A stretch of 64,000 nt of DNA from an uncultured Acidobacteriota bacterium (GTDB lineage: Bacteria > Acidobacteriota > UBA6911): NCBI GenBank assembly GCA_963827655.1, contig CAWHCF010000025.1, positions 1-64,000 of the forward strand. The letters are read 5' to 3'. The translations under genes and the position numbers were made by a program. Each line of letters starts with the position of its first letter. Positions within the stretch are counted from its first letter, which is position 1. A model generated the notes under the pieces. The model was given only the letters and a program-made list of their open reading frames with translations, was not told the DNA's origin and did no database searches. This document shows positions 1-64,000 of this stretch, in pieces.

Positions 1-87
1 CTTGTGGACAGCATGGACACAGGGCTCATCCCGCGCCCTGGCAGGGCGCATCGACCACGCTCATCCCCTCCCGGTGATTTCATCACC

Positions 88-250
88 GGCTAATGTCCTG
101 TGTCCCTCCGGGACAAAGGACCTCGTCTGAGGCCGCGGTAATGGCATTTTTTATCGACCAATCCTACCGTGAGCCAGTTAAGGACTAGAAGAGGTCCAGG
201 ACCTCTTCTGAACAGCAGAGTCTGTCCCGGAGGGACAGCGGACATTAGCC
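88..250. repeat. REP-like inverted repeat pair with internal perfect palindrome
   Basis: 88-115 GGCTAATGTCCTGTGTCCCTCCGGGACA matches the reverse complement of 223-250 at 26 of 28 positions. 187-209 AGAAGAGGTCC-A-GGACCTCTTCT is a perfect 11-bp palindrome. Confidence 0.75.
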
Positions 251-281
251 TGTGAAAGATGCCGGCTCAGAATCACTAGAA

Positions 282-3200
282 TTAAAACTCAAAACGCAGG
301 CCGAGCATGACTTCGCGCGGCCCGGCAAAATCGGACGTCGTGTAGCTCGCGGTGATCTTGGCCACTGATCCTGGATCGGAAATGTTCAGGGCCGGCTGAT
401 CAAAAGCCGGATGGTTCAAGACGTTGGTGGCGCTGCCCTGTATCCTCAGCCAACTCCGCTCGGTAATCCGAAAACGTTTGTAAAGCCCGAGATCGAGCAC
501 CGCCCGTCCTGGGCCAACCAGGATACCGTTGCCCGAGGTGCCGAACCGTCCGGAATTCGCCGGCGGCCGGACGAAAGCCGAAGGGTCAAACCACGAGTCG
601 ATGGATCGCTGGCCACTGGAGAAATTCCCGTCGGCAATGCGGTCGGGCCGCGCCGCCCACCGTATTCGTGTTGGACGGGTCCAGACCCGTAAACATCGGC
701 GTGAGGAACAACCCCGTCTGGGCAATCAAGGTCGTCGTTACCTCCCAGCCCCCCAGAACCTGGTTCAGCCAGCCTGATTGATTCAGGAAGCGCCGCCCGC
801 TGCCGATCGGCAAGTCCCAAATCAGATTGGCGATCAGGCGGTGGCGCGGCGTCCACATGAAATTCCCTCGCTCACACGCGCGACAGTATGTATTTTGAAT
901 CAAGGGACCCCGCTCCACATTCCCGGCATCGTCTGTATCGCCCAGGTTCTTGGCCCAGGTCCAGTTGGTTTGAAAGTACAGACCCTTGCCGCCCCTGCGT
1001 TCGAAGTCGATGGAAAGAGCGTTGTAGCTGGAGTTCCCGCCGTTATCGGTGAACTGGAGAGCGCTGTACTGAGGGTAAGGGCGGCGGCTGTTGTTAAAAG
1101 GCGTCGTGCTGGGGACGGGTTGGTTGAGGTTCCGCATGTAGGTCAGTTGAGTGCCTTTCGTCCCCAGGTAAGAGATGCGCAGTGAGCTGTCGAATCCCAT
1201 ATCCCGCTCGAGCGTGAGATTCCACTGCTGAAGGTAGGGATTGACGATATCTTTCGAAGTCGCGTTTATGCTGACAGTCCCGAGCGGCGACAGTTCCAGG
1301 AATGGCCGCTGCAGCGTCTGAACCGGCTGCCCGTTGACGATTCGGTTCGTGAATTGTTCATTGACCTGAAAAGGCCCGCTGGTGATCTGCTGGGCTGTGA
1401 TTCCGGACGAGAACGTGTCATAGAAGATACCGTAGCCCCCGCGGATTACGATGGAGTCGCCGGCGAAAGGCCGATAGGCAAATCCGAACCGGGGCGCAAT
1501 GTTGTTGTGGTCACGTTCCAGAAAACTGCGCGCCGGAAAACCCGCCTGTTGGGCAGTAAGGATAGTAATCGCGCCGGGGAAGGCGGGGGACACTTTGGCA
1601 CGGACCTCCTCGCTGGGGATCAGAACGCTGCCGGTAGCCGGATCGAAGCTCGCAAAGATGTCGTACTTGTCGACCTGAGGCTTGTACGTGTCGTAGCGGA
1701 TGCCCAGGTTCAGCGTGAGGTTGGGCGTGAATTTGAAATCATCCTGCAAGTAGCCGTTGAGCGAGTGGTACCGGACGTAGACCGTGTCGCGCTCGGTGGC
1801 GCGGAAGGTCTGTTGGGGGATCCCGAGCAGAAAATCGGCGTAGGCGAAACCTGAAAAAGCGTTGGTGAAGTCGTAACGGCCGAAATTCGGAAGGCGCCAG
1901 CTCGTGTAGCGCTGGGGCAGAAATTCTGCGCCGGTCTTGAAGCGTGTGCCGGCCCTTGATCCAGGTCACGCTGTCGGCGACGTGAAAGGTTTCCTCCACA
2001 TACTGGCTCATGGCTGGCGGTCGGCTGGGCAAAGCCCGTGATTCGAAGATCCGGTATGTTGGAATAGCCGGGCGTCCTGGGCAGTCCCTGAATGCCCAGC
2101 ATATCGACTAACTCCTGGCCGTCCAGCAGCGTGTTGTAGCCGTCCGAACGCCGTCGCGCATAGCCCGCCTTGAATTCATTGATCAGCTTGGGAGAGATAC
2201 TCCAGGTGTCGGAGAGAACAAAGTGTTTCCCGATGTTGTTTGGATATTGATAGCCGATGCGATCGGGCGGAAGCGCGCCCTGGATGACATTCCCGGGAGT
2301 GCTTTGAGCCATGAAGCGAAAGTACAAGCTGTTATTAGTGGTGACTTGATAGTCCAGCCGGGTCACCAGCTGGGGAACTTCACGAAATTGCGTAAAGCTG
2401 CCGCGAAAATTCCCGCTGGTGGAATTGACGGGACCATAATTCGGATCGGGATAGAACCGTTGCTGCCAGGCCAGCGATCCGGAGTTATGCAGGGCCGCCG
2501 GGATGATGTTGTCGTCAAAGTTCTGTCCCGTGTAGGGATCCCTGATTCGGATCGGGTTCTGGAGCGCCAGCAGGTCGGAGAAATCGCCCTGGCGCATCTT
2601 CAGAGTCGGCACGTTCGAGGTCAGCACCGCCGGCGACGTATCCCGGACATATTCGTACGAGACGAAGAAGAACGCCTTGTCGCGCAGGATCGGTCCGCCC
2701 AGGGACCCTCCGACCTGGTTGGACTGCGTAAACAGTTCCTCGTTGGTCTGCGGATCGAGAGGTCCCCGGGTCTCGGCAAAGAAGTCTCGAGCGGAGAGGG
2801 CGCTGTGGACGTTGTACCAGTAGAATGTCCCATTAAAATTGTTTCCGCCTGATTTGGTTACTGGCCGTCACGCTGCCGTTCTCCGCGAATTCCGCCTTGG
2901 CGTTGGCATACTGGAACCGAACCTCCTGAACCGCTTCCCTGGGCGGATTCAAGACGCCGGTCTGATTGGCGAAGGCGGGCGAGTTGGCGCTGATTCCATC
3001 CACATTGAAAGTAGTCGTGCTGGAGCGGCCTCCTCCAAAGGATCGGCGCGAGCCTTGACCCTGGGTCCCGGTCGGCGTCAGCCACGTCCAGGAATACAGC
3101 TGCGCTTGACCCCGAATCTGAGTCGGCAGGTCGCGCATCTGCGTCGAGGTCCTCGACTGGGCGATGATGGGAGTCTCCGGATCCACGACCGGCGCCCCGC

Positions 3201-3582
3201 TCTCGACCGTGACCTCGGTGGACAGTTCACCGATCTCGAGCCGGATGTCGATCCGTACCGTTTCAAGCGAACGCACATTAATTTCGTCGTGCACGAATTT
3301 CTTGAAACCGGACAGCTCGGCGCTGACCTGATAGATCCCCGGGTTCAGGTGAGTCACCTCGTAGTTGCCCCGGTCGTCCGACACGACCGTTCGTCGCACA
3401 TTGGTCGCCTGATTGGTGACCGTGACCGAGACTCCAGGGACGAATCCTCCGGCGGCATCTCTCACCGCGCCCCTTATCGTTCCGAAAGTCGCTTGCGCCG
3501 CCGACCACGGGACGGCCACCACAGTCAGGACTATGAGGACGGCGATATGCATGAACACTGTATTGCGACTTCCGTTGTTCAT
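282..3582 (-). CDS. Oar-type TonB-dependent receptor with carboxypeptidase-regulatory-like N-domain; split by several frameshifts
   Basis: ATG at 3582 after GGAGGG. Signal peptide, then GTIRGAVRDAAGG..GNYEV, QDDFKFTPNLTLNLGIRYD, NNIAPRFGFAY and C-terminal REVMLGLRFEF, spread over ORFs 2833-3816, 1710-2627, 586-1749 and 282-725. Confidence 0.88.
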
Positions 3583-4042
3583 CGGATTTCCCTCCCGTAG
3601 TCGGGCGTTTGGTTTGTGCGGCTTTGAGGCCTTTGCGGCATTCACCACCAAGCCTCGTAGCCGAAAAGATCGCAAAAAACTTTGCAGAGACTCGGTGCGT
3701 TTTTTTAGCATACCACTATGGAGATAGGGAGAAGAAAAACGCGAGAGTGCGGTAATCAACGCGAACCTCAGGGCGGCTGCGAGATCGGATGTTAGACGCG
3801 GCGCATTCTGTAGCATCCGACGATGTTCAGAACCGGGAGCGGTAGCGACCGGGGTAACGTCGGACTACCCCGCTCGTGGGCGCGGCATCCAGAGTTGATG
3901 AGGCAGGTGACGCAAGCGGCGTGAACGCGCGATCAGTAGCGAGCAACGCGAGCGAAGCTGGAGGTTCGACTTGTTTGCTCGCGTCTGCGTGATAACGGAT
4001 GCCCGCCGAACAACCAACATGAATAGTTGGAAAGCTTCGGTT

Positions 4043-4612
4043 TCACTGGCGCAGTTGGAGGTCGGTTATAAGGACGACGTCACTGATTTCTGCGCCGCGC
4101 ACCAGGGCCAAGTTCTTTTCCATCCGCTGACCAATCGAACGAGAAGATTCGATCCGATTTGAAATCGGTGATCTGTTTGCTTTTGCCGCCGTCAAGCGGC
4201 CGGCTCCAGATGTTAGAAACGCCGTCGCGGGTCCCGATGTAGAGCACCGCACGGCCGTCGCCACTCCAGCGGAGATAATTGGGCATAGGCTCCGGTGGCC
4301 GCGCGAATCGCTCCATTTCAAAGGCTTGGAGCGGGCGGTCGCCGCCTTCGGAACGAAAAATTCCGATCTTCATTCTTGATGCGGCGGCCCTCCTGGGTCC
4401 CGGTACCAACAGGCGATCAGCCCGTCACGGGAGATCGCCGCTCCCCTTGTCCGGGCGGTCAATTGCACCGGCTCGCCTCCATCGATCGGCACCTTCCACA
4501 GCTTGTTCGGTAGCCCAAGAAACGTGTAGACCACCCACTTACTGTCCGGCGAACAGTATGGCATCCCGTCGGCCTTTCCGCTTGTCAGTTGTCTCAGATT
4601 GCCGCCGGCGAT
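4043..4612 (-). pseudogene. C-terminal PD40/TolB-like beta-propeller fragment (typical of acidobacterial kinase/wHTH-PD40 proteins); 5'-truncated and frameshifted
   Basis: PYCSPDSKWVVY, LWKVPIDGGEPVQLT, SNIWSRPLDGGKSKQITDFKSDRIFSFDWSADGK in successive frames. No start region before the sequence switches at about 4612. Confidence 0.7.
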
Positions 4613-5775
4613 AGGTGGTCGCCATATCCCCGGACGGCCAGCGCGTCGTGAGCGTCGGCGAGGACGGAGAAGCCGTCGTGTGGACGGCCGGCCGCAACGC
4701 GGTCGTCAGGCTCGACGGCAAGCTGCAGACATGGAGCCCGCCGTCTTCTCCGCCGATGGCACGCGCCTGCTCGCGGCCTGCGAAGGAAACGTCGCCCGCA
4801 TGTGGAACGCCGACACGGGCGTGACGGTGACCGAGTATCGGGGCCATGAGGACACGGTCAGGTCCGCCGCCCTGTCTCCGGACGGCGCGCTGGTCGCCAC
4901 GGGCGGCGAAGATCGGACCGTGCGGCTCTGGGACGCCGCGACCGGCGTGCTGCGACACCTGCTCCCCGGGCACACCGCGCGGATCGGGACGGTGCAGTTC
5001 TCGCCCGACGGCACGCGAATCGTCAGTTCGGGCGTCGGTGTTGACGACAAGGACGACAATCGGGCACTGATATGGTCGCCGGCCGGCGTCCTGTTGACGC
5101 CACTCGCGGGAACCGTGCAGGAGATCGAGCCGGGCGCGTTTTCTCCAGACGGCCGCATGATCGTGGGTGAAGGCGAGGGCGGCAAGGCGACGATTTGGGA
5201 AACGCGATCCGGCGCCGTCCAAAGCGAGTTCCCGGCGACGCGCTTCCTGGGTATCCACGCCACCTTCTCACCGGATGGCCGCCGAATCGTCACGACCGAG
5301 GATGACGGAGCGGTCCGGCTCTGGGATCCGCGAAAGGGTCGGAAGCTCGGACCAGCTGAAGACGTTCCGCGCCGACTCGGGCGAGGCCGAGGAGGCCCGA
5401 TTCTCGCCCGATGGGATGCGTCTTATCTCCTATGGAGCGGCGCAGGATCTGCGGCTTTGGGATGTGACGTCCGGCAAACTGCTGGTCACCTTCGCCGGCC
5501 AGCGCAATGGCGAAGGCCAAGCGGCGTTCATGCCCGACGGCCTGCGCTTCGTCGCGGCGAGTGGCAGCCGCCTCAACGTCTATCCCGCCACCGTCGAGCA
5601 GTTCCTCGTTCGCGGTTGCAATATGCTGCGCCACCGAAGCGAATTCGAGCAGTTGCAGCGGTGTGTCCTGCGGCGACCGGCGGCAAGTAACTGGCCTCCT
5701 GCGGTGGGCCGTCACTCCTTGCGTTTGGTAATCCCAAACTCTCTACCGAAACAATCCCAGACACCATCGCGATAA
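4613..5775 (+). pseudogene. WD40-repeat protein, C-terminal part; 5'-truncated and frameshifted
   Basis: Repeats GHEDTVRSAALSPDGALVATGGEDRTVRLWD, GHTARIGTVQFSPDG, ATFSPDGRRIVT and ARFSPDGMRLI. Visibly higher GC than the flanks. Confidence 0.8.
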
Positions 5776-5821
5776 AAACACTTATCTATCACCTATCTAT
5801 CGATAAAAACACTCATCTATC
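5771..5821. promoter_or_regulatory. Direct repeat GATAAAAACACT(T/C)ATCTATC x2, candidate operator
   Basis: Copies at 5771-5790 and 5802-5821 (19/20 identical) with a partial third ATCTATC between them, immediately upstream of an AAGGAG RBS. Confidence 0.4.
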
Positions 5822-5838
5822 GGCAGAAGGAGAGAACG

Positions 5839-6248
5839 TTGTCCTACATCGTTGGATACGGCTCGTTGATCGAACAGGGATCGCGCATGAGGACCACGCC
5901 GACGGCTTGTCTGTATTGCCGGCCTGGGTTCCCGGGTTTGCCCGCGGTTGGTGGGCTCGCACAGGCGCCATTGGTTTCACCGCCTCGTTTGTCGGAGCCA
6001 TCGATGAGACGTCGAGTTTCGTGAACGGAGTCGTCTACGCGGTGAGCGACGAGGAGTTGGACGCCACCGACAAGCGCGAACAAGGTTATGAGAGGATGGA
6101 CGTCACCAACGACATTAAGATCCTCGGCGGCTCCAAGCAGAACGGCAGAGTTTGGATCTACGTCAACGAAGGGACCATTCTTAGGCCCAGAATTGAATGC
6201 TCCATAGGTCAGGGTCAGTCAATTCGCTGTGGTGACGAGCGTAGATAG
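5839..6248 (+). pseudogene. Gamma-glutamylcyclotransferase-like protein; frameshifted and probably 3'-truncated
   Basis: YIVGYGSLI motif, then VNGVVYAVSDEELDATDKREQGYER in a second frame. Similarity stops after VWIYVN at about 6170. Confidence 0.7.
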
Positions 6249-6388
6249 CGAAATCCAGACTGCGCATCTCCCAACGGTTTCCAGAACGTGCCGATCAACA
6301 TCCTTGATGAGATAGCCCTTCAGGGGACTATCGGGCCCCTGGAAGTCGCTCCCGGAGCCCGTTGCAAAACTATTCGGAATTAGTAAGC

Positions 6389-8044
<1,656 letters not shown>

Positions 8045-8062
8045 TTACAATAGCGGTGGTTG

Positions 8063-8371
8063 TCAGGATGCCATCTTGGATGCCGTCTCAAAAACAGCCA
8101 GAATCTCCTCTTCGCGCATGATCACGTAATCCTGTTCGTCAACTTTGATCTCCGTGCCGGCATATTTGCCGAAGAGGATCCGATCGCCCGCCTTGACATC
8201 CAGAGGGGCCCGCTTTCCATCGTCAGTCATCTTTCCCGGGCCGACCGCCACCACCTTGCCTTCCATCGGCTTCTCTCTTGCGGTATCCGGTATGATGATC
8301 CCACCCTTTGCAGCTTTCTCTTCCTCGAGCCGCTTGATGAGGACGCGGTCATGCAGAGGTCTCACTTTCAT
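8063..8371 (-). CDS. groS: Co-chaperonin GroES
   Basis: [34 protein letters not shown]; ATG at 8371 after AAGGAG. Confidence 0.98.
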
Positions 8372-8520
8372 AGTCTTTACTCTCCTTTGAAAAAGTGTTT
8401 CTGGAAACGCGCAGCAAGTATTCCCAGCAAGTTGGTCAATGATTGAAACGAACATCTCGGGCGCCCGGGCTTAAGCCGAGGAACACGGGGTGCGGGTAGT
8501 CTGATGACTTAAGTAAGCTC

Positions 8521-8847
8521 TCAGCCGTGCGCGGCGGAAGAGAACGGTGACAGCTTCGTCCAGCAGTAGCCGCAGAGCGTAGCCGTAAGCATCCCGATGT
8601 GCTTGCAGACCGGGCATTCACGGACTTCGGGGGCTGGACCCAACGCCAGGAGCTTCACCAGTTCGGCCCAAGATACGATCAGGCCGTCTGTTGCCCCGGT
8701 GGTCGCCGACCCCGGAAGGCGCGACATCTCACGATCGATCGTTGCGACGATTGCACGGAGACGAGCGCGCTCGTCATCTGGAAGTTTAAATTGTTGACCG
8801 TTCATAGCAACCCTCCGTTCACAGAAGACGAAGGGTGACTCCGCCAT
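8521..8847 (-). CDS. Small hypothetical protein with C-terminal zinc ribbon
   Basis: ECPVC-x10-CGYCW; co-oriented with groES. Confidence 0.7.
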   Translation of the reverse strand: MAESPFVFCERRVAMNGQQFKLPDDERARLRAIVATIDREMSRLPGSATTGATDGLIVSWAELVKLLALGPAPEVRECPVCKHIGMLTATLCGYCWTKLSPFSSAAHG

Positions 8848-8968
8848 CTGTCTTCACACAGTGACAAGTTTAGGCTCTCGTCTATCATTCGATAATCCAG
8901 GCCCCCCACCGCTATCAGCAGCCGCGGAATCATTCTGAAAAGGCTCCCTGTCGCGGAGCTCCTGCGTG

Positions 8969-9658
8969 TTAAGGGCGAAAGGTCGCTTTGTTCGCTAGCC
9001 TGGCCTTCTCTTGCGCGATGCGGTTCTCCTCATCTTGCTTCTTTTTACGTTCGAGTTCTCGTTCGGGAGCCTCTTGAATGTCCAGCCGGAGAGCTTCGAC
9101 AACAGCGGCCCGAGCCAGGGCGTCCAGCCGTTTGGAAAAGACCAGGATTCCAAGAGTCTGGGAGTAGGAACGGAAGAGGTTGAACGAGTACTGCGCATCT
9201 TCCCAACAGGCTATGACATTTTCTGTGTTGTTGTAGACCACGGACGAAGAAAAAGAGATGGTTTTCGCAGTAGGCCTCGTTGCAGGTCCGTACTTTGCCG
9301 AAAGAGCCTCGATCATGTCCTCATCCGTCAGCCCCTCGGTCCTATAACGATCGTAAGTGACCACTATGCGAAAAAGCTCGTCGCTGTAAAAGCTGAGGAG
9401 GAGTTCTCTAACCGGGTCCGTTTTAAGCGAGGGATCGCCGAGGAAGTGTTGGGGCCTCCACTCGAGTTCTTGAATCAGAGCCGGACGCTGGTGGATCGTC
9501 CTCGCCTCAGACGCTTTTATGCCTGTCTGTTGCGCTGCCGAGAGCAGGTTCATTCCAAATTGAAGCTTCCGGTACTGGGATAAATCTTGCGCACAGATCA
9601 AAGGGGTCGAAAGCACGACCCAAGAAATTGCAATTGCAAGGCTGCGAGCGCTGATCAT
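8969..9658 (-). CDS. Exported hypothetical protein
   Basis: 229-aa ORF with signal peptide, AGGAGG RBS and coiled-coil C-terminus. Confidence 0.75.
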   Translation of the reverse strand: MISARSLAIAISWVVLSTPLICAQDLSQYRKLQFGMNLLSAAQQTGIKASEARTIHQRPALIQELEWRPQHFLGDPSLKTDPVRELLLSFYSDELFRIVVTYDRYRTEGLTDEDMIEALSAKYGPATRPTAKTISFSSSVVYNNTENVIACWEDAQYSFNLFRSYSQTLGILVFSKRLDALARAAVVEALRLDIQEAPERELERKKKQDEENRIAQEKARLANKATFRP

Positions 9659-9690
9659 TGGGGTCCTCCTTAGGGGACTTCACTCATACT

Positions 9691-10692
9691 TTATGATTTA
9701 CCTGGCGCGTTCAAGCCGATTGGGCCAGCCGTACTGATCCAGTCAGCCTCGACCGCGAACAATGCGATGGTGTTTCTCTTTACTTGGACGGGGCCCTTGC
9801 TTGAAGACCCGTCAGCAACGAGTTCGCTGATCTTGTATTTCACGTCGCGCGAAACCATCGTGTATTGGCCGAGTATCCGGACCTTGGCGGTGGATTCCGA
9901 AGCCGTCTGCAGCCACATTCCGCTGACATCGCCGTAGAGAAGCGCGATGCGCACGTCCCGCAGCCACCATGAGGTCCTCTTCGCAGGCTCGCCCTCGGTG
10001 CGGTGTGGCAGGTAGGTATTGGCATCGACCCAGATGTTCCCGCGGAGCAGATTCTTGTCTCTGCGCCTGGGAAGCAGCTCAAGCACGTAGCTGCGTTGGC
10101 CACTTACATCTTCCTCGCGGATGAAACGGAAATCATAATTGTCCGGCGAGATGTCGGTCGAGCTGTAATCTTTTGTAACTTCCACTTCGCTTTCCAGCAT
10201 TCGGCGAACGATTTTTTCTCCCAGTCCAGCGCCGCTGGTCTGCTGGATGGCGTACTTTTTGAAGTCCGGGGGATCGAAGATGATATCGGCAGTCACCTGA
10301 GACTCGGTTTTCTGTCTTTCTTTGCCAAACAGCTTGTAGTCGCGCGTGACGACGTAAGAACGAAAGCGGGTCCGGTTGTCAGCCCGCGCCTGCGCCATGC
10401 GGGCAATGATGGTTTCCACGGTTGGGACTGTGCTCTCGGTCTGAGCCGATGCGCATCCCACCACGGCGACTAGAAAAAGCAAGCACAAGGTTTGTTGCCG
10501 CACAGTCACGTAGAAAAACCGCCATCCCGTTTCGAGGATTCCTGCGGTTAGAAAGCGAGCCCTATTCGAATGGCTCGCGATTAACCCAAAGTTTTGATGG
10601 TTGCGGAGGATTCTCATATGCGTTGGCAACCTCTTTTCTCTTTGGCGGACAAGAAAGAGGGCGGATTGACCGCCCCACCGAGCAAATACCAA
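9691..10692 (-). CDS. Exported LolA/MucB-like (outer-membrane lipoprotein-sorting fold) protein; true start probably near 10510
   Basis: Signal-like TLCLLFLVAVVGCASAQ; NYDFRFIREE..YVLELLPRR..LLRGNIWVDA. Confidence 0.6.
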   Translation of the reverse strand: MVFARWGGQSALFLVRQREKRLPTHMRILRNHQNFGLIASHSNRARFLTAGILETGWRFFYVTVRQQTLCLLFLVAVVGCASAQTESTVPTVETIIARMAQARADNRTRFRSYVVTRDYKLFGKERQKTESQVTADIIFDPPDFKKYAIQQTSGAGLGEKIVRRMLESEVEVTKDYSSTDISPDNYDFRFIREEDVSGQRSYVLELLPRRRDKNLLRGNIWVDANTYLPHRTEGEPAKRTSWWLRDVRIALLYGDVSGMWLQTASESTAKVRILGQYTMVSRDVKYKISELVADGSSSKGPVQVKRNTIALFAVEADWISTAGPIGLNAPGKS

Positions 10693-10697
10693 TGGCT

Positions 10698-11021
10698 TCA
10701 GGCTGCGCGTGCCGCGATCTTGTGGAAGGTCGAGTTGGAAACTTCATAGGTTTGAACCTGAGGAGTTCCCTCAACCACTTTCGCCAAGCCTCTCAGTACT
10801 TCTGGATAGGTTCCGCGGTTATAGGCTTCTGCGTCCTCTTTTTGATCCCACAAACTGATTGCCACCGCTTCTGTTCCGCCTGGTACGACGAAGGTGATTT
10901 CGTCCTGGAAGCCTTTCTGTTTTCGAAGCAAGGGAATGATTTCTTTCTCGATTGTCCGGGTAAACTCTGCAACGCTATTGGGCTTCAGATGCAAGTAAAC
11001 ACTTCGAGCAAACATAGGCAA
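10698..11021 (-). CDS. Antibiotic biosynthesis monooxygenase-like (dimeric alpha-beta barrel) protein
   Basis: MFARSVYLHLKP..LRKQKGF..AISLWD pattern; GGAGG RBS. Confidence 0.7.
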   Translation of the reverse strand: MPMFARSVYLHLKPNSVAEFTRTIEKEIIPLLRKQKGFQDEITFVVPGGTEAVAISLWDQKEDAEAYNRGTYPEVLRGLAKVVEGTPQVQTYEVSNSTFHKIAARAA

Positions 11022-11116
11022 CCTCCCTGGTTGTCGTCTAAGAAGGTTTGATTTCAGATAACCCGACTTAGTTCAGGTGATCCGAAGAGTTCCTGGTTGA
11101 ACTGATCTAGTTAATC

Positions 11117-11150
11117 AAAATAGGTTAATTAACTTTACTTGTCAAGTTAA
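11117..11150 (-). promoter_or_regulatory. Sigma70-type promoter overlapped by a palindromic operator
   Basis: On the minus strand TTGACA (11140-11145), 17 nt, TATTTT. Inverted repeat TTAACTT-N8-AAGTTAA (11129-11150) covers the -35 box. AT-rich divergent intergenic region. Confidence 0.6.
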
Positions 11151-11214
11151 ATCTGGCAATATTCCAGAATTCAGGATGGGTTAATGAAAAGAAGTTAAGC
11201 GACGGAGGAGTCCA

Positions 11215-12072
11215 GTGGATGTTTCCTTAGTGATCAAGCACCGGCTGGAAGATTTGGGTTTCGAGCAGCGGGATCTGGCAAGGGCCGCCGAAGTTACGGA
11301 GTCCTATATTTCGCAGTTGTTGAGTCGAAAGAAAGCGCCCCCGGCGCCTAATCGAACCGATATTTATGACAGGATGGGAAGATTCTTGAAGCTTCCGAAC
11401 GGTGAGCTGGCGAAGCTGGCTGACCTGCAGCGCCAGGAAGAATTAAAGAGAAAATTGGCAGATCCGCCCGCGCCGTTGTTTAGAGAAGTTCGAGAATTGG
11501 TTCTTCGCAAATGCAAACCGGACAAACAGAAACAAATACGGGCGATTTTTGAGAAGCAGCCCTTCGGCGAACTTGAACGCCTGGTCACCCAGAAGCTTTT
11601 AGACGTGGTCAAGCGACTGGCCAAAGAGGAATTGGAAAGTGAAAACTGGCTCCGATTGCTGGCCAGACTCAGCGACCGAAGCTACGAGCAGATGCGGGTC
11701 GCCATTCTCGAGTTCCTGGACACGGATGTCTTCGACGTGTCGCTTGAAAGCTGCGTGTCCTTTTTGGATCCGCTGATCGAATCCTGGGACATCGACCTTG
11801 CGACTTTCGGTGTGGAACTGGTCTTAAGCCGGAGAATGGCCCCAGGGCACCCTAAGAGATTTGAGTTTGTTGAAAAGGAACCCGAACCGGCTTTCGACCA
11901 AGAGCCGGGTCTCACAGAATTCCTTCAAGATGCTTCCCTCAGCGGCAATGCGACTGAGGAGGAAATCGAGTTCCTAAAAAAGCTAAGGTTCAAGAGAAAA
12001 CGACCCACTCCACTCTACTATTACCGGGAGTTGCAAAACTTCAGAGACCCCCTCCATTTTCGCACCCCGTAG
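11215..12072 (+). CDS. XRE-family helix-turn-helix regulator with long C-terminal domain
   Basis: QRDLARAAEVTESYISQLLSRKK HTH; GGAGGAG RBS and GTG start. Confidence 0.85.
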   Translation: MDVSLVIKHRLEDLGFEQRDLARAAEVTESYISQLLSRKKAPPAPNRTDIYDRMGRFLKLPNGELAKLADLQRQEELKRKLADPPAPLFREVRELVLRKCKPDKQKQIRAIFEKQPFGELERLVTQKLLDVVKRLAKEELESENWLRLLARLSDRSYEQMRVAILEFLDTDVFDVSLESCVSFLDPLIESWDIDLATFGVELVLSRRMAPGHPKRFEFVEKEPEPAFDQEPGLTEFLQDASLSGNATEEEIEFLKKLRFKRKRPTPLYYYRELQNFRDPLHFRTP

Positions 12073-12247
12073 CCGAATAGGAGAGTGCGTCACTGGAATG
12101 AACCTGGCGCGGATGTGTATCGGGCTCGGTATGGAGAGGTCAGTTACCCAGAAAGCGACGCGAAGAGGTTCTTCTGCAACGGTTACTTGTGGAACACGCT
12201 GACAGGCCGTCAAGATCAAGACGCCCCAAAGCTGCGAAGGAGCTAGC

Positions 12248-13087
12248 ATGAGCCAGACTGCCGCTCAGGAGATTCGACCCTGGGAACGGCCCTTTTGGAA
12301 ACCTGCCCGAGGCCGCGCGGGGGTTTTTTCTTATCTTGTCTTGATACACGTACTGGCTGTCATCGGGCTGATTCTTTTCCCGCTCCCCAGCTTATCGATC
12401 CTGAGCTTGACCCTCGTTTTCACGGCTCTCGGTGGTTTCGGCACGACGGTCTGTTACCATCGGATGCTGGCGCACCGCACCCTCAAGCTGAACAAGATCA
12501 TCGAACACTTGCTGGTTTTCTGGGCCATGTTCAACGGCTCAGGGGCTCCGGCAAGTTGGGTCGCCTACCACCGGCTCCATCATTCACGCACCGATACGCC
12601 CGAGGACGTTTCCAGCCCCAAGCAAGGGGGCTTCTGGTGGGCTCACCTGCGCTGGCTCTACCAGTCAGCTCCGGCAGATCCGCAGAGGTGGTGTCCGGAG
12701 CTGGATCACGGGGCGTACAAGGTTTGGACCCTTGCGCAAGCCCCGGTGATCTTGCTGTCTCTGTTCGGCGGCCTCGCGCTAGGCTGGCAGGGCTTCTTCT
12801 GGGTGGGCGCTATTCGTCTGGTCTATTCGCTGCACATGCAGTGTCTGGTGAACAGTCTCACGCACCTCGGTCACTGCGAGGAGGGAGACTCCAGCCAGAA
12901 CGTCTGGTGGCTGGGACCATTACAATTGACGGCCTGGGGCGAAAACTGGCACAGGAATCACCACTCCAACGCAGGCTCGGCGCGCCTCGGGCTGCGCTGG
13001 TGGCAGACCGACATCGGCTGGTACTTCATCTGCGCCCTGGAGGCAGTGGGGTTAGCCAGCGGCGTCAAGCGCCCCAGAGTACGCTGA
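12248..13087 (+). CDS. Delta-9-type acyl-CoA/fatty acid desaturase
   Basis: His boxes HRMLAH, HRLHH and WHRNHH; hydrophobic segments. Confidence 0.92.
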   Translation: MSQTAAQEIRPWERPFWKPARGRAGVFSYLVLIHVLAVIGLILFPLPSLSILSLTLVFTALGGFGTTVCYHRMLAHRTLKLNKIIEHLLVFWAMFNGSGAPASWVAYHRLHHSRTDTPEDVSSPKQGGFWWAHLRWLYQSAPADPQRWCPELDHGAYKVWTLAQAPVILLSLFGGLALGWQGFFWVGAIRLVYSLHMQCLVNSLTHLGHCEEGDSSQNVWWLGPLQLTAWGENWHRNHHSNAGSARLGLRWWQTDIGWYFICALEAVGLASGVKRPRVR

Positions 13088-13301
13088 GCTGCCTTTCTTT
13101 CTTCTCATCCCACTCGTAACGTACGCCGCGCCCAGTGTTACACGTGTCTTCGCAGGACGCCAGGAGGTACCACGAAGGCGCCAAGACACCAGGAATCGCG
13201 TGGATTGCCGCGTCCTGGTTTTATGTTAGCCTGGCCTTCCGGCGCAAGGTAAAATCAGGATTTAAGAATCAGGATTCAGGATTCAATTTGGCCATCCTGA
13301 A

Positions 13302-13412
13302 TTCGTGATCCGAACCAAACATCGCCGTCGCCCGTGGGAAGTGATCGTCGAACCAAATCCGTTAGAACGAAGGCTGATCGTCGTGACTGCCTATCCGGTA
13401 TATGGAGACTGA
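13302..13412 (+). pseudogene. 3' remnant of a DUF4258-like putative toxin gene
   Basis: Frame reads FVIRTKHRRRPWEVIVEPNPLERRLIVVTAYPVYGD*, with the typical VVTAY end. It overlaps the DUF2283 start; the 5' part is replaced by a short-repeat tract. Confidence 0.55.
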
Positions 13413-13683
13413 ATTGAAGGCTCGCTATTTGCAGGTCACCTTTCGCAGCGGCAAGCCAATGGCTGCTTATTTATATCTCCCTAGAGATCCCGGCGAGAGG
13501 AGTCGGAAGACGCAGAAGGCCGGAAAGGGAATCTTGATTGACTATGGAAGGGCTGGCCGGCCGATCGGTATTGAGATAACGGCTCCAGGTCACATTACCT
13601 TGAATGACCTCAATGAAGTGCTTGCCCGGTTAAACGTCCGGCCGGTCACTGCTAAGGAATTGTCTCCGCTGGTAGCTGCATGA
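13402..13683 (+). CDS. DUF2283-family protein (putative antitoxin)
   Basis: AAYLYL..GILIDYGRAGRPIGIEI motif. Confidence 0.75.
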   Translation: METELKARYLQVTFRSGKPMAAYLYLPRDPGERSRKTQKAGKGILIDYGRAGRPIGIEITAPGHITLNDLNEVLARLNVRPVTAKELSPLVAA

Positions 13684-13699
13684 CACGGAGGTAAGCAGC

Positions 13700-15310
13700 G
13701 TGTCCGGAGCTTCGCTGGTACTCAAGGGAGGTGTGGTCATTGACGGCACGGGAAGCCCGCGCTTCCCCGCCGATGTGGCGGTCGACGGCAACCGGATCGC
13801 CGCAATCGGCAAGTCGTTGGACGGCCGGCAAGAGATCGACTGCGCGGGTTTGATTGTCGCCCCCGGGTTCATCGATACCCACAGCCATTCCGATCTTCGG
13901 GTGCTTGCGGAACCGCAACTTCCGATGAAAGTGAGGCAGGGAATCACCCTGGAAGTGTTCGGGCAGGATGGAATATCCGTGGCGCCGATCCGGGCGGCGG
14001 ACCGTTCGCAGGTTGCCCGGCAGCTGGCAGGTCTTCTGGGCGATCTCGGGCGCGAATGGGACTGGGAATCGGTGGAAGAATACCTCGCCGCAGTCGAACG
14101 GGCTGGTCCGGCGCTCGACTGTGCTTACCTGGTTCCGCATGGAGCCGTGCGCTTGCAAGCTATGGGCATGGAGGACCGCCGGGCGAAACCCGCTGAAATT
14201 GCGAGTATGCAGGATTCGATCCGCCAGGCGCTGCGCCAGGGGGCGCTCGGCCTTTCCACCGGCCTGATCTATCCCCCCTGTTGTTATGCGGATACCGCTG
14301 AGCTTATCGATCTCTGCCGGGTAGTTGCGGATTTCGACCGGATCTTCGTCGCTCACGTGCGCAGCGAGAGCGACCACCTCGAGGAGGCCATTGCCGAAAT
14401 GATCGAGATCGGCAGGCGCTCGGGGGCCCGGGTTCACATTTCGCACTTTAAAGCCTCGGGCCGCGGGAACTGGCCCAAAATCGACCGCGTGCTCGCTATG
14501 GTACGCGAGGCGCGCAACCAGGGGATGCGGCTTACTGCGGACCAGTATCCCTACGTGGCAGGCTCCACGGTGCTAGGGGCTGTTCTTCCTCCTTGGGCGC
14601 ACGCGGGCGGAGTGGACGAAACCCTGGCGCGCCTGCGCAGCCCGGGCGAGCGAAGCCGCCTCCGGGCCGAGATCCTGGGCCAGAAGCCTTCAAATTGGGA
14701 AAACTTCTGGACCTGGTCTGGAGGGGAGGGCATCGTAATTTCCGATATTCCTTCCGGACGCCACCCGGAATACATTGGCAAGAACGTTGCGCAAGCCGCG
14801 AGCCTGCGCGCGGGAGCTACCGACGGTGTCAACCAGGAAACCGCAGTCGAGTTTGTACTGGACTTGCTGGCCGAGGAGCGCATGGGTGTCGGGATAATCT
14901 CGTTCAGCCAATCCGAAGATGTCGTGCAGAAAATCATGCGCGAGCCCTACGTCAACGTCTGCACCGACGGCCTGCTCGGCGGAAGACCGCACCCTCGCGC
15001 TTACGGCACCTACCCGCGCATTCTGGGCCGCTACGTCCGGGAGCGGGGGCTCCTCGCGCTGGAGGAGGCGGTTCATAAAATGACGGATCTTGCCGCCCAG
15101 GCATTCCAGCTCGAAGACTACGGCCGGATTGCGGTCGATGCCCGCGCCAACCTGGTTGTGTTTGACGAAGAGCTGGTTTCCGACCAGGCGACGTTCGACG
15201 ATCCCAGGCAGTATCCGAAAGGCATCGAATACGTGATCGTCGAGGGAGTGGCCACGATCCAGAAAGATGTCCAGCGCGGGCACGGCAGCGGCATCGGGGT
15301 CAGATCTTGA
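13700..15310 (+). CDS. N-acyl-D-amino-acid deacylase (D-aminoacylase)
   Basis: APGFIDTHSHSD, GLSTGLIYPP, HISHFK and PHPRAYGTYPRILGRYVRE. Confidence 0.93.
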   Translation: MSGASLVLKGGVVIDGTGSPRFPADVAVDGNRIAAIGKSLDGRQEIDCAGLIVAPGFIDTHSHSDLRVLAEPQLPMKVRQGITLEVFGQDGISVAPIRAADRSQVARQLAGLLGDLGREWDWESVEEYLAAVERAGPALDCAYLVPHGAVRLQAMGMEDRRAKPAEIASMQDSIRQALRQGALGLSTGLIYPPCCYADTAELIDLCRVVADFDRIFVAHVRSESDHLEEAIAEMIEIGRRSGARVHISHFKASGRGNWPKIDRVLAMVREARNQGMRLTADQYPYVAGSTVLGAVLPPWAHAGGVDETLARLRSPGERSRLRAEILGQKPSNWENFWTWSGGEGIVISDIPSGRHPEYIGKNVAQAASLRAGATDGVNQETAVEFVLDLLAEERMGVGIISFSQSEDVVQKIMREPYVNVCTDGLLGGRPHPRAYGTYPRILGRYVRERGLLALEEAVHKMTDLAAQAFQLEDYGRIAVDARANLVVFDEELVSDQATFDDPRQYPKGIEYVIVEGVATIQKDVQRGHGSGIGVRS

Positions 15311-16716
15311 GTATTTCATCCTGGCTTTGCAGTTTTTTGCTGTCTTTCTTGCTCGCGGCGCAGGATCGCTACGAGCCTATTCTGGCCCGGATCAGGGCGG
15401 GCGACGCGGCTTCGGCTGAAAACGAGCTCAAGAGCATCATCAATGGATCGCCAGGAGACGCATGGGCCCGTTTTTACCTCGGAACCCTTTACGCTACCCG
15501 GCACGATTACTTGCCCGCCATTACCGAGTACCGCGAAGCGGCGCGGCTTGAACCCGAAATCGCGCGCTTCCACCTCGCCCTGGGATACGCCTATCGGGAC
15601 ATCGCTCATTACGACCAGGCGATTCAAGCCTTGCGAACCGCCATTGTCCGGGAGCCTGGGAATGCGGAAGCCCGCTTTGTTCTCGGAGCTATTTATCGCC
15701 TCCAGGAGAAGGACGAAAGCGCAAGGAAGGAGATAGAAAGCGGGTTGCAAATCGAACCGCACAACGTCGCAGCCCGGCTGATGCTGGGCGACATCTACCT
15801 GACCTCAGGGAACGCAAAGGCAGGCGAGTTCTATGCCGAGGTCGCGCGGCGCGAGCCGAAGAATGCTCATGCCCACCTCGGGCTGGCGTCCACTTACGCC
15901 TTGAACCCCGATACGTACAACAAGGCCGTGGAACATCTGCTGCTCATCCTGACATTCGAGCCGAAGAATTTCGAAGCTCGATCCCGGCTCGGGCAACTCT
16001 ACGGAAAGATGAATCGCAATCAGGAGGCGGTCGAGCAGCTGCGCGTGGCAATCGCCCTGAATCCCGAATCGGCGGCTACTCATCTCGCTCTGGGCAATCT
16101 GCTGCTGAAGACCGGAATGCGCGCGGAAGGAGAGCGGCTGCTGGCGCAGTTCAAGGATCTCACCGCTCGACAGCAGGCACAAAAGGGTGCCGCGCACCGA
16201 GCCGACGATCTCTTGCGTCAGGGGAAGGAACTGGCCTGGCAGAACAAACTGCGGGACGCGATCGCAACCTTCAATCAGGTGCTGGAAATCGATCCCGATT
16301 CGTCGGCCGCCCACTCCATGCTGGCCAAAGTCTACCTTTCGATGAGAGACGTGCCGCGCGCCCGGAAACACATCACGCGCGCGCTCGAACTGGAGCAATA
16401 CAACGGCGAGTACCATTATCTTCTCGGCCTGGTGTTAAAGGAGGAAAAGCGCTATTCGGATGCGATACTTGAAATCCGCCAGGCACTGGCTTCCCGATCG
16501 GACTTTGCCGATGCGCACAACGTGCTGGGCAACATATATGTCGAACTTGGCCGTTACCCGGACGCGGTGAGTCATTATCAGAAGGCGATCGAGCTCGAGC
16601 CGGACGAGCCTGAGCCCCATCTGAACCTGGCCAGCGCGTACAAGCGGGTGGGCAGGATCGAGGAAAGCGAAAAGGAACTCGCGATTTTCCGTAAGCTTGC
16701 CGCGGGAAATAAATGA
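15307..16716 (+). CDS. Exported tetratricopeptide-repeat protein
   Basis: Many TPR units (e.g. AHNVLGNIYVELGRYPDAVSHYQKAIELEP); signal peptide. Confidence 0.9.
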   Translation: MSISSWLCSFLLSFLLAAQDRYEPILARIRAGDAASAENELKSIINGSPGDAWARFYLGTLYATRHDYLPAITEYREAARLEPEIARFHLALGYAYRDIAHYDQAIQALRTAIVREPGNAEARFVLGAIYRLQEKDESARKEIESGLQIEPHNVAARLMLGDIYLTSGNAKAGEFYAEVARREPKNAHAHLGLASTYALNPDTYNKAVEHLLLILTFEPKNFEARSRLGQLYGKMNRNQEAVEQLRVAIALNPESAATHLALGNLLLKTGMRAEGERLLAQFKDLTARQQAQKGAAHRADDLLRQGKELAWQNKLRDAIATFNQVLEIDPDSSAAHSMLAKVYLSMRDVPRARKHITRALELEQYNGEYHYLLGLVLKEEKRYSDAILEIRQALASRSDFADAHNVLGNIYVELGRYPDAVSHYQKAIELEPDEPEPHLNLASAYKRVGRIEESEKELAIFRKLAAGNK

Positions 16717-18404
16717 ATCTCCGCGAGGACTCGAAGACGCGAAGAAACTCGAAGTCTGTCGGCGGCGGAATCCTCATGCTCTTCGCCGTGATGAGCGAAG
16801 CGCCCCCGCAATTTGTCGATGCAACCGCGGCCGCCGGAATCGACTTTGTGCACACAACCGGGGCGAGCGGGCAAAAGTATATGATCGAAACCATGGGCGC
16901 CGGCGCGGCATTCATCGATTACGATTCCGACGGCGATCTGGATATTTTCATTGTCGATTCGAATACTCTTCCCGGTTACAAGTCCGACAAAACACCCTCT
17001 CATAGGCTGTATCGAAACAACGGCGATGGCACCTTCAGCGACTCGACTCAGAAGGCAGGGGTGAGCGGTTCGGGTTATGGCATGGGAGTTGCCGTGGGCG
17101 ACTATGACAACGACGGCTGGGACGACATCTACGTTACTAACTGGGGCCCCGGTATTCTCTACCGGAATAATGGGAACGGCACCTTCCGCGATGTGACCAA
17201 ACCTTCGGGCGTCGGAGCCGGGGGCTGGGGGACCAGCTGCGCCTTTGCCGACTACGACGCCGACGGCGACCTGGACCTTTTCATCGGCAACTATGTCGAT
17301 TTCAAGCTGGAACGGAACAAGAGGTGCGGCCGGGAGCGCCCAGGAGAGCGGGCATACTGCACGCCGGAAGTCTATGACGGCACCCCGAGCCTCCTCTACC
17401 GGAACAACGGAAATGGCACTTTCAGCGACGTGACCCGGCAGGCCGGTATCGACAACCCAAAAGGAAAAGCGCTCGGCGTGGTCTGGGGCGATTACAACAA
17501 CGATGGCCGCATCGATCTGCTGGTCGCTAACGACACCGAGCCCAACTTTCTTTACCGGAATAACGGCGATGGCACCTTCACCGACGTGGCGCTTGTTGCC
17601 GGCGTCGCCTATGGCGAGAACGGAAAGGCGCTCTCCGGCATGGGAGTGGATTTCGGCGACTACGACCGTGATGGATTCCTGGACATCTTCGTTACCAACC
17701 TGGACTTTCAGTACAATTCCTTCTTTCGTAACAACGGCCGTCAGGCTGACGGCGAGTATTCCGGCACTTTCGACAGCGTGATCACCCAGACGCGAACCGG
17801 TCCGCCCAGCTGGCTCCAGAGCGGATTCGGCGCCGGCTTTTACGATTTCGATAACGACGGCTGGCTCGACATCTTTGTCGCCAACGGTCACGTGATCGAC
17901 AACATTCACCTTTATCGCGAGGATGTCACCTACGCCGAACGCAAATTACTTTTCCTCAACCTGGGAGATGGTAGCTTCGTCGAGATGGCGGCGAAGTGCG
18001 GCAAGGCGCTTCTGGTGCCCGAGGTCAGCCGTGGCGCCGCTTTCGGCGACTACGATAACGACGGGGATATCGATGTCTTCGTTACCAACAACGGTTCGCG
18101 CGCAACCCTCTTGCGCAATGACGGTGGTAATCGCAACCATTGGATTACCATCAAAACGGTTGGAACAAAATCCAACCGCAATGGCATCGGAGCGAGGATC
18201 ACGCTTTTCGCGGGCGGGGTGAAGCAGATGAAGGAAGTCAAGAACAGCGGCAGTTACTGCAGCGCCGGCGACCTGCGGGTGCATTTCGGTCTCGGCAAGA
18301 CGGAGAAGGTGGACTCGCTGGAGATTCGCTGGCCGAGCGGAATCGTCCAGAAGCTGGCGAATGTCAAAGCCAATCAGTTCCTGACCGTCCGGGAAGGCGC
18401 TTAG
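16713..18404 (+). CDS. CRTAC1-family FG-GAP/VCBS repeat protein with ASPIC-UnbV domain
   Basis: Repeated DYDNDGxxDI and [10 protein letters not shown]; C-terminal [21 protein letters not shown]. Confidence 0.92.
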
Positions 18405-18451
18405 TCAAACCACAAAGACGCAAAGTCACAAGGGAACGCGAAGACAACAGC

Positions 18452-20212
18452 ATGCTCAAAACACACAACTGCGGTGAATTGCGGCTTTCCCACGCGGGCC
18501 AAAAGGTCGTCCTGGCCGGCTGGCTTCATAAGCGCCGGGATCACGGAGGATTGATCTTCCTGGATCTGCGTGACCGATCCGGCCTGGTGCAGGTGACGGT
18601 TGAACCGGCAACGGGTGACGCGCACGCTGTAGCCGAAAAAGCCCGCAGCGAATTCGTCCTTAAAATCGAAGGGAATATACGGCCGCGGCCTGAAGCGCTC
18701 ATCAATCCCAACCTCGCGACCGGGGAGATCGAAGTTGTGGCGCAATCGATTGAAATCCTCAATCCGGCGAAGGCGCCCCCCATACCGATAGACGACGAAG
18801 GGTACAAGACCGAGGAGAGCCAGCGGCTGAAGTATCGTTACCTCGACCTGCGGCGTTCTCGCCTGCAAAACAATCTGATGCTGCGTCACAAAACGATCAA
18901 GTTCATCAGGGATTATCTCGACCAGCGCGGGTTCATCGAAATCGAGACTCCAATGATGATCAAGTCCACACCCGAGGGCGCGCGCGACTACGTCGTTCCC
19001 AGCCGGCTTCAGCAGGGCAAATTCTTTGCTCTCCCTCAGAGCCCTCAGCAGCTCAAGCAGCTCTTGATGGTGGCGGGCTATGAGCGATATTTTCAAATTG
19101 CCCGCTGCATGCGCGACGAAGACTTGCGTGGCGACCGTCAACCGGAATTCACGCAGCTCGACCTCGAAATGTCGTTCGTCGAAAGAGAAGACGTGCTGGC
19201 GCTGGTCGAAGGCCTGGTTACGGAGCTCATACCGGCAGTAACGCCGCACAAGCGCATCTTTACCCCTTTTCCCAAGCTCTCTTATTCCGAATCAATGGCG
19301 CGTTTTGGAACGGACAAGCCCGACCTGCGCTTCGGCATCGAGATCGTCGATGCGACGGATGCGCTTCGGGAATCGCAGCTCAAGGCGTTTTCCGACGCGC
19401 TCGCCCGCGGAGGGGTCGTCAAAGCCCTAGCGGCGCCCGGATGCGCCGGCTATTCGCGCAGGGAAATCGATATTCTCACGGAGGTGGTGAAGGCGGCGGG
19501 AGCGAGAGGCATGGCTACACTGGCCTGGGCCGCCGAGGGAGTGAAAGGGAGCGCGGCAAAATTCCTGAACGAAACCGAGATCAACGAGGTTCGCCGGCGG
19601 TTCGAAGCCAGGGAAGGTGACTTGATCTGCCTGGTCGCCGACAAAGATCCCGTTGCGCTCAAAGCCCTGGGAAACCTGCGGCTCTGGTTTCGCGATCGTC
19701 TTGCCCTCGCGCCGCCGGATCTTCTGGCTTTTGCATGGATCATCGACTTTCCCATGTTCGAGTGGGACGAGCAGGCGCAGCGCTGGAGCTTCGCCCACCA
19801 CCCTTTTACCATGCCGAGAGAAGAACATCTCGACCGCCTCGAGACCGATCCTGGCTCCGTGTTGAGCAACGCTTATGACCTGGTGTGTAATGGCTATGAA
19901 TTGTCGAGCGGAAGCATCCGAATTCACCGCCGTGACGTGCAGTCGATGATATTCAAGAGTCTGGGCTACAGCGAAGAAGATGCCTATCGCCGCTTCGGGC
20001 ATATGCTGGATGCCTTTGAATTCGGGGCTCCGCCGCACGGCGGGATGGCTCCGGGGATCGATCGATTGGTCATGCTCCTCGCCGACGAGCCCAACATTCG
20101 CGAGGTGATTGCGTTCCCGAAGACGGCGAACGCCAGCGATCTCATGTTCGACGCGCCTTCGCCCCTGGATCCGGCTCACCTGCGCGAGCTGCACCTGAAA
20201 ATCGTCGAATAA
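18452..20212 (+). CDS. aspS: Aspartate-tRNA ligase (RRDHG suggests the non-discriminating Asp/Asn type)
   Basis: [48 protein letters not shown] and [12 protein letters not shown]; ATG at 18452. Confidence 0.97.
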
Positions 20213-20541
20213 ATCCCTCGCTCTGGCTTGGATGACAAATGACAAATGACCAATCGAGACAGGAATTCGAAAGAGACTGGAGCGCGAAGCGGTGGCCGGA
20301 GTTGCAAGCTGTCGTCGGGGATGATCTGGAGAGACCTTGAGCCGTGCACAAGCTCATCCTGGGTGGCTATCGCCGCTCGACGCTGACTGACGCGATCCGA
20401 TTGCAGAGAGTCTCTCGACAAGAGCGGTTCGGCGTACCGAGGTTTACGTGGTTGAACGCGTCAAAGAATTCGAACGCAAGATTGTCCTTCTGATGAAACG
20501 AAGAAGTTGACCACACCACTCTTCAGTGTAAGGATACCGCG

Positions 20542-20901
20542 ATGCGAATGGCATTCCTCCTGCTGATTGTGCAGTCGCTCTGGATGGTGGCGCCGGTGTG
20601 TGGAAGTGTTACCGACGTCGACGCCCGCGCCTGCTGCGAGCGCCACAGTCCGTGTGACGAAGCGGACGGGAACGATCCCCAGCCTGCTGATCCGTGGAAG
20701 TGCTGCGAGAAGGGGGATCATGCCTACCCGAGCACGCTCTTGCGATTTTTGACGGCTCCGGAGCTCGGGGTGGCATCGGCAGTCGTGCTTGAGGAGCCGG
20801 CGCAGCCCATCGCGCCCGCATCGTGCGTGCTCGACCCGGTTTTCCCTTTGAAGATGCCCATCATCCCACTTTATCTCCTCGACTCGAATTACCGGATCTG
20901 A
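20542..20901 (+). CDS. Cys/His-rich leader-type protein upstream of a metal/redox operon
   Basis: N-terminal hydrophobic helix, C..CC..C..CC and Pro-rich tail PIIPLYLLDSNYRI. No SD sequence; TTGACC and a -10-like AAGGAT just upstream suggest a leaderless transcript. Confidence 0.6.
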   Translation: MRMAFLLLIVQSLWMVAPVCGSVTDVDARACCERHSPCDEADGNDPQPADPWKCCEKGDHAYPSTLLRFLTAPELGVASAVVLEEPAQPIAPASCVLDPVFPLKMPIIPLYLLDSNYRI

Positions 20902-20966
20902 TCGCCGCGCTGTACCCGCCGTTCCTTTTCCCCTTTCGTCAACAGCGAAACCTGCGAGGTGATTTC

Positions 20967-21908
20967 ATGCGCAGGAATGTTCTCCTTCTGCTCGCATCCT
21001 TCTGGCCGCTGACCCTGGCAGCCGTTGGCCACGCGCAGGGACCGAGCCCGGAAAATGGCGCGACACTCTTTCCCGGCGGCGCCCTCGTGTCGCACAGCTC
21101 GAACTTCACGATGGGAACCGCGATAGCGCCGCCCGGCGGGACCAGTCCACTCGAGGGCGCCCGGCCGACGTCTGCATACGAGGGGACGGCGACATTTGCC
21201 TGGGGCTTCCGGCGTGACTTTCAGCTGACCGCACTCGCGCCCTATGCTGTGCACCGCTTCGAGCTATCCCAGCCGACCAGCGCGCTCGAGGTTGGCGGCT
21301 CCGGCTGGGGGGATGCGCAGCTGCTTCTGAAATACCGTTTCCTGAGGCGCGATTCGCCGCGAGGGACGACACAGGCTTCGATCGAGGTCGGCCCCAAGCT
21401 CCCGACGGGCCGCACGGACCTTAGGGACTCCGCCGGTGCACTTCTCCCGGCCGGTTTGCAGCCGGGATCGGGATCAACCGATCTCGTCATAAACGGAAGC
21501 GGCACCTATACCGGTGTCTTCCATATCAAGCGCCTGGTTGCCGACGGAACCGTCAGCTGGCTGCGCCGCTCTGAAGGGACCCAGGGCACGCGCCTGGGAG
21601 ACGCGTTTCTCGCGCGCTTCTGGCTGTCCTACCGTCCCTACCAGTCGAAGTCGGTCGGGAGGGAGTGGTTCATCGGCCCGTCGCTCGCGTGGCGCCGCCT
21701 GGGGCGCGACCGCCAGAACGACGCCTCGATCGAGCGCAGCGGCGGCGACCTGCTGCTCGCGGGCATTACCAGTTACGTGAGCCCACATGCCGGCATCGTG
21801 TTCTGGCTTGCCCTCGACTTCCCCGTCGGGGAGTGGACGCAGTCGGCCGTGAGCTTCGATCGCCGTGTCAATTTCGGGATAACCAAGCAGTTCTCACTGC
21901 ACCACTGA
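20967..21908 (+). CDS. Outer-membrane beta-barrel 'transporter' family protein (MetA-pathway/phenol-degradation-like)
   Basis: GAGGTG RBS and ATG at 20967; signal peptide; GWGDAQLLLKYRF, GPKLPTG and LQPGSGSTD motifs; terminal beta-strand. Confidence 0.75.
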   Translation: MRRNVLLLLASFWPLTLAAVGHAQGPSPENGATLFPGGALVSHSSNFTMGTAIAPPGGTSPLEGARPTSAYEGTATFAWGFRRDFQLTALAPYAVHRFELSQPTSALEVGGSGWGDAQLLLKYRFLRRDSPRGTTQASIEVGPKLPTGRTDLRDSAGALLPAGLQPGSGSTDLVINGSGTYTGVFHIKRLVADGTVSWLRRSEGTQGTRLGDAFLARFWLSYRPYQSKSVGREWFIGPSLAWRRLGRDRQNDASIERSGGDLLLAGITSYVSPHAGIVFWLALDFPVGEWTQSAVSFDRRVNFGITKQFSLHH

Positions 21909-21925
21909 CTCAGGGAGGATTCACT

Positions 21926-22454
21926 ATGAGACGCGGAGAATTTGCTTCTTTCGCTCGTCCTTGTCCTCACAACAGCCGCGCGCCTGGACGCTGGGATCGA
22001 CCGCATCGATCTCCGGGTCGAGGGAATGACGTGAAACTTCTGAGCGTACGGGGTGCAACAGCACCTAACGCGCCAGGCTGGCGTCGCTAAAGTAGATGTG
22101 GAATTGATCGACGGCAAGGTAACCGTCTATCCCAAACCGGATGCCCGGCTCGATCCCGCGCGTCTCCTGAAGGAGACCTTCGACAGCGGCGTGTCGGTTG
22201 CCGAAATGACAATGACCGCCGGCGGCTGGGTCGACATGGGTCCCGGCGGCGGTCTGGTGTTCAAGATTTCCGGCGATCAGGTCTTCCCGGTAATCTCGAA
22301 CGCTCTCGCGCTCGAGCTTCAATCGCTTGCTTCCGCGCCTGCGAAGGTTACGTTGCGCGGCGTTCTATACCGGAAGCCCGCGGGAAGAGCGAGAGCGAAG
22401 CCCAAGGAAGTTTCCCTGCAGCTTGAAGTGCTCGAGATTGTGAAGAAGGAATGA
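21926..22454 (+). CDS. Exported heavy-metal-associated (HMA) domain protein with UxxU motif, putative double selenoprotein
   Basis: Frame reads LLLSLVLVLTTAARLDAGIDRIDLRVEGMT[TGA]NF[TGA]AYGVQQHLTRQAGVAKVDVELIDGKVTV, with TGA at 22032 and 22041. ATG 21926 (after GGAGG) is one base out of frame, so either an indel or a start at TTG 21942. Confidence 0.8.
22044..22087 (+). promoter_or_regulatory. Candidate bacterial SECIS hairpin(s)
   Basis: GCGT-ACG-GGGTGC-AACA-GCACCT-A-ACGC (22044-22071) and CGCC-AGGCT-GGCG (22071-22083), directly 3' of the two UGA codons. Confidence 0.45.
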
Positions 22455-23122
22455 TTCCGATGGACCCGCGACACGCCACTCTGATTTCGTTTGTCGCTTG
22501 CGCCCTCGGGCTTCTGCAATCATCCATGTCCGGGGCGGTTCCCATGCAGGCAGCTGAACTCGCGCGCATTCCTGATTTCGCTCTCCGGGACACGCGAGGA
22601 CAGGTTGTCTCCAGGAAACAGTTTCGCGACAGGGTGCTGCTGATCAATTTCTGGGCTACCTGGTGCGGTCCTTGCCGCAAGGAGATGCCGGGTTATCAGA
22701 CGCTTCAGAAGAAATACGGCAGCCGACGCTTTGCGGTGATCGGCATCGCGCTCGATTCGGATTCCAGGAACGTGGAGAAGTTTGCCAGAGAACTCGGCAT
22801 AACCTACACGTTGCTCCTGGATCCTGCGCTCATGATGACAACTTCCGGTCAGAATGAGTGGGGATTGATGGGAATCCCGACCACGCTCCTCGTGGACAGG
22901 GATGGCACCATTCGAGAGAGAATCGTCGGCTTTGAGCGAACGGAGGTCGTCGAAAAGGCGCTCAAGCAACTGCTGGAGGCCCCGCGTGCTTCTCGAGACT
23001 TGCCGGATCAGAAAGAAATGGCGGTGTTGCATCGTCGGGGCAAGTTCGCGAAATTTTCGTGGCCGCTGCCGCGTACCCGTAATTGCGAACGCTTGTACTT
23101 CAGCGCGGCTGGTTCGTGGTAA
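22451..23122 (+). CDS. TlpA/ResA-family thiol-disulfide reductase
   Basis: LLINFWATWCGPCRKEMP and GIPTTLLVDRDG; ATGA overlap with the HMA gene. The C-terminal tail may be an indel read-through. Confidence 0.92.
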   Translation: MIPMDPRHATLISFVACALGLLQSSMSGAVPMQAAELARIPDFALRDTRGQVVSRKQFRDRVLLINFWATWCGPCRKEMPGYQTLQKKYGSRRFAVIGIALDSDSRNVEKFARELGITYTLLLDPALMMTTSGQNEWGLMGIPTTLLVDRDGTIRERIVGFERTEVVEKALKQLLEAPRASRDLPDQKEMAVLHRRGKFAKFSWPLPRTRNCERLYFSAAGSW

Positions 23123-23162
23123 TATGGGCCCAAACGTCCAAGTTTTCAATTCGAGGTGTCAA

Positions 23163-24977
23163 ATGTCTCGTTCATTCCGAATTTCACAGGGGATTTTGTG
23201 GATGAGTCTCGCAGGCACATGGCTGGGCGAAGCCCAGACCGAGAATGGAAGACAAACTATGCGGCCGGTGATTCGAGGGAAACAGTACGCGGCCACCTCG
23301 ATGAGACCGGAGGCAACCCAGGCTGCCGAACGCATCCTGCGAGCCGGCGGCAATGCATTCGATGCCATAGTCGCGGGCCAGGCCGTTTTGTCACTAACCG
23401 ATGCCGCCGGCAACGGGATCGGCTCGGACGCGGTGCTCCTGGTCTACGACTCCAAGTCGAAAAAGGTGTTTTCTGTCAATGCGGAAGGGACGGCTCCTCG
23501 GCTGGCCACCATTGACTGGTACAAGAAAAACATGGGAGGCAAGCTTCCGGTCAACGACGGGCTGCTTTCCGCGACGGTACCCGGAGTCGTCGATGCCTGG
23601 TACACGCTTCTCGATCGATGGGGAACGATGAGCTTCGCCGAGGTTCTGCAGCCGGCGATAGACATGGCGGAAAACGGTTTCCCGCTGGGTGATCGCCTGG
23701 CAGGGGGTATAGCGAGTTCGAAGAAGCTGCGGAAGTATCCCACGAGCCTGAAGCTCTATTTCCCGAACGGAAAAGCGCCGGAGCCGGGCGATATCTTCCG
23801 CAACGCGGATCTGGCGCGCATGCTCAAGAAGCTGGTCGAGGCGGAGAAGGAAAAGACCGCGGCTGGCCGCCGCGAGGCGCTGCGCGCCGCGCGCGATCGC
23901 TTTTACAAGGGAGACATCGCGCGCGAAATGGCGCGTTTCTCAGAGGAGAACGGCGGGCTTTTTCGCTATGAGGATTTCGCCCAGTACACGGCTCTGGTTG
24001 AGACGCCGGTTTACGTGGACTATCGCGGTTTCAAGGTCTACAAGAATCCATCTGCCTCCCAGGGACCCGCCGAGCTGCTGGTCCTGAACTTGCTGGAAGG
24101 TTATGACCTCAAAGCCCTGAAGCATAACAGCGCCGAGTACATTCACGCGGGCGTCGAGGCCGTCAAGCTGGCCTTTGCCGATCGCGACAAGTACATGGGC
24201 GACATGAATTTCATACAGATCCCGTACGAGGGGCTTCTGTCCAAGGAGTACGCTGCGCGAGCGCCGGAAACTGATCGATCCCGAAAAGGCTTCGCTCGAG
24301 TTCCGGCCTGGTTCAGCGGAAAAGTACATGAAGGGAGTGGAGCCGGTCGATCGTCCGCTCGATGTGCAGTTATCAGGGAAAGGGGACCACGAGGGGGATA
24401 CCAGCTACATCGCGGTGGTCGATAAGGATCGCAATATGGTCACCTTTACCCCCAGCAACCATAGCGGCTTTGGTACGGGAGTCGTGATGGGGGATCTGGG
24501 ATTCGTTCTGAACTGCCGCGGCGACTATTACTCCATGGTCCCGGGACATGCCAACGCGCTCGAGCCTGGGAAGCGTCCGCGCAGCACTCTTCAAGGCACG
24601 CTGGTTACAAAGGACGATCAGCCCCTCATGGTTCTCGGAAGTCCGGGGGGCGATGACCAATGCATGAGGACGATGCAGACCTTTCTCAACATGGTGGAGT
24701 TCGGCATGAATATCCAGCAGGCCATCGAAGCTCCCCGCTGGTCGACTCAAAGCTTTCCCTCCTCCCCGTTTCCTCACACGATGTATCCGGGCCGATGTCC
24801 GTGGAGCGGAGAATCTCGGAGGCCATCCAACAGCAACTGACGAAGAGGGGCCACAAGGTCAAGGTCGAAGGTTCCTGGTCCCTGGGAAGTAATGCCGGCA
24901 TCGTGGTTGATTCGAAGAAAGGCGTGCTCGAAGCTGGAGCGGATCCCCGCGCCTCCGCCTATGCGCTGGCATGGTAG
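23163..24977 (+). CDS. ggt: Gamma-glutamyltransferase family protein (frameshifts near 24260 and 24795)
   Basis: GGNAFDA, TVPGVVDAW, RDRFYKGDIA, catalytic GDTSYIAVVD, PGKRPRSTL, GSPGGD and AGADPR. Confidence 0.9.
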
Positions 24978-25053
24978 ATGAGAAGATAGGATTTTTCGCG
25001 TCTTTGTGTCTTCGTGGTGGGCTTTTGTTTCAGCTCTGACTCAGGAGATCCAT

Positions 25054-28000
25054 ATGCGGACCATCCCCCTTTACGGCTCTCTGACCATCGTCTGTTTACT
25101 TTCGACTTCCCTGCTAGCCCAGGGGCAGCGCGGCTCCATCGGTGGAACGATCACCGATTCCACCGGTGGGATCCTGCCCGGCGTCGCCCTGATCATTACC
25201 AACGATGAGACGGGGTCGGTGTTCAAGACAACTTCGCTGGAAAACGGCACCTTTCTTGCTGCGCAGTTGTTGCCGGGCAAGTACAGCGTCGTGGCCGAGG
25301 TTCCAGGTTTCAAGCAACTCAAGGTCGAACACATTCAGGTAAACGTCGACCAGGCGGTAAGCCTCAATCTGCAACTCCAGGTGGGCGAGATTTCGGAAAC
25401 CGTCAAGGTCGAAAGGGAGACCGCGCTGATCAATACCGAAACCAGCGCGGTCGGGCACGTGGTGCAGAACCGGCAGATCGTGGAACTCCCGCTCAATGGG
25501 CGGAACGTATTTGACCTGGTCAATCTGACTCCGGCGTCCTTCAGGTCTCAAGGCGGGCAGATCTCGATTGCCGGCGGCCGAACCCAGACCGCGTCCGCAA
25601 TGCTCGATGGAGTCTTCAACAGCCGGGGCGGGATCGCCGCCGAAGGGATCGAGATGAACCCGCCCATCGATTCGATGCAGGAGTTCAAAGTTCAGGCCAA
25701 CAACATGTCGGCCGAATTCGGCCGGGCGACGGGCGGGCTGGTCAATGCGACCACAAAGACCGGCACCAACGAATTTCACGGCGTGCTCTACGAATTCTTG
25801 CGCAATGACGTGCTCGATTCGAAAGGCTGGGATGTGGATGTAAAGGCTCCGCTGAAGCGGAACCAGTTCGGCGGGACCTTCGGCGGGCCCATCGTCAAGA
25901 ACAAATCTTTCTTCTTCTACAACTATGATGGATTTCGCGAACGCCGCGGAGTGGTGAGGACACGCCGGGTGCCGACCGAGCGCGAGCGAGCCGGCGACTT
26001 CTCGCAGACGACGTTTGAGTCGAGTGCCGGAGTTTCCGGCGGTATTCTCCCGATCCACGATCCGCAGACCGGGCTGCAGTTCCCTGGTAACGTGATACCG
26101 TCGTCGCGCCAGGATTCCGTCTCACTCAAAGTACTGGACTATGTTCCGCTTCCGAACCGGGCTCCCACCAACCCGATCACCGGCGCGGGCAACTGGCAGC
26201 AAAACAGCGTCAACCCGACCGACCGTGATTTTCACATTATCCGGCTGGACCATGACTTTACGGCCAACACCAAGATTTTCGGCCGCTACATTCTCACGGA
26301 ACCCGACGACAGCCCGGACGGCGCGACCCCCGGATTCGGTCTGGCTGATCCCGACGCGATCAACATCTTCAACCGCCGCCAGAACCTGTCGATCAATTTC
26401 CAGCAGATCATCACGCCGAGAATGGTAAGCACCTTCACCTTCGGAGGGGGCCGCGTGACCATATTTCGGCGGAGCCTCGGCTTTGGAGAGGAAATTCCGG
26501 ATCGACTGGGTCTGAACGGCGTCGAGCAGGACGCATTTCCGCGCTTCAATTTCGGCGCCGGGCGCGTGCCCTATGACCAACATCGGCACCGTCGGCAACC
26601 AGAACCGCGCCGCCTCCATTACCAACTCGCAGTTTACCGAGACCCTGACGTGGCTTACGGGAAAGCACAGCCTGAAATTCGGCGGGGAATACTGGGGATT
26701 CAACGCCAACGAGGTCAACCGCAACCAGGCTTCCGGCCAGTTCACCTTCGCCGCGACTCCCACGCAGGGGCGCAACGCTCAGGGACAGCTGATAGCAAAC
26801 TCAGGGCTCCCGCTGGCAACGTTCTTACTTGGGATGATTGACTCGGTGAATGTGCGGGTCGATCGCGGCATCGGCAAGAGGAGTCACTATACGGCCGCTT
26901 TCATTCACGATGACTGGAAGATTCACCCCCGGCTGACTCTCAATTTCGGCCTGCGCTATGAACTGGAATCGCCGGCCTCGGAAGTAGCCGACCGGCAGAA
27001 CAACTTTGATCCCCATACGCCCCACCCGCTGGCCGGCATGACGGTGGATGGCCAGGCGATCCCGGCAGGGACTCGAGGGGTGGTGACCTTTCCGGGTCGA
27101 AACGGCTACGGAAAGTACCTCGTGAACTGGGACCGGAATAACGTTGCGCCGCGCTTTGGTTTCGCGTGGCGTCCCTTTGGCCACAATGAATCCGTGGTGC
27201 GGGCGGGCTACGGCATCTACTTCGGTAGTCCTTACAATCGAGAGATCATTCAGCAGCTGCGTCTGGGCTTCGGCGGCGTCGCAACGGTCCGGACGCCAGT
27301 TCCCTTTCCCTTGCAGCAAGGTCTCCCTGCCGGAGCTCTCGAATTTCCTGCCGAAGCCGATCTGGTGCCCGAATTTGGCGCGATTGGAACTCGTTGGCCG
27401 CAGCAACAGGTCCAATTCCTGGATCCGAACCGTCGAACCAACTACACGCAGAATTTCAATCTTACGATTGCGCACCAGCTCAAGGATTTCGCGCTGGAGC
27501 TCGGCTATCTGGGAAACCTCGCGCGCAAGGTTCCTTTTCCCAACATCAACCTCAACCATATCCCGCCGGAGCTTTTGCCCCAGACCAGTATTCCTGCGCG
27601 GTTGCGGCGGCCTTATCCTCAGTTCCCGGGCGACACGGCACAGATTCAGATCCTGTCGCCCAACTGGGGAGTTTCGAACTACCACGCTTTTACCTTCAAA
27701 TCCGAGCGGCGCTTCTCGCAGGGGATCGGATGGATCTTCACCTATACCCTGTCGAAGTGGATTGACAACGTCGTGGCGAGCGGAGGGGATGACGCTACCT
27801 TCGGCGACGACGACCAGATCCAGAACATTTACAATATCAGCTCGGAGCGCTCCCTCTCAACCAACGACGTCCGCCATCGGGTGGTGATGAGCCCGATTAT
27901 CGACTTGCCGTTTGGCCGCGGGAGACGCTGGGTGCAAAACGGGATCGCGAATCAGGTGCTCGGAGGATGGTCGCTCAGCTCGATCGTTACTCTGCAGAGC

Positions 28001-28441
28001 GGTTCTCCCTTTGGGGTGCTGGTCAACAATGGCCCGCGCGACGTTCTCGGTGATCAGGCGGACGGCAAGAACTTGCGCCCGGACCTGATCGGCAATCCCG
28101 ACCTGCCCGACTCGCTGAAGGGGAAACCGGCTACGGGAGGCGTACGGGGCATTCAGTGGTTTGATCCGGAAGCGTTCGTGTCGCCGGCTCGCTTCACCCA
28201 CGGAAACGCGTCGCGCACGGTCATGACGGGCCCAGGCTACGTGAATTTCGACATCGCGGTGCTGAAGAATTTCTCCCTCACGGAGAGGCATCGGCTGCAG
28301 TTTCGCTGGGAGATGTTCAACGCCTTTAACACGCCCCATTTCGAGGCTCCGGCCAGCATCCTGGGCGCCGGTGGGTTCGGAATCTCCGGCGCGGGCGCCT
28401 CGGACCGCGAGATGCAGTTTGCGTTGAAGTATATGTTCTGA
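25054..28441 (+). CDS. Oar-type TonB-dependent receptor (one frameshift near 26570)
   Basis: GSIGGTITDSTG, ELPLNGRN, SAEFGR, TKTGTNEFHG, RNQFGGTFGGP, HDDWKI and REMQFALKYMF. Confidence 0.93.
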
Positions 28442-28522
28442 TTTACCGCAAAGACGCCAAGACACCAAGAAATCAAAACGGATAATTTCTTGGTGTCCTG
28501 GCGGTAAGTGGCTGGTTCTTCC

Positions 28523-29201
28523 CTACATCAAGTGTAATCCGCACTCCTGTCCCTGGTGCGAGGTTCCGGCAAAACGGCCCGCGCGCTCGAACTGCCCCTG
28601 GCGCCCTCCGCCCGCCCTTACCCTTCCCTGCGTCGTGCAGGGTTTGCACCCGAGCGAGGGAAAACCCGCGTTGTAAAGCGGATGATTGCTCAGGCTATTC
28701 TGTTCGATGTATTCCCAGACGTCTGCGTTGGTCCAGAATGCAATCGGATTCACCTTCGCGATCCGGCCCGGCTCGAGTAAACGGGTGTTTTTGCGATGTT
28801 CGGTTTCATCCCTGCGCAAGCCCGTGATCCAGGCATCGTAGTTAACCACCACGCTCTCGATCGCCGGGATTTTCATCTCGCAGCACTTGTACTGATCATT
28901 CTTGATGAAAGAATCGCCATATTCGGCATCGATCTTCCTGCGGGCATCTTCCGAGGGTCGAAGCCAGCGAAATCTCATGCCGGTTTCCCGGACGAGCTCC
29001 TCGGCGAAATTCAGTGTTTCAGGGAACTCGAAGCCGGTGTCGATTCCATAAGAATTCCATGTCCGGTTTTACCTGCAGCGCCAAGTCGACGACGACTCTC
29101 GAGTCCTTGCCAAAAGAGCAGGCAACAAAGATCCGGGGATATTTTTCAGCCGCATGCTGGATGATGAGACGTGAGATTTCAACTTTATCGTCAAGATTCA
29201 T
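28523..29201 (-). CDS. cysH: APS/PAPS reductase (Fe-S APS-reductase type); frameshifted
   Basis: ACSFGKDS, IDTGFEFPET, KCC, WITGLRR, SLGCKPCT and ECGLH. CC plus CxxC indicates the [4Fe-4S] type. Confidence 0.9.
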
Positions 29202-29272
29202 AGAGTGATTGTCTCCTGGGACAATGTTTGTTCAAAAATTGTTAGACTGCGAGAATTAAGGACGGAGTAGTG

Positions 29273-29380
29273 CTAGCTGATACAACAACAGCGTGAAGCG
29301 GTGTGGACTGAAGGATTCACTTCGAAGACACGGGAACGTAAGGACATTCCTGTGTTTTCTGCTGACGCGATAATTATCAT
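29273..29380 (-). CDS. 35-aa Cys-Cys-Cys short ORF (putative leader peptide)
   Basis: GGAGG RBS; ATGA overlap with the sulfite reductase stop; MIIIASAENTGMSLRSRVFEVNPSVHTASRCCCIS*. Confidence 0.6.
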   Translation of the reverse strand: MIIIASAENTGMSLRSRVFEVNPSVHTASRCCCIS

Positions 29381-31518
29381 GCTCGTTTACCTCCAGCTGC
29401 GGCGGCGAGGGGAGCCTCTCGCTCGCCGGAGAAACTTGCGCAGTAACCGAGAAACGTTCGGGCGAGATCCAGTATCTCTCTGGCGCCCGCTTCATCGGCT
29501 TCTCTTCGCTTCAAAGTGTCAAATTGAGACCACAGACTATTCCAGGCGCCGTCCGTCTCCCCCGATAACACGAAGATGTTTTCAAACTCCCAGAAGGCCT
29601 GTTCCGACGTAAAAGGATCCACCAGCCGGTTGTAGAGCGGGACTCTGGCTGCCTGGGCTGCCGCTTCGTACGCGGCAATCGACGCGTGTTCGTATTCATG
29701 GTGGTAGAAGTAGGCTTCACCTTGCGCCAGCCACTCCCAGGCGGCGTCCATAGCCGGGATCTTTTCCGCAACCGTGGATCCCGCGCATTCCCCTTTGATC
29801 CCCTGGCGCACGGCGAACCGTTCGTTTTCGTGTCCCCAGTCCTGATAGAAAGAAGGATCTTCTTCGAACGTGGCGACTCTCTTCAGCGGTTCCAAAAGCT
29901 CCTTCAGACGCTCGTCCCCTATCCGTGCCATGCAGGCGCCGAAATCCTCTTCGTCCTGCCGTTCTTTCTGGAACAAGTCCAGGAGAGCCTCGATCACGGC
30001 GACACCATTCTTGGCCGGAAACCTTCCAAGGATTCGGCCAATCTCTGCATCGTCGAGGTTCACCTTTCCGCCCAGAAACAAAAGATAAGCGGGAACCGTT
30101 CGCCCATCCTGCGAAAGCGCCGCAGCGTGAAACCCGATGTCGGCGACGGAGTGCTGGGCACAGCCATTGGGGCAGCCGGAGATCTTGATCTTCAGCGAGC
30201 GGGCGAGCTCGCGATATGGCGCCAGATTGCCCTCCAAAGCTTCTGAGATCGTGCTTCCCAGACCTTTGGCCGAGGCGATCCCGAGGCGGCAAGTATCGGA
30301 TCCGGGGCAGGTCGTGACGTCGGTTATGGTTTCAGCCCCACTTTCCGCCAGGCCCAAATCGGCGAGCGCGGAGTGAAGATCAGGAAGGTCCTGTTCTCTC
30401 ACCCAGGGAAGATAGAGGTTCTGACCGATTGAAATCCGCAACTGGCCGGCGGAGAACCGGCGTACCACCTGGGCCAGACTTCTGGCCTGCTCTGCCGGCA
30501 GATCTCCCAGCTTCATCCGCACGTGCACGCCGCGCAACCGCGGGTTCTTGTGCGGGATGACCGAATCGCGAACCCACTGCTGAAAGCCGGCCGCCTCGGC
30601 CCGCGGATTCAGAATGTTCAGCTCGGTGGAGGGCGATTCTATTTCGGGCTCCGGGGCGCGCGATTCGTCCAGGTATTCGTCGAGTGAGTCGATGGGGCCT
30701 ACCAGGCGCCGTTCTTCATCGAGCGCCTGGCGAAACGGATCCCATCCCATGGTCTGAATCAAGAACTTCATCCGGGCTTTCATGCGGGCTTTCCGCTCGC
30801 CATATCGATCGAAGAGCCGCAGGACCGAAACCGCGAGATTGAACAGCTGTTCTTCAGGAAGGAACTCCGTGTACAGGTGGCCCAGATGTGGAGCGCCGCC
30901 GAGCCCTCCCCCAAGGTACACTCGGAACCCGCGCCGGTCCTTTGCCTTGCCGTTTCGGATCCGCGCCAGGAAACCTATATCGTGAATTCTCAGGCCCGAA
31001 TGATCTTCCGCGCACCCCTCGAAGGTAATCTTGAATTTTCGCCCCAGGTTCTGGTTGTACTTGTTCCGGACCAGGTAGCGGAAAAGCGCTTCCGCGTAGG
31101 GTGAGACGTCGAAGGCTTCCGTGCTCGAGGTTCCCGCCCGATAGCAGGCCGTGATGTTTCGTACGGTATTGCCGCAGGCTTCGCGCGTCGTGATCCCGGC
31201 GTCGGCCAGAAAACGAAGCAGATCCGGAGCCTCTTCAAGCTTCAAGTAGTACAGCTGAACGTCTTCCCGCGTGGTGAAGTGCACAAATCCGCTGCCGTAA
31301 CGGTCGGCAGCATCCGCCAGACGCACTAACTGGTCCGCATTCAGAACGCCGCCCGGAATCTTGATTCGCTGCATCTGGACGCCCTCCTGACGCTGGGCGT
31401 ACGTGCCATAATGCAGGCGCAGCTTCTGCATCTTGACTTCACCGAGTTCTCCAGCCCGGTACTTCTTGATCTGGTCCTCGTAATGATCCAGTTCTTCGAG
31501 GATATAGTCAGGAACCAT
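29377..31518 (-). CDS. Siroheme [4Fe-4S] nitrite/sulfite reductase (assimilatory sulfite reductase by context) with helical C-terminal extension
   Basis: MQRIKIPGG, HFTTRED, EACGNTVRN, RKFKI, TCPGSDTCRLG and KISGCPNGCAQH; directly upstream of cysH. Confidence 0.92.
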   Translation of the reverse strand: MVPDYILEELDHYEDQIKKYRAGELGEVKMQKLRLHYGTYAQRQEGVQMQRIKIPGGVLNADQLVRLADAADRYGSGFVHFTTREDVQLYYLKLEEAPDLLRFLADAGITTREACGNTVRNITACYRAGTSSTEAFDVSPYAEALFRYLVRNKYNQNLGRKFKITFEGCAEDHSGLRIHDIGFLARIRNGKAKDRRGFRVYLGGGLGGAPHLGHLYTEFLPEEQLFNLAVSVLRLFDRYGERKARMKARMKFLIQTMGWDPFRQALDEERRLVGPIDSLDEYLDESRAPEPEIESPSTELNILNPRAEAAGFQQWVRDSVIPHKNPRLRGVHVRMKLGDLPAEQARSLAQVVRRFSAGQLRISIGQNLYLPWVREQDLPDLHSALADLGLAESGAETITDVTTCPGSDTCRLGIASAKGLGSTISEALEGNLAPYRELARSLKIKISGCPNGCAQHSVADIGFHAAALSQDGRTVPAYLLFLGGKVNLDDAEIGRILGRFPAKNGVAVIEALLDLFQKERQDEEDFGACMARIGDERLKELLEPLKRVATFEEDPSFYQDWGHENERFAVRQGIKGECAGSTVAEKIPAMDAAWEWLAQGEAYFYHHEYEHASIAAYEAAAQAARVPLYNRLVDPFTSEQAFWEFENIFVLSGETDGAWNSLWSQFDTLKRREADEAGAREILDLARTFLGYCASFSGEREAPLAAAAGGKRA

Positions 31519-31640
31519 GTCGATTTACGATTGACGATTTACGATTGACGATTGTCTGACGATTGACGATTGACACAACTAGCGCATGGATTGCCGTCAG
31601 GCCCCATTCGTTAACCGTCAATCTTAAATCGTCAATCAAC
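31519..31640. repeat. Heptamer tract (GACGATT/TACGATT)n with inverted partner
   Basis: CGATTTACGATTGACGATTTACGATTGACGATT... at 31521-31574; AACCGTCAATCTTAAATCGTCAATC at about 31613-31637. Confidence 0.85.
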
Positions 31641-31660
31641 ATGAAATCCTTATCACCAAT

Positions 31661-31699
31661 AAAAAAAGCCCCGATTCCGTTTCGGAACCGGGGCTTTTT
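31661..31699 (-). terminator. Intrinsic terminator (attenuator) upstream of the sulfite reductase
   Basis: On the minus strand AGCCCCGGTTCCG-AAA-CGGAATCGGGGCT followed by a T-run. Confidence 0.88.
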
Positions 31700-31729
31700 C
31701 CCCACCTGTTGGTCGTGAGTCTCTGTGCC

Positions 31730-31840
31730 TCACGGACCGTCAGACCGGTTCCGTTGGATAAAGGCCGTACAGATGCACCGACACGCTGCCTGGGTTTTGA
31801 GGTCAACGATTGGGTTCTTACCTGTCACTGCCAGCTCCAT
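31730..31840 (-). CDS. 36-aa Cys-containing attenuator leader peptide
   Basis: MELAVTGKNPIVDLKTQAACRCICTAFIQRNRSDGP*. Contains CGGAACCGG, complementary to the terminator 5' arm. Confidence 0.75.
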   Translation of the reverse strand: MELAVTGKNPIVDLKTQAACRCICTAFIQRNRSDGP

Positions 31841-31872
31841 GTCACCGATCTGTCTAATCTAAACTCGCCGGA

Positions 31873-31902
31873 ACCGTATCAAATACCCGGAGAGCTTGTC
31901 AA
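31873..31902 (-). promoter_or_regulatory. Sigma70-type promoter for the cys leader
   Basis: TTGACA (31897-31902), 18 nt, then TGnTACGGT extended -10 (31873-31878). Confidence 0.55.
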
Positions 31903-32049
31903 GAAAGATCTTACTGTCTTGATCTGCCCGCTGCCTTGGAGGCGGAAGCTTGCTTCGCCTTGTGCGACCACGATTGCACAGCCGAAAAGCAGCCGGGCAA
32001 TACGTTACCTCGTATAAGATGCCCTATCGAAGTCGCCCAAGTCCCCACG

Positions 32050-32207
32050 GTCTCGGCAAAGTCACTGATTCCAAGAATGACAAATGATCAATGACCAATG
32101 ATAGATGACCAATTCCGGATCGAGTGACTCCTCGCTCGATCCGGAATTTGTCATTTATCATTATTTATCATTGGTCATTGGTCATTTGTCATTTGATCAT
32201 TTCGAAG
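32050..32207. repeat. Palindromic heptamer-repeat element, copy 1 (MITE-like)
   Basis: (AATGACA/AATGACC)n-AATTCCGGATCGAG..CTCGATCCGGAATT-(GTCATTT/GTCATTG)n; shares both ends with 48721-48855. Confidence 0.8.
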
Positions 32208-32317
32208 GCGGGATCTTGCTCCCATCCCGGAGGTAGATCGAAAAATTGGAACAGCCGGCAAGACGGAACGTTAGACCCATTAGACGCTCCCATGCAACTC
32301 GTATCACGGAGGCAAGT

Positions 32318-33205
32318 ATGAAAATCTCTTTGTGGAAGGGCAAAGCCAAATGGATAACGCTGGCTGCCCTCCTGGTTATGGTGGTCGTCGTCGCAGTCAC
32401 CGTCGCTCAGACCGAAAGGCCCCGAGGAGCCACCCGGATCTATCTGAATGAGCCCGCTCCATATTTGGGGGTCGAGATCGAAGACGTGACGGCGGAAAAC
32501 ATGTCCTCGTATAAACTGCCCTCGGAGCGCGGAGTGATTGTGCGTTCCGTCGAGAAGGAGAGCCCGGCAGGGTATGCGGACTTGAAGAACAACGACGTCA
32601 TCGTGGAGTATGCAGGCACCCCGGTCTTCTCTGCCGCCCAACTGACCCGCCTGGTATCCGAGACCCCTCCAGGCCGCAAGGTGGATCTGGTCATCTCCCG
32701 CGACGGGGCCAAGATGACTGTTACGGCAAAGATTGCGGAAGGAGACAGACACGGGATTTTTGGGGATAGAGGTCAGGTCAAGATCGCGCCTCGCAGCGGC
32801 TCTTTTGCCGTTCCCGGCGGGCAAATGTTTCGATATTCCTTCCCGGAAGGCAAATTTGATCGGTTTGTCTATCAGGCGGAAAGAGAACGCACCCGGCTGG
32901 GACTCACTCTGGAAGATTTGACCGATCAAATGGGTGAGTTCTTGGCGGTTCCGGGCAAGAAAGGCGCGCTGGTGACGTCCGTTTCCGCAGGGTCGCCCGC
33001 GTCTGCCGCAAACCTCAGAGCCGGGGATGTCATCGTGCGCGCCGACGAGGAGATTGTGGCCGATCCTCGAGATCTGATCCGCGCGGTCGAGCGCAGGGGT
33101 TCGGGCTCAAGAATAGACTTGAAGGTAATTCGAGATAAGAAGGAGATCACGGTCCCGGTCGATCTCCCCGGCGCCGAGAGGAAGACCCGCGGCTACAACC
33201 TTTAA
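32318..33205 (+). CDS. Exported tandem PDZ-domain protein
   Basis: YLGVEIEDVT, SPAGYADLKNNDVIV, RLGLTLEDLT and SPASAANLRAGDVI; no protease domain. Confidence 0.88.
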   Translation: MKISLWKGKAKWITLAALLVMVVVVAVTVAQTERPRGATRIYLNEPAPYLGVEIEDVTAENMSSYKLPSERGVIVRSVEKESPAGYADLKNNDVIVEYAGTPVFSAAQLTRLVSETPPGRKVDLVISRDGAKMTVTAKIAEGDRHGIFGDRGQVKIAPRSGSFAVPGGQMFRYSFPEGKFDRFVYQAERERTRLGLTLEDLTDQMGEFLAVPGKKGALVTSVSAGSPASAANLRAGDVIVRADEEIVADPRDLIRAVERRGSGSRIDLKVIRDKKEITVPVDLPGAERKTRGYNL

Positions 33206-33208
33206 GAG

Positions 33209-34897
33209 TCACTGATTCTTGATCGAATAGATCAGTCCCTGGACCCGGTCGTTCTCCAGTCGCTCGCGCTCCCGCGCGCGCAATTCTTCGTAGCGCTTGA
33301 GGGCCGCCGCCGCGCCGGCCGTATCGCCGCTCTGCCGGCAGAGGCGAACCTGCAGGAAATACCCTTCCGACATCTCGGGATCGAGCTCGAGCGCCCGCCT
33401 AAGGCGCTCCCCGGCGCCGGCAAAATCATTCGCGTCAGCCGCCAGTTTTGCGCGCTGGTAATGTCCCGCCGCCAGCTTGGGATTGAGTTCGAGGGCTTTG
33501 TCCAGGAAGCCGGCAACCCGCGGGTCATCCGTGCGACCGGCCTTCATCAAAGACACCGCCGATTGATAATAAAGCAGGCTATCCCCCGGGCTGAGGGCGA
33601 TCCCCCGGGAAAAGGCATTGACGGCGTCGTCGAACCGCCCGGCTTCGAAATAGGAGTTTCCCAGGTAATGGTAGATCACCGCGTCATTCGGATACCGGAC
33701 CAGCAGTTCACCAAGGGTTTGCTGGGCCTTCTCCATCTGGCCCCGCAGCTGAAATGTCGTACCAAGGGCCAGGCCCAGATTCCGGTTCTGCGGAAAGGCC
33801 TTGACACCCGACACGAAGACTATCTCGGCCAGGTCATAAGTACGGCGCCGGAGCGCCATCAATCCTAAATCGAGGACGTACGATGGGTTCGATGGATCCT
33901 GCCGGATGGCTTTTTGATACGCCTCGAAGGCCTCCTTCGGACGATCGAGCCGGTCATAGCCCTGGCCCAGAAGGTTATCGATTTCCGCGCTCGAGCTGCG
34001 CTCGTCTGCCGCCATTTTCTCGAGCACCGCGATTCCTTCCCGCCACCTCTCTGCCTTGTAGAGCGCAAGGGCGAGGTTGTAATGGGCCGCGTTCCGGTCG
34101 CGATAGGTGCGGGTGGCAATTTCAAGATGCCGGATGGCTTCTTTGAGTTGACCTGATTCGGCAGCCAGGGTTCCGAGATAGAAGTTCGCGGTTCCCTCGT
34201 TCGGGTCGGCGGCCACGGCATCGCGGAAAGACTTGAGCGCGGCGCTGCGTTCTCCCATTTTGAGCGCCGCCAGACCCCGTAAGCTGACCAGCGCAGGAGG
34301 CAGAGAGTTCTTGCGCGCGTAGGCGTCGAGCGTTGCCGAGACCCTGGAGTAATCTCCCTGAAGGAAGTAGGCCGACGCCAGATCGGCAAGCAGGACTGGA
34401 TGGGGATTGATGGCGCGAACTTTTTCCAGATGGCGAACCGCGAGGTCTGTGCTTCCTCGCCTGACGCACACCGCGCCGGCCGCCCGGTGGATTTCCAGCG
34501 GAACGTCGGGAAGCTCAACCAGCTTTTGAAGCCACTTCACGGCCTCCGGCTTGCGCCGTAATTGCAGGCAGGCGTCTACCAGCTCAGGTACGATCGCGGG
34601 ATCGCGGCGATTGAGATCGAAGGCGAGCTCCAGGTGCCGGACCCCTTCCTCCAGCTGGGCCGAGCGGCACAGGGCTGTTCCCAGCAGCGCCTGTAATCTT
34701 CCGGAATCCTTGTGGGACTCCAACCATGGCTTGAGAGAACTGGCAGCAGCGGAGAATTGCCCTTTTTCTATGAGGGCCGCCGCGGAGTTGAGAGCGGCTT
34801 CGAACCGGCCGGAGGGCGACTGAACCGCGGCAAGAGTGCTAAGAATGAGTAAAACAAATTGACGATTGACGATTGACGATTGACGATTGAACTGCAT
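33209..34897 (-). CDS. Tetratricopeptide-repeat protein
   Basis: Multiple TPRs (e.g. YHYLGNSYFEAGRFDDAVNAFSRGIALSP). The N-terminal NRQSSIVNRQ is encoded by a GACGATT repeat, so the start is uncertain. Confidence 0.85.
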   Translation of the reverse strand: MQFNRQSSIVNRQFVLLILSTLAAVQSPSGRFEAALNSAAALIEKGQFSAAASSLKPWLESHKDSGRLQALLGTALCRSAQLEEGVRHLELAFDLNRRDPAIVPELVDACLQLRRKPEAVKWLQKLVELPDVPLEIHRAAGAVCVRRGSTDLAVRHLEKVRAINPHPVLLADLASAYFLQGDYSRVSATLDAYARKNSLPPALVSLRGLAALKMGERSAALKSFRDAVAADPNEGTANFYLGTLAAESGQLKEAIRHLEIATRTYRDRNAAHYNLALALYKAERWREGIAVLEKMAADERSSSAEIDNLLGQGYDRLDRPKEAFEAYQKAIRQDPSNPSYVLDLGLMALRRRTYDLAEIVFVSGVKAFPQNRNLGLALGTTFQLRGQMEKAQQTLGELLVRYPNDAVIYHYLGNSYFEAGRFDDAVNAFSRGIALSPGDSLLYYQSAVSLMKAGRTDDPRVAGFLDKALELNPKLAAGHYQRAKLAADANDFAGAGERLRRALELDPEMSEGYFLQVRLCRQSGDTAGAAAALKRYEELRARERERLENDRVQGLIYSIKNQ

Positions 34898-34971
34898 CGT
34901 CCCCGGTTACCAGCCGACTTGCGTTCGTTGATCATCATTCTCGAGAGATAATCTTGCCACAACTACAATCG

Positions 34972-35334
34972 TCAATCGTCGTCAATAAGTCGTCGGCGGG
35001 CGTAGACTTCGAGGGCCTCTTCCACCCATCGGGCGCATGAGGGCGCGCTGAATTCTATCCGGAGCCGGCTTGCCATCGCCTCCAGTTCGGCTGCTGTCGA
35101 ACGGTAGGGGCGCAAGGCGTTGTAGATGTCGAGAATGACCGCATCCGGAACATGGACGAGTTCGGCCGCCCGGCGGAGATTCTCGGCCAGCTGGCGCCGT
35201 CCGGCGGCATCCGCGATTCCGGCCTGGTGGCGCAGGGTTTCCGGGGCGATGGAGAAATCGGCCATGTCGCCCCACCCGGAGACGACCCGGTCGAGTCGAA
35301 GCTCCTCCAGAGAAACTCCCGTCTTACTCTTCAC
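34972..35334 (-). CDS. pduE: Diol/glycerol dehydratase small subunit
   Basis: IAPETLRHQAGIA..GRRQLAENLRRAAEL..ILDIYNALRPYRST. Confidence 0.9.
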   Translation of the reverse strand: MKSKTGVSLEELRLDRVVSGWGDMADFSIAPETLRHQAGIADAAGRRQLAENLRRAAELVHVPDAVILDIYNALRPYRSTAAELEAMASRLRIEFSAPSCARWVEEALEVYARRRLIDDD

Positions 35335-35369
35335 TTTCTAACTCAGCACTTTTAACTTTCTACTGTTAA

Positions 35370-37577
35370 TCAGCACTTTGACTTTCTACTGTTAGTAACG
35401 CAATCGGTCTCGTGCCGGTGCAGGATTGTGGTCTTCAGGATGTATTTCAGCCGGGCCATGTTGTCTACCGGGACCAGCAAAGGTTCGACCGGGCGTCCCA
35501 GAGCATATCCGGCCGCGTTGGCCCCGATGCGCCGGTAGTGTTCCAGGCTCAGCTGGGAAGCCTGCGAAAACAGTTCCAGGTTGTTCAACGGCAGCAGCCC
35601 GCGGCGGTGGATTACAGTCGTGCCCTTTGACTGGATTCCGATCGCAATGCCGGAGCCGCTTAGCCGCGACCCCTCGAAGGCGATCTGGCCGAGATCGGAC
35701 GTGTGGTAGACCTTAACCACCCTCCACGGCATCGCCAGCTGCGCCAGGCCGTCCAGTAATTCCCGCAATACCTCGCTCAGCGGCAGGTCGTTGACCGTGT
35801 AGTGAAGCCTGGTTCCGAACGCCGGCCCGACGGCCACGACAACCTCCGGGCCCGTGCCGGGAATGGCATCGCTGCATTCCTTCCACGGAAACGGGGGCGC
35901 GCGCCGGTCATCTAACGGCTGGCGCGGGTCATAGGCTTGAGGAAGATTCGCGATCTCGGCCCAGCGCTCGGCGCTCACCCGATATCCGGTACCGGGCCCG
36001 CGGTAGTCGTTGGCGTCATTTACCGCGCTGAGGATTCCGAAGTCAGGGGTCAGAATCGCGGCGGGTTGCAGGTAGTCGCCGGTCACGCGCTGGCGTTCGA
36101 TTTGCAGGATATTTCGGGCGACGTCTTCGAAACCCGCAGCGGCCAGGGCGCGAACGGCGTCCAGGGCGTTCGCTCGGCTGCCGAGGAATTGTTCGGCGGC
36201 CGCCAGGTCGGAGGCCATGTCTCGATCGGGCATATCGGGACTCGCATACTCCACTACGGCAGCCTCGATCTCGGCCGGCGTTATCGGCGGAAATCCAAAA
36301 CCCTCGAACACCACTCGCAATGCTTCGGCCGCGCGGCGCCGGACCGCGAGAACCTCCTCCTCGCTGACCGGACGCAAGCCCGCGTCAACCCTCATGTCGC
36401 GCTGCAGGACCAGGTAGTCGTCCAGGTCGTCCGAGTCGAAGTTGCCGCCGCCGAACATGTTGTCCTGTTTCGGAACCGCGCTGTAGCCGGAGTGAATGAA
36501 GTCCGTTCCCGGCAAGAACTGCAGCATGAGCTTGGCGGTTTTCCGAATCGTGGAGTGCGAGGCCATCGCGTCATTGCCGGTGGCGACTTCGAGATCCATC
36601 AGGGCGGCGAGCAGGTTTTCGGCGGCGACGCCAAGGACGCCCCCCGGCAGGGCTTCAGGCAGCGCGATGCAGCTTATGGACCCGTTTTGCACCCCCTGGC
36701 TTCCAGCGCCCTTGGTCACGAGAAGACAGCGAGCTTCGAGGTAGAGCATGGAATGCCCGTACGCGTGCGCCATGAGAGCCTCGGAGCCCGTGCCGCTGGT
36801 GAACCGGATCTTGACGCCCCGAGACGCATAAGCCGCCGCCAGAAACCCTTTGGACCACGGCGTGTCGTCGCCGTCCACGAATGCCGGATCCGTTCCATAG
36901 ACCGAGAGCGTTTCGGCATAGGTCGTGAGACCTTTTATGGCCAGCGAGAGGCTCATCGCTTCCTCCACGGCGCACTGGGTGAGGACGCCGCCCCGCCCGG
37001 TCTGGGATCCGATCAGGACCGCCAGCGCGTTCCAGGGCGCGTAGCGGGCGACGCCGACCGTGGTTTCGATTTCGGCAAAGCCGCGCAAGGCCGCTTCGGC
37101 AGCGTCGGCCGCCAGAAGCGCAGGGGAGTCTTTGCGGTTGGTCACATGGGCCTGATTCGCGGGCGTCCGGCGGACGCGCATCTTCGACAGCGCCATCATG
37201 ATCTCGACCGCGTTGAGATGGCCCACAACTTCCACCAGCTTGGCCGCCGTCAGACCGCCCATGAGGCGCGCGAGCTTTTCCCGCGGCACGTTGATGTCGA
37301 CCAGCATTCGCGCCAGCTCGAGCGATGAGGTGGCCATCGCCTGCTCCGCGACCTCCAGATTGATCGCATGCCGGGCAATGAACGCGTCGATCATGTCGAA
37401 CGCTTCCCTGCCCCGGCCGTCCATTTCGACGATTTCCCCCCGCTCGATCCGCAGGCTTGGCTTCGGATCGGCGGGAGACCCCATCAGAATCAGTCCCGCC
37501 TCAGGCCACTCGTGGGCAAAGCTGTCCAGGTTGATTTCGCGTTTCGCCCGTTTGGCAAACCGACGCGACTGGGTCAT
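35370..37577 (-). CDS. pduC: Adenosylcobalamin-dependent diol/glycerol dehydratase, fused large and medium subunits
   Basis: RRTPANQAHVTN, ETTVGVARYAP, YAETLSVYGT, DGDDTPWSKGFLAAAYASRG and QNGSISC, then medium-subunit VVVAVGPAFG, LSGSGIAIGIQSKGT and NLELFSQ. Confidence 0.95.
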   Translation of the reverse strand: MTQSRRFAKRAKREINLDSFAHEWPEAGLILMGSPADPKPSLRIERGEIVEMDGRGREAFDMIDAFIARHAINLEVAEQAMATSSLELARMLVDINVPREKLARLMGGLTAAKLVEVVGHLNAVEIMMALSKMRVRRTPANQAHVTNRKDSPALLAADAAEAALRGFAEIETTVGVARYAPWNALAVLIGSQTGRGGVLTQCAVEEAMSLSLAIKGLTTYAETLSVYGTDPAFVDGDDTPWSKGFLAAAYASRGVKIRFTSGTGSEALMAHAYGHSMLYLEARCLLVTKGAGSQGVQNGSISCIALPEALPGGVLGVAAENLLAALMDLEVATGNDAMASHSTIRKTAKLMLQFLPGTDFIHSGYSAVPKQDNMFGGGNFDSDDLDDYLVLQRDMRVDAGLRPVSEEEVLAVRRRAAEALRVVFEGFGFPPITPAEIEAAVVEYASPDMPDRDMASDLAAAEQFLGSRANALDAVRALAAAGFEDVARNILQIERQRVTGDYLQPAAILTPDFGILSAVNDANDYRGPGTGYRVSAERWAEIANLPQAYDPRQPLDDRRAPPFPWKECSDAIPGTGPEVVVAVGPAFGTRLHYTVNDLPLSEVLRELLDGLAQLAMPWRVVKVYHTSDLGQIAFEGSRLSGSGIAIGIQSKGTTVIHRRGLLPLNNLELFSQASQLSLEHYRRIGANAAGYALGRPVEPLLVPVDNMARLKYILKTTILHRHETDCVTNSRKSKC

Positions 37578-37636
37578 CTAACCACCAAGACACGAAGACG
37601 CGAAGGAAACACAAAGACAACTTCCTCGCGTGAGGT

Positions 37637-38611
37637 TCATGGCGTAGCGGAAGAACGAGACAGTTGTTCGAGGGTCTTTTTTACTTGGGTGGCCTGAGGG
37701 GCCTCGGGGTTTTCCTGCAGAAACGCGGTCAACTGCGCTGCCGCATTGGGCATCTCGCCGCGTTTGAGATAGAGGTTGGCCAGCTCCAGCCGGATCGGAT
37801 GCGTGTGATCGAAATCGAGCTCGAGCGCCTTCTTGAGATAACTCTCGGCCACTTGAAGCGAATTGAGCTGATAGTAGGCGACGCCGAGCTGAAAGAATCC
37901 GAGGGCGGATTTGAAATCACACGCAAGGCCCGCCCTGAGGAACTCGATCGCGCCCAGGTGATCGCCCGATTCATTGAGCAGCTTGCCGAGATTGAAAAAA
38001 GCATGAGAATAGCAGGTGTCCAGCTGAGTGGCTTTCAAGAAAGCCTGGGCGGCTTCCTGCCGCCGGCCCAGAAGGTAGAGATTGATGCCGAGCTGGTTGT
38101 GGGCCGGGCTGAAATTCGGCTCCTGCTCCAGGACTGTCCGGAGACTTCGCACGCTCTTCTCGTATTGGCCTTCGTTGCTGCTTCGCAGCGCGCGCTCGAA
38201 CTCCTGCTGGGCCTTGCGGGGCAAGCGAAGATAAGCCAGGTCCACGGTGGAACCTGTCGCCGCATTCGTGGTTTTGGGGTCACGCTCGCTTCGTATGAAA
38301 AGACTTACATGATAGACCTGGTTTTGCGTGTTCATGGCCACGAGTTCGCGGATGGGAGGATGGCGCTCCAGATTCGCGACCACTTCGTAGCGCCCCTTGG
38401 TCAGCCCTCGAAACCGGAACTTTCCGGTATCGTCGGTTCGAGTCTGTCCCACGGATGAGCCGTCCTTATACAGCGACACTGTGACGGCATTGACGGAGAC
38501 TCCCGCCGCCTCGCTGATCAGGTTACCCTGGATAACGAAGTTCCCGACTCCCAGCGAATCCTGGTACGCAGTCCAGCCGAGAATCAAGGCAAGGGCAAGT
38601 GCAGTGGTCAT
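37637..38611 (-). CDS. Carboxypeptidase-regulatory-like domain plus TPR protein
   Basis: TDDTGKFRFRGLTKGRYEV followed by PRKAQQEFERA and TPRs. Confidence 0.85.
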   Translation of the reverse strand: MTTALALALILGWTAYQDSLGVGNFVIQGNLISEAAGVSVNAVTVSLYKDGSSVGQTRTDDTGKFRFRGLTKGRYEVVANLERHPPIRELVAMNTQNQVYHVSLFIRSERDPKTTNAATGSTVDLAYLRLPRKAQQEFERALRSSNEGQYEKSVRSLRTVLEQEPNFSPAHNQLGINLYLLGRRQEAAQAFLKATQLDTCYSHAFFNLGKLLNESGDHLGAIEFLRAGLACDFKSALGFFQLGVAYYQLNSLQVAESYLKKALELDFDHTHPIRLELANLYLKRGEMPNAAAQLTAFLQENPEAPQATQVKKTLEQLSRSSATP

Positions 38612-38682
38612 TGCGGGTCAGGCGTCTCCGCGCCCTGGCGGCAAATTAGCCGCCAGGGCGCGACGAACGCCGCCACGAGCTG

Positions 38683-41600
38683 CTAGAACTGATACCGCAG
38701 CGCGAACTGGATCTGGCGGCCACGGTTTCGCGTGTCCGTGATCAGTCCGAAGTTCGCCGTCCCCCATGCAGTGTTGGGGTTCTGAAATGACGGTGTGTTG
38801 GTGAAGTTGAAGAACTCCGCGCGGAACTGGATCCGCTGACTCTCGGTGATCTCGAAGTTCTTCAAGATGGACAGGTCGAGCTGAGTCCAGCCCGGACCGT
38901 GCAGGTACGACTGACCGATTGTCCCGAAGGTGCCGTCGGCCGGAGCCTTGAACGCGGCTGTGTCCAGATACAGCTCCTTGCGGTTGCTGTCCTCGATGAT
39001 CGGATCGACTCCATCAATCGGATCGGGCCGGACCGTCGCGCCGCAGCCGCAGTTGCGGACCGCCGACGTGATCGAGAACGGGTACCCGCTCTGGATGAAG
39101 AAGTTCCCGATGGTCTGCCAGCCACCGAAGAGGGCTTTCGACGCCCCGGTCAGATTGTTTCCTGGAAGCTCCCAGATCCAGGTCGTGACCAAACGATGCG
39201 GGATGTCAAACTCCGCCAGACCACGTTCGAGCGCGCGGTTGTTGATGTCGCGGATGCCCTGCCCCGAGCCGCCCAGCGTGTGGCCGTAGTCGTTCAGCCC
39301 CTTGCTGAAGGTGTACGCGGTCATGAACTGAAACCCTTTCGAGAAGCGCCGCTCGACCTTGACCGACGCTCCGTGGTAAATGCTGTTCCCCATCCCGGAG
39401 GCCGAGATCAGACCGGTGTTGAGAAACGGGAACATCCGCCGCGCGGCGACGGGCGCTGCCGGATCGGGGCTGTGGGCCGGGGTGTTGCGGTCCCAGAGCA
39501 CGATCAGCTTCGACCCCTTCGAGCCGATGTAAGCGAGCTCGACCGTGGTGTCGAAACCGATCTCGCGCTGAAACGCCATGTTCCACTGCTGCACGTAGCT
39601 GATCCGCGTATCAGGATCCGCTTCCCGCAACTGCGGCGCTGACGGACGCGAAAGCATGTCGAGCGGGAAACCCTGGCTGAGGTGCGGCATTTGCGGAATG
39701 GGGGTGAAGGCATTCGGCTTGTTCAGGAACGCCACCACCGAGAACGGCAGATTGTAGCCCCGGTTCGGGTTTCCACCCTGCGGCTCCTCGCCGCCGAAGA
39801 ATACACCATAGGCGGACCGCAGCACGCTTTTGTCGCTGAATGCGTAAGCAAAGCCGACCCTGGGAGCGACATTGTTTTTGTCCCAGGGAATCAGCCACTT
39901 CGACGCCGTGCGGTTGACCGCGATCTGGCTGGGAAACACGTCCGGCAAAGGATCATTGCGCCCCTCGGGGATGTCGAGCGTCACGGTCGACATGTTGAAA
40001 TTCGACTGCGCGCCGTACTTCTCCCCGATCGGCGAGACCAGCTCGTAGCGGACCCCGAGGTTCAAGGTCAACTTCGAAGTCGCCTTCCAGTCATCCTGGA
40101 AATAGCTGTTGTACGACCTCCGCTGGCTGCCGATGTACTTCACGTTCGACATGCGCGCGGTCCCAACGAACCCGAGGAGCATGTCAGCGACGCCGAATCC
40201 GCCTTGCCCGGTTTCTGTGTTCCTCGAGAAGTCGCGGTTGATGTTGTCCAGGCTGCCCCTGGGATACGGCGGCTGCAGGAACGGGAACTCGATGTGCCGG
40301 TACTCGAATCCCATCTTCAATGTGTGCCGGCCGCGGACGAGGCTCAGGTTGTCCATCATGGTCCAGACGTTCGAGAACTCATCGGACGGCAGCCACTCGG
40401 GCGCGCCGATCGCGCTGATGTCCGTGATATTGATGAACGGCAACCCGCCGAGGCCCGGCTCGAAGTTGACGCCGGGAAACCCGACCTCCTGAGCCACGTT
40501 GATGTCTTGGTCCTTCGAGAAGCGCCCCGTATTCAGCCGCGTGAATCCGATGCGCACCTCGTTGATGGTCCGGGGAGTGAAGATGTGGTTCCAGTTGATT
40601 ACCGCGCTCTTGCCGTTATTGAACTGCGTCCCCGAGAAGAATCCGCCGCCGTCGGCGTAGCCGGGAAACAATGGCGGAAGCAAAATGTCCTGGTTCGATT
40701 CGCTGTAGCGCCCGAAGATCGTGTCGTTCGAACCGATCCTCTGGTCAATGCGGACATCCCACTGATTCACGTCATCCTCGTGGTTGTTCACCGACCGGTA
40801 GTTGTTGGCCCGGTAAACATCACCCCCCTCGTTGGGCGCGGGAATCAGGTCCAGTATCTTCTTCCCGAGTGGGTCGAAGCGATTGGCCGGGATGACGTTC
40901 CCAGCGAACGCCGGGCGATTGGCCTGGATCTCGCCGTTTGCACCCGGATCGTAGATGATGTTGGAGATCTCGCTGAAGTTCCCGTTTTTCATTCGCGTGG
41001 ACGGCACGGTCCCGAAGCGGGTACGAAGTTCCCGGCTGCGGAAGCCCTGGTAGTCGAAGAAGAAGAAAGTCCGGTCCTTCACGATCGGGCCGCCGATTGT
41101 GCCGCCGAACTGGTTCATCTTGAATGGGTTCTTGCCCGCGTCGAAGAAATTGCGCGCGTCGAGCGACGAGTTGCGCAGATACTCGAACAGGGTGCCGTGA
41201 AAGGCGTTCGTACCACCCTCGGATAGTGGCGTTGACGACGCCACCGGCGCCTCGTCCGAACTCGGCTGAAAACGCGTTGGTCTGGATCTTGAATTCCTCG
41301 ATCGCGTCGACCGAGGGGCCGACGACGAACGCCGAGCCGTTCAGGAAGTCGATCACGTTGACGTTGTTGTCGATGCCGTCGAGCAGGTAGTTGTTCTGCC
41401 CGCTCGAGCGGACGCCGTTGGCCGAGAAGTTGCCGCCGACGACCAGGCTGAGGCTGCCCGCCGTTCCGGTGCGGTCGTCACCGCCCGCAGGGATCACGCC
41501 CGGCACGATCGCGGCAAGCCGCGCGAAGTTGCGCGCCGTTAAGAGGAAGCTCGGTGATCGTCTTGCTGTCGACCACGTGGCCGAGTGAAGAGGTCTCCGA

Positions 41601-41981
41601 CTGCGTCTTGATCGCCTCGCCGGTGACCTCGACCGTTTCCGATACGTTGCCGACTTCAAGCGTGAAATCGACCTTGATCCGGTCTTGTACGTTGAGCCTG
41701 ATCGCGGTCCTTGTCTGTTTCTTGAACCCCGTAAGCTCTGCCGCGACCTCGTAGGTCCCGGTCCTGAGAAGCGGGGCGGCATAGTTTCCGGTCGCATCGG
41801 TCACGGTGGAGAACGGTTGGTTCGTCTCCACGTTGCGCATCGTGATCGACACTCCTGGAATGACGCCTCCGCTGCTATCGGTCACGGTCCCGACGATCGT
41901 GCCCGTGTCGCGCTGCGCGAACAGTAATGACGCAGGCAACACGAAAAGTGTAAGGATGGTTAACATCCCGAGTTTCTTCAT
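38683..41981 (-). CDS. Oar-type TonB-dependent receptor (frameshifts near 41535 and 41220)
   Basis: GTIVGTVTDSSG, ELPLNG, SAEFGRGAGG, NQFGGTIGGP, FQDDWK and RQIQFALRYQF. Confidence 0.92.
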
Positions 41982-42071
41982 TTAATCTCCTCCAGTGAGA
42001 TCTTGAGCACTCGCGGTTTCCCTTCCCGAATGCATGAGGGCAAAAAGCCAAAGACGCCAGGATTTACTTTC

Positions 42072-43397
42072 TTATGAGCTTGCATTTAAAGCCTGATGAA
42101 GGACCCGTCCGCCGAATCCTTCGGATGAAACTCCGACGAGCCGCGCCAGTGTAGCAACCAGATCCTGCGAAGTCACGGACTCCCGGATGGTATGATCTTT
42201 TCGAATCGCCGGCCCCAACAGGAGCCCGGCTCTCGATCCTTCGAGATAAATCAGAAAATAAGTCGAATCTCTGTATCTTGGATTCTTGCGTGTCTCGAGC
42301 CAGACATAGTAGGTCAGGACGTCGGCGTCCTGCAGCGACTCGCCGGCATCCTCGGGCTCGAGCCCTTGCGACCCGGGCCCGAAAGGATCGAGCTGGCGCA
42401 GAGGAACGAAACGCCGGCGCGCGCCGAAGCGAACCACCAGCAGATCGGGTTCTACGCGGCGCAAGGCCTGGAGCGCGGTCCACTCCGCGAACGAATTATT
42501 GATGACCAGCGCGCCGCTGCCGCTGACGATTACCTGCTCGATGAATTTCCGGATCCTCAGGTCGTCGTAATCCGGCAGTCCAAGTTCGTCCATCTTGAAG
42601 TCGGTCATCTTCGCGTAAAGGGCCTCGGGGCCGGTCACTCCGGCGAGCATTTCGTCGGCCATCTTGCGCGTCACGCGCTCCATCACAGGCTTGAGGTGCT
42701 CGAAGCTGAACCAGGTCGGAGCGTGATCGGCGTTGCCGGGTTTCAGCTCGGTTCCCGTTTCGATAGCCCAGGTCCTGATTTGAGGCATTCCCAGATGCTT
42801 GCGGAAGAGCGTGAAAAGCGGCGCACACGCGAACCGATCGCCGGGTTCTCCATCGATCCTGGCGAAGAGCGTCCCGAGCGGCTGCAAATGATTCCAAAAG
42901 TAACTGAGGTAGCGCTGGTCGGAATCTTCGACCGTCTGGGCCCGCCCGGTTCCTTCACCGAGAATCGCCATAACCAGTTTGGGCCTGGACGAGCGCTGGC
43001 TTTCGAAACCTGCGGTCAGGATCTGGAAAACGTCGTCCACCGCGAGCCGCCAGGTCTGGTAGGTTCCATTTTTCTTGAAGTGACGCAGGCACCGCTCCAG
43101 CAGTTTTTCTTCATCGAAAAGAAGGTCCAGGTCGCCGAGCTCCGGCAATTGAATCGCCTCGATGTTCTTGAAGAGGCCCTGGCGCTGTTCGGCTGTCTGC
43201 CGCGCCAACGCGCTTATCATCCAGGTGAGGGATTCACGTTCGGGCGGGAAAAGGCCCTCCCATGAACGCAACTGGCGGATCAGAAGCGGCCGGAATGCCG
43301 ATGGGCTTTCGACGAGAAGCTGGCGATGATTCTCGATCAGAAGTCGAGCTTCTCGAGCGAATGACTGAAGTTTATCGGTGAACATCGCCTCAACCAA
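42072..43397 (-). CDS. Hypothetical protein (alkaline-phosphatase-like C-terminal remnant)
   Basis: 441-aa ORF overlapping the upstream gene's stop; ends GPAIRK..QDLVATLARLVG. Confidence 0.7.
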   Translation of the reverse strand: MVEAMFTDKLQSFAREARLLIENHRQLLVESPSAFRPLLIRQLRSWEGLFPPERESLTWMISALARQTAEQRQGLFKNIEAIQLPELGDLDLLFDEEKLLERCLRHFKKNGTYQTWRLAVDDVFQILTAGFESQRSSRPKLVMAILGEGTGRAQTVEDSDQRYLSYFWNHLQPLGTLFARIDGEPGDRFACAPLFTLFRKHLGMPQIRTWAIETGTELKPGNADHAPTWFSFEHLKPVMERVTRKMADEMLAGVTGPEALYAKMTDFKMDELGLPDYDDLRIRKFIEQVIVSGSGALVINNSFAEWTALQALRRVEPDLLVVRFGARRRFVPLRQLDPFGPGSQGLEPEDAGESLQDADVLTYYVWLETRKNPRYRDSTYFLIYLEGSRAGLLLGPAIRKDHTIRESVTSQDLVATLARLVGVSSEGFGGRVLHQALNASS

Positions 43398-44621
43398 CTA
43401 TTTCGCGCAGAAGATTCCCTTCGGCGTGATCTGCCCGGAATCCCAGCCAGGATGCCACAGTAGGCGCGACATCCAGATGGGTAACGCGGCGCTCGACGGT
43501 CTGTCCCTTCGGAATTCCCGGGCCGACGGCCAGGAGACCGACGCGCCGTCAGCCGTCGTCCCCGCCGCGATGATGCTGAAATCCGTTCATTCCCAGCCCG
43601 TCCAGATTGCGGCCGTGATCGGGCACGATCACCAGTACGGTTTTTTCCCTGTAGGCCGGGAGCTCTTGAATGTGCCGCCACAGGGCGGACACCTGTTTGT
43701 CGGCATTCCGGATTGCTTTGAGATAAAGCGAGAAAGAACCCTGGTGGGCAACATCGATCTCGCCGAAATTCACCACCAGAAGCGAGGGAGCAAACCTGGT
43801 CATGATCTCCCGGGCCACAAAGCAATTCAGGGCATCGCCGCTGCGTGGATTGTCCGACTCGGCCAGGAAACGAGCCACGGCCTCCGCCAGAAACCTCTCA
43901 GTCTCGGCGACGAATCGGCGCTGAACCGGAGCAGGAGCAGGCAACTCGGACGGACGCGGAGCCGCATTCCCGGACGGATCGGCCGCCGGAACTTCGGGGA
44001 GCCGCTCGAAGCCGGTATCGGCGGCTTCGGATCCGCCATAAGTGGCGCGCAGACTGCGCTCCAGCTCCCGAATCAGTTTCTTGCGATCACGGAAAACCGT
44101 TTCCTCGTCCTCCCGCAGCAGCTGGCGGAAAGTGCCGATCAGCATCTGGCGGGGCGCCAGGACGTGGCCGCCGTAAGCCGGGCCATAATTCCGTTCCATG
44201 CTATGACCGGCAGTCAGGAAACCTTTTCCCTGAGCGACCAGCCAGGCGTCCTCGGCAGCCGGCCGAGCTGTTTGCGGAAGTACTCGAAAATCGTGGGATG
44301 CGTGGGACGCTCGCCGCCATACTGGGCGATGTTTTGCCAGCGTCCGGTCAGAACCGCAGCGGTGCTGGGGTAGTGCGTCGTCTCTGCGTCATTGTAGACG
44401 CGCGAGTAGAAGGTCCCGAGAGGAAAGAGTTCATTGCGCAGAAGCGGAATGTTGGCCTGCCCTTGAGGGCCGAAGCTCTCGGCGTAACGGGTTCCGCCGC
44501 CGAAGCCGACGAGGACGACTTTGCGTGAAGGTTGTTCTTTGTTGCCTGGAGTCGGAATGGCGCCTGCGGCAGCGCCGGCAAACTGCACTCCCGCAAGATA
44601 GAGAAACTTACGGCGTTGCAT
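43390..44621 (-). CDS. Tat-exported alkaline-phosphatase-superfamily-like hypothetical protein; frameshifted
   Basis: MQRRKFL Tat signal, VVLVGFGGGTRYAE, EIDVAH, IVPDHGR, and HLDVAPTVASWLG in a third frame ending at TGA 43390. Confidence 0.7.
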
Positions 44622-44820
44622 GGGCCCTCGCTTAGGGGATGATGAAACCTCACGCATAGCGCTGGCCAGTTCGGCGCCGACCCGACGATACGTCGCACTT
44701 AGGCAAGATGTCAACCGCTTTTTCCGCGCGAAACTCGGTGGCTGCAGCCCAGATTGTGGCAACACACTTTGTCTTTTCGTTCACCTAAACGTGTATTTGG
44801 AGCCTGTCGCCGATTTTCGA

Positions 44821-45265
44821 CCACGTGCACGTGCACGTCAACGTCCACGAAGACGTCCAGGACTTGCGTGACGCATTAGAATTTCATCATTTTGGTCAGC
44901 ATCGACACACAATGAGTTCGATGAGCTGACTGCCTTGTTCCAAGATGACGGAAGCTAAGTGCTGCATTGATTTTACGAGGACGGCCACGTGCACGTGCAC
45001 GTCAACGTCCACGAATACGTCCAGGACTTGCGTGACGCATTAGAATTCATCATTTTGGTCAGCATCGACACACGATGAGTTCGACGAGCTGACTCCCTTC
45101 TTCCAAGGTGACGGGAACCTAAGTGCTATTGATTTTACAAGGACGACTACGTGCACGTGCACGTCAACGTCCACGAATACGTCCAGGCTAGCGACGTGCG
45201 CTCAGAATTTGATCATTCTCGTCAGCATCGACACGATGCGTTCAAGGAGTTGACTCCCTTCTTCC
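44821..45265. repeat. Three tandem units of about 163 bp (hexamer tract plus four-helix-bundle 3' end)
   Basis: Units start at 44821, 44985 and 45147 with CACGTGCACGTGCACGTCAACGTCCACGAA-ACGTCCAGG. Confidence 0.92.
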
Positions 45266-45543
45266 AGAGTGGTCGGATCACCCAACCTCAGCACGTTGCA
45301 GGCATCAAGGACTGCTCCACACTCCATGGCTGAGCCTCTGGCAATGCCGAAATATCGCGATCTGTCGGCCTCTTTGGGTTTTCCGACTCCTTCAGCGATA
45401 TTTTGAGGTATCGACACGGCTGCGCGTTTTAGTTCATCAGCCAGGAACGAGTATCCGCGAGGTATTTTTTGAACGATCCTGGCTACGAGGGCGAGAAACT
45501 GAATGGCACACTGATATACGTCTAGTTTCTTATAGCTGAGCAT
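45202..45543 (-). CDS. Four-helix-bundle protein (23S rRNA intervening-sequence/Avd-like family)
   Basis: SYKKLDVYQ, LADELKRAAVSIPQNIAEG and YFGIARGSAMEC; AGGAGG RBS. Confidence 0.92.
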   Translation of the reverse strand: MLSYKKLDVYQCAIQFLALVARIVQKIPRGYSFLADELKRAAVSIPQNIAEGVGKPKEADRSRYFGIARGSAMECGAVLDACNVLRLGDPTTLEEGSQLLERIVSMLTRMIKF

Positions 45544-45605
45544 TCTTTCGCCTCCTGATGTACCTAACTGGCCGGAAGCGATTTTTGCGAACTATTCTAT
45601 GACTG

Positions 45606-45653
45606 AACGTGGACCTGGGCGTGGTCGTTGACGTGCACGTGCGCGTGGTCGTG
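45606..45653. repeat. Inverted copy of the hexamer tract, upstream of the four-helix-bundle gene
   Basis: Reverse complement reads CACGACCACGCGCACGTGCACGTCAACGACCACGCCCAGGTCCACGTT. Confidence 0.85.
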
Positions 45654-45877
45654 ATCGGTTTTTTTCTTTGCCCGGTCGACTGTCACCGAATCCTCCCACT
45701 GCCGCACCGTCGCTGCTAGCAAAGTCGTGCTCGATATGACGTAACGTGGCGTGGTGTGATCGGCTGTTTCTTCACCGGTGGCTGTCCCGAACTCGTCTGC
45801 TAGCCAGTCATGCTCGATATATCAGATCGGTCATTTCACCCCTCCCACGTCTTCGGGGTTTTGAAAGGAAGGTCCTG

Positions 45878-48709
45878 ATGCTCGTCGTGCTTCTGGTTCT
45901 GGCTTCCCTGGCTATCACCCTCCTGAACCAGGCTCCGGTCCAGCCGGCTCGGACGCCCGCCCCCGTTGAGGATGGCACCGTCACCCTGCGAATTATCTTC
46001 GGGCAACAGCAGATTGCCGAGCGCAACTATGACGGGAGTCTCGCGGTCTCCCAGGGTTCTGTGGTGCGCCTGACGCCGTTCCGCTTCTTTCGCGACGATG
46101 CCCTGGCCGGGTCTGACTCCTGGCGCCTGACCCTCAAGCGAGTTCCATTCGAAAGTCGAAGTGGCCGACCTAACAGCCTCGCCAGCGGCGGCCCCGCGCA
46201 GAACATCGTTCCCGCCGGAATTACGGCGACCCTGGCCTCAACCGCCGACACAACGCGCGTCACGGTTCGCACGACCCAGGGAAACTTCGAATTCAGCCTT
46301 CGAGACCTCGGCGCGCGCGCGCTTGATTTCCTTGATGGAGATGTCTCGGTTGAACGGGTTCCCAGCGTCATCAAAATGAACGATCCGGGGACTGAAGAGC
46401 AAAACGACTATCCATCATTCCTGGAATCACGGCGAGGCGAGAAATGGTTCGCCTGGCAAGCCTACAAGGATCGAGGCGACCACATCTACGTGCGCCGCGC
46501 CTCCAAGGCCGGCTGGTCTCCCGTGGAACGCCTTACCGACGAGAAAGGAGATCTGCTGCGAACCGCGCTGGCAGAGGATACCGCGGGAGCGATCCATCTG
46601 GTGTGGAGCGAGCGTCGAGGCGAAGACTGGAACCTCGTGGAACGCCGCTTCGATGGAAAAACCTGGTCGGCGAAATCTGGGGTCACGTCCGGCGCCGGCA
46701 CTAATATCCACCATCGCCTCGCTTCGGACGCGCAGGGCAATCTCCATCTGGTGTGGGTCGGGCACAAGGGTGGAAAATCGTTCGTCGCGCATGCCAGATT
46801 CAGTTCGTCCGGGTGGTCGCAGCCTCAGGATGTGAGTGGACCTGGCGCCTGGTCGCCGGATCTGGGTGTCGACCGCTCAGGGAATGTTTACGTCGCGTGG
46901 GACAGTTATCGCTCCGGCAATTATGACATCTATCTTCGCCGGATCGCTGCGGGCGGTGAGTTGGGCCCGATCGAGCAGGTGACAAAGTCTCCGCGATTTC
47001 AGGCGCACCCGAGCGTCGCTCTCGATAACCTCGATCGGCCATGGCTCGCCTGGGACGAGACCGGCACAAATTGGGGCAAGGACTGGACTCATGAAAACCA
47101 GAATCGAAGCACGGTTCTCTACACCGACCGTAAAGTGGTTCTGGCGGTTCAGGACGGAGGAGAATGGAAACAGCCGAGGGCCGATCCGAATGCATCGGTT
47201 CCAGCCTACTTGCGCCGTTATGTCCACCTGCCGCGCATTCGATTTGATGCAGGAGGGCGTCTCTGGCTCATGGTTCAAAGCCGGACCTTCGTCGGAAACA
47301 ATCGGGAGGATTACTGGGCTGCGAATGCCCGGTGGGACGCATTCGTCACCTCACTCAGCGGAGACAGCTGGCGCCCTGCCATCATGCTTCCTGAGAGCAC
47401 CTGCCGGCTGGAGGGTCCCTTCGATCTCGTTCCCGCGGCGAGCGGAGGCATGAATCTCTTCTGGGCCACCGACAATCGTCCTTTCACGGGAACCGGCGGA
47501 TTCGCCGCAGCCACAGCCGGACAGTACGAAGTCTACTCCAGTCACTCCCGCGAGGACACTGTGCCCAGGGAGCCCCTTTTCGACAAGTTCAGCGAGGCGC
47601 TCGCCGTCCCGGTCCTCGCCCATCCAGACGAGAACGGCGCCGTCGGGCGCGTGCGCAACTACCGCGTGCGCGCTGAAGGGAGGGAGCTGCGCATCCTTCG
47701 AGGCGATTTTCACAGGCACACCGATATCTCCAACGACGGAGCAGGCGACGGCTCGGTGGAAGATTATTTCCGCTACATGATTGACGCGGCCCAGATGGAC
47801 ACCGGCATTATCGGAGACCACAACATGGGGGGCGACATCGAGTACAACTGGTGGCGCACCGAGAAGGCTTGCGATACCTACCATATTCGCGAAGGTTACG
47901 TCCCGCTCTTCGGGTACGAGCGCAGCGTGGCTTATCCGAACGGGCACCGCAACATTGTCTTTGATCATCGAGGCGTTCGTACGCTCCCCGTATCGCCCGA
48001 GGAGAATCAGGGCAAGATCAACACCGGTCCGGTGCTTTATCCTTATTTAAGACAGAACCGAGGGATCTGCATGGAGCACTCGCTCGCTACCGGCCAGGGG
48101 ACCGACTGGCGCGACAATGATCCCGAGCTGGAGCCGCTGGTCGAGCTCTACCAGGGGTACCACGCCAATTACGAATACGAGGGCGCTCCTTTGGCCGAAA
48201 CCCCAAATTACCTGGTGAGCATTCACGGCGCCTACAGGCCCGCCGGGTTCTTCTGGAACGCCCTGGCCAAGGGACTGAAGCTGGGCGTTCAGGCCAGCTC
48301 GGATCACATCTCCACCCACACCTCCTACGCGATGATTCTCACTCCTTCGAGCCGGCGGGCCGATATTGTGCAGTCGATGAGGGAGCGGCATGCCTATGCG
48401 GCTACCGACAATATCATCCTCGATTTCCAGGCGCTCGACGGTGACCGGACCCACATCATGGGAGATATTTTCGAGACTCGCACCAGGAAGGTGCAGTTCA
48501 AGATCCGCATCGTGGGGACCGACACCATCACCCGGATGGACATCATCAAGAACAATACGATTGCATTTACCAGGCAGGGCGACGGCAGTGAGATGACGGT
48601 GGATTATGCGGATACTTCCCCGCGCCCGGGCGAGAACTATTACTACGTCCGGGTCCAGCAGATCGATCGCAATCTGGCGTGGTCCAGCCCGATCTGGGTC
48701 AAGTATTGA
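45878..48709 (+). CDS. Exported beta-propeller plus PHP-type metallohydrolase (DUF3604/CehA-McbA-like)
   Basis: RGDFHRHTDISNDG, DH, GYERS..GHRN, SSDH and AWSSPIWV; ATG at 45878. Confidence 0.8.
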   Translation: MLVVLLVLASLAITLLNQAPVQPARTPAPVEDGTVTLRIIFGQQQIAERNYDGSLAVSQGSVVRLTPFRFFRDDALAGSDSWRLTLKRVPFESRSGRPNSLASGGPAQNIVPAGITATLASTADTTRVTVRTTQGNFEFSLRDLGARALDFLDGDVSVERVPSVIKMNDPGTEEQNDYPSFLESRRGEKWFAWQAYKDRGDHIYVRRASKAGWSPVERLTDEKGDLLRTALAEDTAGAIHLVWSERRGEDWNLVERRFDGKTWSAKSGVTSGAGTNIHHRLASDAQGNLHLVWVGHKGGKSFVAHARFSSSGWSQPQDVSGPGAWSPDLGVDRSGNVYVAWDSYRSGNYDIYLRRIAAGGELGPIEQVTKSPRFQAHPSVALDNLDRPWLAWDETGTNWGKDWTHENQNRSTVLYTDRKVVLAVQDGGEWKQPRADPNASVPAYLRRYVHLPRIRFDAGGRLWLMVQSRTFVGNNREDYWAANARWDAFVTSLSGDSWRPAIMLPESTCRLEGPFDLVPAASGGMNLFWATDNRPFTGTGGFAAATAGQYEVYSSHSREDTVPREPLFDKFSEALAVPVLAHPDENGAVGRVRNYRVRAEGRELRILRGDFHRHTDISNDGAGDGSVEDYFRYMIDAAQMDTGIIGDHNMGGDIEYNWWRTEKACDTYHIREGYVPLFGYERSVAYPNGHRNIVFDHRGVRTLPVSPEENQGKINTGPVLYPYLRQNRGICMEHSLATGQGTDWRDNDPELEPLVELYQGYHANYEYEGAPLAETPNYLVSIHGAYRPAGFFWNALAKGLKLGVQASSDHISTHTSYAMILTPSSRRADIVQSMRERHAYAATDNIILDFQALDGDRTHIMGDIFETRTRKVQFKIRIVGTDTITRMDIIKNNTIAFTRQGDGSEMTVDYADTSPRPGENYYYVRVQQIDRNLAWSSPIWVKY

Positions 48710-48720
48710 CCTTTGGAGTG

Positions 48721-48855
48721 CTTCGAAATGATCAATGACCAGATGACAAATGATCAATGAATCGGACTGCTCGCTCGCCCGGAATTTGTCATCTCTCATC
48801 GATCATTGGTCATATATTCATTTGTCATTCTTGGAATTAGTGACCTTGCCGAGAC
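48721..48855. repeat. Palindromic heptamer-repeat element, copy 2 (inverted relative to copy 1)
   Basis: Reverse complement begins GTCTCGGCAAGGTCACTAATTCCAAGAATGACAAATGA and ends TTGATCATTTCGAAG, as in 32050-32207. Confidence 0.8.
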
Positions 48856-49745
48856 TTTCGTCGACTTCTTTTGAAGTCCGGGTATTCTCGGGGAGCCATA
48901 AGGGCAAGCTTGCTCTGAACCTGAAACGAATTTTGCATTGGTCCAGAATCGAAAAGGTTACACCAGGTCGCGCCTTGTAAAGGGTGAAAAAGAACTAGCC
49001 CACAACCGAAGAATCGCCAGAGGTGAGAGCGGTGCAGATAATATTGCAGCACACTTTTAAGGGATTCCAAGCCATAACGCACGCTGCGTCGGAAATTGAT
49101 GCTGGAGGCTTCACTGAAGTATCGCGCCGGGGCCGGAATGTCGCCGAACCGGAATCCAAAGGCGGCGGCTTGGACGAGAAATTGGCAGTCAAAAACGAAA
49201 TCTTCCGAATTGCGTTGCCAAGGAATTTTCTCTAGGACTTCGCGCGTGTAAGCGCGTAATCCACTATGCCATTCCCCCAGGTTCTGTCCCATGGAAATAT
49301 TTTCCACGGCCGTTAAAAAGCGATTGAACAAATACTTATAAGCCGGCATGCCACCATCCAGCGCTTCACGACGGGTACGAATTCGATTGCCCAAAACGAC
49401 ATCACAGATATCATCCTTCAGCAACCCGGTCATGTAGGGTACAAGCCGAGCATCGTATTGGTAGTCCGGATGGAGCATCACCACGATATCGGCTCCCGCA
49501 TCGAGCGCCGCCTGATAGCATGTTTTTTGATTTCCGCCGTATCCACGATTTTTGTCATGTCGAATGACTTTTAGACCTAAACGTTTTGCAACTTCAACGG
49601 TTTCGTCCCTGGAATAGTCATCGACCAAAATAATTTCATCCACAGAGCCGTGCGGAATATCCGCGACAGTTCTTTCGACTGTTTTCGCCGCGTTGTACGC
49701 CGGCATCACGGCGATGACCTTGGGAGTTACTTTAACTGCTGCCAT
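48837..49745 (-). CDS. Glycosyltransferase family 2 (DPM-synthase-like); 3' end uncertain
   Basis: [28 protein letters not shown] and MLHPDYQY; lower GC than the flanks. Confidence 0.9.
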
Positions 49746-50049
49746 TCTAATCCGTTTTACTTGATTTCCAACATTACTATAACGGTCATCGAACGCATTC
49801 CGGGCTGGACGGACGCACGCCGGAACCGAGCCTTGACGCAGGTCGCTCACCTGCAAGTTTCAGGTCATATCGATGGCAGCAGCATTGTCGCGGACTCAAT
49901 CAAACGCCAATAGCGGCATGAAGCTCCGCATTGGTGAGCGTTAGGCAAGCGAATAAGACTGAGCAATGGCTCAGCGCGTCAGACGAAAGTTAGCCTTTGA
50001 ATAGCCCGGTTTGAATTTGGTTGCCGCGCTTGAAGATCAGAAAATTGAA

Positions 50050-50250
50050 GGATTGCGACAATTCGTCCTGGACGCGTGGATGATGACCGCAAATTCGGAA
50101 TTCGCCAGGAACAGGCTCGGCACTGACACAAGGCGCTTGCCGTCCGGGCTGTAGGCGACGTACGGACCTCGCTTCCATGTCGCAGTGGTTCGCCCATAGC
50201 CTTACCATTCTCGACATCCCAGAGCTGCACGGTCTGCTGTATCCTCGCAA
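50050..50250 (-). pseudogene. Small WD40-repeat remnant
   Basis: QTVQLWDVENGKAMGEPLRHGSEVR, then VAYSPDGKRLVS in a shifted frame. Confidence 0.5.
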
Positions 50251-50554
50251 ACATCTCCACGGTATTGGCTTCACTGCATGCCACTCACTTCCACACTCTT
50301 CCGGATCATCGTCCACTTCCTGGTCAGCCTCGTCTGGTTCGATGGCGTGGCAGCAGGAAAAGGATCCAGCCCCACCGAAGGCAAACCCGCCAAACCCTGG
50401 CATCGTGGCGGCCAGTTCTTCAAACGAATGATCAAGAACCCACTCCAACCACCATCTTCGGCCTGGTCGTGCTGCTGGTCGTATTACGTCTTCTAATCGG
50501 TCTGTTACCGCTGCTCCTGTTCCTGCTGGCAACCTTGATATTCCGATAGCATTA

Positions 50555-52192
50555 TCATGGTATTCGCTTCTCTAGATCAAACACCCGCACACCTTCAATG
50601 TTAATAGGCACTTCCCGATACTGCTGCATGAGCTGTTGCAATTCAGGTTGTGCTTTCCATTCGTCCATTAAGGTGACAATGAAGTAACGTACCTTGACCT
50701 TAGATAACATCTGCTCCAATCGCTCCGCTGCACCAAACACCCGTCCCCCTGGCAATCCCTCGTACCACAAATCCAGTTGCTTCGGCCACCACTGGGCATG
50801 CAGCCCGCTGAAGTAGCGCAGCGGCATCGCATAGTCGTTGGTAAGGGCGATGACGTGCGTGCCGATGCCCAGTTGCTGACCAAGAGATCGACACAGTTGT
50901 TCTTGCGGACGATAAGGGGAGGCTGACAAATAGGGCGAGTAATCATTGCCTGCACGGTGCCAGACGAAACCAAGGTTGGCGAGTAGAAAAGTGGCAAGAG
51001 CTGACGTTACGAGTGCAGCAGACCGGGTACGTTGCATTGAAAAGCGTCTCCATTCCCTGTTCATTTCCTTGTAATTCGATGCATCCTTGTGTGGATACTT
51101 CACTCTCAGAATGGTGTTGTAACACTTCGAAAGCCTACCCCACGCCAGTGCTGTTAAGGGAAAGAACACCAGCAAGTAGTAGTCATGGGTCATGCAGGCA
51201 TAGTTGAATACTGCGAGATAACAAAGACAACCCATAAGAAGAATGATCTCACGAGAATTGCCTCGCCAGGCTTCCCGAAGCGTTACAAAGAGAAGCAACA
51301 AGACAGGCAGCCAGCCTATTACCGACATCAGTTGCAAGCAGGTATCCCGATACCAAGCACTACTGAACAGCAGAAACCATTTCCACTGGTGCGTTTCATT
51401 AGTTGTCATGATGAACTTCATCCAGAGCACACTGGGTATCAGAGTCAGGAAAGGCACAAGGTAAACCCAGGGTGAGTGCAACGTCTTTCGCCAACCGTGT
51501 CGATACACTGATTCGGCAAGCAACACAAAACACCATGGTATCCAGGCCACGCCTGGCTTGAAGAGCAGGGCAGCGCCACAGAAGGCGCCAACAAATAGAC
51601 TTTGCTTGAAGCCAGCAACCACATCCCATCTGCCGATGCACCACCATGCCAGGATGAACCCAAGCAATACAACTGTTTCATGCTGATAGCTTCGATTGAG
51701 AACTAAGGTAAATGTGTGCAAAAGAAGAAAGCACGTTGCTGCAAATGCACCAGCAATCGAATGCAGATGCCGACGTGCCAGATCATAGAAAAAGCCAGTA
51801 GCGGTCATCCAGATCAGGCTCGTGAATAGCCCTGATACCCAGGGCATTTCACGATCAGTCAGCCTGTAGACCGATGCTGTCAAACACTCAACAACCGGTA
51901 GGCCTTTCCATCGCCCTTGATATCCGGACAGCCACGCTCTCTCTTCTGGTGTTGCACTGTTACCTTTGAACTTGAACCAGAGCGCTTGAGTATTCAGCGC
52001 ATTCTCATACTGCAACATCGGATGATACGGCATCGGCCACTGCGTCACGCCCTGCATCCGCCAGGCGAACGCAGCGGCAAAAAGTAGAAGCAGCGAGACG
52101 TAGGGCACCCTGTGCGTGCCTCTCCACATCTTGTGCCCAGCTTGATCAGCCATGTTGATGATCCTGCAATACCATACCATGATGGTTATCAT
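50555..52192 (-). CDS. GT-C fold membrane glycosyltransferase (ArnT/PMT-like)
   Basis: Many TM helices, RSYQHE, ALLFKP and HDYYLL; lower GC than the backbone. Confidence 0.7.
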   Translation of the reverse strand: MITIMVWYCRIINMADQAGHKMWRGTHRVPYVSLLLLFAAAFAWRMQGVTQWPMPYHPMLQYENALNTQALWFKFKGNSATPEERAWLSGYQGRWKGLPVVECLTASVYRLTDREMPWVSGLFTSLIWMTATGFFYDLARRHLHSIAGAFAATCFLLLHTFTLVLNRSYQHETVVLLGFILAWWCIGRWDVVAGFKQSLFVGAFCGAALLFKPGVAWIPWCFVLLAESVYRHGWRKTLHSPWVYLVPFLTLIPSVLWMKFIMTTNETHQWKWFLLFSSAWYRDTCLQLMSVIGWLPVLLLLFVTLREAWRGNSREIILLMGCLCYLAVFNYACMTHDYYLLVFFPLTALAWGRLSKCYNTILRVKYPHKDASNYKEMNREWRRFSMQRTRSAALVTSALATFLLANLGFVWHRAGNDYSPYLSASPYRPQEQLCRSLGQQLGIGTHVIALTNDYAMPLRYFSGLHAQWWPKQLDLWYEGLPGGRVFGAAERLEQMLSKVKVRYFIVTLMDEWKAQPELQQLMQQYREVPINIEGVRVFDLEKRIP

Positions 52193-52219
52193 TCATTGCT
52201 TCCATCACTAATAGCGTCC

Positions 52220-52692
52220 ATGCCCGATACCACCCGCCACATCACGCCAGACGAAGCAGGCCAAACCCTCGCCGCGCTCCTTCGCCGCTGGTCTCCTGAA
52301 CTCACCTGGAACGAGGCTCGGGGCACTGTCGAACGCCGACGAGTCTCCGTGAACGGCAACCTCTGCCTCGATCCCGCCCGGCGGGTCAAAGAGAACGAAG
52401 TCGTCAAGATCACCGCCCATGCCCAAAAAAAGCCGCCCGACCAGGAACAGGTCATCATCCGCCATGTGTCGATCCGTACATTGTCGTGGTTGAGAAGCCT
52501 GCCGGCGTCACCAGCGTTCGCCATCCCGAGAAGACGACTGGCAAGAACGCCGCAAGCAGATTCAGCCGACACTCGATGAGCTGATTCCCAAGGCCATCGC
52601 CCGCACTGAGCATTTCATCCAGCATGGGCCCCGGCGTGGCCATCGTGGCAGCCTGCCCCCGGTGCGTGCCGTGCATCGCCTCGATCGCGATT
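52220..52692 (+). pseudogene. RluA/RluD-family pseudouridine synthase; frameshifted and truncated
   Basis: S4-like RRVSVNG, DPYIVVVEKPAGVTS and RAVHRLDRD, after which similarity is lost abruptly. Confidence 0.8.
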
Positions 52693-53151
52693 GTTCCTAC
52701 CAACAATTCCGTCCAGGCTGAAAATATTGCACTTACGGATTTGGGCTGTTAGCCTCCCCATCTATGTGCCGCGTACTTGTCCCTGCCAAATAGTTCATCC
52801 CTCCCTCCTGTGGGGCGGCTTCGCCCAATTAGCGGGCGGAGGGGAAGGTGTGGAATCCGCAAAATTTGGGCCATCGGAGAGGGCATTGACTTGAAAGCGA
52901 CATGCTCTTCCCGTGTCAGTTGAAACATGAGGTCGGCAGGAAACTTCGATAGGGCAGCTTAATACACGGTAACGTATTCCCGGTCGCTTTTGGGGTGTGC
53001 AATCGTGGTCGCACAAGGCGAAGCAAGCTACCGCGCTTCAAGAGGTCCTTCGACGATCCGCGCATCCGATCCTTGGCGGAGTAAACCCCATTTACAATCA
53101 ACCCCCCAGGATCTACCATAGGGAACGTCCAGAGGGAGGGAGAGATCAGCA

Positions 53152-54462
53152 ATGAATGAAATAGACCGCAGGAAATTCATCGTAAATGGCGCAGGCGCGG
53201 CGCTGGGATTGTCGGTGCTTGGAAAACGGGGATTCAGCGCCAGTCCCAACGGCACCATCCGTGTAGCCGTCGTCGGCGTGAACGGCCGAGGCACGGACCA
53301 CCTGTCCGGCTTTACTCCTTTGAAGGGAGTCGAAGTAGCGGGCATCTGCGATATCGACGAGAACGTCTTGAACAAGCGGCTGGGCGAGTACGAAACTAAG
53401 AACGGCAAGCGCCCCAAAGGCTATAACGACATGCGCCGCGTCTTCGATGACAAAGAGATCGATGTGGTGAGCTTCGCGACGCCTAACCACTGGCACTCGC
53501 TCGGAACCATCTGGGCCTGCCAGGCAGGAAAGGACGTCTACGTAGAAAAACCACTCTCGCATAATATCTGGGAAGGACGGAAACTGGTGGAGGCCTCCCA
53601 GAAGTACAAACGCATCGTTCAGCACGGCACTCAGTGCCGCAGCAGCCAGGCTCTAATCGAAGCGGTGCAAAAGCTGAACCAGGGCGTCATCGGAAAAGTC
53701 TACATGGCGAAAGGCCTTTGCTATAAATGGCGCGACACCATAGGACGCAAGCCTGAGGCTTCTGTTCCCGCCGGCGTAAACTACGACCAGTGGCTCGGAC
53801 CCGCGCCGGCCCGCCCGTTTTCACCCAATCGGTTTCACTACAACTGGCACTGGCATTGGGATACCGGAAATGGCGATATCGGGAACCAGGGCGTGCACCA
53901 GATGGACATCGCGCGCTGGGGACTGGGAGTCGGTCTTCCGCGGCGAGCGCAAGCCATGGGCGATCATTTCATGTTTGATGACGATCAGGAGACGCCGAAT
54001 ACCCAGATCGCCGCCTTTCATTATCCCGAGCAAAAGAAGATGCTGGTCTTCGAGGTCCGTCACTGGATCAGCAATCCCGAGGACATCGGTGGAGAAGACG
54101 GCAGCAATGCCATTGGGGTTATCTTCTATGGCTCCGAAGGGATCATGATCATTCCCAGCTACACGTCGTATAAGACCTTCCTTGGACGCAAACGGGAACC
54201 CGGACCTGCCGCCAAGGCGGGGGGAGATCACTACGGAAACTTCATCGACGCCGTTCGCAGCCGCAAGACCGAAGATCTGAACGCCAACGCCCTCGAGGGG
54301 CACCTGTCTTCGGCCCTGTGCCACATTGCCAACATTGCTTATCGCACGAAGAAGACGCTCGAATTTGATCCCAAGACGGAGAAGTTCCTTAGCGATTCAG
54401 AGGCGAACACGCTTGCCACGCGAAACTATCGCAAGCCGTTCGTCGTGCCAGACAAAGTCTGA
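53152..54462 (+). CDS. Tat-exported Gfo/Idh/MocA-family oxidoreductase
   Basis: DRRKFI, VVGVNGRG, ATPNHWH, GKDVYVEKP and GNQGVHQMDIARW. Confidence 0.93.
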   Translation: MNEIDRRKFIVNGAGAALGLSVLGKRGFSASPNGTIRVAVVGVNGRGTDHLSGFTPLKGVEVAGICDIDENVLNKRLGEYETKNGKRPKGYNDMRRVFDDKEIDVVSFATPNHWHSLGTIWACQAGKDVYVEKPLSHNIWEGRKLVEASQKYKRIVQHGTQCRSSQALIEAVQKLNQGVIGKVYMAKGLCYKWRDTIGRKPEASVPAGVNYDQWLGPAPARPFSPNRFHYNWHWHWDTGNGDIGNQGVHQMDIARWGLGVGLPRRAQAMGDHFMFDDDQETPNTQIAAFHYPEQKKMLVFEVRHWISNPEDIGGEDGSNAIGVIFYGSEGIMIIPSYTSYKTFLGRKREPGPAAKAGGDHYGNFIDAVRSRKTEDLNANALEGHLSSALCHIANIAYRTKKTLEFDPKTEKFLSDSEANTLATRNYRKPFVVPDKV

Positions 54463-54590
54463 CGATTGACGATTGCACGATTGCGGATTTAAAAAATCTG
54501 GTGGCTGTCGATTTGGCGTGACGATTAGTACTCATGAGTCTTCGAAAAACACACCAATCCGCAATCCGAAATCTGCAATCCGCAATTGAA
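54461..54590. repeat. Inverted heptamer tracts (GACGATT/GCGGATT versus AATCCGC) between convergent genes
   Basis: GACGATTGACGATTGCACGATTGCGGATT ... CAATCCGCAATCCGAAATCTGCAATCCGCAAT. Confidence 0.8.
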
Positions 54591-54591
54591 A

Positions 54592-55305
54592 TCAGTGGCA
54601 TAGCGTGGCGAATTCGTAGCCGCGCGCGCGGAGCGTGTCGATAATCTTCCCGGTCGCGTCGATTGCGTAGCGGCGGTCCGCCCGCGGATTCTTGTGATGT
54701 CCGTCGTGAATCACGACGATCTTCCCTGGACCGATATGTGAGACTACCTGAGCCGCCACGCGATCGGCCGTACGCTTTCGAAACCAGTACCAGTCCCAGG
54801 TCATCCAGCTCCATCCGATCAAGCGGTACTTCAGGCGCCCGACTCCACGTAGCATAGAAATGCTCCGCCACCCGGCGTGCGGCCGAAAGATCGGGCATGG
54901 CCGGCTCCCGGCGAGAGATTCGACGCGAGCAGCGGCAGCCCTGAGCTTTTCTCCAAGTTTGCCGGAAGAATTCAGCATCAGCCAGCGATCGTCCGAATGC
55001 TGGCCCACCGCATGGCCTTCTTCGAACATGCGACGAACTATGGGCGCAGTCTCCTGGTTGACGTATCTGTCGATCAGAAAGAAGGTGGCGTGAACCTTCT
55101 TCTCTTTGAGCAGATCCAGAAGTCCCGGCGTTGCGGTTGGATTCGGACCGTCGTCGAAGGTCAAGAACACAATCTTGCGATTGGCCGATTCCGGCATGCG
55201 CCAGACGGAGATCTCGCTTTTTGCATAGTCAAAGAGGAATGGAAATGGAGCCGTGTGGGCGAGTACCGCGATCCCCGATAAGACCAGAATAACAATCAGG
55301 ACCAT
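54592..55305 (-). CDS. Polysaccharide deacetylase (NodB/CE4)
   Basis: LTFDDGP, ATFFL, HAVGQHSDD, FRPHAG and VIHDG. Confidence 0.92.
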   Translation of the reverse strand: MVLIVILVLSGIAVLAHTAPFPFLFDYAKSEISVWRMPESANRKIVFLTFDDGPNPTATPGLLDLLKEKKVHATFFLIDRYVNQETAPIVRRMFEEGHAVGQHSDDRWLMLNSSGKLGEKLRAAAARVESLAGSRPCPIFRPHAGWRSISMLRGVGRLKYRLIGWSWMTWDWYWFRKRTADRVAAQVVSHIGPGKIVVIHDGHHKNPRADRRYAIDATGKIIDTLRARGYEFATLCH

Positions 55306-55382
55306 ATTCTTATGTAGAGCCTGGCGTGATCTTCCCCTATAATCGTGCAAAACTTTAACACAGCCGGACCAGGAGCATCGCC

Positions 55383-56471
55383 ATGACCATCATGAAAACA
55401 AGAAATGGGAATCAAAGGTGGGTTCTGCATTCTATCCTCGTGCTTCTAATCTTTGCTCTCTACCCCCTCGCGGACCAGGGAGCCGCTTTGCAGCGGTATC
55501 AAAGCGCCGCAGTCATGCGGGCGGGCGCCGTCAATTTTCTTGCGGCCCTTAACGCCGCGCAGTCGGGCAAGGCAAAGTTCGATTTTGCTTCCGAGGAGCG
55601 GATGAACTGGCATTTCATTCCTCGTGAGCGCAAGGGCCTGTCGTTCAAGGAGATGGATCCCGCGCAGCAGCGCCTGGCGCACGCGTTTCTCAGCGCCGGC
55701 TTGAGCCAGCGGGGCTATATGAAGGCGGCCACCGTCATGAGCCTGGAGGCGGTTCTCAGAGAACTGGAACAGGGGAAGGGCACGAACAACCGCGACACCG
55801 AGCTTTATTTTTTCAGTGTCTTCGGCGAACCCTCGGACAGTAAGACGTGGGGCTGGCGCGTCGAGGGTCACCACCTTTCACTGAACTTCACTCTGGCTGA
55901 GGGGCAGCTGGTGGCAAGTACGCCCGCATTCTACGGCTCCAATCCTGCCGAGGTGCGCGAAGGACCTCGCAAAGGCCTGCGAACATTGGCCGGCGAGGAG
56001 GATCGCGCCCGCGACCTGCTTCAAGCCTTGGATGAAAAGCAGCGGACTGTAGCCATTTTTGAGAAGCAAGCTCCGAAAGACATCCTCAGCACGAATTCGC
56101 GCCGCGCGGACGTAGGCCCGCCGGTCGGGTTGCCTGCAGCCAAGATGAACAAGAAACAATCGGAGCTCCTGGTTGCGCTCATCGAGGAGTACACCGGAAA
56201 CATGCCCGCCGACGTGGCGTCTGCGCGCCTCGAACAGATTCGTCGCGCTGGCCTCGACAAGGTGCATTTCGCCTGGGCTGGCGTTCTCGAGCGGGGACAA
56301 CCCCATTACTATCGCGTGCAGGGTCCGACATTCCTGATCGAGTATGACAACACCCAGAACAACGCCAATCACATCCACGCGGTCTGGCGCAACTACGATG
56401 GCGATTTCGGTCTTGACCTGCTTGGGATGCATCTGAAGGCATCGCACGGCAAGGGAGGTTCACATGACTAG
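55383..56471 (+). CDS. DUF3500-family exported protein
   Basis: WGWRVEGHHLSLN and YYRVQGPTFLIEYDNTQNNANHIHAVWR..DFG. Confidence 0.88.
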   Translation: MTIMKTRNGNQRWVLHSILVLLIFALYPLADQGAALQRYQSAAVMRAGAVNFLAALNAAQSGKAKFDFASEERMNWHFIPRERKGLSFKEMDPAQQRLAHAFLSAGLSQRGYMKAATVMSLEAVLRELEQGKGTNNRDTELYFFSVFGEPSDSKTWGWRVEGHHLSLNFTLAEGQLVASTPAFYGSNPAEVREGPRKGLRTLAGEEDRARDLLQALDEKQRTVAIFEKQAPKDILSTNSRRADVGPPVGLPAAKMNKKQSELLVALIEEYTGNMPADVASARLEQIRRAGLDKVHFAWAGVLERGQPHYYRVQGPTFLIEYDNTQNNANHIHAVWRNYDGDFGLDLLGMHLKASHGKGGSHD

Positions 56472-56780
56472 ATCCGGGCTTCGCGTTTCTTAGCGTCATC
56501 GCGTCTTCGTGGTCGGTGCTTGGCGCCAAAGCCAACCACGAAGACGCGGAAGAAACGCTGAGAAGCAGCCCGGCTGCTACTGAGACGTCTGTCGGAATCT
56601 GCGCTGAAACTCGAAGGGCTAACACACGAAATTGGGTTGCCGATAACACATCCTGGTCTGATCATCTCCGGTAGCTAACTACACCCATACCATCATTGAC
56701 GATAAAGTACGAAGGGCCTTTTTACGAGAGTCCTCTCGAGAGGGTTATCTATGCGAGGCGTGCCTGTCGGAGAATGACTC

Positions 56781-59450
56781 ATGATTGACCTGGAATTGCA
56801 TCGGACGTCTGTGGCGGTTTGCCGGTTCGTCTTGCTGATGATCGGGTTCGCCGTGTCATCCTACGGCGCGGTTAGATTCGATGTCGTCGGAGCGCCCACC
56901 GAAGTCATCAATACGGGACGCTCGGAGGTGACCGGATCCGTCAACCTGGTTGCTCGCGGCACCGGTAACCTCACCGGAACGTCAACCGGTGGGGCGTCGC
57001 AGATTGCGATGATCTACACCAATCCGGCGCTCCAGATTGACAACACCACCACTTCCGGGATTCAACTCTTCTTCAGCAGCGGCTTTGCCGCCGCCAGCCC
57101 CTCGATCGTGACCGTGGAAAACCGCGACGTCAACGGGCAGTGTTCGGGGTTCCTGGCGATTAACCTGCTTCCCGGTGCGGCGCCGGTTGAGGGCGACTTT
57201 ATCCGCATCGAGGGTATTCGCGGCCGGATTGACGCGAGCGCCGCAATCACGCCCGGAACCGATTTATTTGTAGATCTTCAGTCGATCAACGATCCCGCGG
57301 CGGCCAGCTTCACTCCCGATCGTGTCCGGGTCGCGAAATCGCTGGATGGCATGGATGCCACTGCTGTCTCGGACGCCCTGGCCTGCATTATTCGAATCAC
57401 CGAAGGATTCTCGCGGGCATTCGTGGACAGCGATTCGAACAATGACGGCGTAAATGTAAACGATCGCACGAGCACCAGTGGAGCTGCCCTGGGTTTTCCG
57501 ACCAATTCGACCCAGTTTGTGGTTCGACTGGATGGCATTCCTGACAGTGTATCGGGGATTCTCTGGGCGCCCTTTTCGTCGGCGTCGAGTGCCGGGGCGA
57601 TGTTACGCCTGCTCAGCAGCAGCTTCTCAGGGTCGAGCGCGACCGCGATCTACAGCTATGAATCGATCAACCAGGCGGGCGGCAGCGATCTGGCCGTCGA
57701 ATCGTTTGACCTTGTGGCGCAGATCGTGATCAACCCCGGTGGGACCTCGACCGGGACCATTACCGCGTCGGTTACGCTCGGGCCCGCTGTCTCTGGATCC
57801 ACAGGATGCGCGGCTCCTTCGGCTCAGGCTCGCCCCCGATTCCTGGAAGCCTTCGAACTCTCCATCACCGCCCTGGAACCTTCTTCCGCGGTAGCCGGCG
57901 GGTCGGGCTTCACCCTTACGGTCAAAGGCGCAGGATTCCTCCCGACCTCGATTGTGCGCTGGAACGGCGGCAGCCGACCAACGACGTTCGTCAATAGCAC
58001 CACGCTTACCGCTCAGATTTCTGCACAAGATATCGCCCAGGCGGGAAGCGCCAGTGTAACTGTAATCAATCCGGCGCTGGGCGGAGCCGTATCGAACCCC
58101 TTGTCCTTTACGATCAGGAATCCCGCCCTCACACTCTACTACCCGCGACTGACCGGAGCCGGGGATGGCGAAGTCACCGGTATTGCTCTCGCGAACCTGA
58201 GCGGGAGGACTGCCGAGCTGAAACTGACCGGATTTGGACCGTCGGGAAGCATGATATCCGGGCCAAACATCACCAATCCAGCCTCCTTGAGCCTGAATGC
58301 CGGCCGGCAGGTCGCGATGATCGACAGCCAGATCCTGGGCCCGGGATTGCCGGATATCAGCCAGACGGGATGGCTGAAAGTAGAGGGGAACGTCTCGGAG
58401 GTGGTGGGATTCTTCCTGGCTTTTAACGCCGGACTTTCGGTTCTCGACGGAGCCAGTGTGTCGGCAAACACGGCAACGTCGTTCGTGTTCCCTGAGATCG
58501 AAGATCTGGGTTTCACCCGAATTCACGTAGTGAATCCTAATCCGGATGCTGCCTCTGTGACACTCGAGCTGCTCCGATCCGACGGCACACCGCGCGTTGC
58601 CGCCGTGACGCGCAACATTAATGCGAACGGCGTCGTTGCGGAGTCCTTCACTGCGCTTTTCCCAGGTGTCTCGCCGGACGCCTCCGACTACATTCGGGCG
58701 TCGTCTAACCAGGGCGTTGTGCCCTTCGAATACCTGGGCCGCGAGATGAGGTACGTGGAGGGACTCAATGGCCAGAATGCGGCTGCAGGGGCCACGACGG
58801 TCTATTCCGTTCAGTACGTAGTCGGCGGACCGGACTGGCAGTCGATGCTCTCCGTTATCAATCTCGACTCGACTCCAGGCAGCGTGAGCCTCAGGTTCAT
58901 TTCAAATGAGGGAACCCAGATCGGCAACATGCGCGTTCTGCCAATTGCGGCCCGGGGGAAGATCCGCATCACGGATCAGAGGTTTTTCATCGACCCTGGC
59001 GATACTCTAAGGCAAGGTTACGTGGAAATCACCAGCAGCGGCGTCAGACTTGCCGGAAGCGTGGTTTTCGGCGACCCGGGACGAAACAACTTTTCTTCGG
59101 CGCTGCCGCTGGCTTCGAGTTTCCAGAGCAGGATGGCGCTGGGACAAATCGCTTCCAACAATATCTATTTCACAGGGATTTCCATCCTTAATCCGAACGA
59201 TGCGGCCGCGCGCGCCGTGATCGAGGTTTACGACAGTGACGGCAATCCGGTGATCGCCAAGATCGAGGATATTCCCGCAAGGGGCCGCCGCTCGCAGCTT
59301 CTGACCGAGTATTTCCCCAGTCTCGTGGGGGTGAACCTCGGCTCGGGTTACATCAAGATCACTGTGAACAGGAACGCAGCCGGCTTCGCGCTCTTCGGAA
59401 CCAACGACCTCTCGGTACTCTCGGCGGTAGAACCTCAGCCCGTGCCTTAG
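56781..59450 (+). CDS. Large exported surface protein with an IPT/TIG domain and three acidobacterial beta-sandwich repeats
   Basis: Signal peptide; ITALEPSS..FTLTVKGAGF..TTFVNSTTLTAQI; repeats TGIALANL, TRIHVVNP and TGISILNP. Confidence 0.75.
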   Translation: MIDLELHRTSVAVCRFVLLMIGFAVSSYGAVRFDVVGAPTEVINTGRSEVTGSVNLVARGTGNLTGTSTGGASQIAMIYTNPALQIDNTTTSGIQLFFSSGFAAASPSIVTVENRDVNGQCSGFLAINLLPGAAPVEGDFIRIEGIRGRIDASAAITPGTDLFVDLQSINDPAAASFTPDRVRVAKSLDGMDATAVSDALACIIRITEGFSRAFVDSDSNNDGVNVNDRTSTSGAALGFPTNSTQFVVRLDGIPDSVSGILWAPFSSASSAGAMLRLLSSSFSGSSATAIYSYESINQAGGSDLAVESFDLVAQIVINPGGTSTGTITASVTLGPAVSGSTGCAAPSAQARPRFLEAFELSITALEPSSAVAGGSGFTLTVKGAGFLPTSIVRWNGGSRPTTFVNSTTLTAQISAQDIAQAGSASVTVINPALGGAVSNPLSFTIRNPALTLYYPRLTGAGDGEVTGIALANLSGRTAELKLTGFGPSGSMISGPNITNPASLSLNAGRQVAMIDSQILGPGLPDISQTGWLKVEGNVSEVVGFFLAFNAGLSVLDGASVSANTATSFVFPEIEDLGFTRIHVVNPNPDAASVTLELLRSDGTPRVAAVTRNINANGVVAESFTALFPGVSPDASDYIRASSNQGVVPFEYLGREMRYVEGLNGQNAAAGATTVYSVQYVVGGPDWQSMLSVINLDSTPGSVSLRFISNEGTQIGNMRVLPIAARGKIRITDQRFFIDPGDTLRQGYVEITSSGVRLAGSVVFGDPGRNNFSSALPLASSFQSRMALGQIASNNIYFTGISILNPNDAAARAVIEVYDSDGNPVIAKIEDIPARGRRSQLLTEYFPSLVGVNLGSGYIKITVNRNAAGFALFGTNDLSVLSAVEPQPVP

Positions 59451-59530
59451 GGCTCGTGGTTAACTTGCGCTCGCGACAACAATATACCACTGAGGACACG
59501 AAGACACGAAGAAACACCAAAGCGTTGGGC

Positions 59531-62041
59531 CTACTCGTCCCGAAGCGCTACCATCGGCTCCACCGCCGCCGCGCGGCGGGCCGGCAGGTAACTTGAAGCC
59601 AGAGCTACAGCCGCCAGCAGCGCCATCGCCGCTATCATGGTGGCGGGGTCATGCGGCTGAAGCCCGAACAAGAGTGTGGCCGCTGCGCGTCCCGCCCAGA
59701 AAGCGATCATTGCGCCAATCCCGAGTCCCACTGCCAGCAGTAGCCCCGCTTCGCCGAGTACCAATCGGATCACGCGACTGCGGTCTGCGCCCAGAGCTAT
59801 CCGGACGCCGATCTCTTTCCGCCGCCGCGCGACCATATACGAGATGACGCCGTAGAGGCCGAGGGTGGCGAGCAGCCCTGCCAGAAGCCCGAAGGCTCCG
59901 GACAACGTAGCCATCAGCCGCTCGCGCTGCAGCGAGTCCTCGAGCTGCTTCGATAGCAATCGGAACTCAATCCCGATGGCGGGGCTGACCTCGGCTACGG
60001 CAGTCTTTACGTGACGCATCACGTCACCGACGGAACCCGTGATGCGGAGCACGAATGTGGCGCCGGCTCCAGGATCTTCGTTTTGTGCGATGGGGAAGTA
60101 CCCGATCGGCCGGAAATCTTCCCGGATTTGATTGTACTTGGTGTTCTTCACCAGGCCGACAATCTGGAACAACGGTTCCGGCTTGCCGGCCTCGGTTTCG
60201 CGATGGAATGTGTGGCCCACGGGGTTGGCGCCGCCGAAGAACCTGCTGGCGAACTGTTCGTTGACGATGGCCACCTGGGGAGAAAGGAGCGTATCGCCAT
60301 CGTTGAAATCACGGCCGGCGATCAAAGTAGTGCTCATGGTACGGAAGTAGCCCGGGCCGACGCGGTTGAACCAGGACTCCTTGCCACTTCCCGCCGCAAT
60401 CGCACCGTCCACACCAATGTTGTTGTTCCAGCCGCTGCCGCTGATCGGCGTAAAATTGACTTGCGCGGCCGACAGAACGCCGGGCCGGGTCGACATTCGC
60501 TCGAACAGGTCACGATACACCACCGGGAGACGTTCTTTCGTGTACTGCGGCCGGCGCAGATCAAGACTGACGGAAATCACCCCCTCGACGTTGAAACCCG
60601 CATCGACGGCCAGCAGGTTGCGGAGGCTGCGAACGAACAGCAAGGCGCCGACCAACAATACGAGTGACAGCGCGACTTGCGTAGCCACCAGCGCCCGGCG
60701 CAAGCTGAACCGCTCGCGGCCGGCCGTCATCCCCCGGCTTCCCCCACGAACGGCCGCCGCAGGCGCGAGGTGTGTCGCTTTAAGCGCCGGCAGAAGGCCG
60801 AAGAGCAAGCAGGTGGACACAGCCAGGGCCGCCGTGAAACCTAGCACTCTGCCGTCCAGGCCGATACCGACCAGGATTGGATTATTGGCCGTGGTGAGAA
60901 ACGCAACGAGCCCGCGGTTGAGCAACTGCGCCAGAACAGCGCCCAGCGTGGCGCCGAGAAGGGCCAGCAGCAAGCTTTCCGCCAGAAGCTGGCGAACCAA
61001 TCGCCCCCGCGAAGCACCGACAGCCAGCCGCACAGCAATCTCCCGCTCGCGCACGCTGGCGCGGGCCAGCAGCAGATTAGCCAGGTTTGCGCACGCAATC
61101 AGGAGTACCAACCCGGTGGTTACCATCAGCAGCCAAAGCGGCCTTTCGTACTGGCGGCGCAAGCCCGAGATGCCGGTACCCGCTGCCGAAGCGACGAGCT
61201 TGTTCGCCAGGTAGCGCTTGGCGGTCTCGGGCAGATAGGTGGGCGGCAGGGTGGCCTGCATGATGGCCGGGGAAAGGGCCTGCAGATGGGCGGTGGCCTG
61301 CTCGGCTGTCCAGCCCGGCCTGAGACGCCCTATGATCGCCAGCCACCAGGCGGCGGGCAGCGGCATCCGGCCCTTCTTGTCTGCGGCCAGCAGCCGGTCG
61401 ACGCAAAGCGGAATCGCCACGTCGAAGCCTCTTCCGACTTCCACGCCGAAAAACGATGGAGGCGTGACGCCAATCACCGGAAATGCGTGACCATCGAGAC
61501 TCACCGTCCGGCCAATCACTCCGGCATCCGCTCCATACTCTCGTTGCCAGAACGCATGGCTGATCACGGCCGCCGGGTCGCCACACGTCTTGCTGTCATC
61601 CTGCGCGGTGAAGGCGCGACCGAGTAGAGGACTGACGCCGAGGTGTTTGAAAAACTCTCCGCTGACATAAAGACCCTCGGCGTAGCGCGCTTCTCCTCCC
61701 GCGGTCAGATTGAACCGCGTTGCGCTCCAGGCCAGCACACCCGTAAACGCCTGCTGTTGCGCTCGAACCTGTTCCCACTGGCCATAGGTAAACCGGGAAT
61801 TGCGCGTGGAGAACCAGCCGGAGCGCTGCGATCCTTCGGCGAAATCGATCGCTACCAGCTCCTGTGGTTTCTGGACCGGCAATGTCCGCAGGCGCACGAC
61901 ATCAATCAGCTGGAAGATCGCGGAGTTGGCCCCGATGCCCAGCGCCAGCGACATCACGGCAACCAATGCAAAGCCGGGACTCTGCCACAGCTGCCGTGCG
62001 CCGTAGCGTAAATCCTGCATAAAGGTTTCGAGCCAGTTCAC
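59531..62041 (-). CDS. ADOP-type (acidobacterial duplicated orphan) ABC permease, MacB/FtsX-like
   Basis: QDLRYGARQL..SLALGIGANSAIF, LLIACANLANLLLAR, GLYGVISYMV and PARRAAAVEPMVALRDE. Confidence 0.95.
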   Translation of the reverse strand: MNWLETFMQDLRYGARQLWQSPGFALVAVMSLALGIGANSAIFQLIDVVRLRTLPVQKPQELVAIDFAEGSQRSGWFSTRNSRFTYGQWEQVRAQQQAFTGVLAWSATRFNLTAGGEARYAEGLYVSGEFFKHLGVSPLLGRAFTAQDDSKTCGDPAAVISHAFWQREYGADAGVIGRTVSLDGHAFPVIGVTPPSFFGVEVGRGFDVAIPLCVDRLLAADKKGRMPLPAAWWLAIIGRLRPGWTAEQATAHLQALSPAIMQATLPPTYLPETAKRYLANKLVASAAGTGISGLRRQYERPLWLLMVTTGLVLLIACANLANLLLARASVREREIAVRLAVGASRGRLVRQLLAESLLLALLGATLGAVLAQLLNRGLVAFLTTANNPILVGIGLDGRVLGFTAALAVSTCLLFGLLPALKATHLAPAAAVRGGSRGMTAGRERFSLRRALVATQVALSLVLLVGALLFVRSLRNLLAVDAGFNVEGVISVSLDLRRPQYTKERLPVVYRDLFERMSTRPGVLSAAQVNFTPISGSGWNNNIGVDGAIAAGSGKESWFNRVGPGYFRTMSTTLIAGRDFNDGDTLLSPQVAIVNEQFASRFFGGANPVGHTFHRETEAGKPEPLFQIVGLVKNTKYNQIREDFRPIGYFPIAQNEDPGAGATFVLRITGSVGDVMRHVKTAVAEVSPAIGIEFRLLSKQLEDSLQRERLMATLSGAFGLLAGLLATLGLYGVISYMVARRRKEIGVRIALGADRSRVIRLVLGEAGLLLAVGLGIGAMIAFWAGRAAATLLFGLQPHDPATMIAAMALLAAVALASSYLPARRAAAVEPMVALRDE

Positions 62042-62281
62042 TTGTGTTTACCTCGGCTTTCCTGGCGTCAGAATGCGACGCTACGTCAGGGTGTTTGATT
62101 GCTGAATTCAAATATCAAGGACCTTTTCGTTAGACGTGGCACCAGAGCGAATGGTTGGCGGCCCGCCTATGTATAGGACTGGGGATTCGATCTTTGGTTA
62201 CAGTCACGTGGACTGATTTTCGAGTGTATTAACCGACTCTTAACCTTACGCGCAAGTCGGCGCCGACCTGATTTTTTTAAT

Positions 62282-62502
62282 GTGCCGCGCCTTCGGCGCT
62301 CACTCATACACTGGTTGTTCTCCCGGCCTTACGACAGGGCCTACGCACTGCCGGCCCTTCGGGCCTCATTCAGCGGTTCTCAAGGTCAGCCGTGGCCTAT
62401 GAGTAACTTTCTGAGGCCCGCAAGGGCCGACAGAACATAGGCCCTGACCGTAAGGCCGGGATTAAATTACCAGTTATGTGTGAGCGCCGAAGGTGCGAGC
62501 AC
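62282..62502. repeat. Large REP/REPIN-like inverted repeat
   Basis: Left arm GCGCCTTCGGCGCTCA..CCCGGCCTTACG..GGCCCTTCGGGCCTCA (62282-62368) is mirrored by TGAGGCCCGCAAGGGCC..CGTAAGGCCGGG..TGAGCGCCGAAGGTGC (62412-62502). Confidence 0.85.
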
Positions 62503-62626
62503 TTGCAGTGTAAGGTTCGAGAGCTTGCTGCTGCGCCTGCGAAATGGCCAAACTTCAGAGGTTGACCAGGTCCGATTCTGCTCAGGATCTTCTCGATTCG
62601 GGAGCCTTTGTGGCTATAATAGCGGC

Positions 62627-64000
62627 ATGTTTCGCGCTGTTCTTATCGCACTTCTCTCCATCGCAATCGCGGGGCCGCTCGCACCGGTCCAGATCCCGAA
62701 GACCTGGGACGCCGCCGCCGTGGCCGCCTTCGAAATTCCGCTCGCTGATCCGGCTGCCTCGCCCGAACACGTCACGGCCGAGTACTACTATGCCATTCCG
62801 GCGCGCCCTATCTACCGGAGCTACCCCGTCTATCATCCCGACCGGGAGCCCCCGGGGTATCTTGATCAGATAAAGCAACACGAGCCGGAGATCGCTTTCG
62901 AACCTTCCCAGCTCCGGACCGAAGATGACTGGATCCAGGCCGGCAAACTCGTCTTCGAAGCCCCGAACGGTTTCGAGCCGGTGACCGAGGGCTCCGCCGT
63001 CCGCGACCGCGCCTGGTACGATAAGGCCGGCATCCCGGTTGCCGCGGATGGCACCGTGCCCTTCTTCCGTTACGTGATCCGCAAGAAGGGTGTCGTCGAG
63101 CGCAGCTCGAGCTCTTGCGCCGAATGTCACACCCGAGTCATGCCTGACGGGACGGTGCTCGCAGGGGCGCAGGGAAACTTTCCGTTTGAACGCGCGGGAA
63201 GTCTCACGTTCCGCGGTCGCGGGACGGCTGCGCAGATCCGGCGTATCTTGCGGGGCCTCTACGACGCGCCCTGGGTGAAACCCGATCCGCTCGCGCCGAT
63301 CGAGCAGATGTCGCTCGACGACCTGGCCGCGCTCGGTATGGCTATCCCGCCTGGCGTGATGGCACGCCAGGGGGCCAGTCCCTTCTTTCCGGCCCAGGTT
63401 CCGGACCTGATCGGCGTCAGAGAACGGCGCTACCTGGACCATACCGGGCATGTGCGCCAGTTCGGCATCGCCGATCTCATGCGCTATTCGGCTGCGAACC
63501 AGGGGCTTTCCTCGCTTGCGCGCTACGGCCACTTTCGCCCGATCGACCTCGAGACCGGCAAGCTGCCCGAGGCCTCCACTCGCTCGCGCTACAGCGACGA
63601 GCAGCTCTACGCTCTGGCGCTCTACCTTTACTCGCTCCAGCCGCCGCGGAATCCCAATCGCTTCGACGCTGTGGCGGAGCAAGGACAGAAGATCTTCACG
63701 CGCGACGGGTGCGCGACCTGCCATACGCCGCCGCTCTATACCAACAACATGCTCACGCCGGTGGAGGGATTCACGCCGCCACCCGAGCACTCCAGGCGCC
63801 TGGATGTGCTTGCGGTATCGGTTGGGACGGATCCGGGCCTGGCGCTACGGACCCGGCGAGGGACGGGCTACTACAAGGTCCCGTCGCTGAAAGGCCTCTG
63901 GTACCGGGGACCTTTGGAACACAGCGGCTCGGTCGCAACGCTCGAAGACTGGTTCGATCCACGGCGCCTGCTCCCCGACTATGTCCCGACCGGCTTCCGC
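62627..64000 (+). CDS. Exported di-heme c-type cytochrome (bCCP/MauG/RoxA-like); runs off the window end
   Basis: Absent from the ORF track. MFRAVLIALLSIAIAG signal peptide, CAECH, CATCH and YKVPSLKGLWYRGPLEHSGSVATLEDWFDP. TATAAT 6 nt before the ATG suggests a leaderless mRNA. Confidence 0.8.
   Translation, partial: MFRAVLIALLSIAIAGPLAPVQIPKTWDAAAVAAFEIPLADPAASPEHVTAEYYYAIPARPIYRSYPVYHPDREPPGYLDQIKQHEPEIAFEPSQLRTEDDWIQAGKLVFEAPNGFEPVTEGSAVRDRAWYDKAGIPVAADGTVPFFRYVIRKKGVVERSSSSCAECHTRVMPDGTVLAGAQGNFPFERAGSLTFRGRGTAAQIRRILRGLYDAPWVKPDPLAPIEQMSLDDLAALGMAIPPGVMARQGASPFFPAQVPDLIGVRERRYLDHTGHVRQFGIADLMRYSAANQGLSSLARYGHFRPIDLETGKLPEASTRSRYSDEQLYALALYLYSLQPPRNPNRFDAVAEQGQKIFTRDGCATCHTPPLYTNNMLTPVEGFTPPPEHSRRLDVLAVSVGTDPGLALRTRRGTGYYKVPSLKGLWYRGPLEHSGSVATLEDWFDPRRLLPDYVPTGFR

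Follow-up and report, generated by a model that had tools for sequence, protein, structure and literature searches.

The window, a stretch of 64,000 nucleotides from an uncultured Acidobacteriota bacterium, contains a gene in which both metal-binding cysteine codons of an HMA domain are replaced by in-frame TGA codons. The gene lies on the plus strand, behind a gene for an outer-membrane beta-barrel-like protein (20967..21908, plus strand), and runs into a gene for a TlpA/ResA-like thiol:disulfide oxidoreductase (22451..23122, plus strand). In frame 0, positions 22032-22043 and their flanks read RVEGMT, TGA (22032-22034), NF, TGA (22041-22043) and AYGV; the preceding letters are atc gac cgc atc gat ctc cgg gtc gag gga atg acg, the two codons between the TGAs are aac ttc, and the second TGA is followed by gcg tac ggg and the gtg at 22053. 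Letters and positions thus agree with the TGA-AAC-TTC-TGA arrangement quoted in the preliminary description. Frame, conservation and alignment place the first TGA at Cys1 and the second at Cys2 of the GMxCxxC motif. With both read as selenocysteine (Sec, U), the frame translates as ...GIDRIDLRVEGMTUNFUAYGVQQHL... and continues to a third TGA at 22452-22454, the true stop of the gene, which overlaps the ATG of the oxidoreductase gene (ATGA).

The start of the gene is frameshifted in this assembly. A Shine-Dalgarno sequence (GGAGGA, 21914-21919) precedes ATG 21926-21928, the likely true start (21914..21928 in all, plus strand), and this ATG is one frame off the HMA frame, so the indel suspected near 21930-21940 is real in this assembly and falls within 21930-21941. 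The check at this site relied on contigs that related strains yielded in four other runs of soil or rhizosphere samples; RNA runs X15-X20 contain no more than small parts of the window. All three contigs that span the extra-base site (21937..21941, plus strand) lack one base there, at 21937 in runs X3 and X4 or at 21941 in run X2, the contig of run X1 not covering the site; without this base, ATG 21926 falls in frame with the HMA domain. TTG 21942 represents an alternative start that is in frame as it stands. The surplus base reflects an indel of the assembly or a frameshift peculiar to this strain, an indel error of an indel-prone assembly being the most likely cause. We consider it very probable that the gene is intact in kind despite its frameshifted start. 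If this frameshift and those in selA described below were real, this copy would not be produced as a selenoprotein in this organism.

The gene product is in all likelihood an exported protein of about 153 residues in its mature form, made up of a signal peptide, a UxxU-containing HMA domain and an OB-fold-like domain. The hydrophobic leader LLLSLVLVLTTAARLDA, in the HMA frame upstream of the TGAs, was judged by eye to comprise the hydrophobic core and cleavage region of a signal peptide (21942..21992, plus strand), with cleavage before the following G. Similar leaders of the form M-N-x-K-K-LALLxLLG...AQA/QIKH (cleavage at the slash) are found in homologues, in line with the export signal that had been proposed. 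The HMA domain (21993..22190, plus strand) is recognized by Pfam PF00403 with 30.3 bits against a gathering threshold of 24.8 (E 5.6e-07) when TGA is read as Cys, which bears out the assignment of both TGAs to metal-binding positions of such a domain. An AlphaFold2 model including this domain (pLDDT 88.2, pTM 0.82) has the beta-alpha-beta-beta-alpha-beta ferredoxin-like fold, as a predicted and not a solved structure, and the metal loop between strand 1 and helix 1 is present as G-M-T-U-N-F-U, continuing into AYG. The top Foldseek matches of the HMA model are MerP (1osd, TMt 0.85, rmsd 1.7) and CopZ (6ff2, TMt 0.91). The C-terminal region (22191..22451, plus strand) was described earlier only as an uncharacterised beta domain. 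Its beta nature stands, and it can be refined to a predicted OB-fold-like barrel with strands beta1-3, a helix, strands beta4-5 and a Lys-rich loop. Modeled alone, this domain reaches a pLDDT of 78.8, and Foldseek relates it weakly to the N-terminal OB domain of AspRS, SSB and an OBody (E 0.007-0.1, TM ca. 0.5-0.58) with no match at E<=0.001. A C-terminal profile gave 0 matches among PDB sequences at E<=10, and the domain has no Pfam match.

The neighboring genes form a conserved cassette with the selenoprotein gene. A homologue of the barrel protein lies just 5' of the selenoprotein gene on the same strand in 79 of 80 homologous loci. The window barrel protein (313 aa, with a signal peptide) is related to PF13557 (Phenol_MetA_deg) through its relatives: it has no Pfam match itself at E<=1 and stays below the PF13557 gathering threshold, a homologue on a metagenome contig (L110:6041-6886, tblastn E 1e-12 to the window protein) scores 43 bits against the PF13557 cut-off of 22, and in the protein atlas clusters that match the barrel 18-24% of members carry PF13557. 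A homologue of the downstream oxidoreductase is present in 78 (tblastn) or 79 (clustering) of the 80 loci. The window copy has the motif WCGPC and exceeds the thresholds of Pfam Redoxin (90.5 bits) and AhpC-TSA (83.4 bits); its best NCBIfam match, TlpA (NF047696), reaches 96.9 bits against a cut-off of 230, and by sequence the protein is TlpA/ResA-like and not a demonstrated TlpA. A small ORF (20542..20901, plus strand) that encodes a leader and two CC motifs precedes the barrel gene, and its membership of the cassette is uncertain. It may be the counterpart of a 118-aa Cys/His-rich protein that opens the cassette at the corresponding position in 69 of the 80 loci. Homology to this Terriglobia protein is not supported, the similarity being not significant (BLASTP E 8.3; tblastn 0/80), and neither protein has a Pfam match. 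No mer or cop genes are found in the window cassette, which lacks the merR, merT and merA of a mer operon, and MerR and cation-efflux genes are each near only 8 of the 80 Sec-form loci. A promoter and terminator scan returned nothing beyond shuffle level.

Both TGA codons are conserved across the family. TGA/TGA occurs at the identical two codons in all 80 homologous loci of other species, in three of three relatives that are more distant and belong to the same class as the window organism (G038, G039 and G003, with NA or SL as the intervening residues) and in one metagenome contig (L130, with PL). This pattern goes far beyond chance and agrees with the proposal of a two-Sec HMA protein and not with two nonsense mutations. 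The contigs from the four other runs do not differ from the window at 22032-22043, so that neither TGA is replaced by TGC or TGT. Upstream of the TGAs, the residues RVEGMT are invariant among the 80 loci while their codons vary (T30: ACT 35, ACC 18, ACG 18, ACA 9), indicating that this part is translated in the same frame. All 12 two-domain CxxC homologues in our alignment A5 have an invariant Cys opposite each U position, and a single CxxU form was found (L139); the suggested search for homologues has therefore yielded conserved TGA as well as Cys-containing forms. We regard the UxxU selenoprotein family as genuine with a probability of about 0.9.

Public annotation shortens most members of this family. 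Among 120 homologues listed, 116 are annotated as proteins of 128-134 aa beginning just past the second TGA, and these stubs are named 'heavy metal-associated domain-containing protein' by NCBI. The remaining four are full-length; they show W in place of each TGA and continue beyond the stop, indicating that the gene caller used TGA=W. The scanned species-representative genomes contain 126 relatives, nearly all labelled Acidobacteriota or Terriglobia and derived from soils. In a FastTree phylogeny, UxxU and shortened forms group on the same side, where a single CxxC row (P0167) is nested within them; the CxxU row falls among the CxxC forms. The tree was midpoint-rooted, sampled every fourth distinct Terriglobia row and was used without reading support values, and we draw no order of events from it.

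An unnamed CxxC family from metagenomes (P0176, P0212, L098-L128 and others) represents a Cys counterpart with the same architecture. Its members are exported proteins of ca. 170 aa with an HMA and an OB-like domain and the loop G-M-x-C-P-F-C-A-Y-G-x-E-K-K-L-K. They share the two-domain build and the signal peptide with the Sec family, and a homologue of the PF13557-type barrel adjoins them in 12 of 26 loci. In contrast to the Sec family, they have Cys at both positions, are only 19-31% identical to it, lack a stable RNA structure past the Cys codons and have MerR-type regulators nearby. Such regulators lie beside the CxxC form in four of six long loci examined (141-147 bits against a MerR cut-off of 150.85), and one of these loci also encodes MerA (512 bits against 454). 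No TlpA-like gene is found near the CxxC forms (0/26 loci, many of them on short contigs).

The genome encodes the machinery for selenocysteine insertion. As the preliminary description had suggested, we searched it for selA, selB, selD and tRNA-Sec and found all four: tRNA-Sec (74.1 bits, anticodon TCA), selB (380 bits), selD (384 bits) and selA, whose largest piece scores 398 bits and which is split by two frameshifts into three frame pieces in this assembly (G000 C23 243600-245000). The FdhA gene of this genome contains exactly one in-frame TGA. The proposed checks on homologues, Sec genes and related contigs thus all favor the selenoprotein reading. Four of five hand-picked homologue-bearing genomes have selB, which was not found at E<=1e-60 in the fifth, a genome that may be incomplete. 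Co-occurrence within the class is uninformative since the family is present in 4 of 137 genomes (including the unpublished G081) and selB exceeds its cut-off in 127 of them.

The RNA after the TGAs is structured, and this structure is specific to Sec forms. Synonymous sites are frozen over the 17 codons past the TGAs: across 15 columns there, the normalised codon entropy amounts to 0.258, compared with 0.677 across 67 conserved columns elsewhere (Mann-Whitney p = 3.4e-6), and codons R44-Q49 show near-zero synonymous variation. Folds of 60 nt from UU forms have a mean z of -2.76 with 90% below -2 (59 distinct sequences) while those from CC forms have a mean z of -0.14 with 9% below -2 (46 distinct sequences). 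At equal GC this difference corresponds to p = 2e-17, a value that overstates independence as the UU set consists mostly of close relatives. The region contains two hairpins in tandem. Hairpin H1 (22050..22067, plus strand; GGGGUGC-AACA-GCACCU in the window) is a candidate SECIS module that extends to 22039-22077 in the window's minimum-energy fold; its register shifts across lineages and a 6-7 bp hairpin persists. Hairpin H2 (22068..22086, plus strand; core CGCCA-GGC-UGGCG in the window), the more constrained of the two, is a candidate SelB-binding SECIS stem-loop. In most relatives it reads GGACGCCA-GUC-UGGCGUUC, and its first loop base is an invariant G. H2 pairing is found in 99.3% of cells across 81 sequences and in 95.3% in 16 diverse sequences, the latter with two compensatory pairs. 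In diverged lineages, the minimum-energy fold consists of H1 and H2 in tandem. The strong conservation of the region leaves only weak covariation: a single pair with a double change is observed in the 81 sequences, likewise in 48 of 500 shuffles, and two such pairs in the 16 hand-picked sequences, likewise in 76 of 500 shuffles. The window's own 60 nt give a z of -1.46, matched or bettered by 17 of 200 shuffles, and its minimum-energy fold lacks the full H2. Rfam contains no relevant family within 21900-22300, and no curated bacterial SECIS model matched there.

The UxxU HMA motif is already catalogued. Whether the family was known had been left undecided, and the answer is divided: the motif is represented by NCBIfam NF041115 ('UxxU_metal_bind'), whose entry describes an HMA-type metal-binding (seleno)protein with UxxU, while the window family falls far below the cut-off of that model. 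The cut-off is 95 bits; the window protein reaches 37.8 bits, or 24.3 bits when the whole genome is scanned, and three relatives reach 36.2, 42.7 and 38.5 bits. Both groups have an HMA-type domain in which the two CxxC cysteines are replaced by Sec and for which metal binding is predicted. The NF041115 model, however, covers 74 positions in a single domain, and the window family adds a signal peptide, the OB-like domain and a fixed cassette with the barrel and the TlpA-like protein. The main text of a 2007 paper contains neither 'mercuric reductase' nor 'UxxU', and details of the NF041115 family may lie elsewhere.

Among other known systems, the exported HMA protein MerP (TIGR02052; PDB 1afi, 1osd), which binds Hg(II) in the periplasm by a GMxCxxC-type loop, is the best single-domain structural match of the window protein (32% identity, rmsd 1.7-2.5 Å). 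It differs in having two Cys in place of the two Sec and in lacking the OB-like domain, and the window protein reaches 31.2 bits against the TIGR02052 cut-off of 92.55, its relatives 36-39 bits. A table in the GOS paper lists two sequences of a Sec-containing 'Mercuric transport protein MerP'. CopZ/Atx1-type Cu(I) metallochaperones (NF047957, NF033795; PDB 6ff2, 2qif) resemble the window protein in fold and loop position, with Foldseek TMt values of up to 0.91. CopZ is a cytosolic, single-domain protein, whereas the window protein is exported and has two domains. CopZ models give the highest NCBIfam scores for the window HMA domain and its relatives (39-49 bits), all below cut-off. Selenoprotein L is another UxxU selenoprotein. 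Further UxxU proteins are listed in a table of a 2026 review, namely a UxxC/UxxU Prx-like thiol:disulfide oxidoreductase and a putative regulator of the FmdB family with UxxU. They similarly contain two Sec separated by two residues but differ in their thioredoxin/Prx and zinc-ribbon-like folds and in their proposed roles, which are redox functions and not those of a metallochaperone.

These comparisons suggest how the selenoprotein could be made and what it may do. SelB and tRNA-Sec would read both UGAs, 9 nt apart, as Sec, with the tandem hairpins in the following 17 codons (+19..+36 for H1 and +37..+55 for H2, counted from the first U) as the putative decoding signal. In the periplasm, the reduced U-x-x-U pair would hold a soft metal ion, most likely Hg(II) or Cu(I), between two selenolates, by analogy with MerP and CopZ in which two thiolates perform this role. 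The selenoprotein would work together with the co-encoded PF13557-type outer-membrane barrel, and the co-encoded TlpA-like reductase would keep the easily oxidised Sec pair reduced. Metal binding is probably the job of the selenoprotein, if by no wide measure, and Hg(II) as the metal is a tentative assignment with somewhat less than an even chance. Gene context offers leads on the choice between Hg, Cu or Ag binding and a diselenide redox role but no proof. We consider it rather unlikely that the full arrangement, a bis-selenolate trap with its own hairpin for each UGA, a dedicated TlpA-like reductase that exists only to hold the diselenide open and barrel-aided capture of Hg(II) or another soft metal, holds in every part. 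The apical loops of the hairpins lie 21 nt past UGA1 and 32 nt past UGA2, and the single CxxU relative has one strong hairpin. If the arrangement were correct, selenium would replace sulfur in periplasmic metal capture, a natural bis-selenolate metal trap would be widespread in soil Acidobacteria and soil selenium supply would be tied to mercury handling.

The same selenoprotein could instead serve in the periplasm as a chaperone of Cu(I) for the assembly of cuproenzymes, prepared by the TlpA-like reductase. TlpA of Bradyrhizobium prepares ScoI and CoxB, and the translational coupling of the TlpA-like gene (ATGA overlap) together with its presence in 78-79 of 80 loci would fit such a partnership, as would the CopZ models being the best NCBIfam matches of the HMA domain (39-49 bits). 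TlpA-like proteins of the family also show weak SCO1-SenC matches, and the cassette of one distant relative (G038) encodes a YHS-like small protein at 24.6 bits, below cut-off. However, no cuproenzyme, Sco or PCuAC gene is seen in the cassette, the scores for CopZ and other families all remain below their cut-offs, and the CxxC relatives lie beside regulators that best match MerR, in one case with MerA. We regard a copper chaperone as rather unlikely.

A redox role, in which the U-x-x-U pair cycles between diselenide and diselenol with the TlpA-like protein as electron donor, for example in a periplasmic reductase or oxidant scavenger, appears less probable still. According to reviews and the GOS paper, UxxU is known from thioredoxin-fold and Prx-like selenoproteins, and a thiol:disulfide oxidoreductase is the most constant neighbor of the Sec forms and was not found beside the CxxC forms (0/26). 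The fold of the window protein, however, is that of HMA and not of thioredoxin, the HMA CxxC is a metal site in every solved Foldseek match listed and the CxxC relatives are found in metal-regulator contexts, all of which speaks against a redox role.

Termination at the TGAs is highly improbable. The locus would then encode a short leader peptide and a 133-aa protein starting at GTG 22053, in keeping with the annotation of homologues as 128-134-aa proteins, or a decaying pseudogene, for which the start frameshift of this copy and the frameshifted selA of this assembly could be cited. In all 80 loci, the leader and first HMA strand nevertheless show protein-level conservation with synonymous codon changes, both TGAs stand opposite the Cys pair of the CxxC homologues, and the 133-aa product would have no leader, while its own domain would be without beta-strand 1 and the metal loop. 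In addition, the downstream RNA structure is specific to TGA forms and the frameshift is absent from related contigs. Least probable of all, to a degree that makes it nearly negligible, is a reading of UGA as Trp or Cys by genome-wide or local non-Sec recoding: some gene callers translate homologues with TGA=W, but TGA terminates the homologues as well as the selenoprotein gene (at 22452-22454) and the gene upstream of it (at 21906-21908), so that translations of the 'KKEW...' type are run-ons, and the genome has the full Sec machinery along with an FdhA gene that contains TGA. Sequencing error was rejected along with the pseudogene and TGA=Trp.

Bacterial proteins with two selenocysteines are rare, and a 2026 review counts 119 selenoprotein families, mostly with a single Sec. 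Although the UxxU HMA motif is not new (NF041115), the window family lies outside the cut-off of that model and is annotated in shortened form. Because the family is common and public annotation shortens it, the selenoproteome of a dominant soil phylum is undercounted. Since CxxC, CxxU and UxxU forms occur within a single fold, they can be compared cleanly as natural variants, and two UGAs 9 nt apart represent a test case for SelB decoding. The family also constitutes a candidate link between selenium and the handling of soft metals (mercury or copper) in soil. Among the distant relatives, G038 and G039 carry the same gene set in another order, and the Sec-form locus of G003 has an NHL-repeat neighbor in common with the CxxC family.

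The gene at 21926-22454 (plus strand) very probably belongs to a widespread, mis-annotated, exported family of two-domain UxxU HMA selenoproteins with a conserved cassette, a reading that our analysis supports as a real finding. The letters quoted in the preliminary description match the sequence: the frame of the 22053 ORF reads GIDRIDLRVEGMT-TGA (22032-22034)-NF-TGA (22041-22043)-AYGVQQHL, includes a hydrophobic leader further upstream and reaches its stop at TGA 22452-22454. With TGA translated as Cys, the product scores 30.3 bits against the Pfam HMA model (gathering score 24.8). A DNA scan using one genome per species yielded 126 relatives, nearly all titled Acidobacteriota or Terriglobia; 80 loci were retained, and every one of them carries TGA at both codons. 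TGA-x-x-TGA is also found in three more distant relatives of the window's class, with NA (genomes G038 and G039) or SL (G003) as intervening residues, and in the metagenome contig L130 (PL). The residues R-V-E-G-M-T preceding the TGAs are invariant with variable codons (T30 is ACT in 35, ACC in 18, ACG in 18 and ACA in 9 of the 80 loci), a pattern that reads as a signature of translation in the UxxU frame. Damage by two nonsense mutations is rejected because the TGA pair is kept in 80/80 loci and in distant relatives and the upstream residues are under translation. At 22032-22043 no difference is seen in contigs of four further runs (soil or rhizosphere), which represent related strains and not this assembly's own reads. 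Two further regular-expression matches from the TGA scan lie at other positions and are unrelated.

Database entries for the family are affected by the in-frame TGAs. A protein-collection search returned 157 matches; 120 were listed, and 116 of these have lengths of 128-134 aa and start directly after the second TGA. The other four cover the whole query with W at both sites and extend beyond the stop ('KKEW...'), so the gene caller used TGA as Trp; some metagenome pipelines mis-annotate the family systematically in this way. The public predictions P0006, P0007, P0008 and P0010 have such W-x-x-W motifs and run-on C-termini, and NCBI records of family members are truncated stubs. The window protein groups with the truncated entries P0004 and P0005 (57-61% identity). 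The family is common in Terriglobia-labelled genomes and rare in the window's class (4 of 137 species genomes including the window's own, and none of the 50 from its family); horizontal transfer is possible.

Cysteine forms place both TGAs at the HMA metal loop. Among 1.84 billion representatives, a profile search recovered proteins of ca. 170 aa that share the signal peptide, HMA and C-terminal domains and carry the motif G-M-x-C-P-F-C-A-Y-G, and both U positions align with invariant Cys in 12 of 12 CxxC two-domain homologues. A scan of metagenomes with Cys-form queries found 479 relatives, and 80 of them were kept; all 26 listed two-domain loci carry CPFC. One metagenome contig of this otherwise CxxC branch encodes C-P-F-TGA (L139:2028-2039), followed by a 7-bp hairpin with loop CGGGC starting 17 nt past the TGA, and possibly represents an intermediate or an independent Cys-to-Sec change. 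CxxC, CxxU and UxxU states therefore exist at one HMA metal loop, and the homologue search proposed at the outset recovered these three, with TGA conserved in the UxxU forms. In G039, two ordinary CxxC HMA proteins (locus L096 on contig C416, at 882 and 4310) are encoded less than 3 kb from the UxxU gene.

In Sec forms, the codons following the TGAs contain an RNA structure that sets them apart from the Cys forms. Two candidate SECIS hairpins, H1 (columns 19-36 counted from the first TGA, within a 60-75 nt segment; window 22050-22067) and the adjoining H2 (columns 37-55; 22068-22086), the latter reading GGACGCCA-GUC-UGGCGUUC in most relatives, coincide with nearly frozen synonymous sites from F33 to Q49 (CGC 80/80, CAG 80/80, TCT 75/75, GGC 79/80, GTG 79/80). 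Normalised codon entropy is 0.258 for 15 columns of this stretch versus 0.677 for 67 conserved columns elsewhere (p = 3.4e-6). H2 pairing holds in 99.3% of cells across 81 sequences, and the H1-H2 tandem is the minimum-energy fold in diverged lineages with different amino acids (z -4.59 in G038, -2.89 in L130, -1.42 in G003). As a control, 60-nt folds from the first Sec/Cys codon give a mean z of -2.76 for 59 distinct UxxU sequences, a set dominated by close relatives, versus -0.14 for 46 distinct CxxC sequences, at a GC content of 0.52 in both. Covariation proper is thin: one pair is doubly changed in the 81 sequences (equalled by 48/500 shuffles) and two pairs (37-55, GC to CG; 44-48, AU to UA) in 16 of 84 sequences picked for diversity (76/500). 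The register of H1 slides between lineages, and the window's own segment (z -1.46; 17/200 shuffles fold as well) favours an extended H1 (22039-22077) over full H2. Apical loops start 21 nt after the first UGA in H1 and 32 nt after the second in H2, distances compared here with the usual bacterial SECIS loop range. No Rfam family matched this region of the window.

The UxxU gene resides in a conserved cassette. It is preceded on its strand by a gene for a homologue of the protein encoded at 20967-21908 in 79 of 80 loci, and followed by one for a TlpA-like thioredoxin-fold lipoprotein in 78 (tblastn) or 79 (clustering) of 80. The first gene of the cassette encodes a 118-aa exported protein rich in Cys and His in 69 of 80 loci. 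In the window, the UxxU stop overlaps the TlpA-like start as ATGA. The position of the 118-aa protein is taken there by a small ORF (20542-20901) that encodes a leader and two CC pairs; no similarity between the two was detected, and neither matches a Pfam family. Gene order differs in G038 and G039 (TlpA-like, UxxU, YHS-like small protein, barrel) and in G003 (barrel, UxxU, NHL-repeat protein). The window's upstream barrel-like protein has no Pfam match of its own; its homologue beside a CxxC form matches PF13557 (43 bits vs 22), and the clusters indicated by a protein atlas have PF13557 in 18-24% of their members. Among the 26 CxxC loci, many on short contigs, the barrel gene adjoins 12 and a TlpA-like gene was detected near none. 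The six CxxC loci with long flanks include four with MerR-type regulators (best NCBIfam match MerR, 141-147 bits vs a cut-off of 150.85; a second regulator in locus L110 scores 105.6 bits), one of these four also encoding MerA (512 bits vs 454), another long-flank locus with a heavy-metal P-type ATPase, and four in which the barrel is followed by an NHL-repeat protein. Of the 80 Sec-form loci, 8 have a MerR-family regulator nearby and 8 a cation-efflux protein. The metagenome locus L107:3891-7301 contains two tandem copies of a CxxC HMA+OB protein/PF13557-like barrel pair, with a MerR-type regulator and a small CC-motif membrane protein encoded before them and an NHL-repeat protein after them.

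The predicted structure combines an HMA fold with a second small domain. An AlphaFold2 model (60-row alignment; pLDDT 88.2, pTM 0.82) has an HMA fold at residues 18 to ca. 92, with MerP (1osd, 1afi; 32% identity) and CopZ as best single-domain Foldseek matches. The C-terminal 87 residues, modelled alone (pLDDT 78.8), form three strands, a helix and two strands, in keeping with the uncharacterised beta domain of the preliminary description. We refine this to OB-fold-like, based on Foldseek matches to AspRS N-terminal domain, SSB and OBody (E 0.007-0.1, none at E<=0.001). The 60-row alignment shows no conserved Cys/His/Met cluster in this domain and so gives no indication of a second metal site.

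The genome encodes tRNA-Sec (74.1 bits, anticodon TCA), selB (380 bits vs a cut-off of 242), selD (384 vs 125) and selA (largest piece 398 bits). Two frameshifts split selA over three frames (contig C23, 243631-244996, outside the window) into pieces matching consecutive parts of the SelA model, reflecting either assembly indel error or a decaying gene, which matters for whether selenoproteins can be made at all in this organism. A formate dehydrogenase alpha subunit (contig C26, 166295-169291; 1381 bits) is a canonical selenoprotein with exactly one in-frame TGA. A molybdopterin-enzyme-like match (C23, 324512-325081) also contains one TGA. Of the 137 genomes in the class, 127 score above the selB cut-off, a tally including one unpublished genome, so selB co-occurrence cannot discriminate; selB is present in four of five hand-picked homologue-carrying genomes.

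Overall, TGA occupies both ligand positions of a conserved, predicted-exported HMA and OB-like protein in a fixed cassette, in a genome with Sec machinery. Conserved TGAs, Cys pairing, RNA structure and Sec machinery all support the original proposal of a hidden HMA protein with Sec at both Cys positions. Both UGAs would be decoded as Sec, and the reduced U-x-x-U pair may bind a soft metal ion in the manner of MerP and CopZ, with the barrel as a putative outer-membrane partner and the TlpA-like protein possibly holding the Sec pair reduced. Of the candidate ions, Hg(II) is favoured by the MerR and MerA genes around Cys forms. The TlpA-like partner and CopZ-like scores make Cu(I) a possible alternative. 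A purely redox role of the pair is less likely for an HMA fold.

A UxxU HMA selenoprotein is already a known kind. The GOS paper's table includes a Sec-containing MerP and a UxxC cation ATPase, and NCBIfam has a 'UxxU_metal_bind' model (NF041115). The present family falls below its 95-bit cut-off (37.8 bits for the window protein; 36.2, 42.7 and 38.5 for relatives), and the four Sec and two Cys forms tested pass no NCBIfam model. The main text of the 2007 paper cited in connection with NF041115 contains neither 'mercuric reductase' nor 'UxxU'. The deep-Sep paper reports three known and no new selenoprotein genes in one Acidobacteriota genome. Full-text literature searches yielded no description of the UxxU two-domain family, which may be listed in supplementary files.

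The start of the gene carries a frameshift. ATG 21926, with GGAGGA six bases upstream, is one frame off the HMA frame, so the indel suspected near 21930-21940 is real in this assembly. One base is missing at 21937-21941 in all three spanning contigs from other runs (run X1 does not cover the site), which places ATG 21926 in frame. The frameshift at the start, the split selA and further ORF pairs that overlap in other parts of the window suggest an assembly prone to indels. Just past the upstream gene's stop, at 21909, one base is missing in runs X3 and X4, a difference from related strains. A gene at 22902-24840, which we take by eye to be gamma-glutamyltranspeptidase-like, appears as two overlapping ORFs in different frames (22902-24425 and 24328-24840), its break probably being another indel.

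Follow-up and report, generated by a model that had tools for sequence, protein, structure and literature searches.

The intergenic region upstream of a sirohaem-dependent reductase gene in an uncultured Acidobacteriota bacterium (UBA6911) very probably harbours a ribosome-mediated leader-peptide transcription attenuator, which would sense charged tRNA-Cys and control a sulfite reductase-cysH operon. The stretch of DNA analysed, 64,000 nt of the contig CAWHCF010000025.1, is called the window in the following, and all the leader coordinates are on its minus strand. The case for something more than a chance arrangement is made decisively by the comparison with related loci, at the level of sequence, and it supports the reading that the observation is real and that the element is a classical terminator-based Cys leader, placed before a sulfate-assimilation operon and widespread in soil Acidobacteriota-type genomes. 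The elements of the leader, the genes predicted to be under its control and the upstream neighbour are as follows:

31896..31901, minus strand: -35 hexamer TTGACA (exact) of the leader promoter, from reading of the sequence and from the match in related leaders.
31872..31877, minus strand: -10-like hexamer TACGGT (TAnnnT), 18 nt past the -35, from reading of the sequence and from related leaders.
31730..31840, minus strand: leader ORF with ATG start, 36 codons and TGA, peptide MELAVTGKNPIVDLKTQAACRCICTAFIQRNRSDGP, from ORF reading; Cys-run short ORFs lie at the same place in relatives.
31769..31783, minus strand: putative regulatory Cys codons 20, 22 and 24 (TGT, TGC, TGT), C-R-C-I-C pattern.
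31745..31753, minus strand: antiterminator 5' arm CGGAACCGG (codons R30-N31-R32), complementary to 31691-31683.
31711..31738, minus strand: nested hairpin GGTCCGTGAG (31738-31729) / CTCACGACC (31719-31711), one C bulged, from folds.
31661..31699, minus strand: intrinsic terminator with A5 tract, 12-bp G+C-rich stem, AAA loop and U7 tract, from terminator scan and folds.
31521..31648, minus strand: heptamer-repeat inverted repeat in the 5' UTR, lying between terminator and reductase start codon.
29377..31518, minus strand: regulated gene 1, 713-aa NirA/SirA-type sirohaem-[4Fe-4S] sulfite/nitrite reductase, from Pfam, NCBIfam and structure match.
28523..29201, minus strand: regulated gene 2, cysH (PAPS/APS reductase), in two frames, from domain/family match.
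32246..33205, plus strand: divergent upstream neighbour, PDZ protein.

The preliminary description had listed the promoter, the 36-codon ORF, the C-R-C-I-C pattern, the arm, the nested stem and a terminator with the exact complement of the arm, and all of them were found at the positions it had given. The Cys codons of the window leader ORF (31783-31781, 31777-31775 and 31771-31769) are just three, none of them adjacent, so that 3 Cys fall in 5 codons, and the arm CGGAACCGG starts 15 nt past the last one. The closest leader subclass (L001, L005, L044, L045 and L058) has the CxCxC pattern in common with the window. The leader stop codon (31732-31730) lies within the 5' arm of the nested hairpin, and this hairpin is enclosed by the antiterminator helix. 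The terminator is made up of the A5 tract (31699-31695), a 5' arm (31694-31683), the loop (31682-31680), a 3' arm (31679-31668) and the T7 tract (31667-31661); its 5' arm holds CCGGTTCCG, a 9-nt exact complement of the arm CGGAACCGG. The energy of the terminator hairpin is about -22 to -27 kcal/mol, and the terminator scan reports the same hairpin. When the folding of the window leader was compared to shuffles, z was -5.3 over 226 nt and -4.7 over 116 nt, while the energy of the arm duplex alone gave z = -2.0 against mononucleotide shuffles in the window and a median of -1.6 over 52 leaders. All these elements fall in the intergenic region 31519-32245, between the reductase gene and the divergent PDZ-domain gene; since the upstream neighbour is divergent, the terminator ends no gene and sits in a 5' leader.

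The protein encoded downstream, of 713 aa, contains two NIR_SIR and two NIR_SIR_ferr domains (Pfam); its best NCBIfam match is the NirA family, with a score below the model cut-off, and the closest solved structure is 1zj8, NirA of M. tuberculosis, which we take to be a sulfite reductase. Given the cysH neighbour and the Cys leader, the protein would be a sulfite rather than a nitrite reductase. The cysH gene carries a frameshift near 29040-29068 in the window, and the order of leader, reductase and cysH therefore points to a two-gene operon composed of leader, sulfite reductase and cysH. A convergent outer-membrane protein gene follows cysH. A second Cys short ORF, ending in ...RCCCIS (29380..29273), lies between the reductase stop and cysH and was treated as due to chance: Cys-cluster ORFs of any kind were present at this place in 7 of the 73 regions compared below, and none of them resembled the RCCCIS ORF of the window.

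To compare orthologous loci, genomes were scanned with the reductase, which gave 80 loci with relatives 56-72% identical. According to the record titles, as given and possibly wrong, these were mostly Acidobacteriota, Blastocatellia or Pyrinomonadaceae, and the remaining ones were titled Gemmatimonadales, Heliomicrobium/Heliobacteriaceae/Clostridia, Balneolaceae and Gammaproteobacteria. The 72 loci whose sequence extends 400 nt or more ahead of the reductase start formed, together with the window, a comparison set of 73 upstream regions. Cys clusters were counted in the short ORFs within 500 nt upstream, using dinucleotide shuffles and the antisense strand as control. Short ORFs in which 7 codons include 3 Cys or more were found in 56 of the 73 regions on the sense strand, against 7/73 on the antisense strand and a mean of 5.8 in the shuffles (max 10); with at least 4 Cys, the corresponding figures were 47/73, 0/73 and a mean of 0.5. 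Under a strict definition (ORF of no more than 100 codons in full context, with its stop codon 40-500 nt ahead of the reductase) the short ORF was present in 54/73 regions, and in 52/73 it was accompanied by an intrinsic terminator within 260 nt past the last Cys codon. A covariance model, constructed on 39 of these 52 leaders, added two loci (L011 and L039) that had been dropped earlier by the filter on 100 codons. Thus, a Cys-run short ORF and a terminator lie directly upstream of the reductase in 54 of the 73 regions. The same model matched the window once and at full length (31783-31656, 72.4 bits, E ~1e-16), a match that is not independent as the window is one of the training rows; in the window and in the locus flanks it revealed no second full-length copy of the leader. 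Other Cys-cluster short ORFs do occur in the window, none with a terminator after it, and they were not considered further attenuators.

In the 19 other regions, the reductase is mostly located inside a longer string of genes on the same strand. At 7 further loci, a Cys-run short ORF with terminator heads a longer operon, of which the reductase is the last gene; five of them are titled Gemmatimonadales/Gemmatimonadota (L006, L048, L057, L059 and L065) and the other two are L035 and L066. A leader is therefore present, either directly upstream or at the head of the operon, in 61/73 regions. No leader was found in 12/73 regions within the available sequence, which for 4 of the 12 is less than 2.3 kb upstream. 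The preliminary description had indicated Cys-rich short ORFs with terminators before orthologous reductases as the pattern to look for, and they were recovered in these numbers.

The promoter is also common to many relatives. A sigma-70 promoter scan of the window leader returned 0 promoters under its criteria; the exact pattern TTGACA-N16-18-TAnnnT was found in 34 of 52 related leaders, compared to 3/52 on the antisense strand and a mean of 0.1 in shuffles, and the last Cys codon follows it at a distance of 70-166 nt. About 31 nt separate the end of the -10 element from the leader ATG in the window; transcription would start near 31865, which gives the leader ORF a 5' UTR of about 25 nt. The TTGACA hexamer followed, after 18 nt, by TACGGT implies a short 5' UTR, and thus an mRNA that is predicted not to be leaderless. 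A Shine-Dalgarno sequence is absent before the leader ATG of the window, and the reductase gene is also without one. An in-frame ATG upstream of the Cys run is missing in 3/52 leaders. In the centroid fold an upstream copy of CGGTTCCGG (31876-31868) was paired with the arm; this copy shares positions with the conserved -10 hexamer and, hence, probably lies upstream of the transcription start, for which reason it was rejected as a regulatory partner.

To evaluate the conservation of the RNA structures, the main class of leaders, 39 including the window, was aligned by MAFFT. In this alignment the antiterminator helix is 90.6% paired, and one of its pairs occurs as GC in 26 leaders, AU in 9 and GU in 4, which is a compensatory pattern. 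The same position of the terminator 5' arm is paired with the 3' arm as CG in 22 leaders and UA in 12; this position being shared by both helices, a change in it involves three segments at once. For the terminator helix, pairing amounts to 89.7% and double changes are seen at 6 pairs among the 39 leaders; its covariation score was reached by no shuffle and was much lower in all the slid controls. Moreover, when the leaders were cut before the terminator 3' arm, RNAalifold predicted exactly the 8-bp antiterminator helix and nothing else. The exact nested-stem pairs of the window are just 44% paired on the 39-sequence MAFFT alignment; they were discarded as a structure common across subclasses because they are not alignable, though a hairpin is present in the single-sequence folds of the relatives. 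A 1:2 hairpin of the trp kind, in which the arm would pair with the nucleotides just past the Cys codons, is not supported: 50% of the cells were paired, no better than in shuffles, and there was no covariation. Short and variable hairpins over the Cys region appeared in some single-sequence folds, and were clear only in the Gemmatimonadales-labelled class.

The same layout is built on different sequences elsewhere. In a second arm class (L016, L018, L049 and L080) GAGCGG faces CCGCTC, and in a third one (L035 and L066) AGAGCCUUUAGUGG faces the terminator arm. In the Gemmatimonadales-labelled loci the pairing is between GGGAGCGG and GCCCGCUUCCC, matched by eye and unscored, since for these five loci the script cut the wrong hairpin when removing the 3' arm. 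Probably, then, at least three structural classes, unrelated in sequence, follow one design: the Cys run is succeeded after 12-21 nt by the arm, then by a nested hairpin in which the stop codon lies, and finally by the terminator. Unrelated classes with a single design suggest either repeated invention or rapid turnover.

The distances between these elements vary in a way that fits translation of the leader. The last Cys codon lies 61-86 nt from the 5' end of the terminator in the short classes, and the leader stop is mostly 19-36 nt from the terminator 5' arm. Counting from the first base of the last Cys codon, a script placed the AAC of the arm at 21 nt in 22 of the 39 main-class leaders, and the other common offsets are 15 nt (6/39) and 12 nt (3/39), all of them multiples of three. 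The few other offsets are artefacts of a regular expression taking the first match; in L024, L032, L062 and L074 the alignment shows the arm to be truly at 21. The offset varies in whole codons and, therefore, fits a translated frame. In 38 of the 39 leaders the stop codon is found 36-54 nt past the last Cys codon, and consequently inside the loop closed by the antiterminator helix.

We considered whether the short ORF could instead encode a functional Cys-rich micropeptide, for instance metal- or redox-active, with the hairpin serving as a leaky terminator or as a stabiliser. The open frame with its Cys clusters is indeed conserved, and some subclades have peptide motifs in common beyond the Cys. 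On the other hand, the leader peptides are unconserved outside the Cys run and the few residues specified by the RNA arm: nothing but the Cys run is shared by all classes, and the peptides differ freely in length and in their remaining sequence. The N-R (or D-R) residues that recur come from the arm, and are lost in L019, L020 and L038, in which the arm is read in another frame, or where the arm is a different one; since these three leaders read the arm in another frame, it is the RNA that is kept and not the N-R dipeptide. A micropeptide would, in addition, leave the complementarity of arm and terminator, and their covariation, unexplained, and we regard it as extremely unlikely.

A different possibility is that the antitermination is controlled by a ligand or by a protein, i.e., a riboswitch or a protein binding to UGU repeats, the ORF being incidental. 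Alternative terminator and antiterminator structures are also a hallmark of riboswitches, and UGU-rich runs could in principle bind a protein. At the gathering thresholds no Rfam family (0) was found in the whole 64-kb window, and a search of the region 31300-32300 with E values up to 10 yielded, apart from a Thr_leader match below threshold, just matches at chance level, with no S-box/SAM riboswitch or T-box. The Thr_leader match (RF00506) scored 27.3 bits versus a gathering score of 55, with the other leader families unlisted, and this sole weak match is itself to a leader-peptide family. No conserved aptamer-like structure was found beyond the antiterminator helix. What the leaders have in common are in-frame Cys codons, including CxCxC arrangements and mixtures of TGT and TGC, rather than a UGU repeat, and the spacing between the Cys run and the arm changes in multiples of three. 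For these reasons a ligand- or protein-controlled antiterminator appears quite improbable.

The choice of the Cys codons differs between the leaders and the genes that they precede. In the leaders TGT was used 221 times and TGC 68 times (TGT 76%), versus 124 and 366, respectively, in the reductase genes of the same loci (TGT 25%). TGT is a wobble-read codon for tRNA-Cys, and the rare codons of the leu leader are a precedent for the tuning of sensitivity by codon choice; the UGU preference of the leaders may, in the same way, tune their sensitivity.

The folds are consistent with a ribosome-mediated attenuator and with its alternative structures. In single-sequence folds of 15 leaders, removal of the terminator 3' arm gave the antiterminator with the nested hairpin, and the full sequence gave the terminator. 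When the last Cys codon was occupied by a ribosome and the 3' arm left out, the MFE fold joined the terminator 5' arm to upstream RNA by 5 bp or more in 45 of 52 leaders, and in 35 of 39 for the main class. Thermodynamically, the terminator remains the best fold even when a ribosome occupies the Cys codons; because the terminator is favoured also with a stalled ribosome, the switch would have to be kinetic. The footprint of a ribosome extends about 12 nt beyond the A-site codon, so a ribosome stalled at any of the Cys codons would leave the arm free.

We infer from these patterns that the leader is translated, that the ribosome stalls in dependence on cysteine, and that two helices compete during transcription, as follows. 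Transcription would start about 25 nt upstream of the 36-codon leader ORF. When Cys-tRNA(Cys) is scarce, the ribosome would stall at codon 20, 22 or 24, with its footprint ending short of CGGAACCGG; the nested hairpin could then fold, bringing the arm CGGAACCGG beside the newly made CCGGUUCCG, and the pairing of the arm with CCGGUUCCG would precede the synthesis of the terminator 3' arm, allowing the RNA polymerase to read through into the operon. When Cys-tRNA is plentiful, the ribosome would cross the arm and go on to the stop codon, located within the nested hairpin. Assembly of the long-range antiterminator would be blocked, and the G+C-rich hairpin with its U7 tract would form, so that transcription would end at about 31661. 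The trp/his-type reading with Cys codons, put forward in the preliminary description, is thus supported by the conservation of ORF and terminator, by the spacing, by the covariation of the helices and by the nascent-RNA folds. One of its details, namely that full translation masks the arm, holds only loosely, as a ribosome that has reached the stop codon of the window leader would cover about 3 nt of it. In most relatives the leader stop is 27-33 nt beyond the arm, and the terminating ribosome would cover none of it. Since a ribosome at the stop codon covers little or nothing of the arm, it would more likely act by occupying the nested hairpin.

A last alternative is that the Cys short ORF acts on translation, as in mycobacteria, through the heptamer-repeat hairpin at the start codon or through Rho-dependent polarity. 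It finds some ground in the mycobacterial polycysteine short ORFs, which act translationally and not by termination (bioRxiv 10.1101/834739), and in the window itself, where the heptamer-repeat region that separates terminator and AUG folds as a long hairpin of -54 kcal/mol, with the reductase start codon included in its base. By contrast, a strong canonical terminator with U-tract follows the short ORF in 54/73 regions. The heptamer hairpin belongs to a dispersed repeat family, of which further copies occur elsewhere in the window, and it is probably a dispersed repeat element and not a part of the attenuator. Moreover, the end of the terminator is 142 nt from the reductase start in the window and 57-230 nt in the relatives, whose shorter spacers leave little room for such a hairpin. 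A purely translational action is, on this evidence, highly improbable; a translational layer on top of the transcription attenuator could exist.

We consider it likely that the window leader belongs to a large group of cysteine attenuators, terminator-based and so far undescribed, which head sulfate-assimilation operons in MAGs labelled Blastocatellia/Pyrinomonadaceae, Gemmatimonadales and Balneolaceae, that it represents the first classical Cys leader, with an intrinsic terminator, for the assimilation pathway itself, and that it is probably the main control there. If this is true, in these phyla an attenuator would replace regulation by CysB, CymR or S-box as the main control of sulfur assimilation. 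It would also fill a gap in the classical repertoire, namely a cysteine-specific attenuator with a canonical terminator, since the Cys leaders known before are terminator-less or translational in Actinobacteria and, otherwise, only a predicted cysS leader in Rhodobacterales. From a practical point of view, the leader is a candidate for a compact Cys-responsive switch, and might serve as a marker to recognise operons of sulfite, as opposed to nitrite, reductases in MAGs.

A literature search, covering the main texts of openly available papers, found no Cys attenuator in Acidobacteriota/Gemmatimonadota or before a sulfite reductase, in agreement with the preliminary description, which knew of none in this lineage. 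In PMC4833913 the Acidobacteria appear only in statistics on the distance between leader and gene, and in PMC13236596 regulatory Cys codons are found only in mycobacterial legends. The Cys leader peptides of Actinobacteria have no terminators, according to Seliverstov et al. (2005, PMC1262725). In mycobacteria, as Canestrari et al. report (bioRxiv 10.1101/834739), a polycysteine short ORF on a leaderless mRNA exerts a translational control, not a control of termination, in which the poly-Cys tract pairs with the downstream Shine-Dalgarno sequence; the same authors state that a uORF-mediated cysteine attenuation was previously undescribed. The leader described here resembles the actinobacterial and mycobacterial ones in having runs of Cys codons before cysteine or sulfur-assimilation genes, with sensing of Cys-tRNA by stalling proposed or shown; unlike them, it has a canonical terminator-antiterminator pair and a conserved promoter about 31 nt before the ATG.

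A further related case is uORFC-8-2, upstream of cysS in Rhodobacterales, for which Brewer et al. (2021, PMC8632094) describe a predicted ribosome-mediated attenuator with Cys codons and a U-run terminator stem. The two have in common conserved Cys codons and a terminator stem with a terminal U-run. They differ in that uORFC-8-2 precedes a Cys-tRNA synthetase gene and has two tandem Cys codons inside the first stem; it is limited to one alphaproteobacterial order, and there is no sign of a sequence relationship to the window leader.

Compared to the classical attenuators, the differences concern what is sensed, predicted here to be cysteine, the operon, which is for sulfate assimilation, and the hosts, which are of the Acidobacteriota type from soil; moreover, the leader is not a member of any Rfam leader family and has no supported 1:2 hairpin. 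In place of the 1:2 hairpin, the element sensitive to the ribosome seems to be the nested hairpin with the stop codon, and the natural convergent designs may reveal how the position of a stop codon together with a nested hairpin can replace the trp-type arrangement. In the rest, the leader follows the trp, his, leu, thr, pheA and ilv attenuators of Proteobacteria, to which Rfam families such as Trp_leader, His_leader and Thr_leader correspond: a short ORF rich in codons for the end product, a terminator 5' arm with an alternative upstream partner that a stalled ribosome would leave free, and a leader stop codon located inside the region enclosed by the antiterminator.

Between the predicted Cys-codon attenuator and the NirA/SirA-type sulfite reductase gene that follows it, the 5' UTR of the reductase contains an inverted repeat built of 7-nt units:

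31521-31648, minus strand: inverted repeat of CGATTGA-like heptamers in the reductase 5' UTR

The two arms (31529-31553 and 31613-31637) are 92% complementary, and the repeat folds into a hairpin (folding energy -54 kcal/mol, z = -4.4), with the reductase start codon lying within its base. The spacer from terminator to start codon is shorter in the relatives than in the window. The hairpin could add a translational layer to the control of the reductase or, alternatively, it could be just an inserted repeat element. A family of palindromic elements, composed of AATGACC-like and GATTGAC-like heptamers in tandem, is dispersed over intergenic sites of the window:

32076-32202: element copy flanking a 17-bp central hairpin at 32111-32148
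34857-34888 with 34968-34990: further site
54457-54474: further site
20231-20255: further site
48742-48814: further site

An 18-nt probe of these elements gave 10-11 matches, against about 0.1 expected by chance; as to their kind, they may be MITE- or REP-like.

The reductase itself carries a long C-terminal extension, and a short ORF is placed between its gene and cysH:

29377-29880, minus strand: C-terminal extension of the reductase, about 165 residues (residues about 547-713)
29273-29380, minus strand: 35-codon ORF ending in RCCCIS, its start codon overlapping the reductase stop codon (ATGA)

The extension matched no Pfam family, even at E values up to 10, and the solved NirA/SiR structures stop short of it; it is kept in related loci, in which tblastn matches reach residue ~697. 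The RCCCIS ORF, which ends 70 nt upstream of cysH, has no equivalent among 72 related loci and, therefore, is probably a chance occurrence. The downstream cysH (PAPS/APS reductase; 28523-29201, minus strand) is split into two reading frames by a frameshift near 29040-29068; the gene is thus a pseudogene, or else the frameshift is a mistake of sequencing or assembly.

In the loci encoding reductase relatives (from the set L001-L080), TGT accounts for 76% of the Cys codons in the leaders and for only 25% in the reductase genes, so that the bias is opposite in the leader and in the gene it regulates. A reductase with a leader of the class found in Blastocatellia records also occurs in several MAGs whose records bear the names Heliomicrobium, Heliobacteriaceae, Clostridia or Gammaproteobacteria (by record title, L005, L020, L022-L025, L027, L030, L047, L073 and L074); these titles may not match the true lineage of the MAGs.

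A variant arrangement was observed in the leader of locus L039 (3790-3928), in which the stop codon TAA is located directly 5' of the antiterminator arm GGGAACCGG, the segment predicted to pair with the 5' arm of the terminator. With the stop codon so placed, a ribosome finishing translation there would itself cover the arm, an arrangement that is trp-like and differs from that of most relatives.
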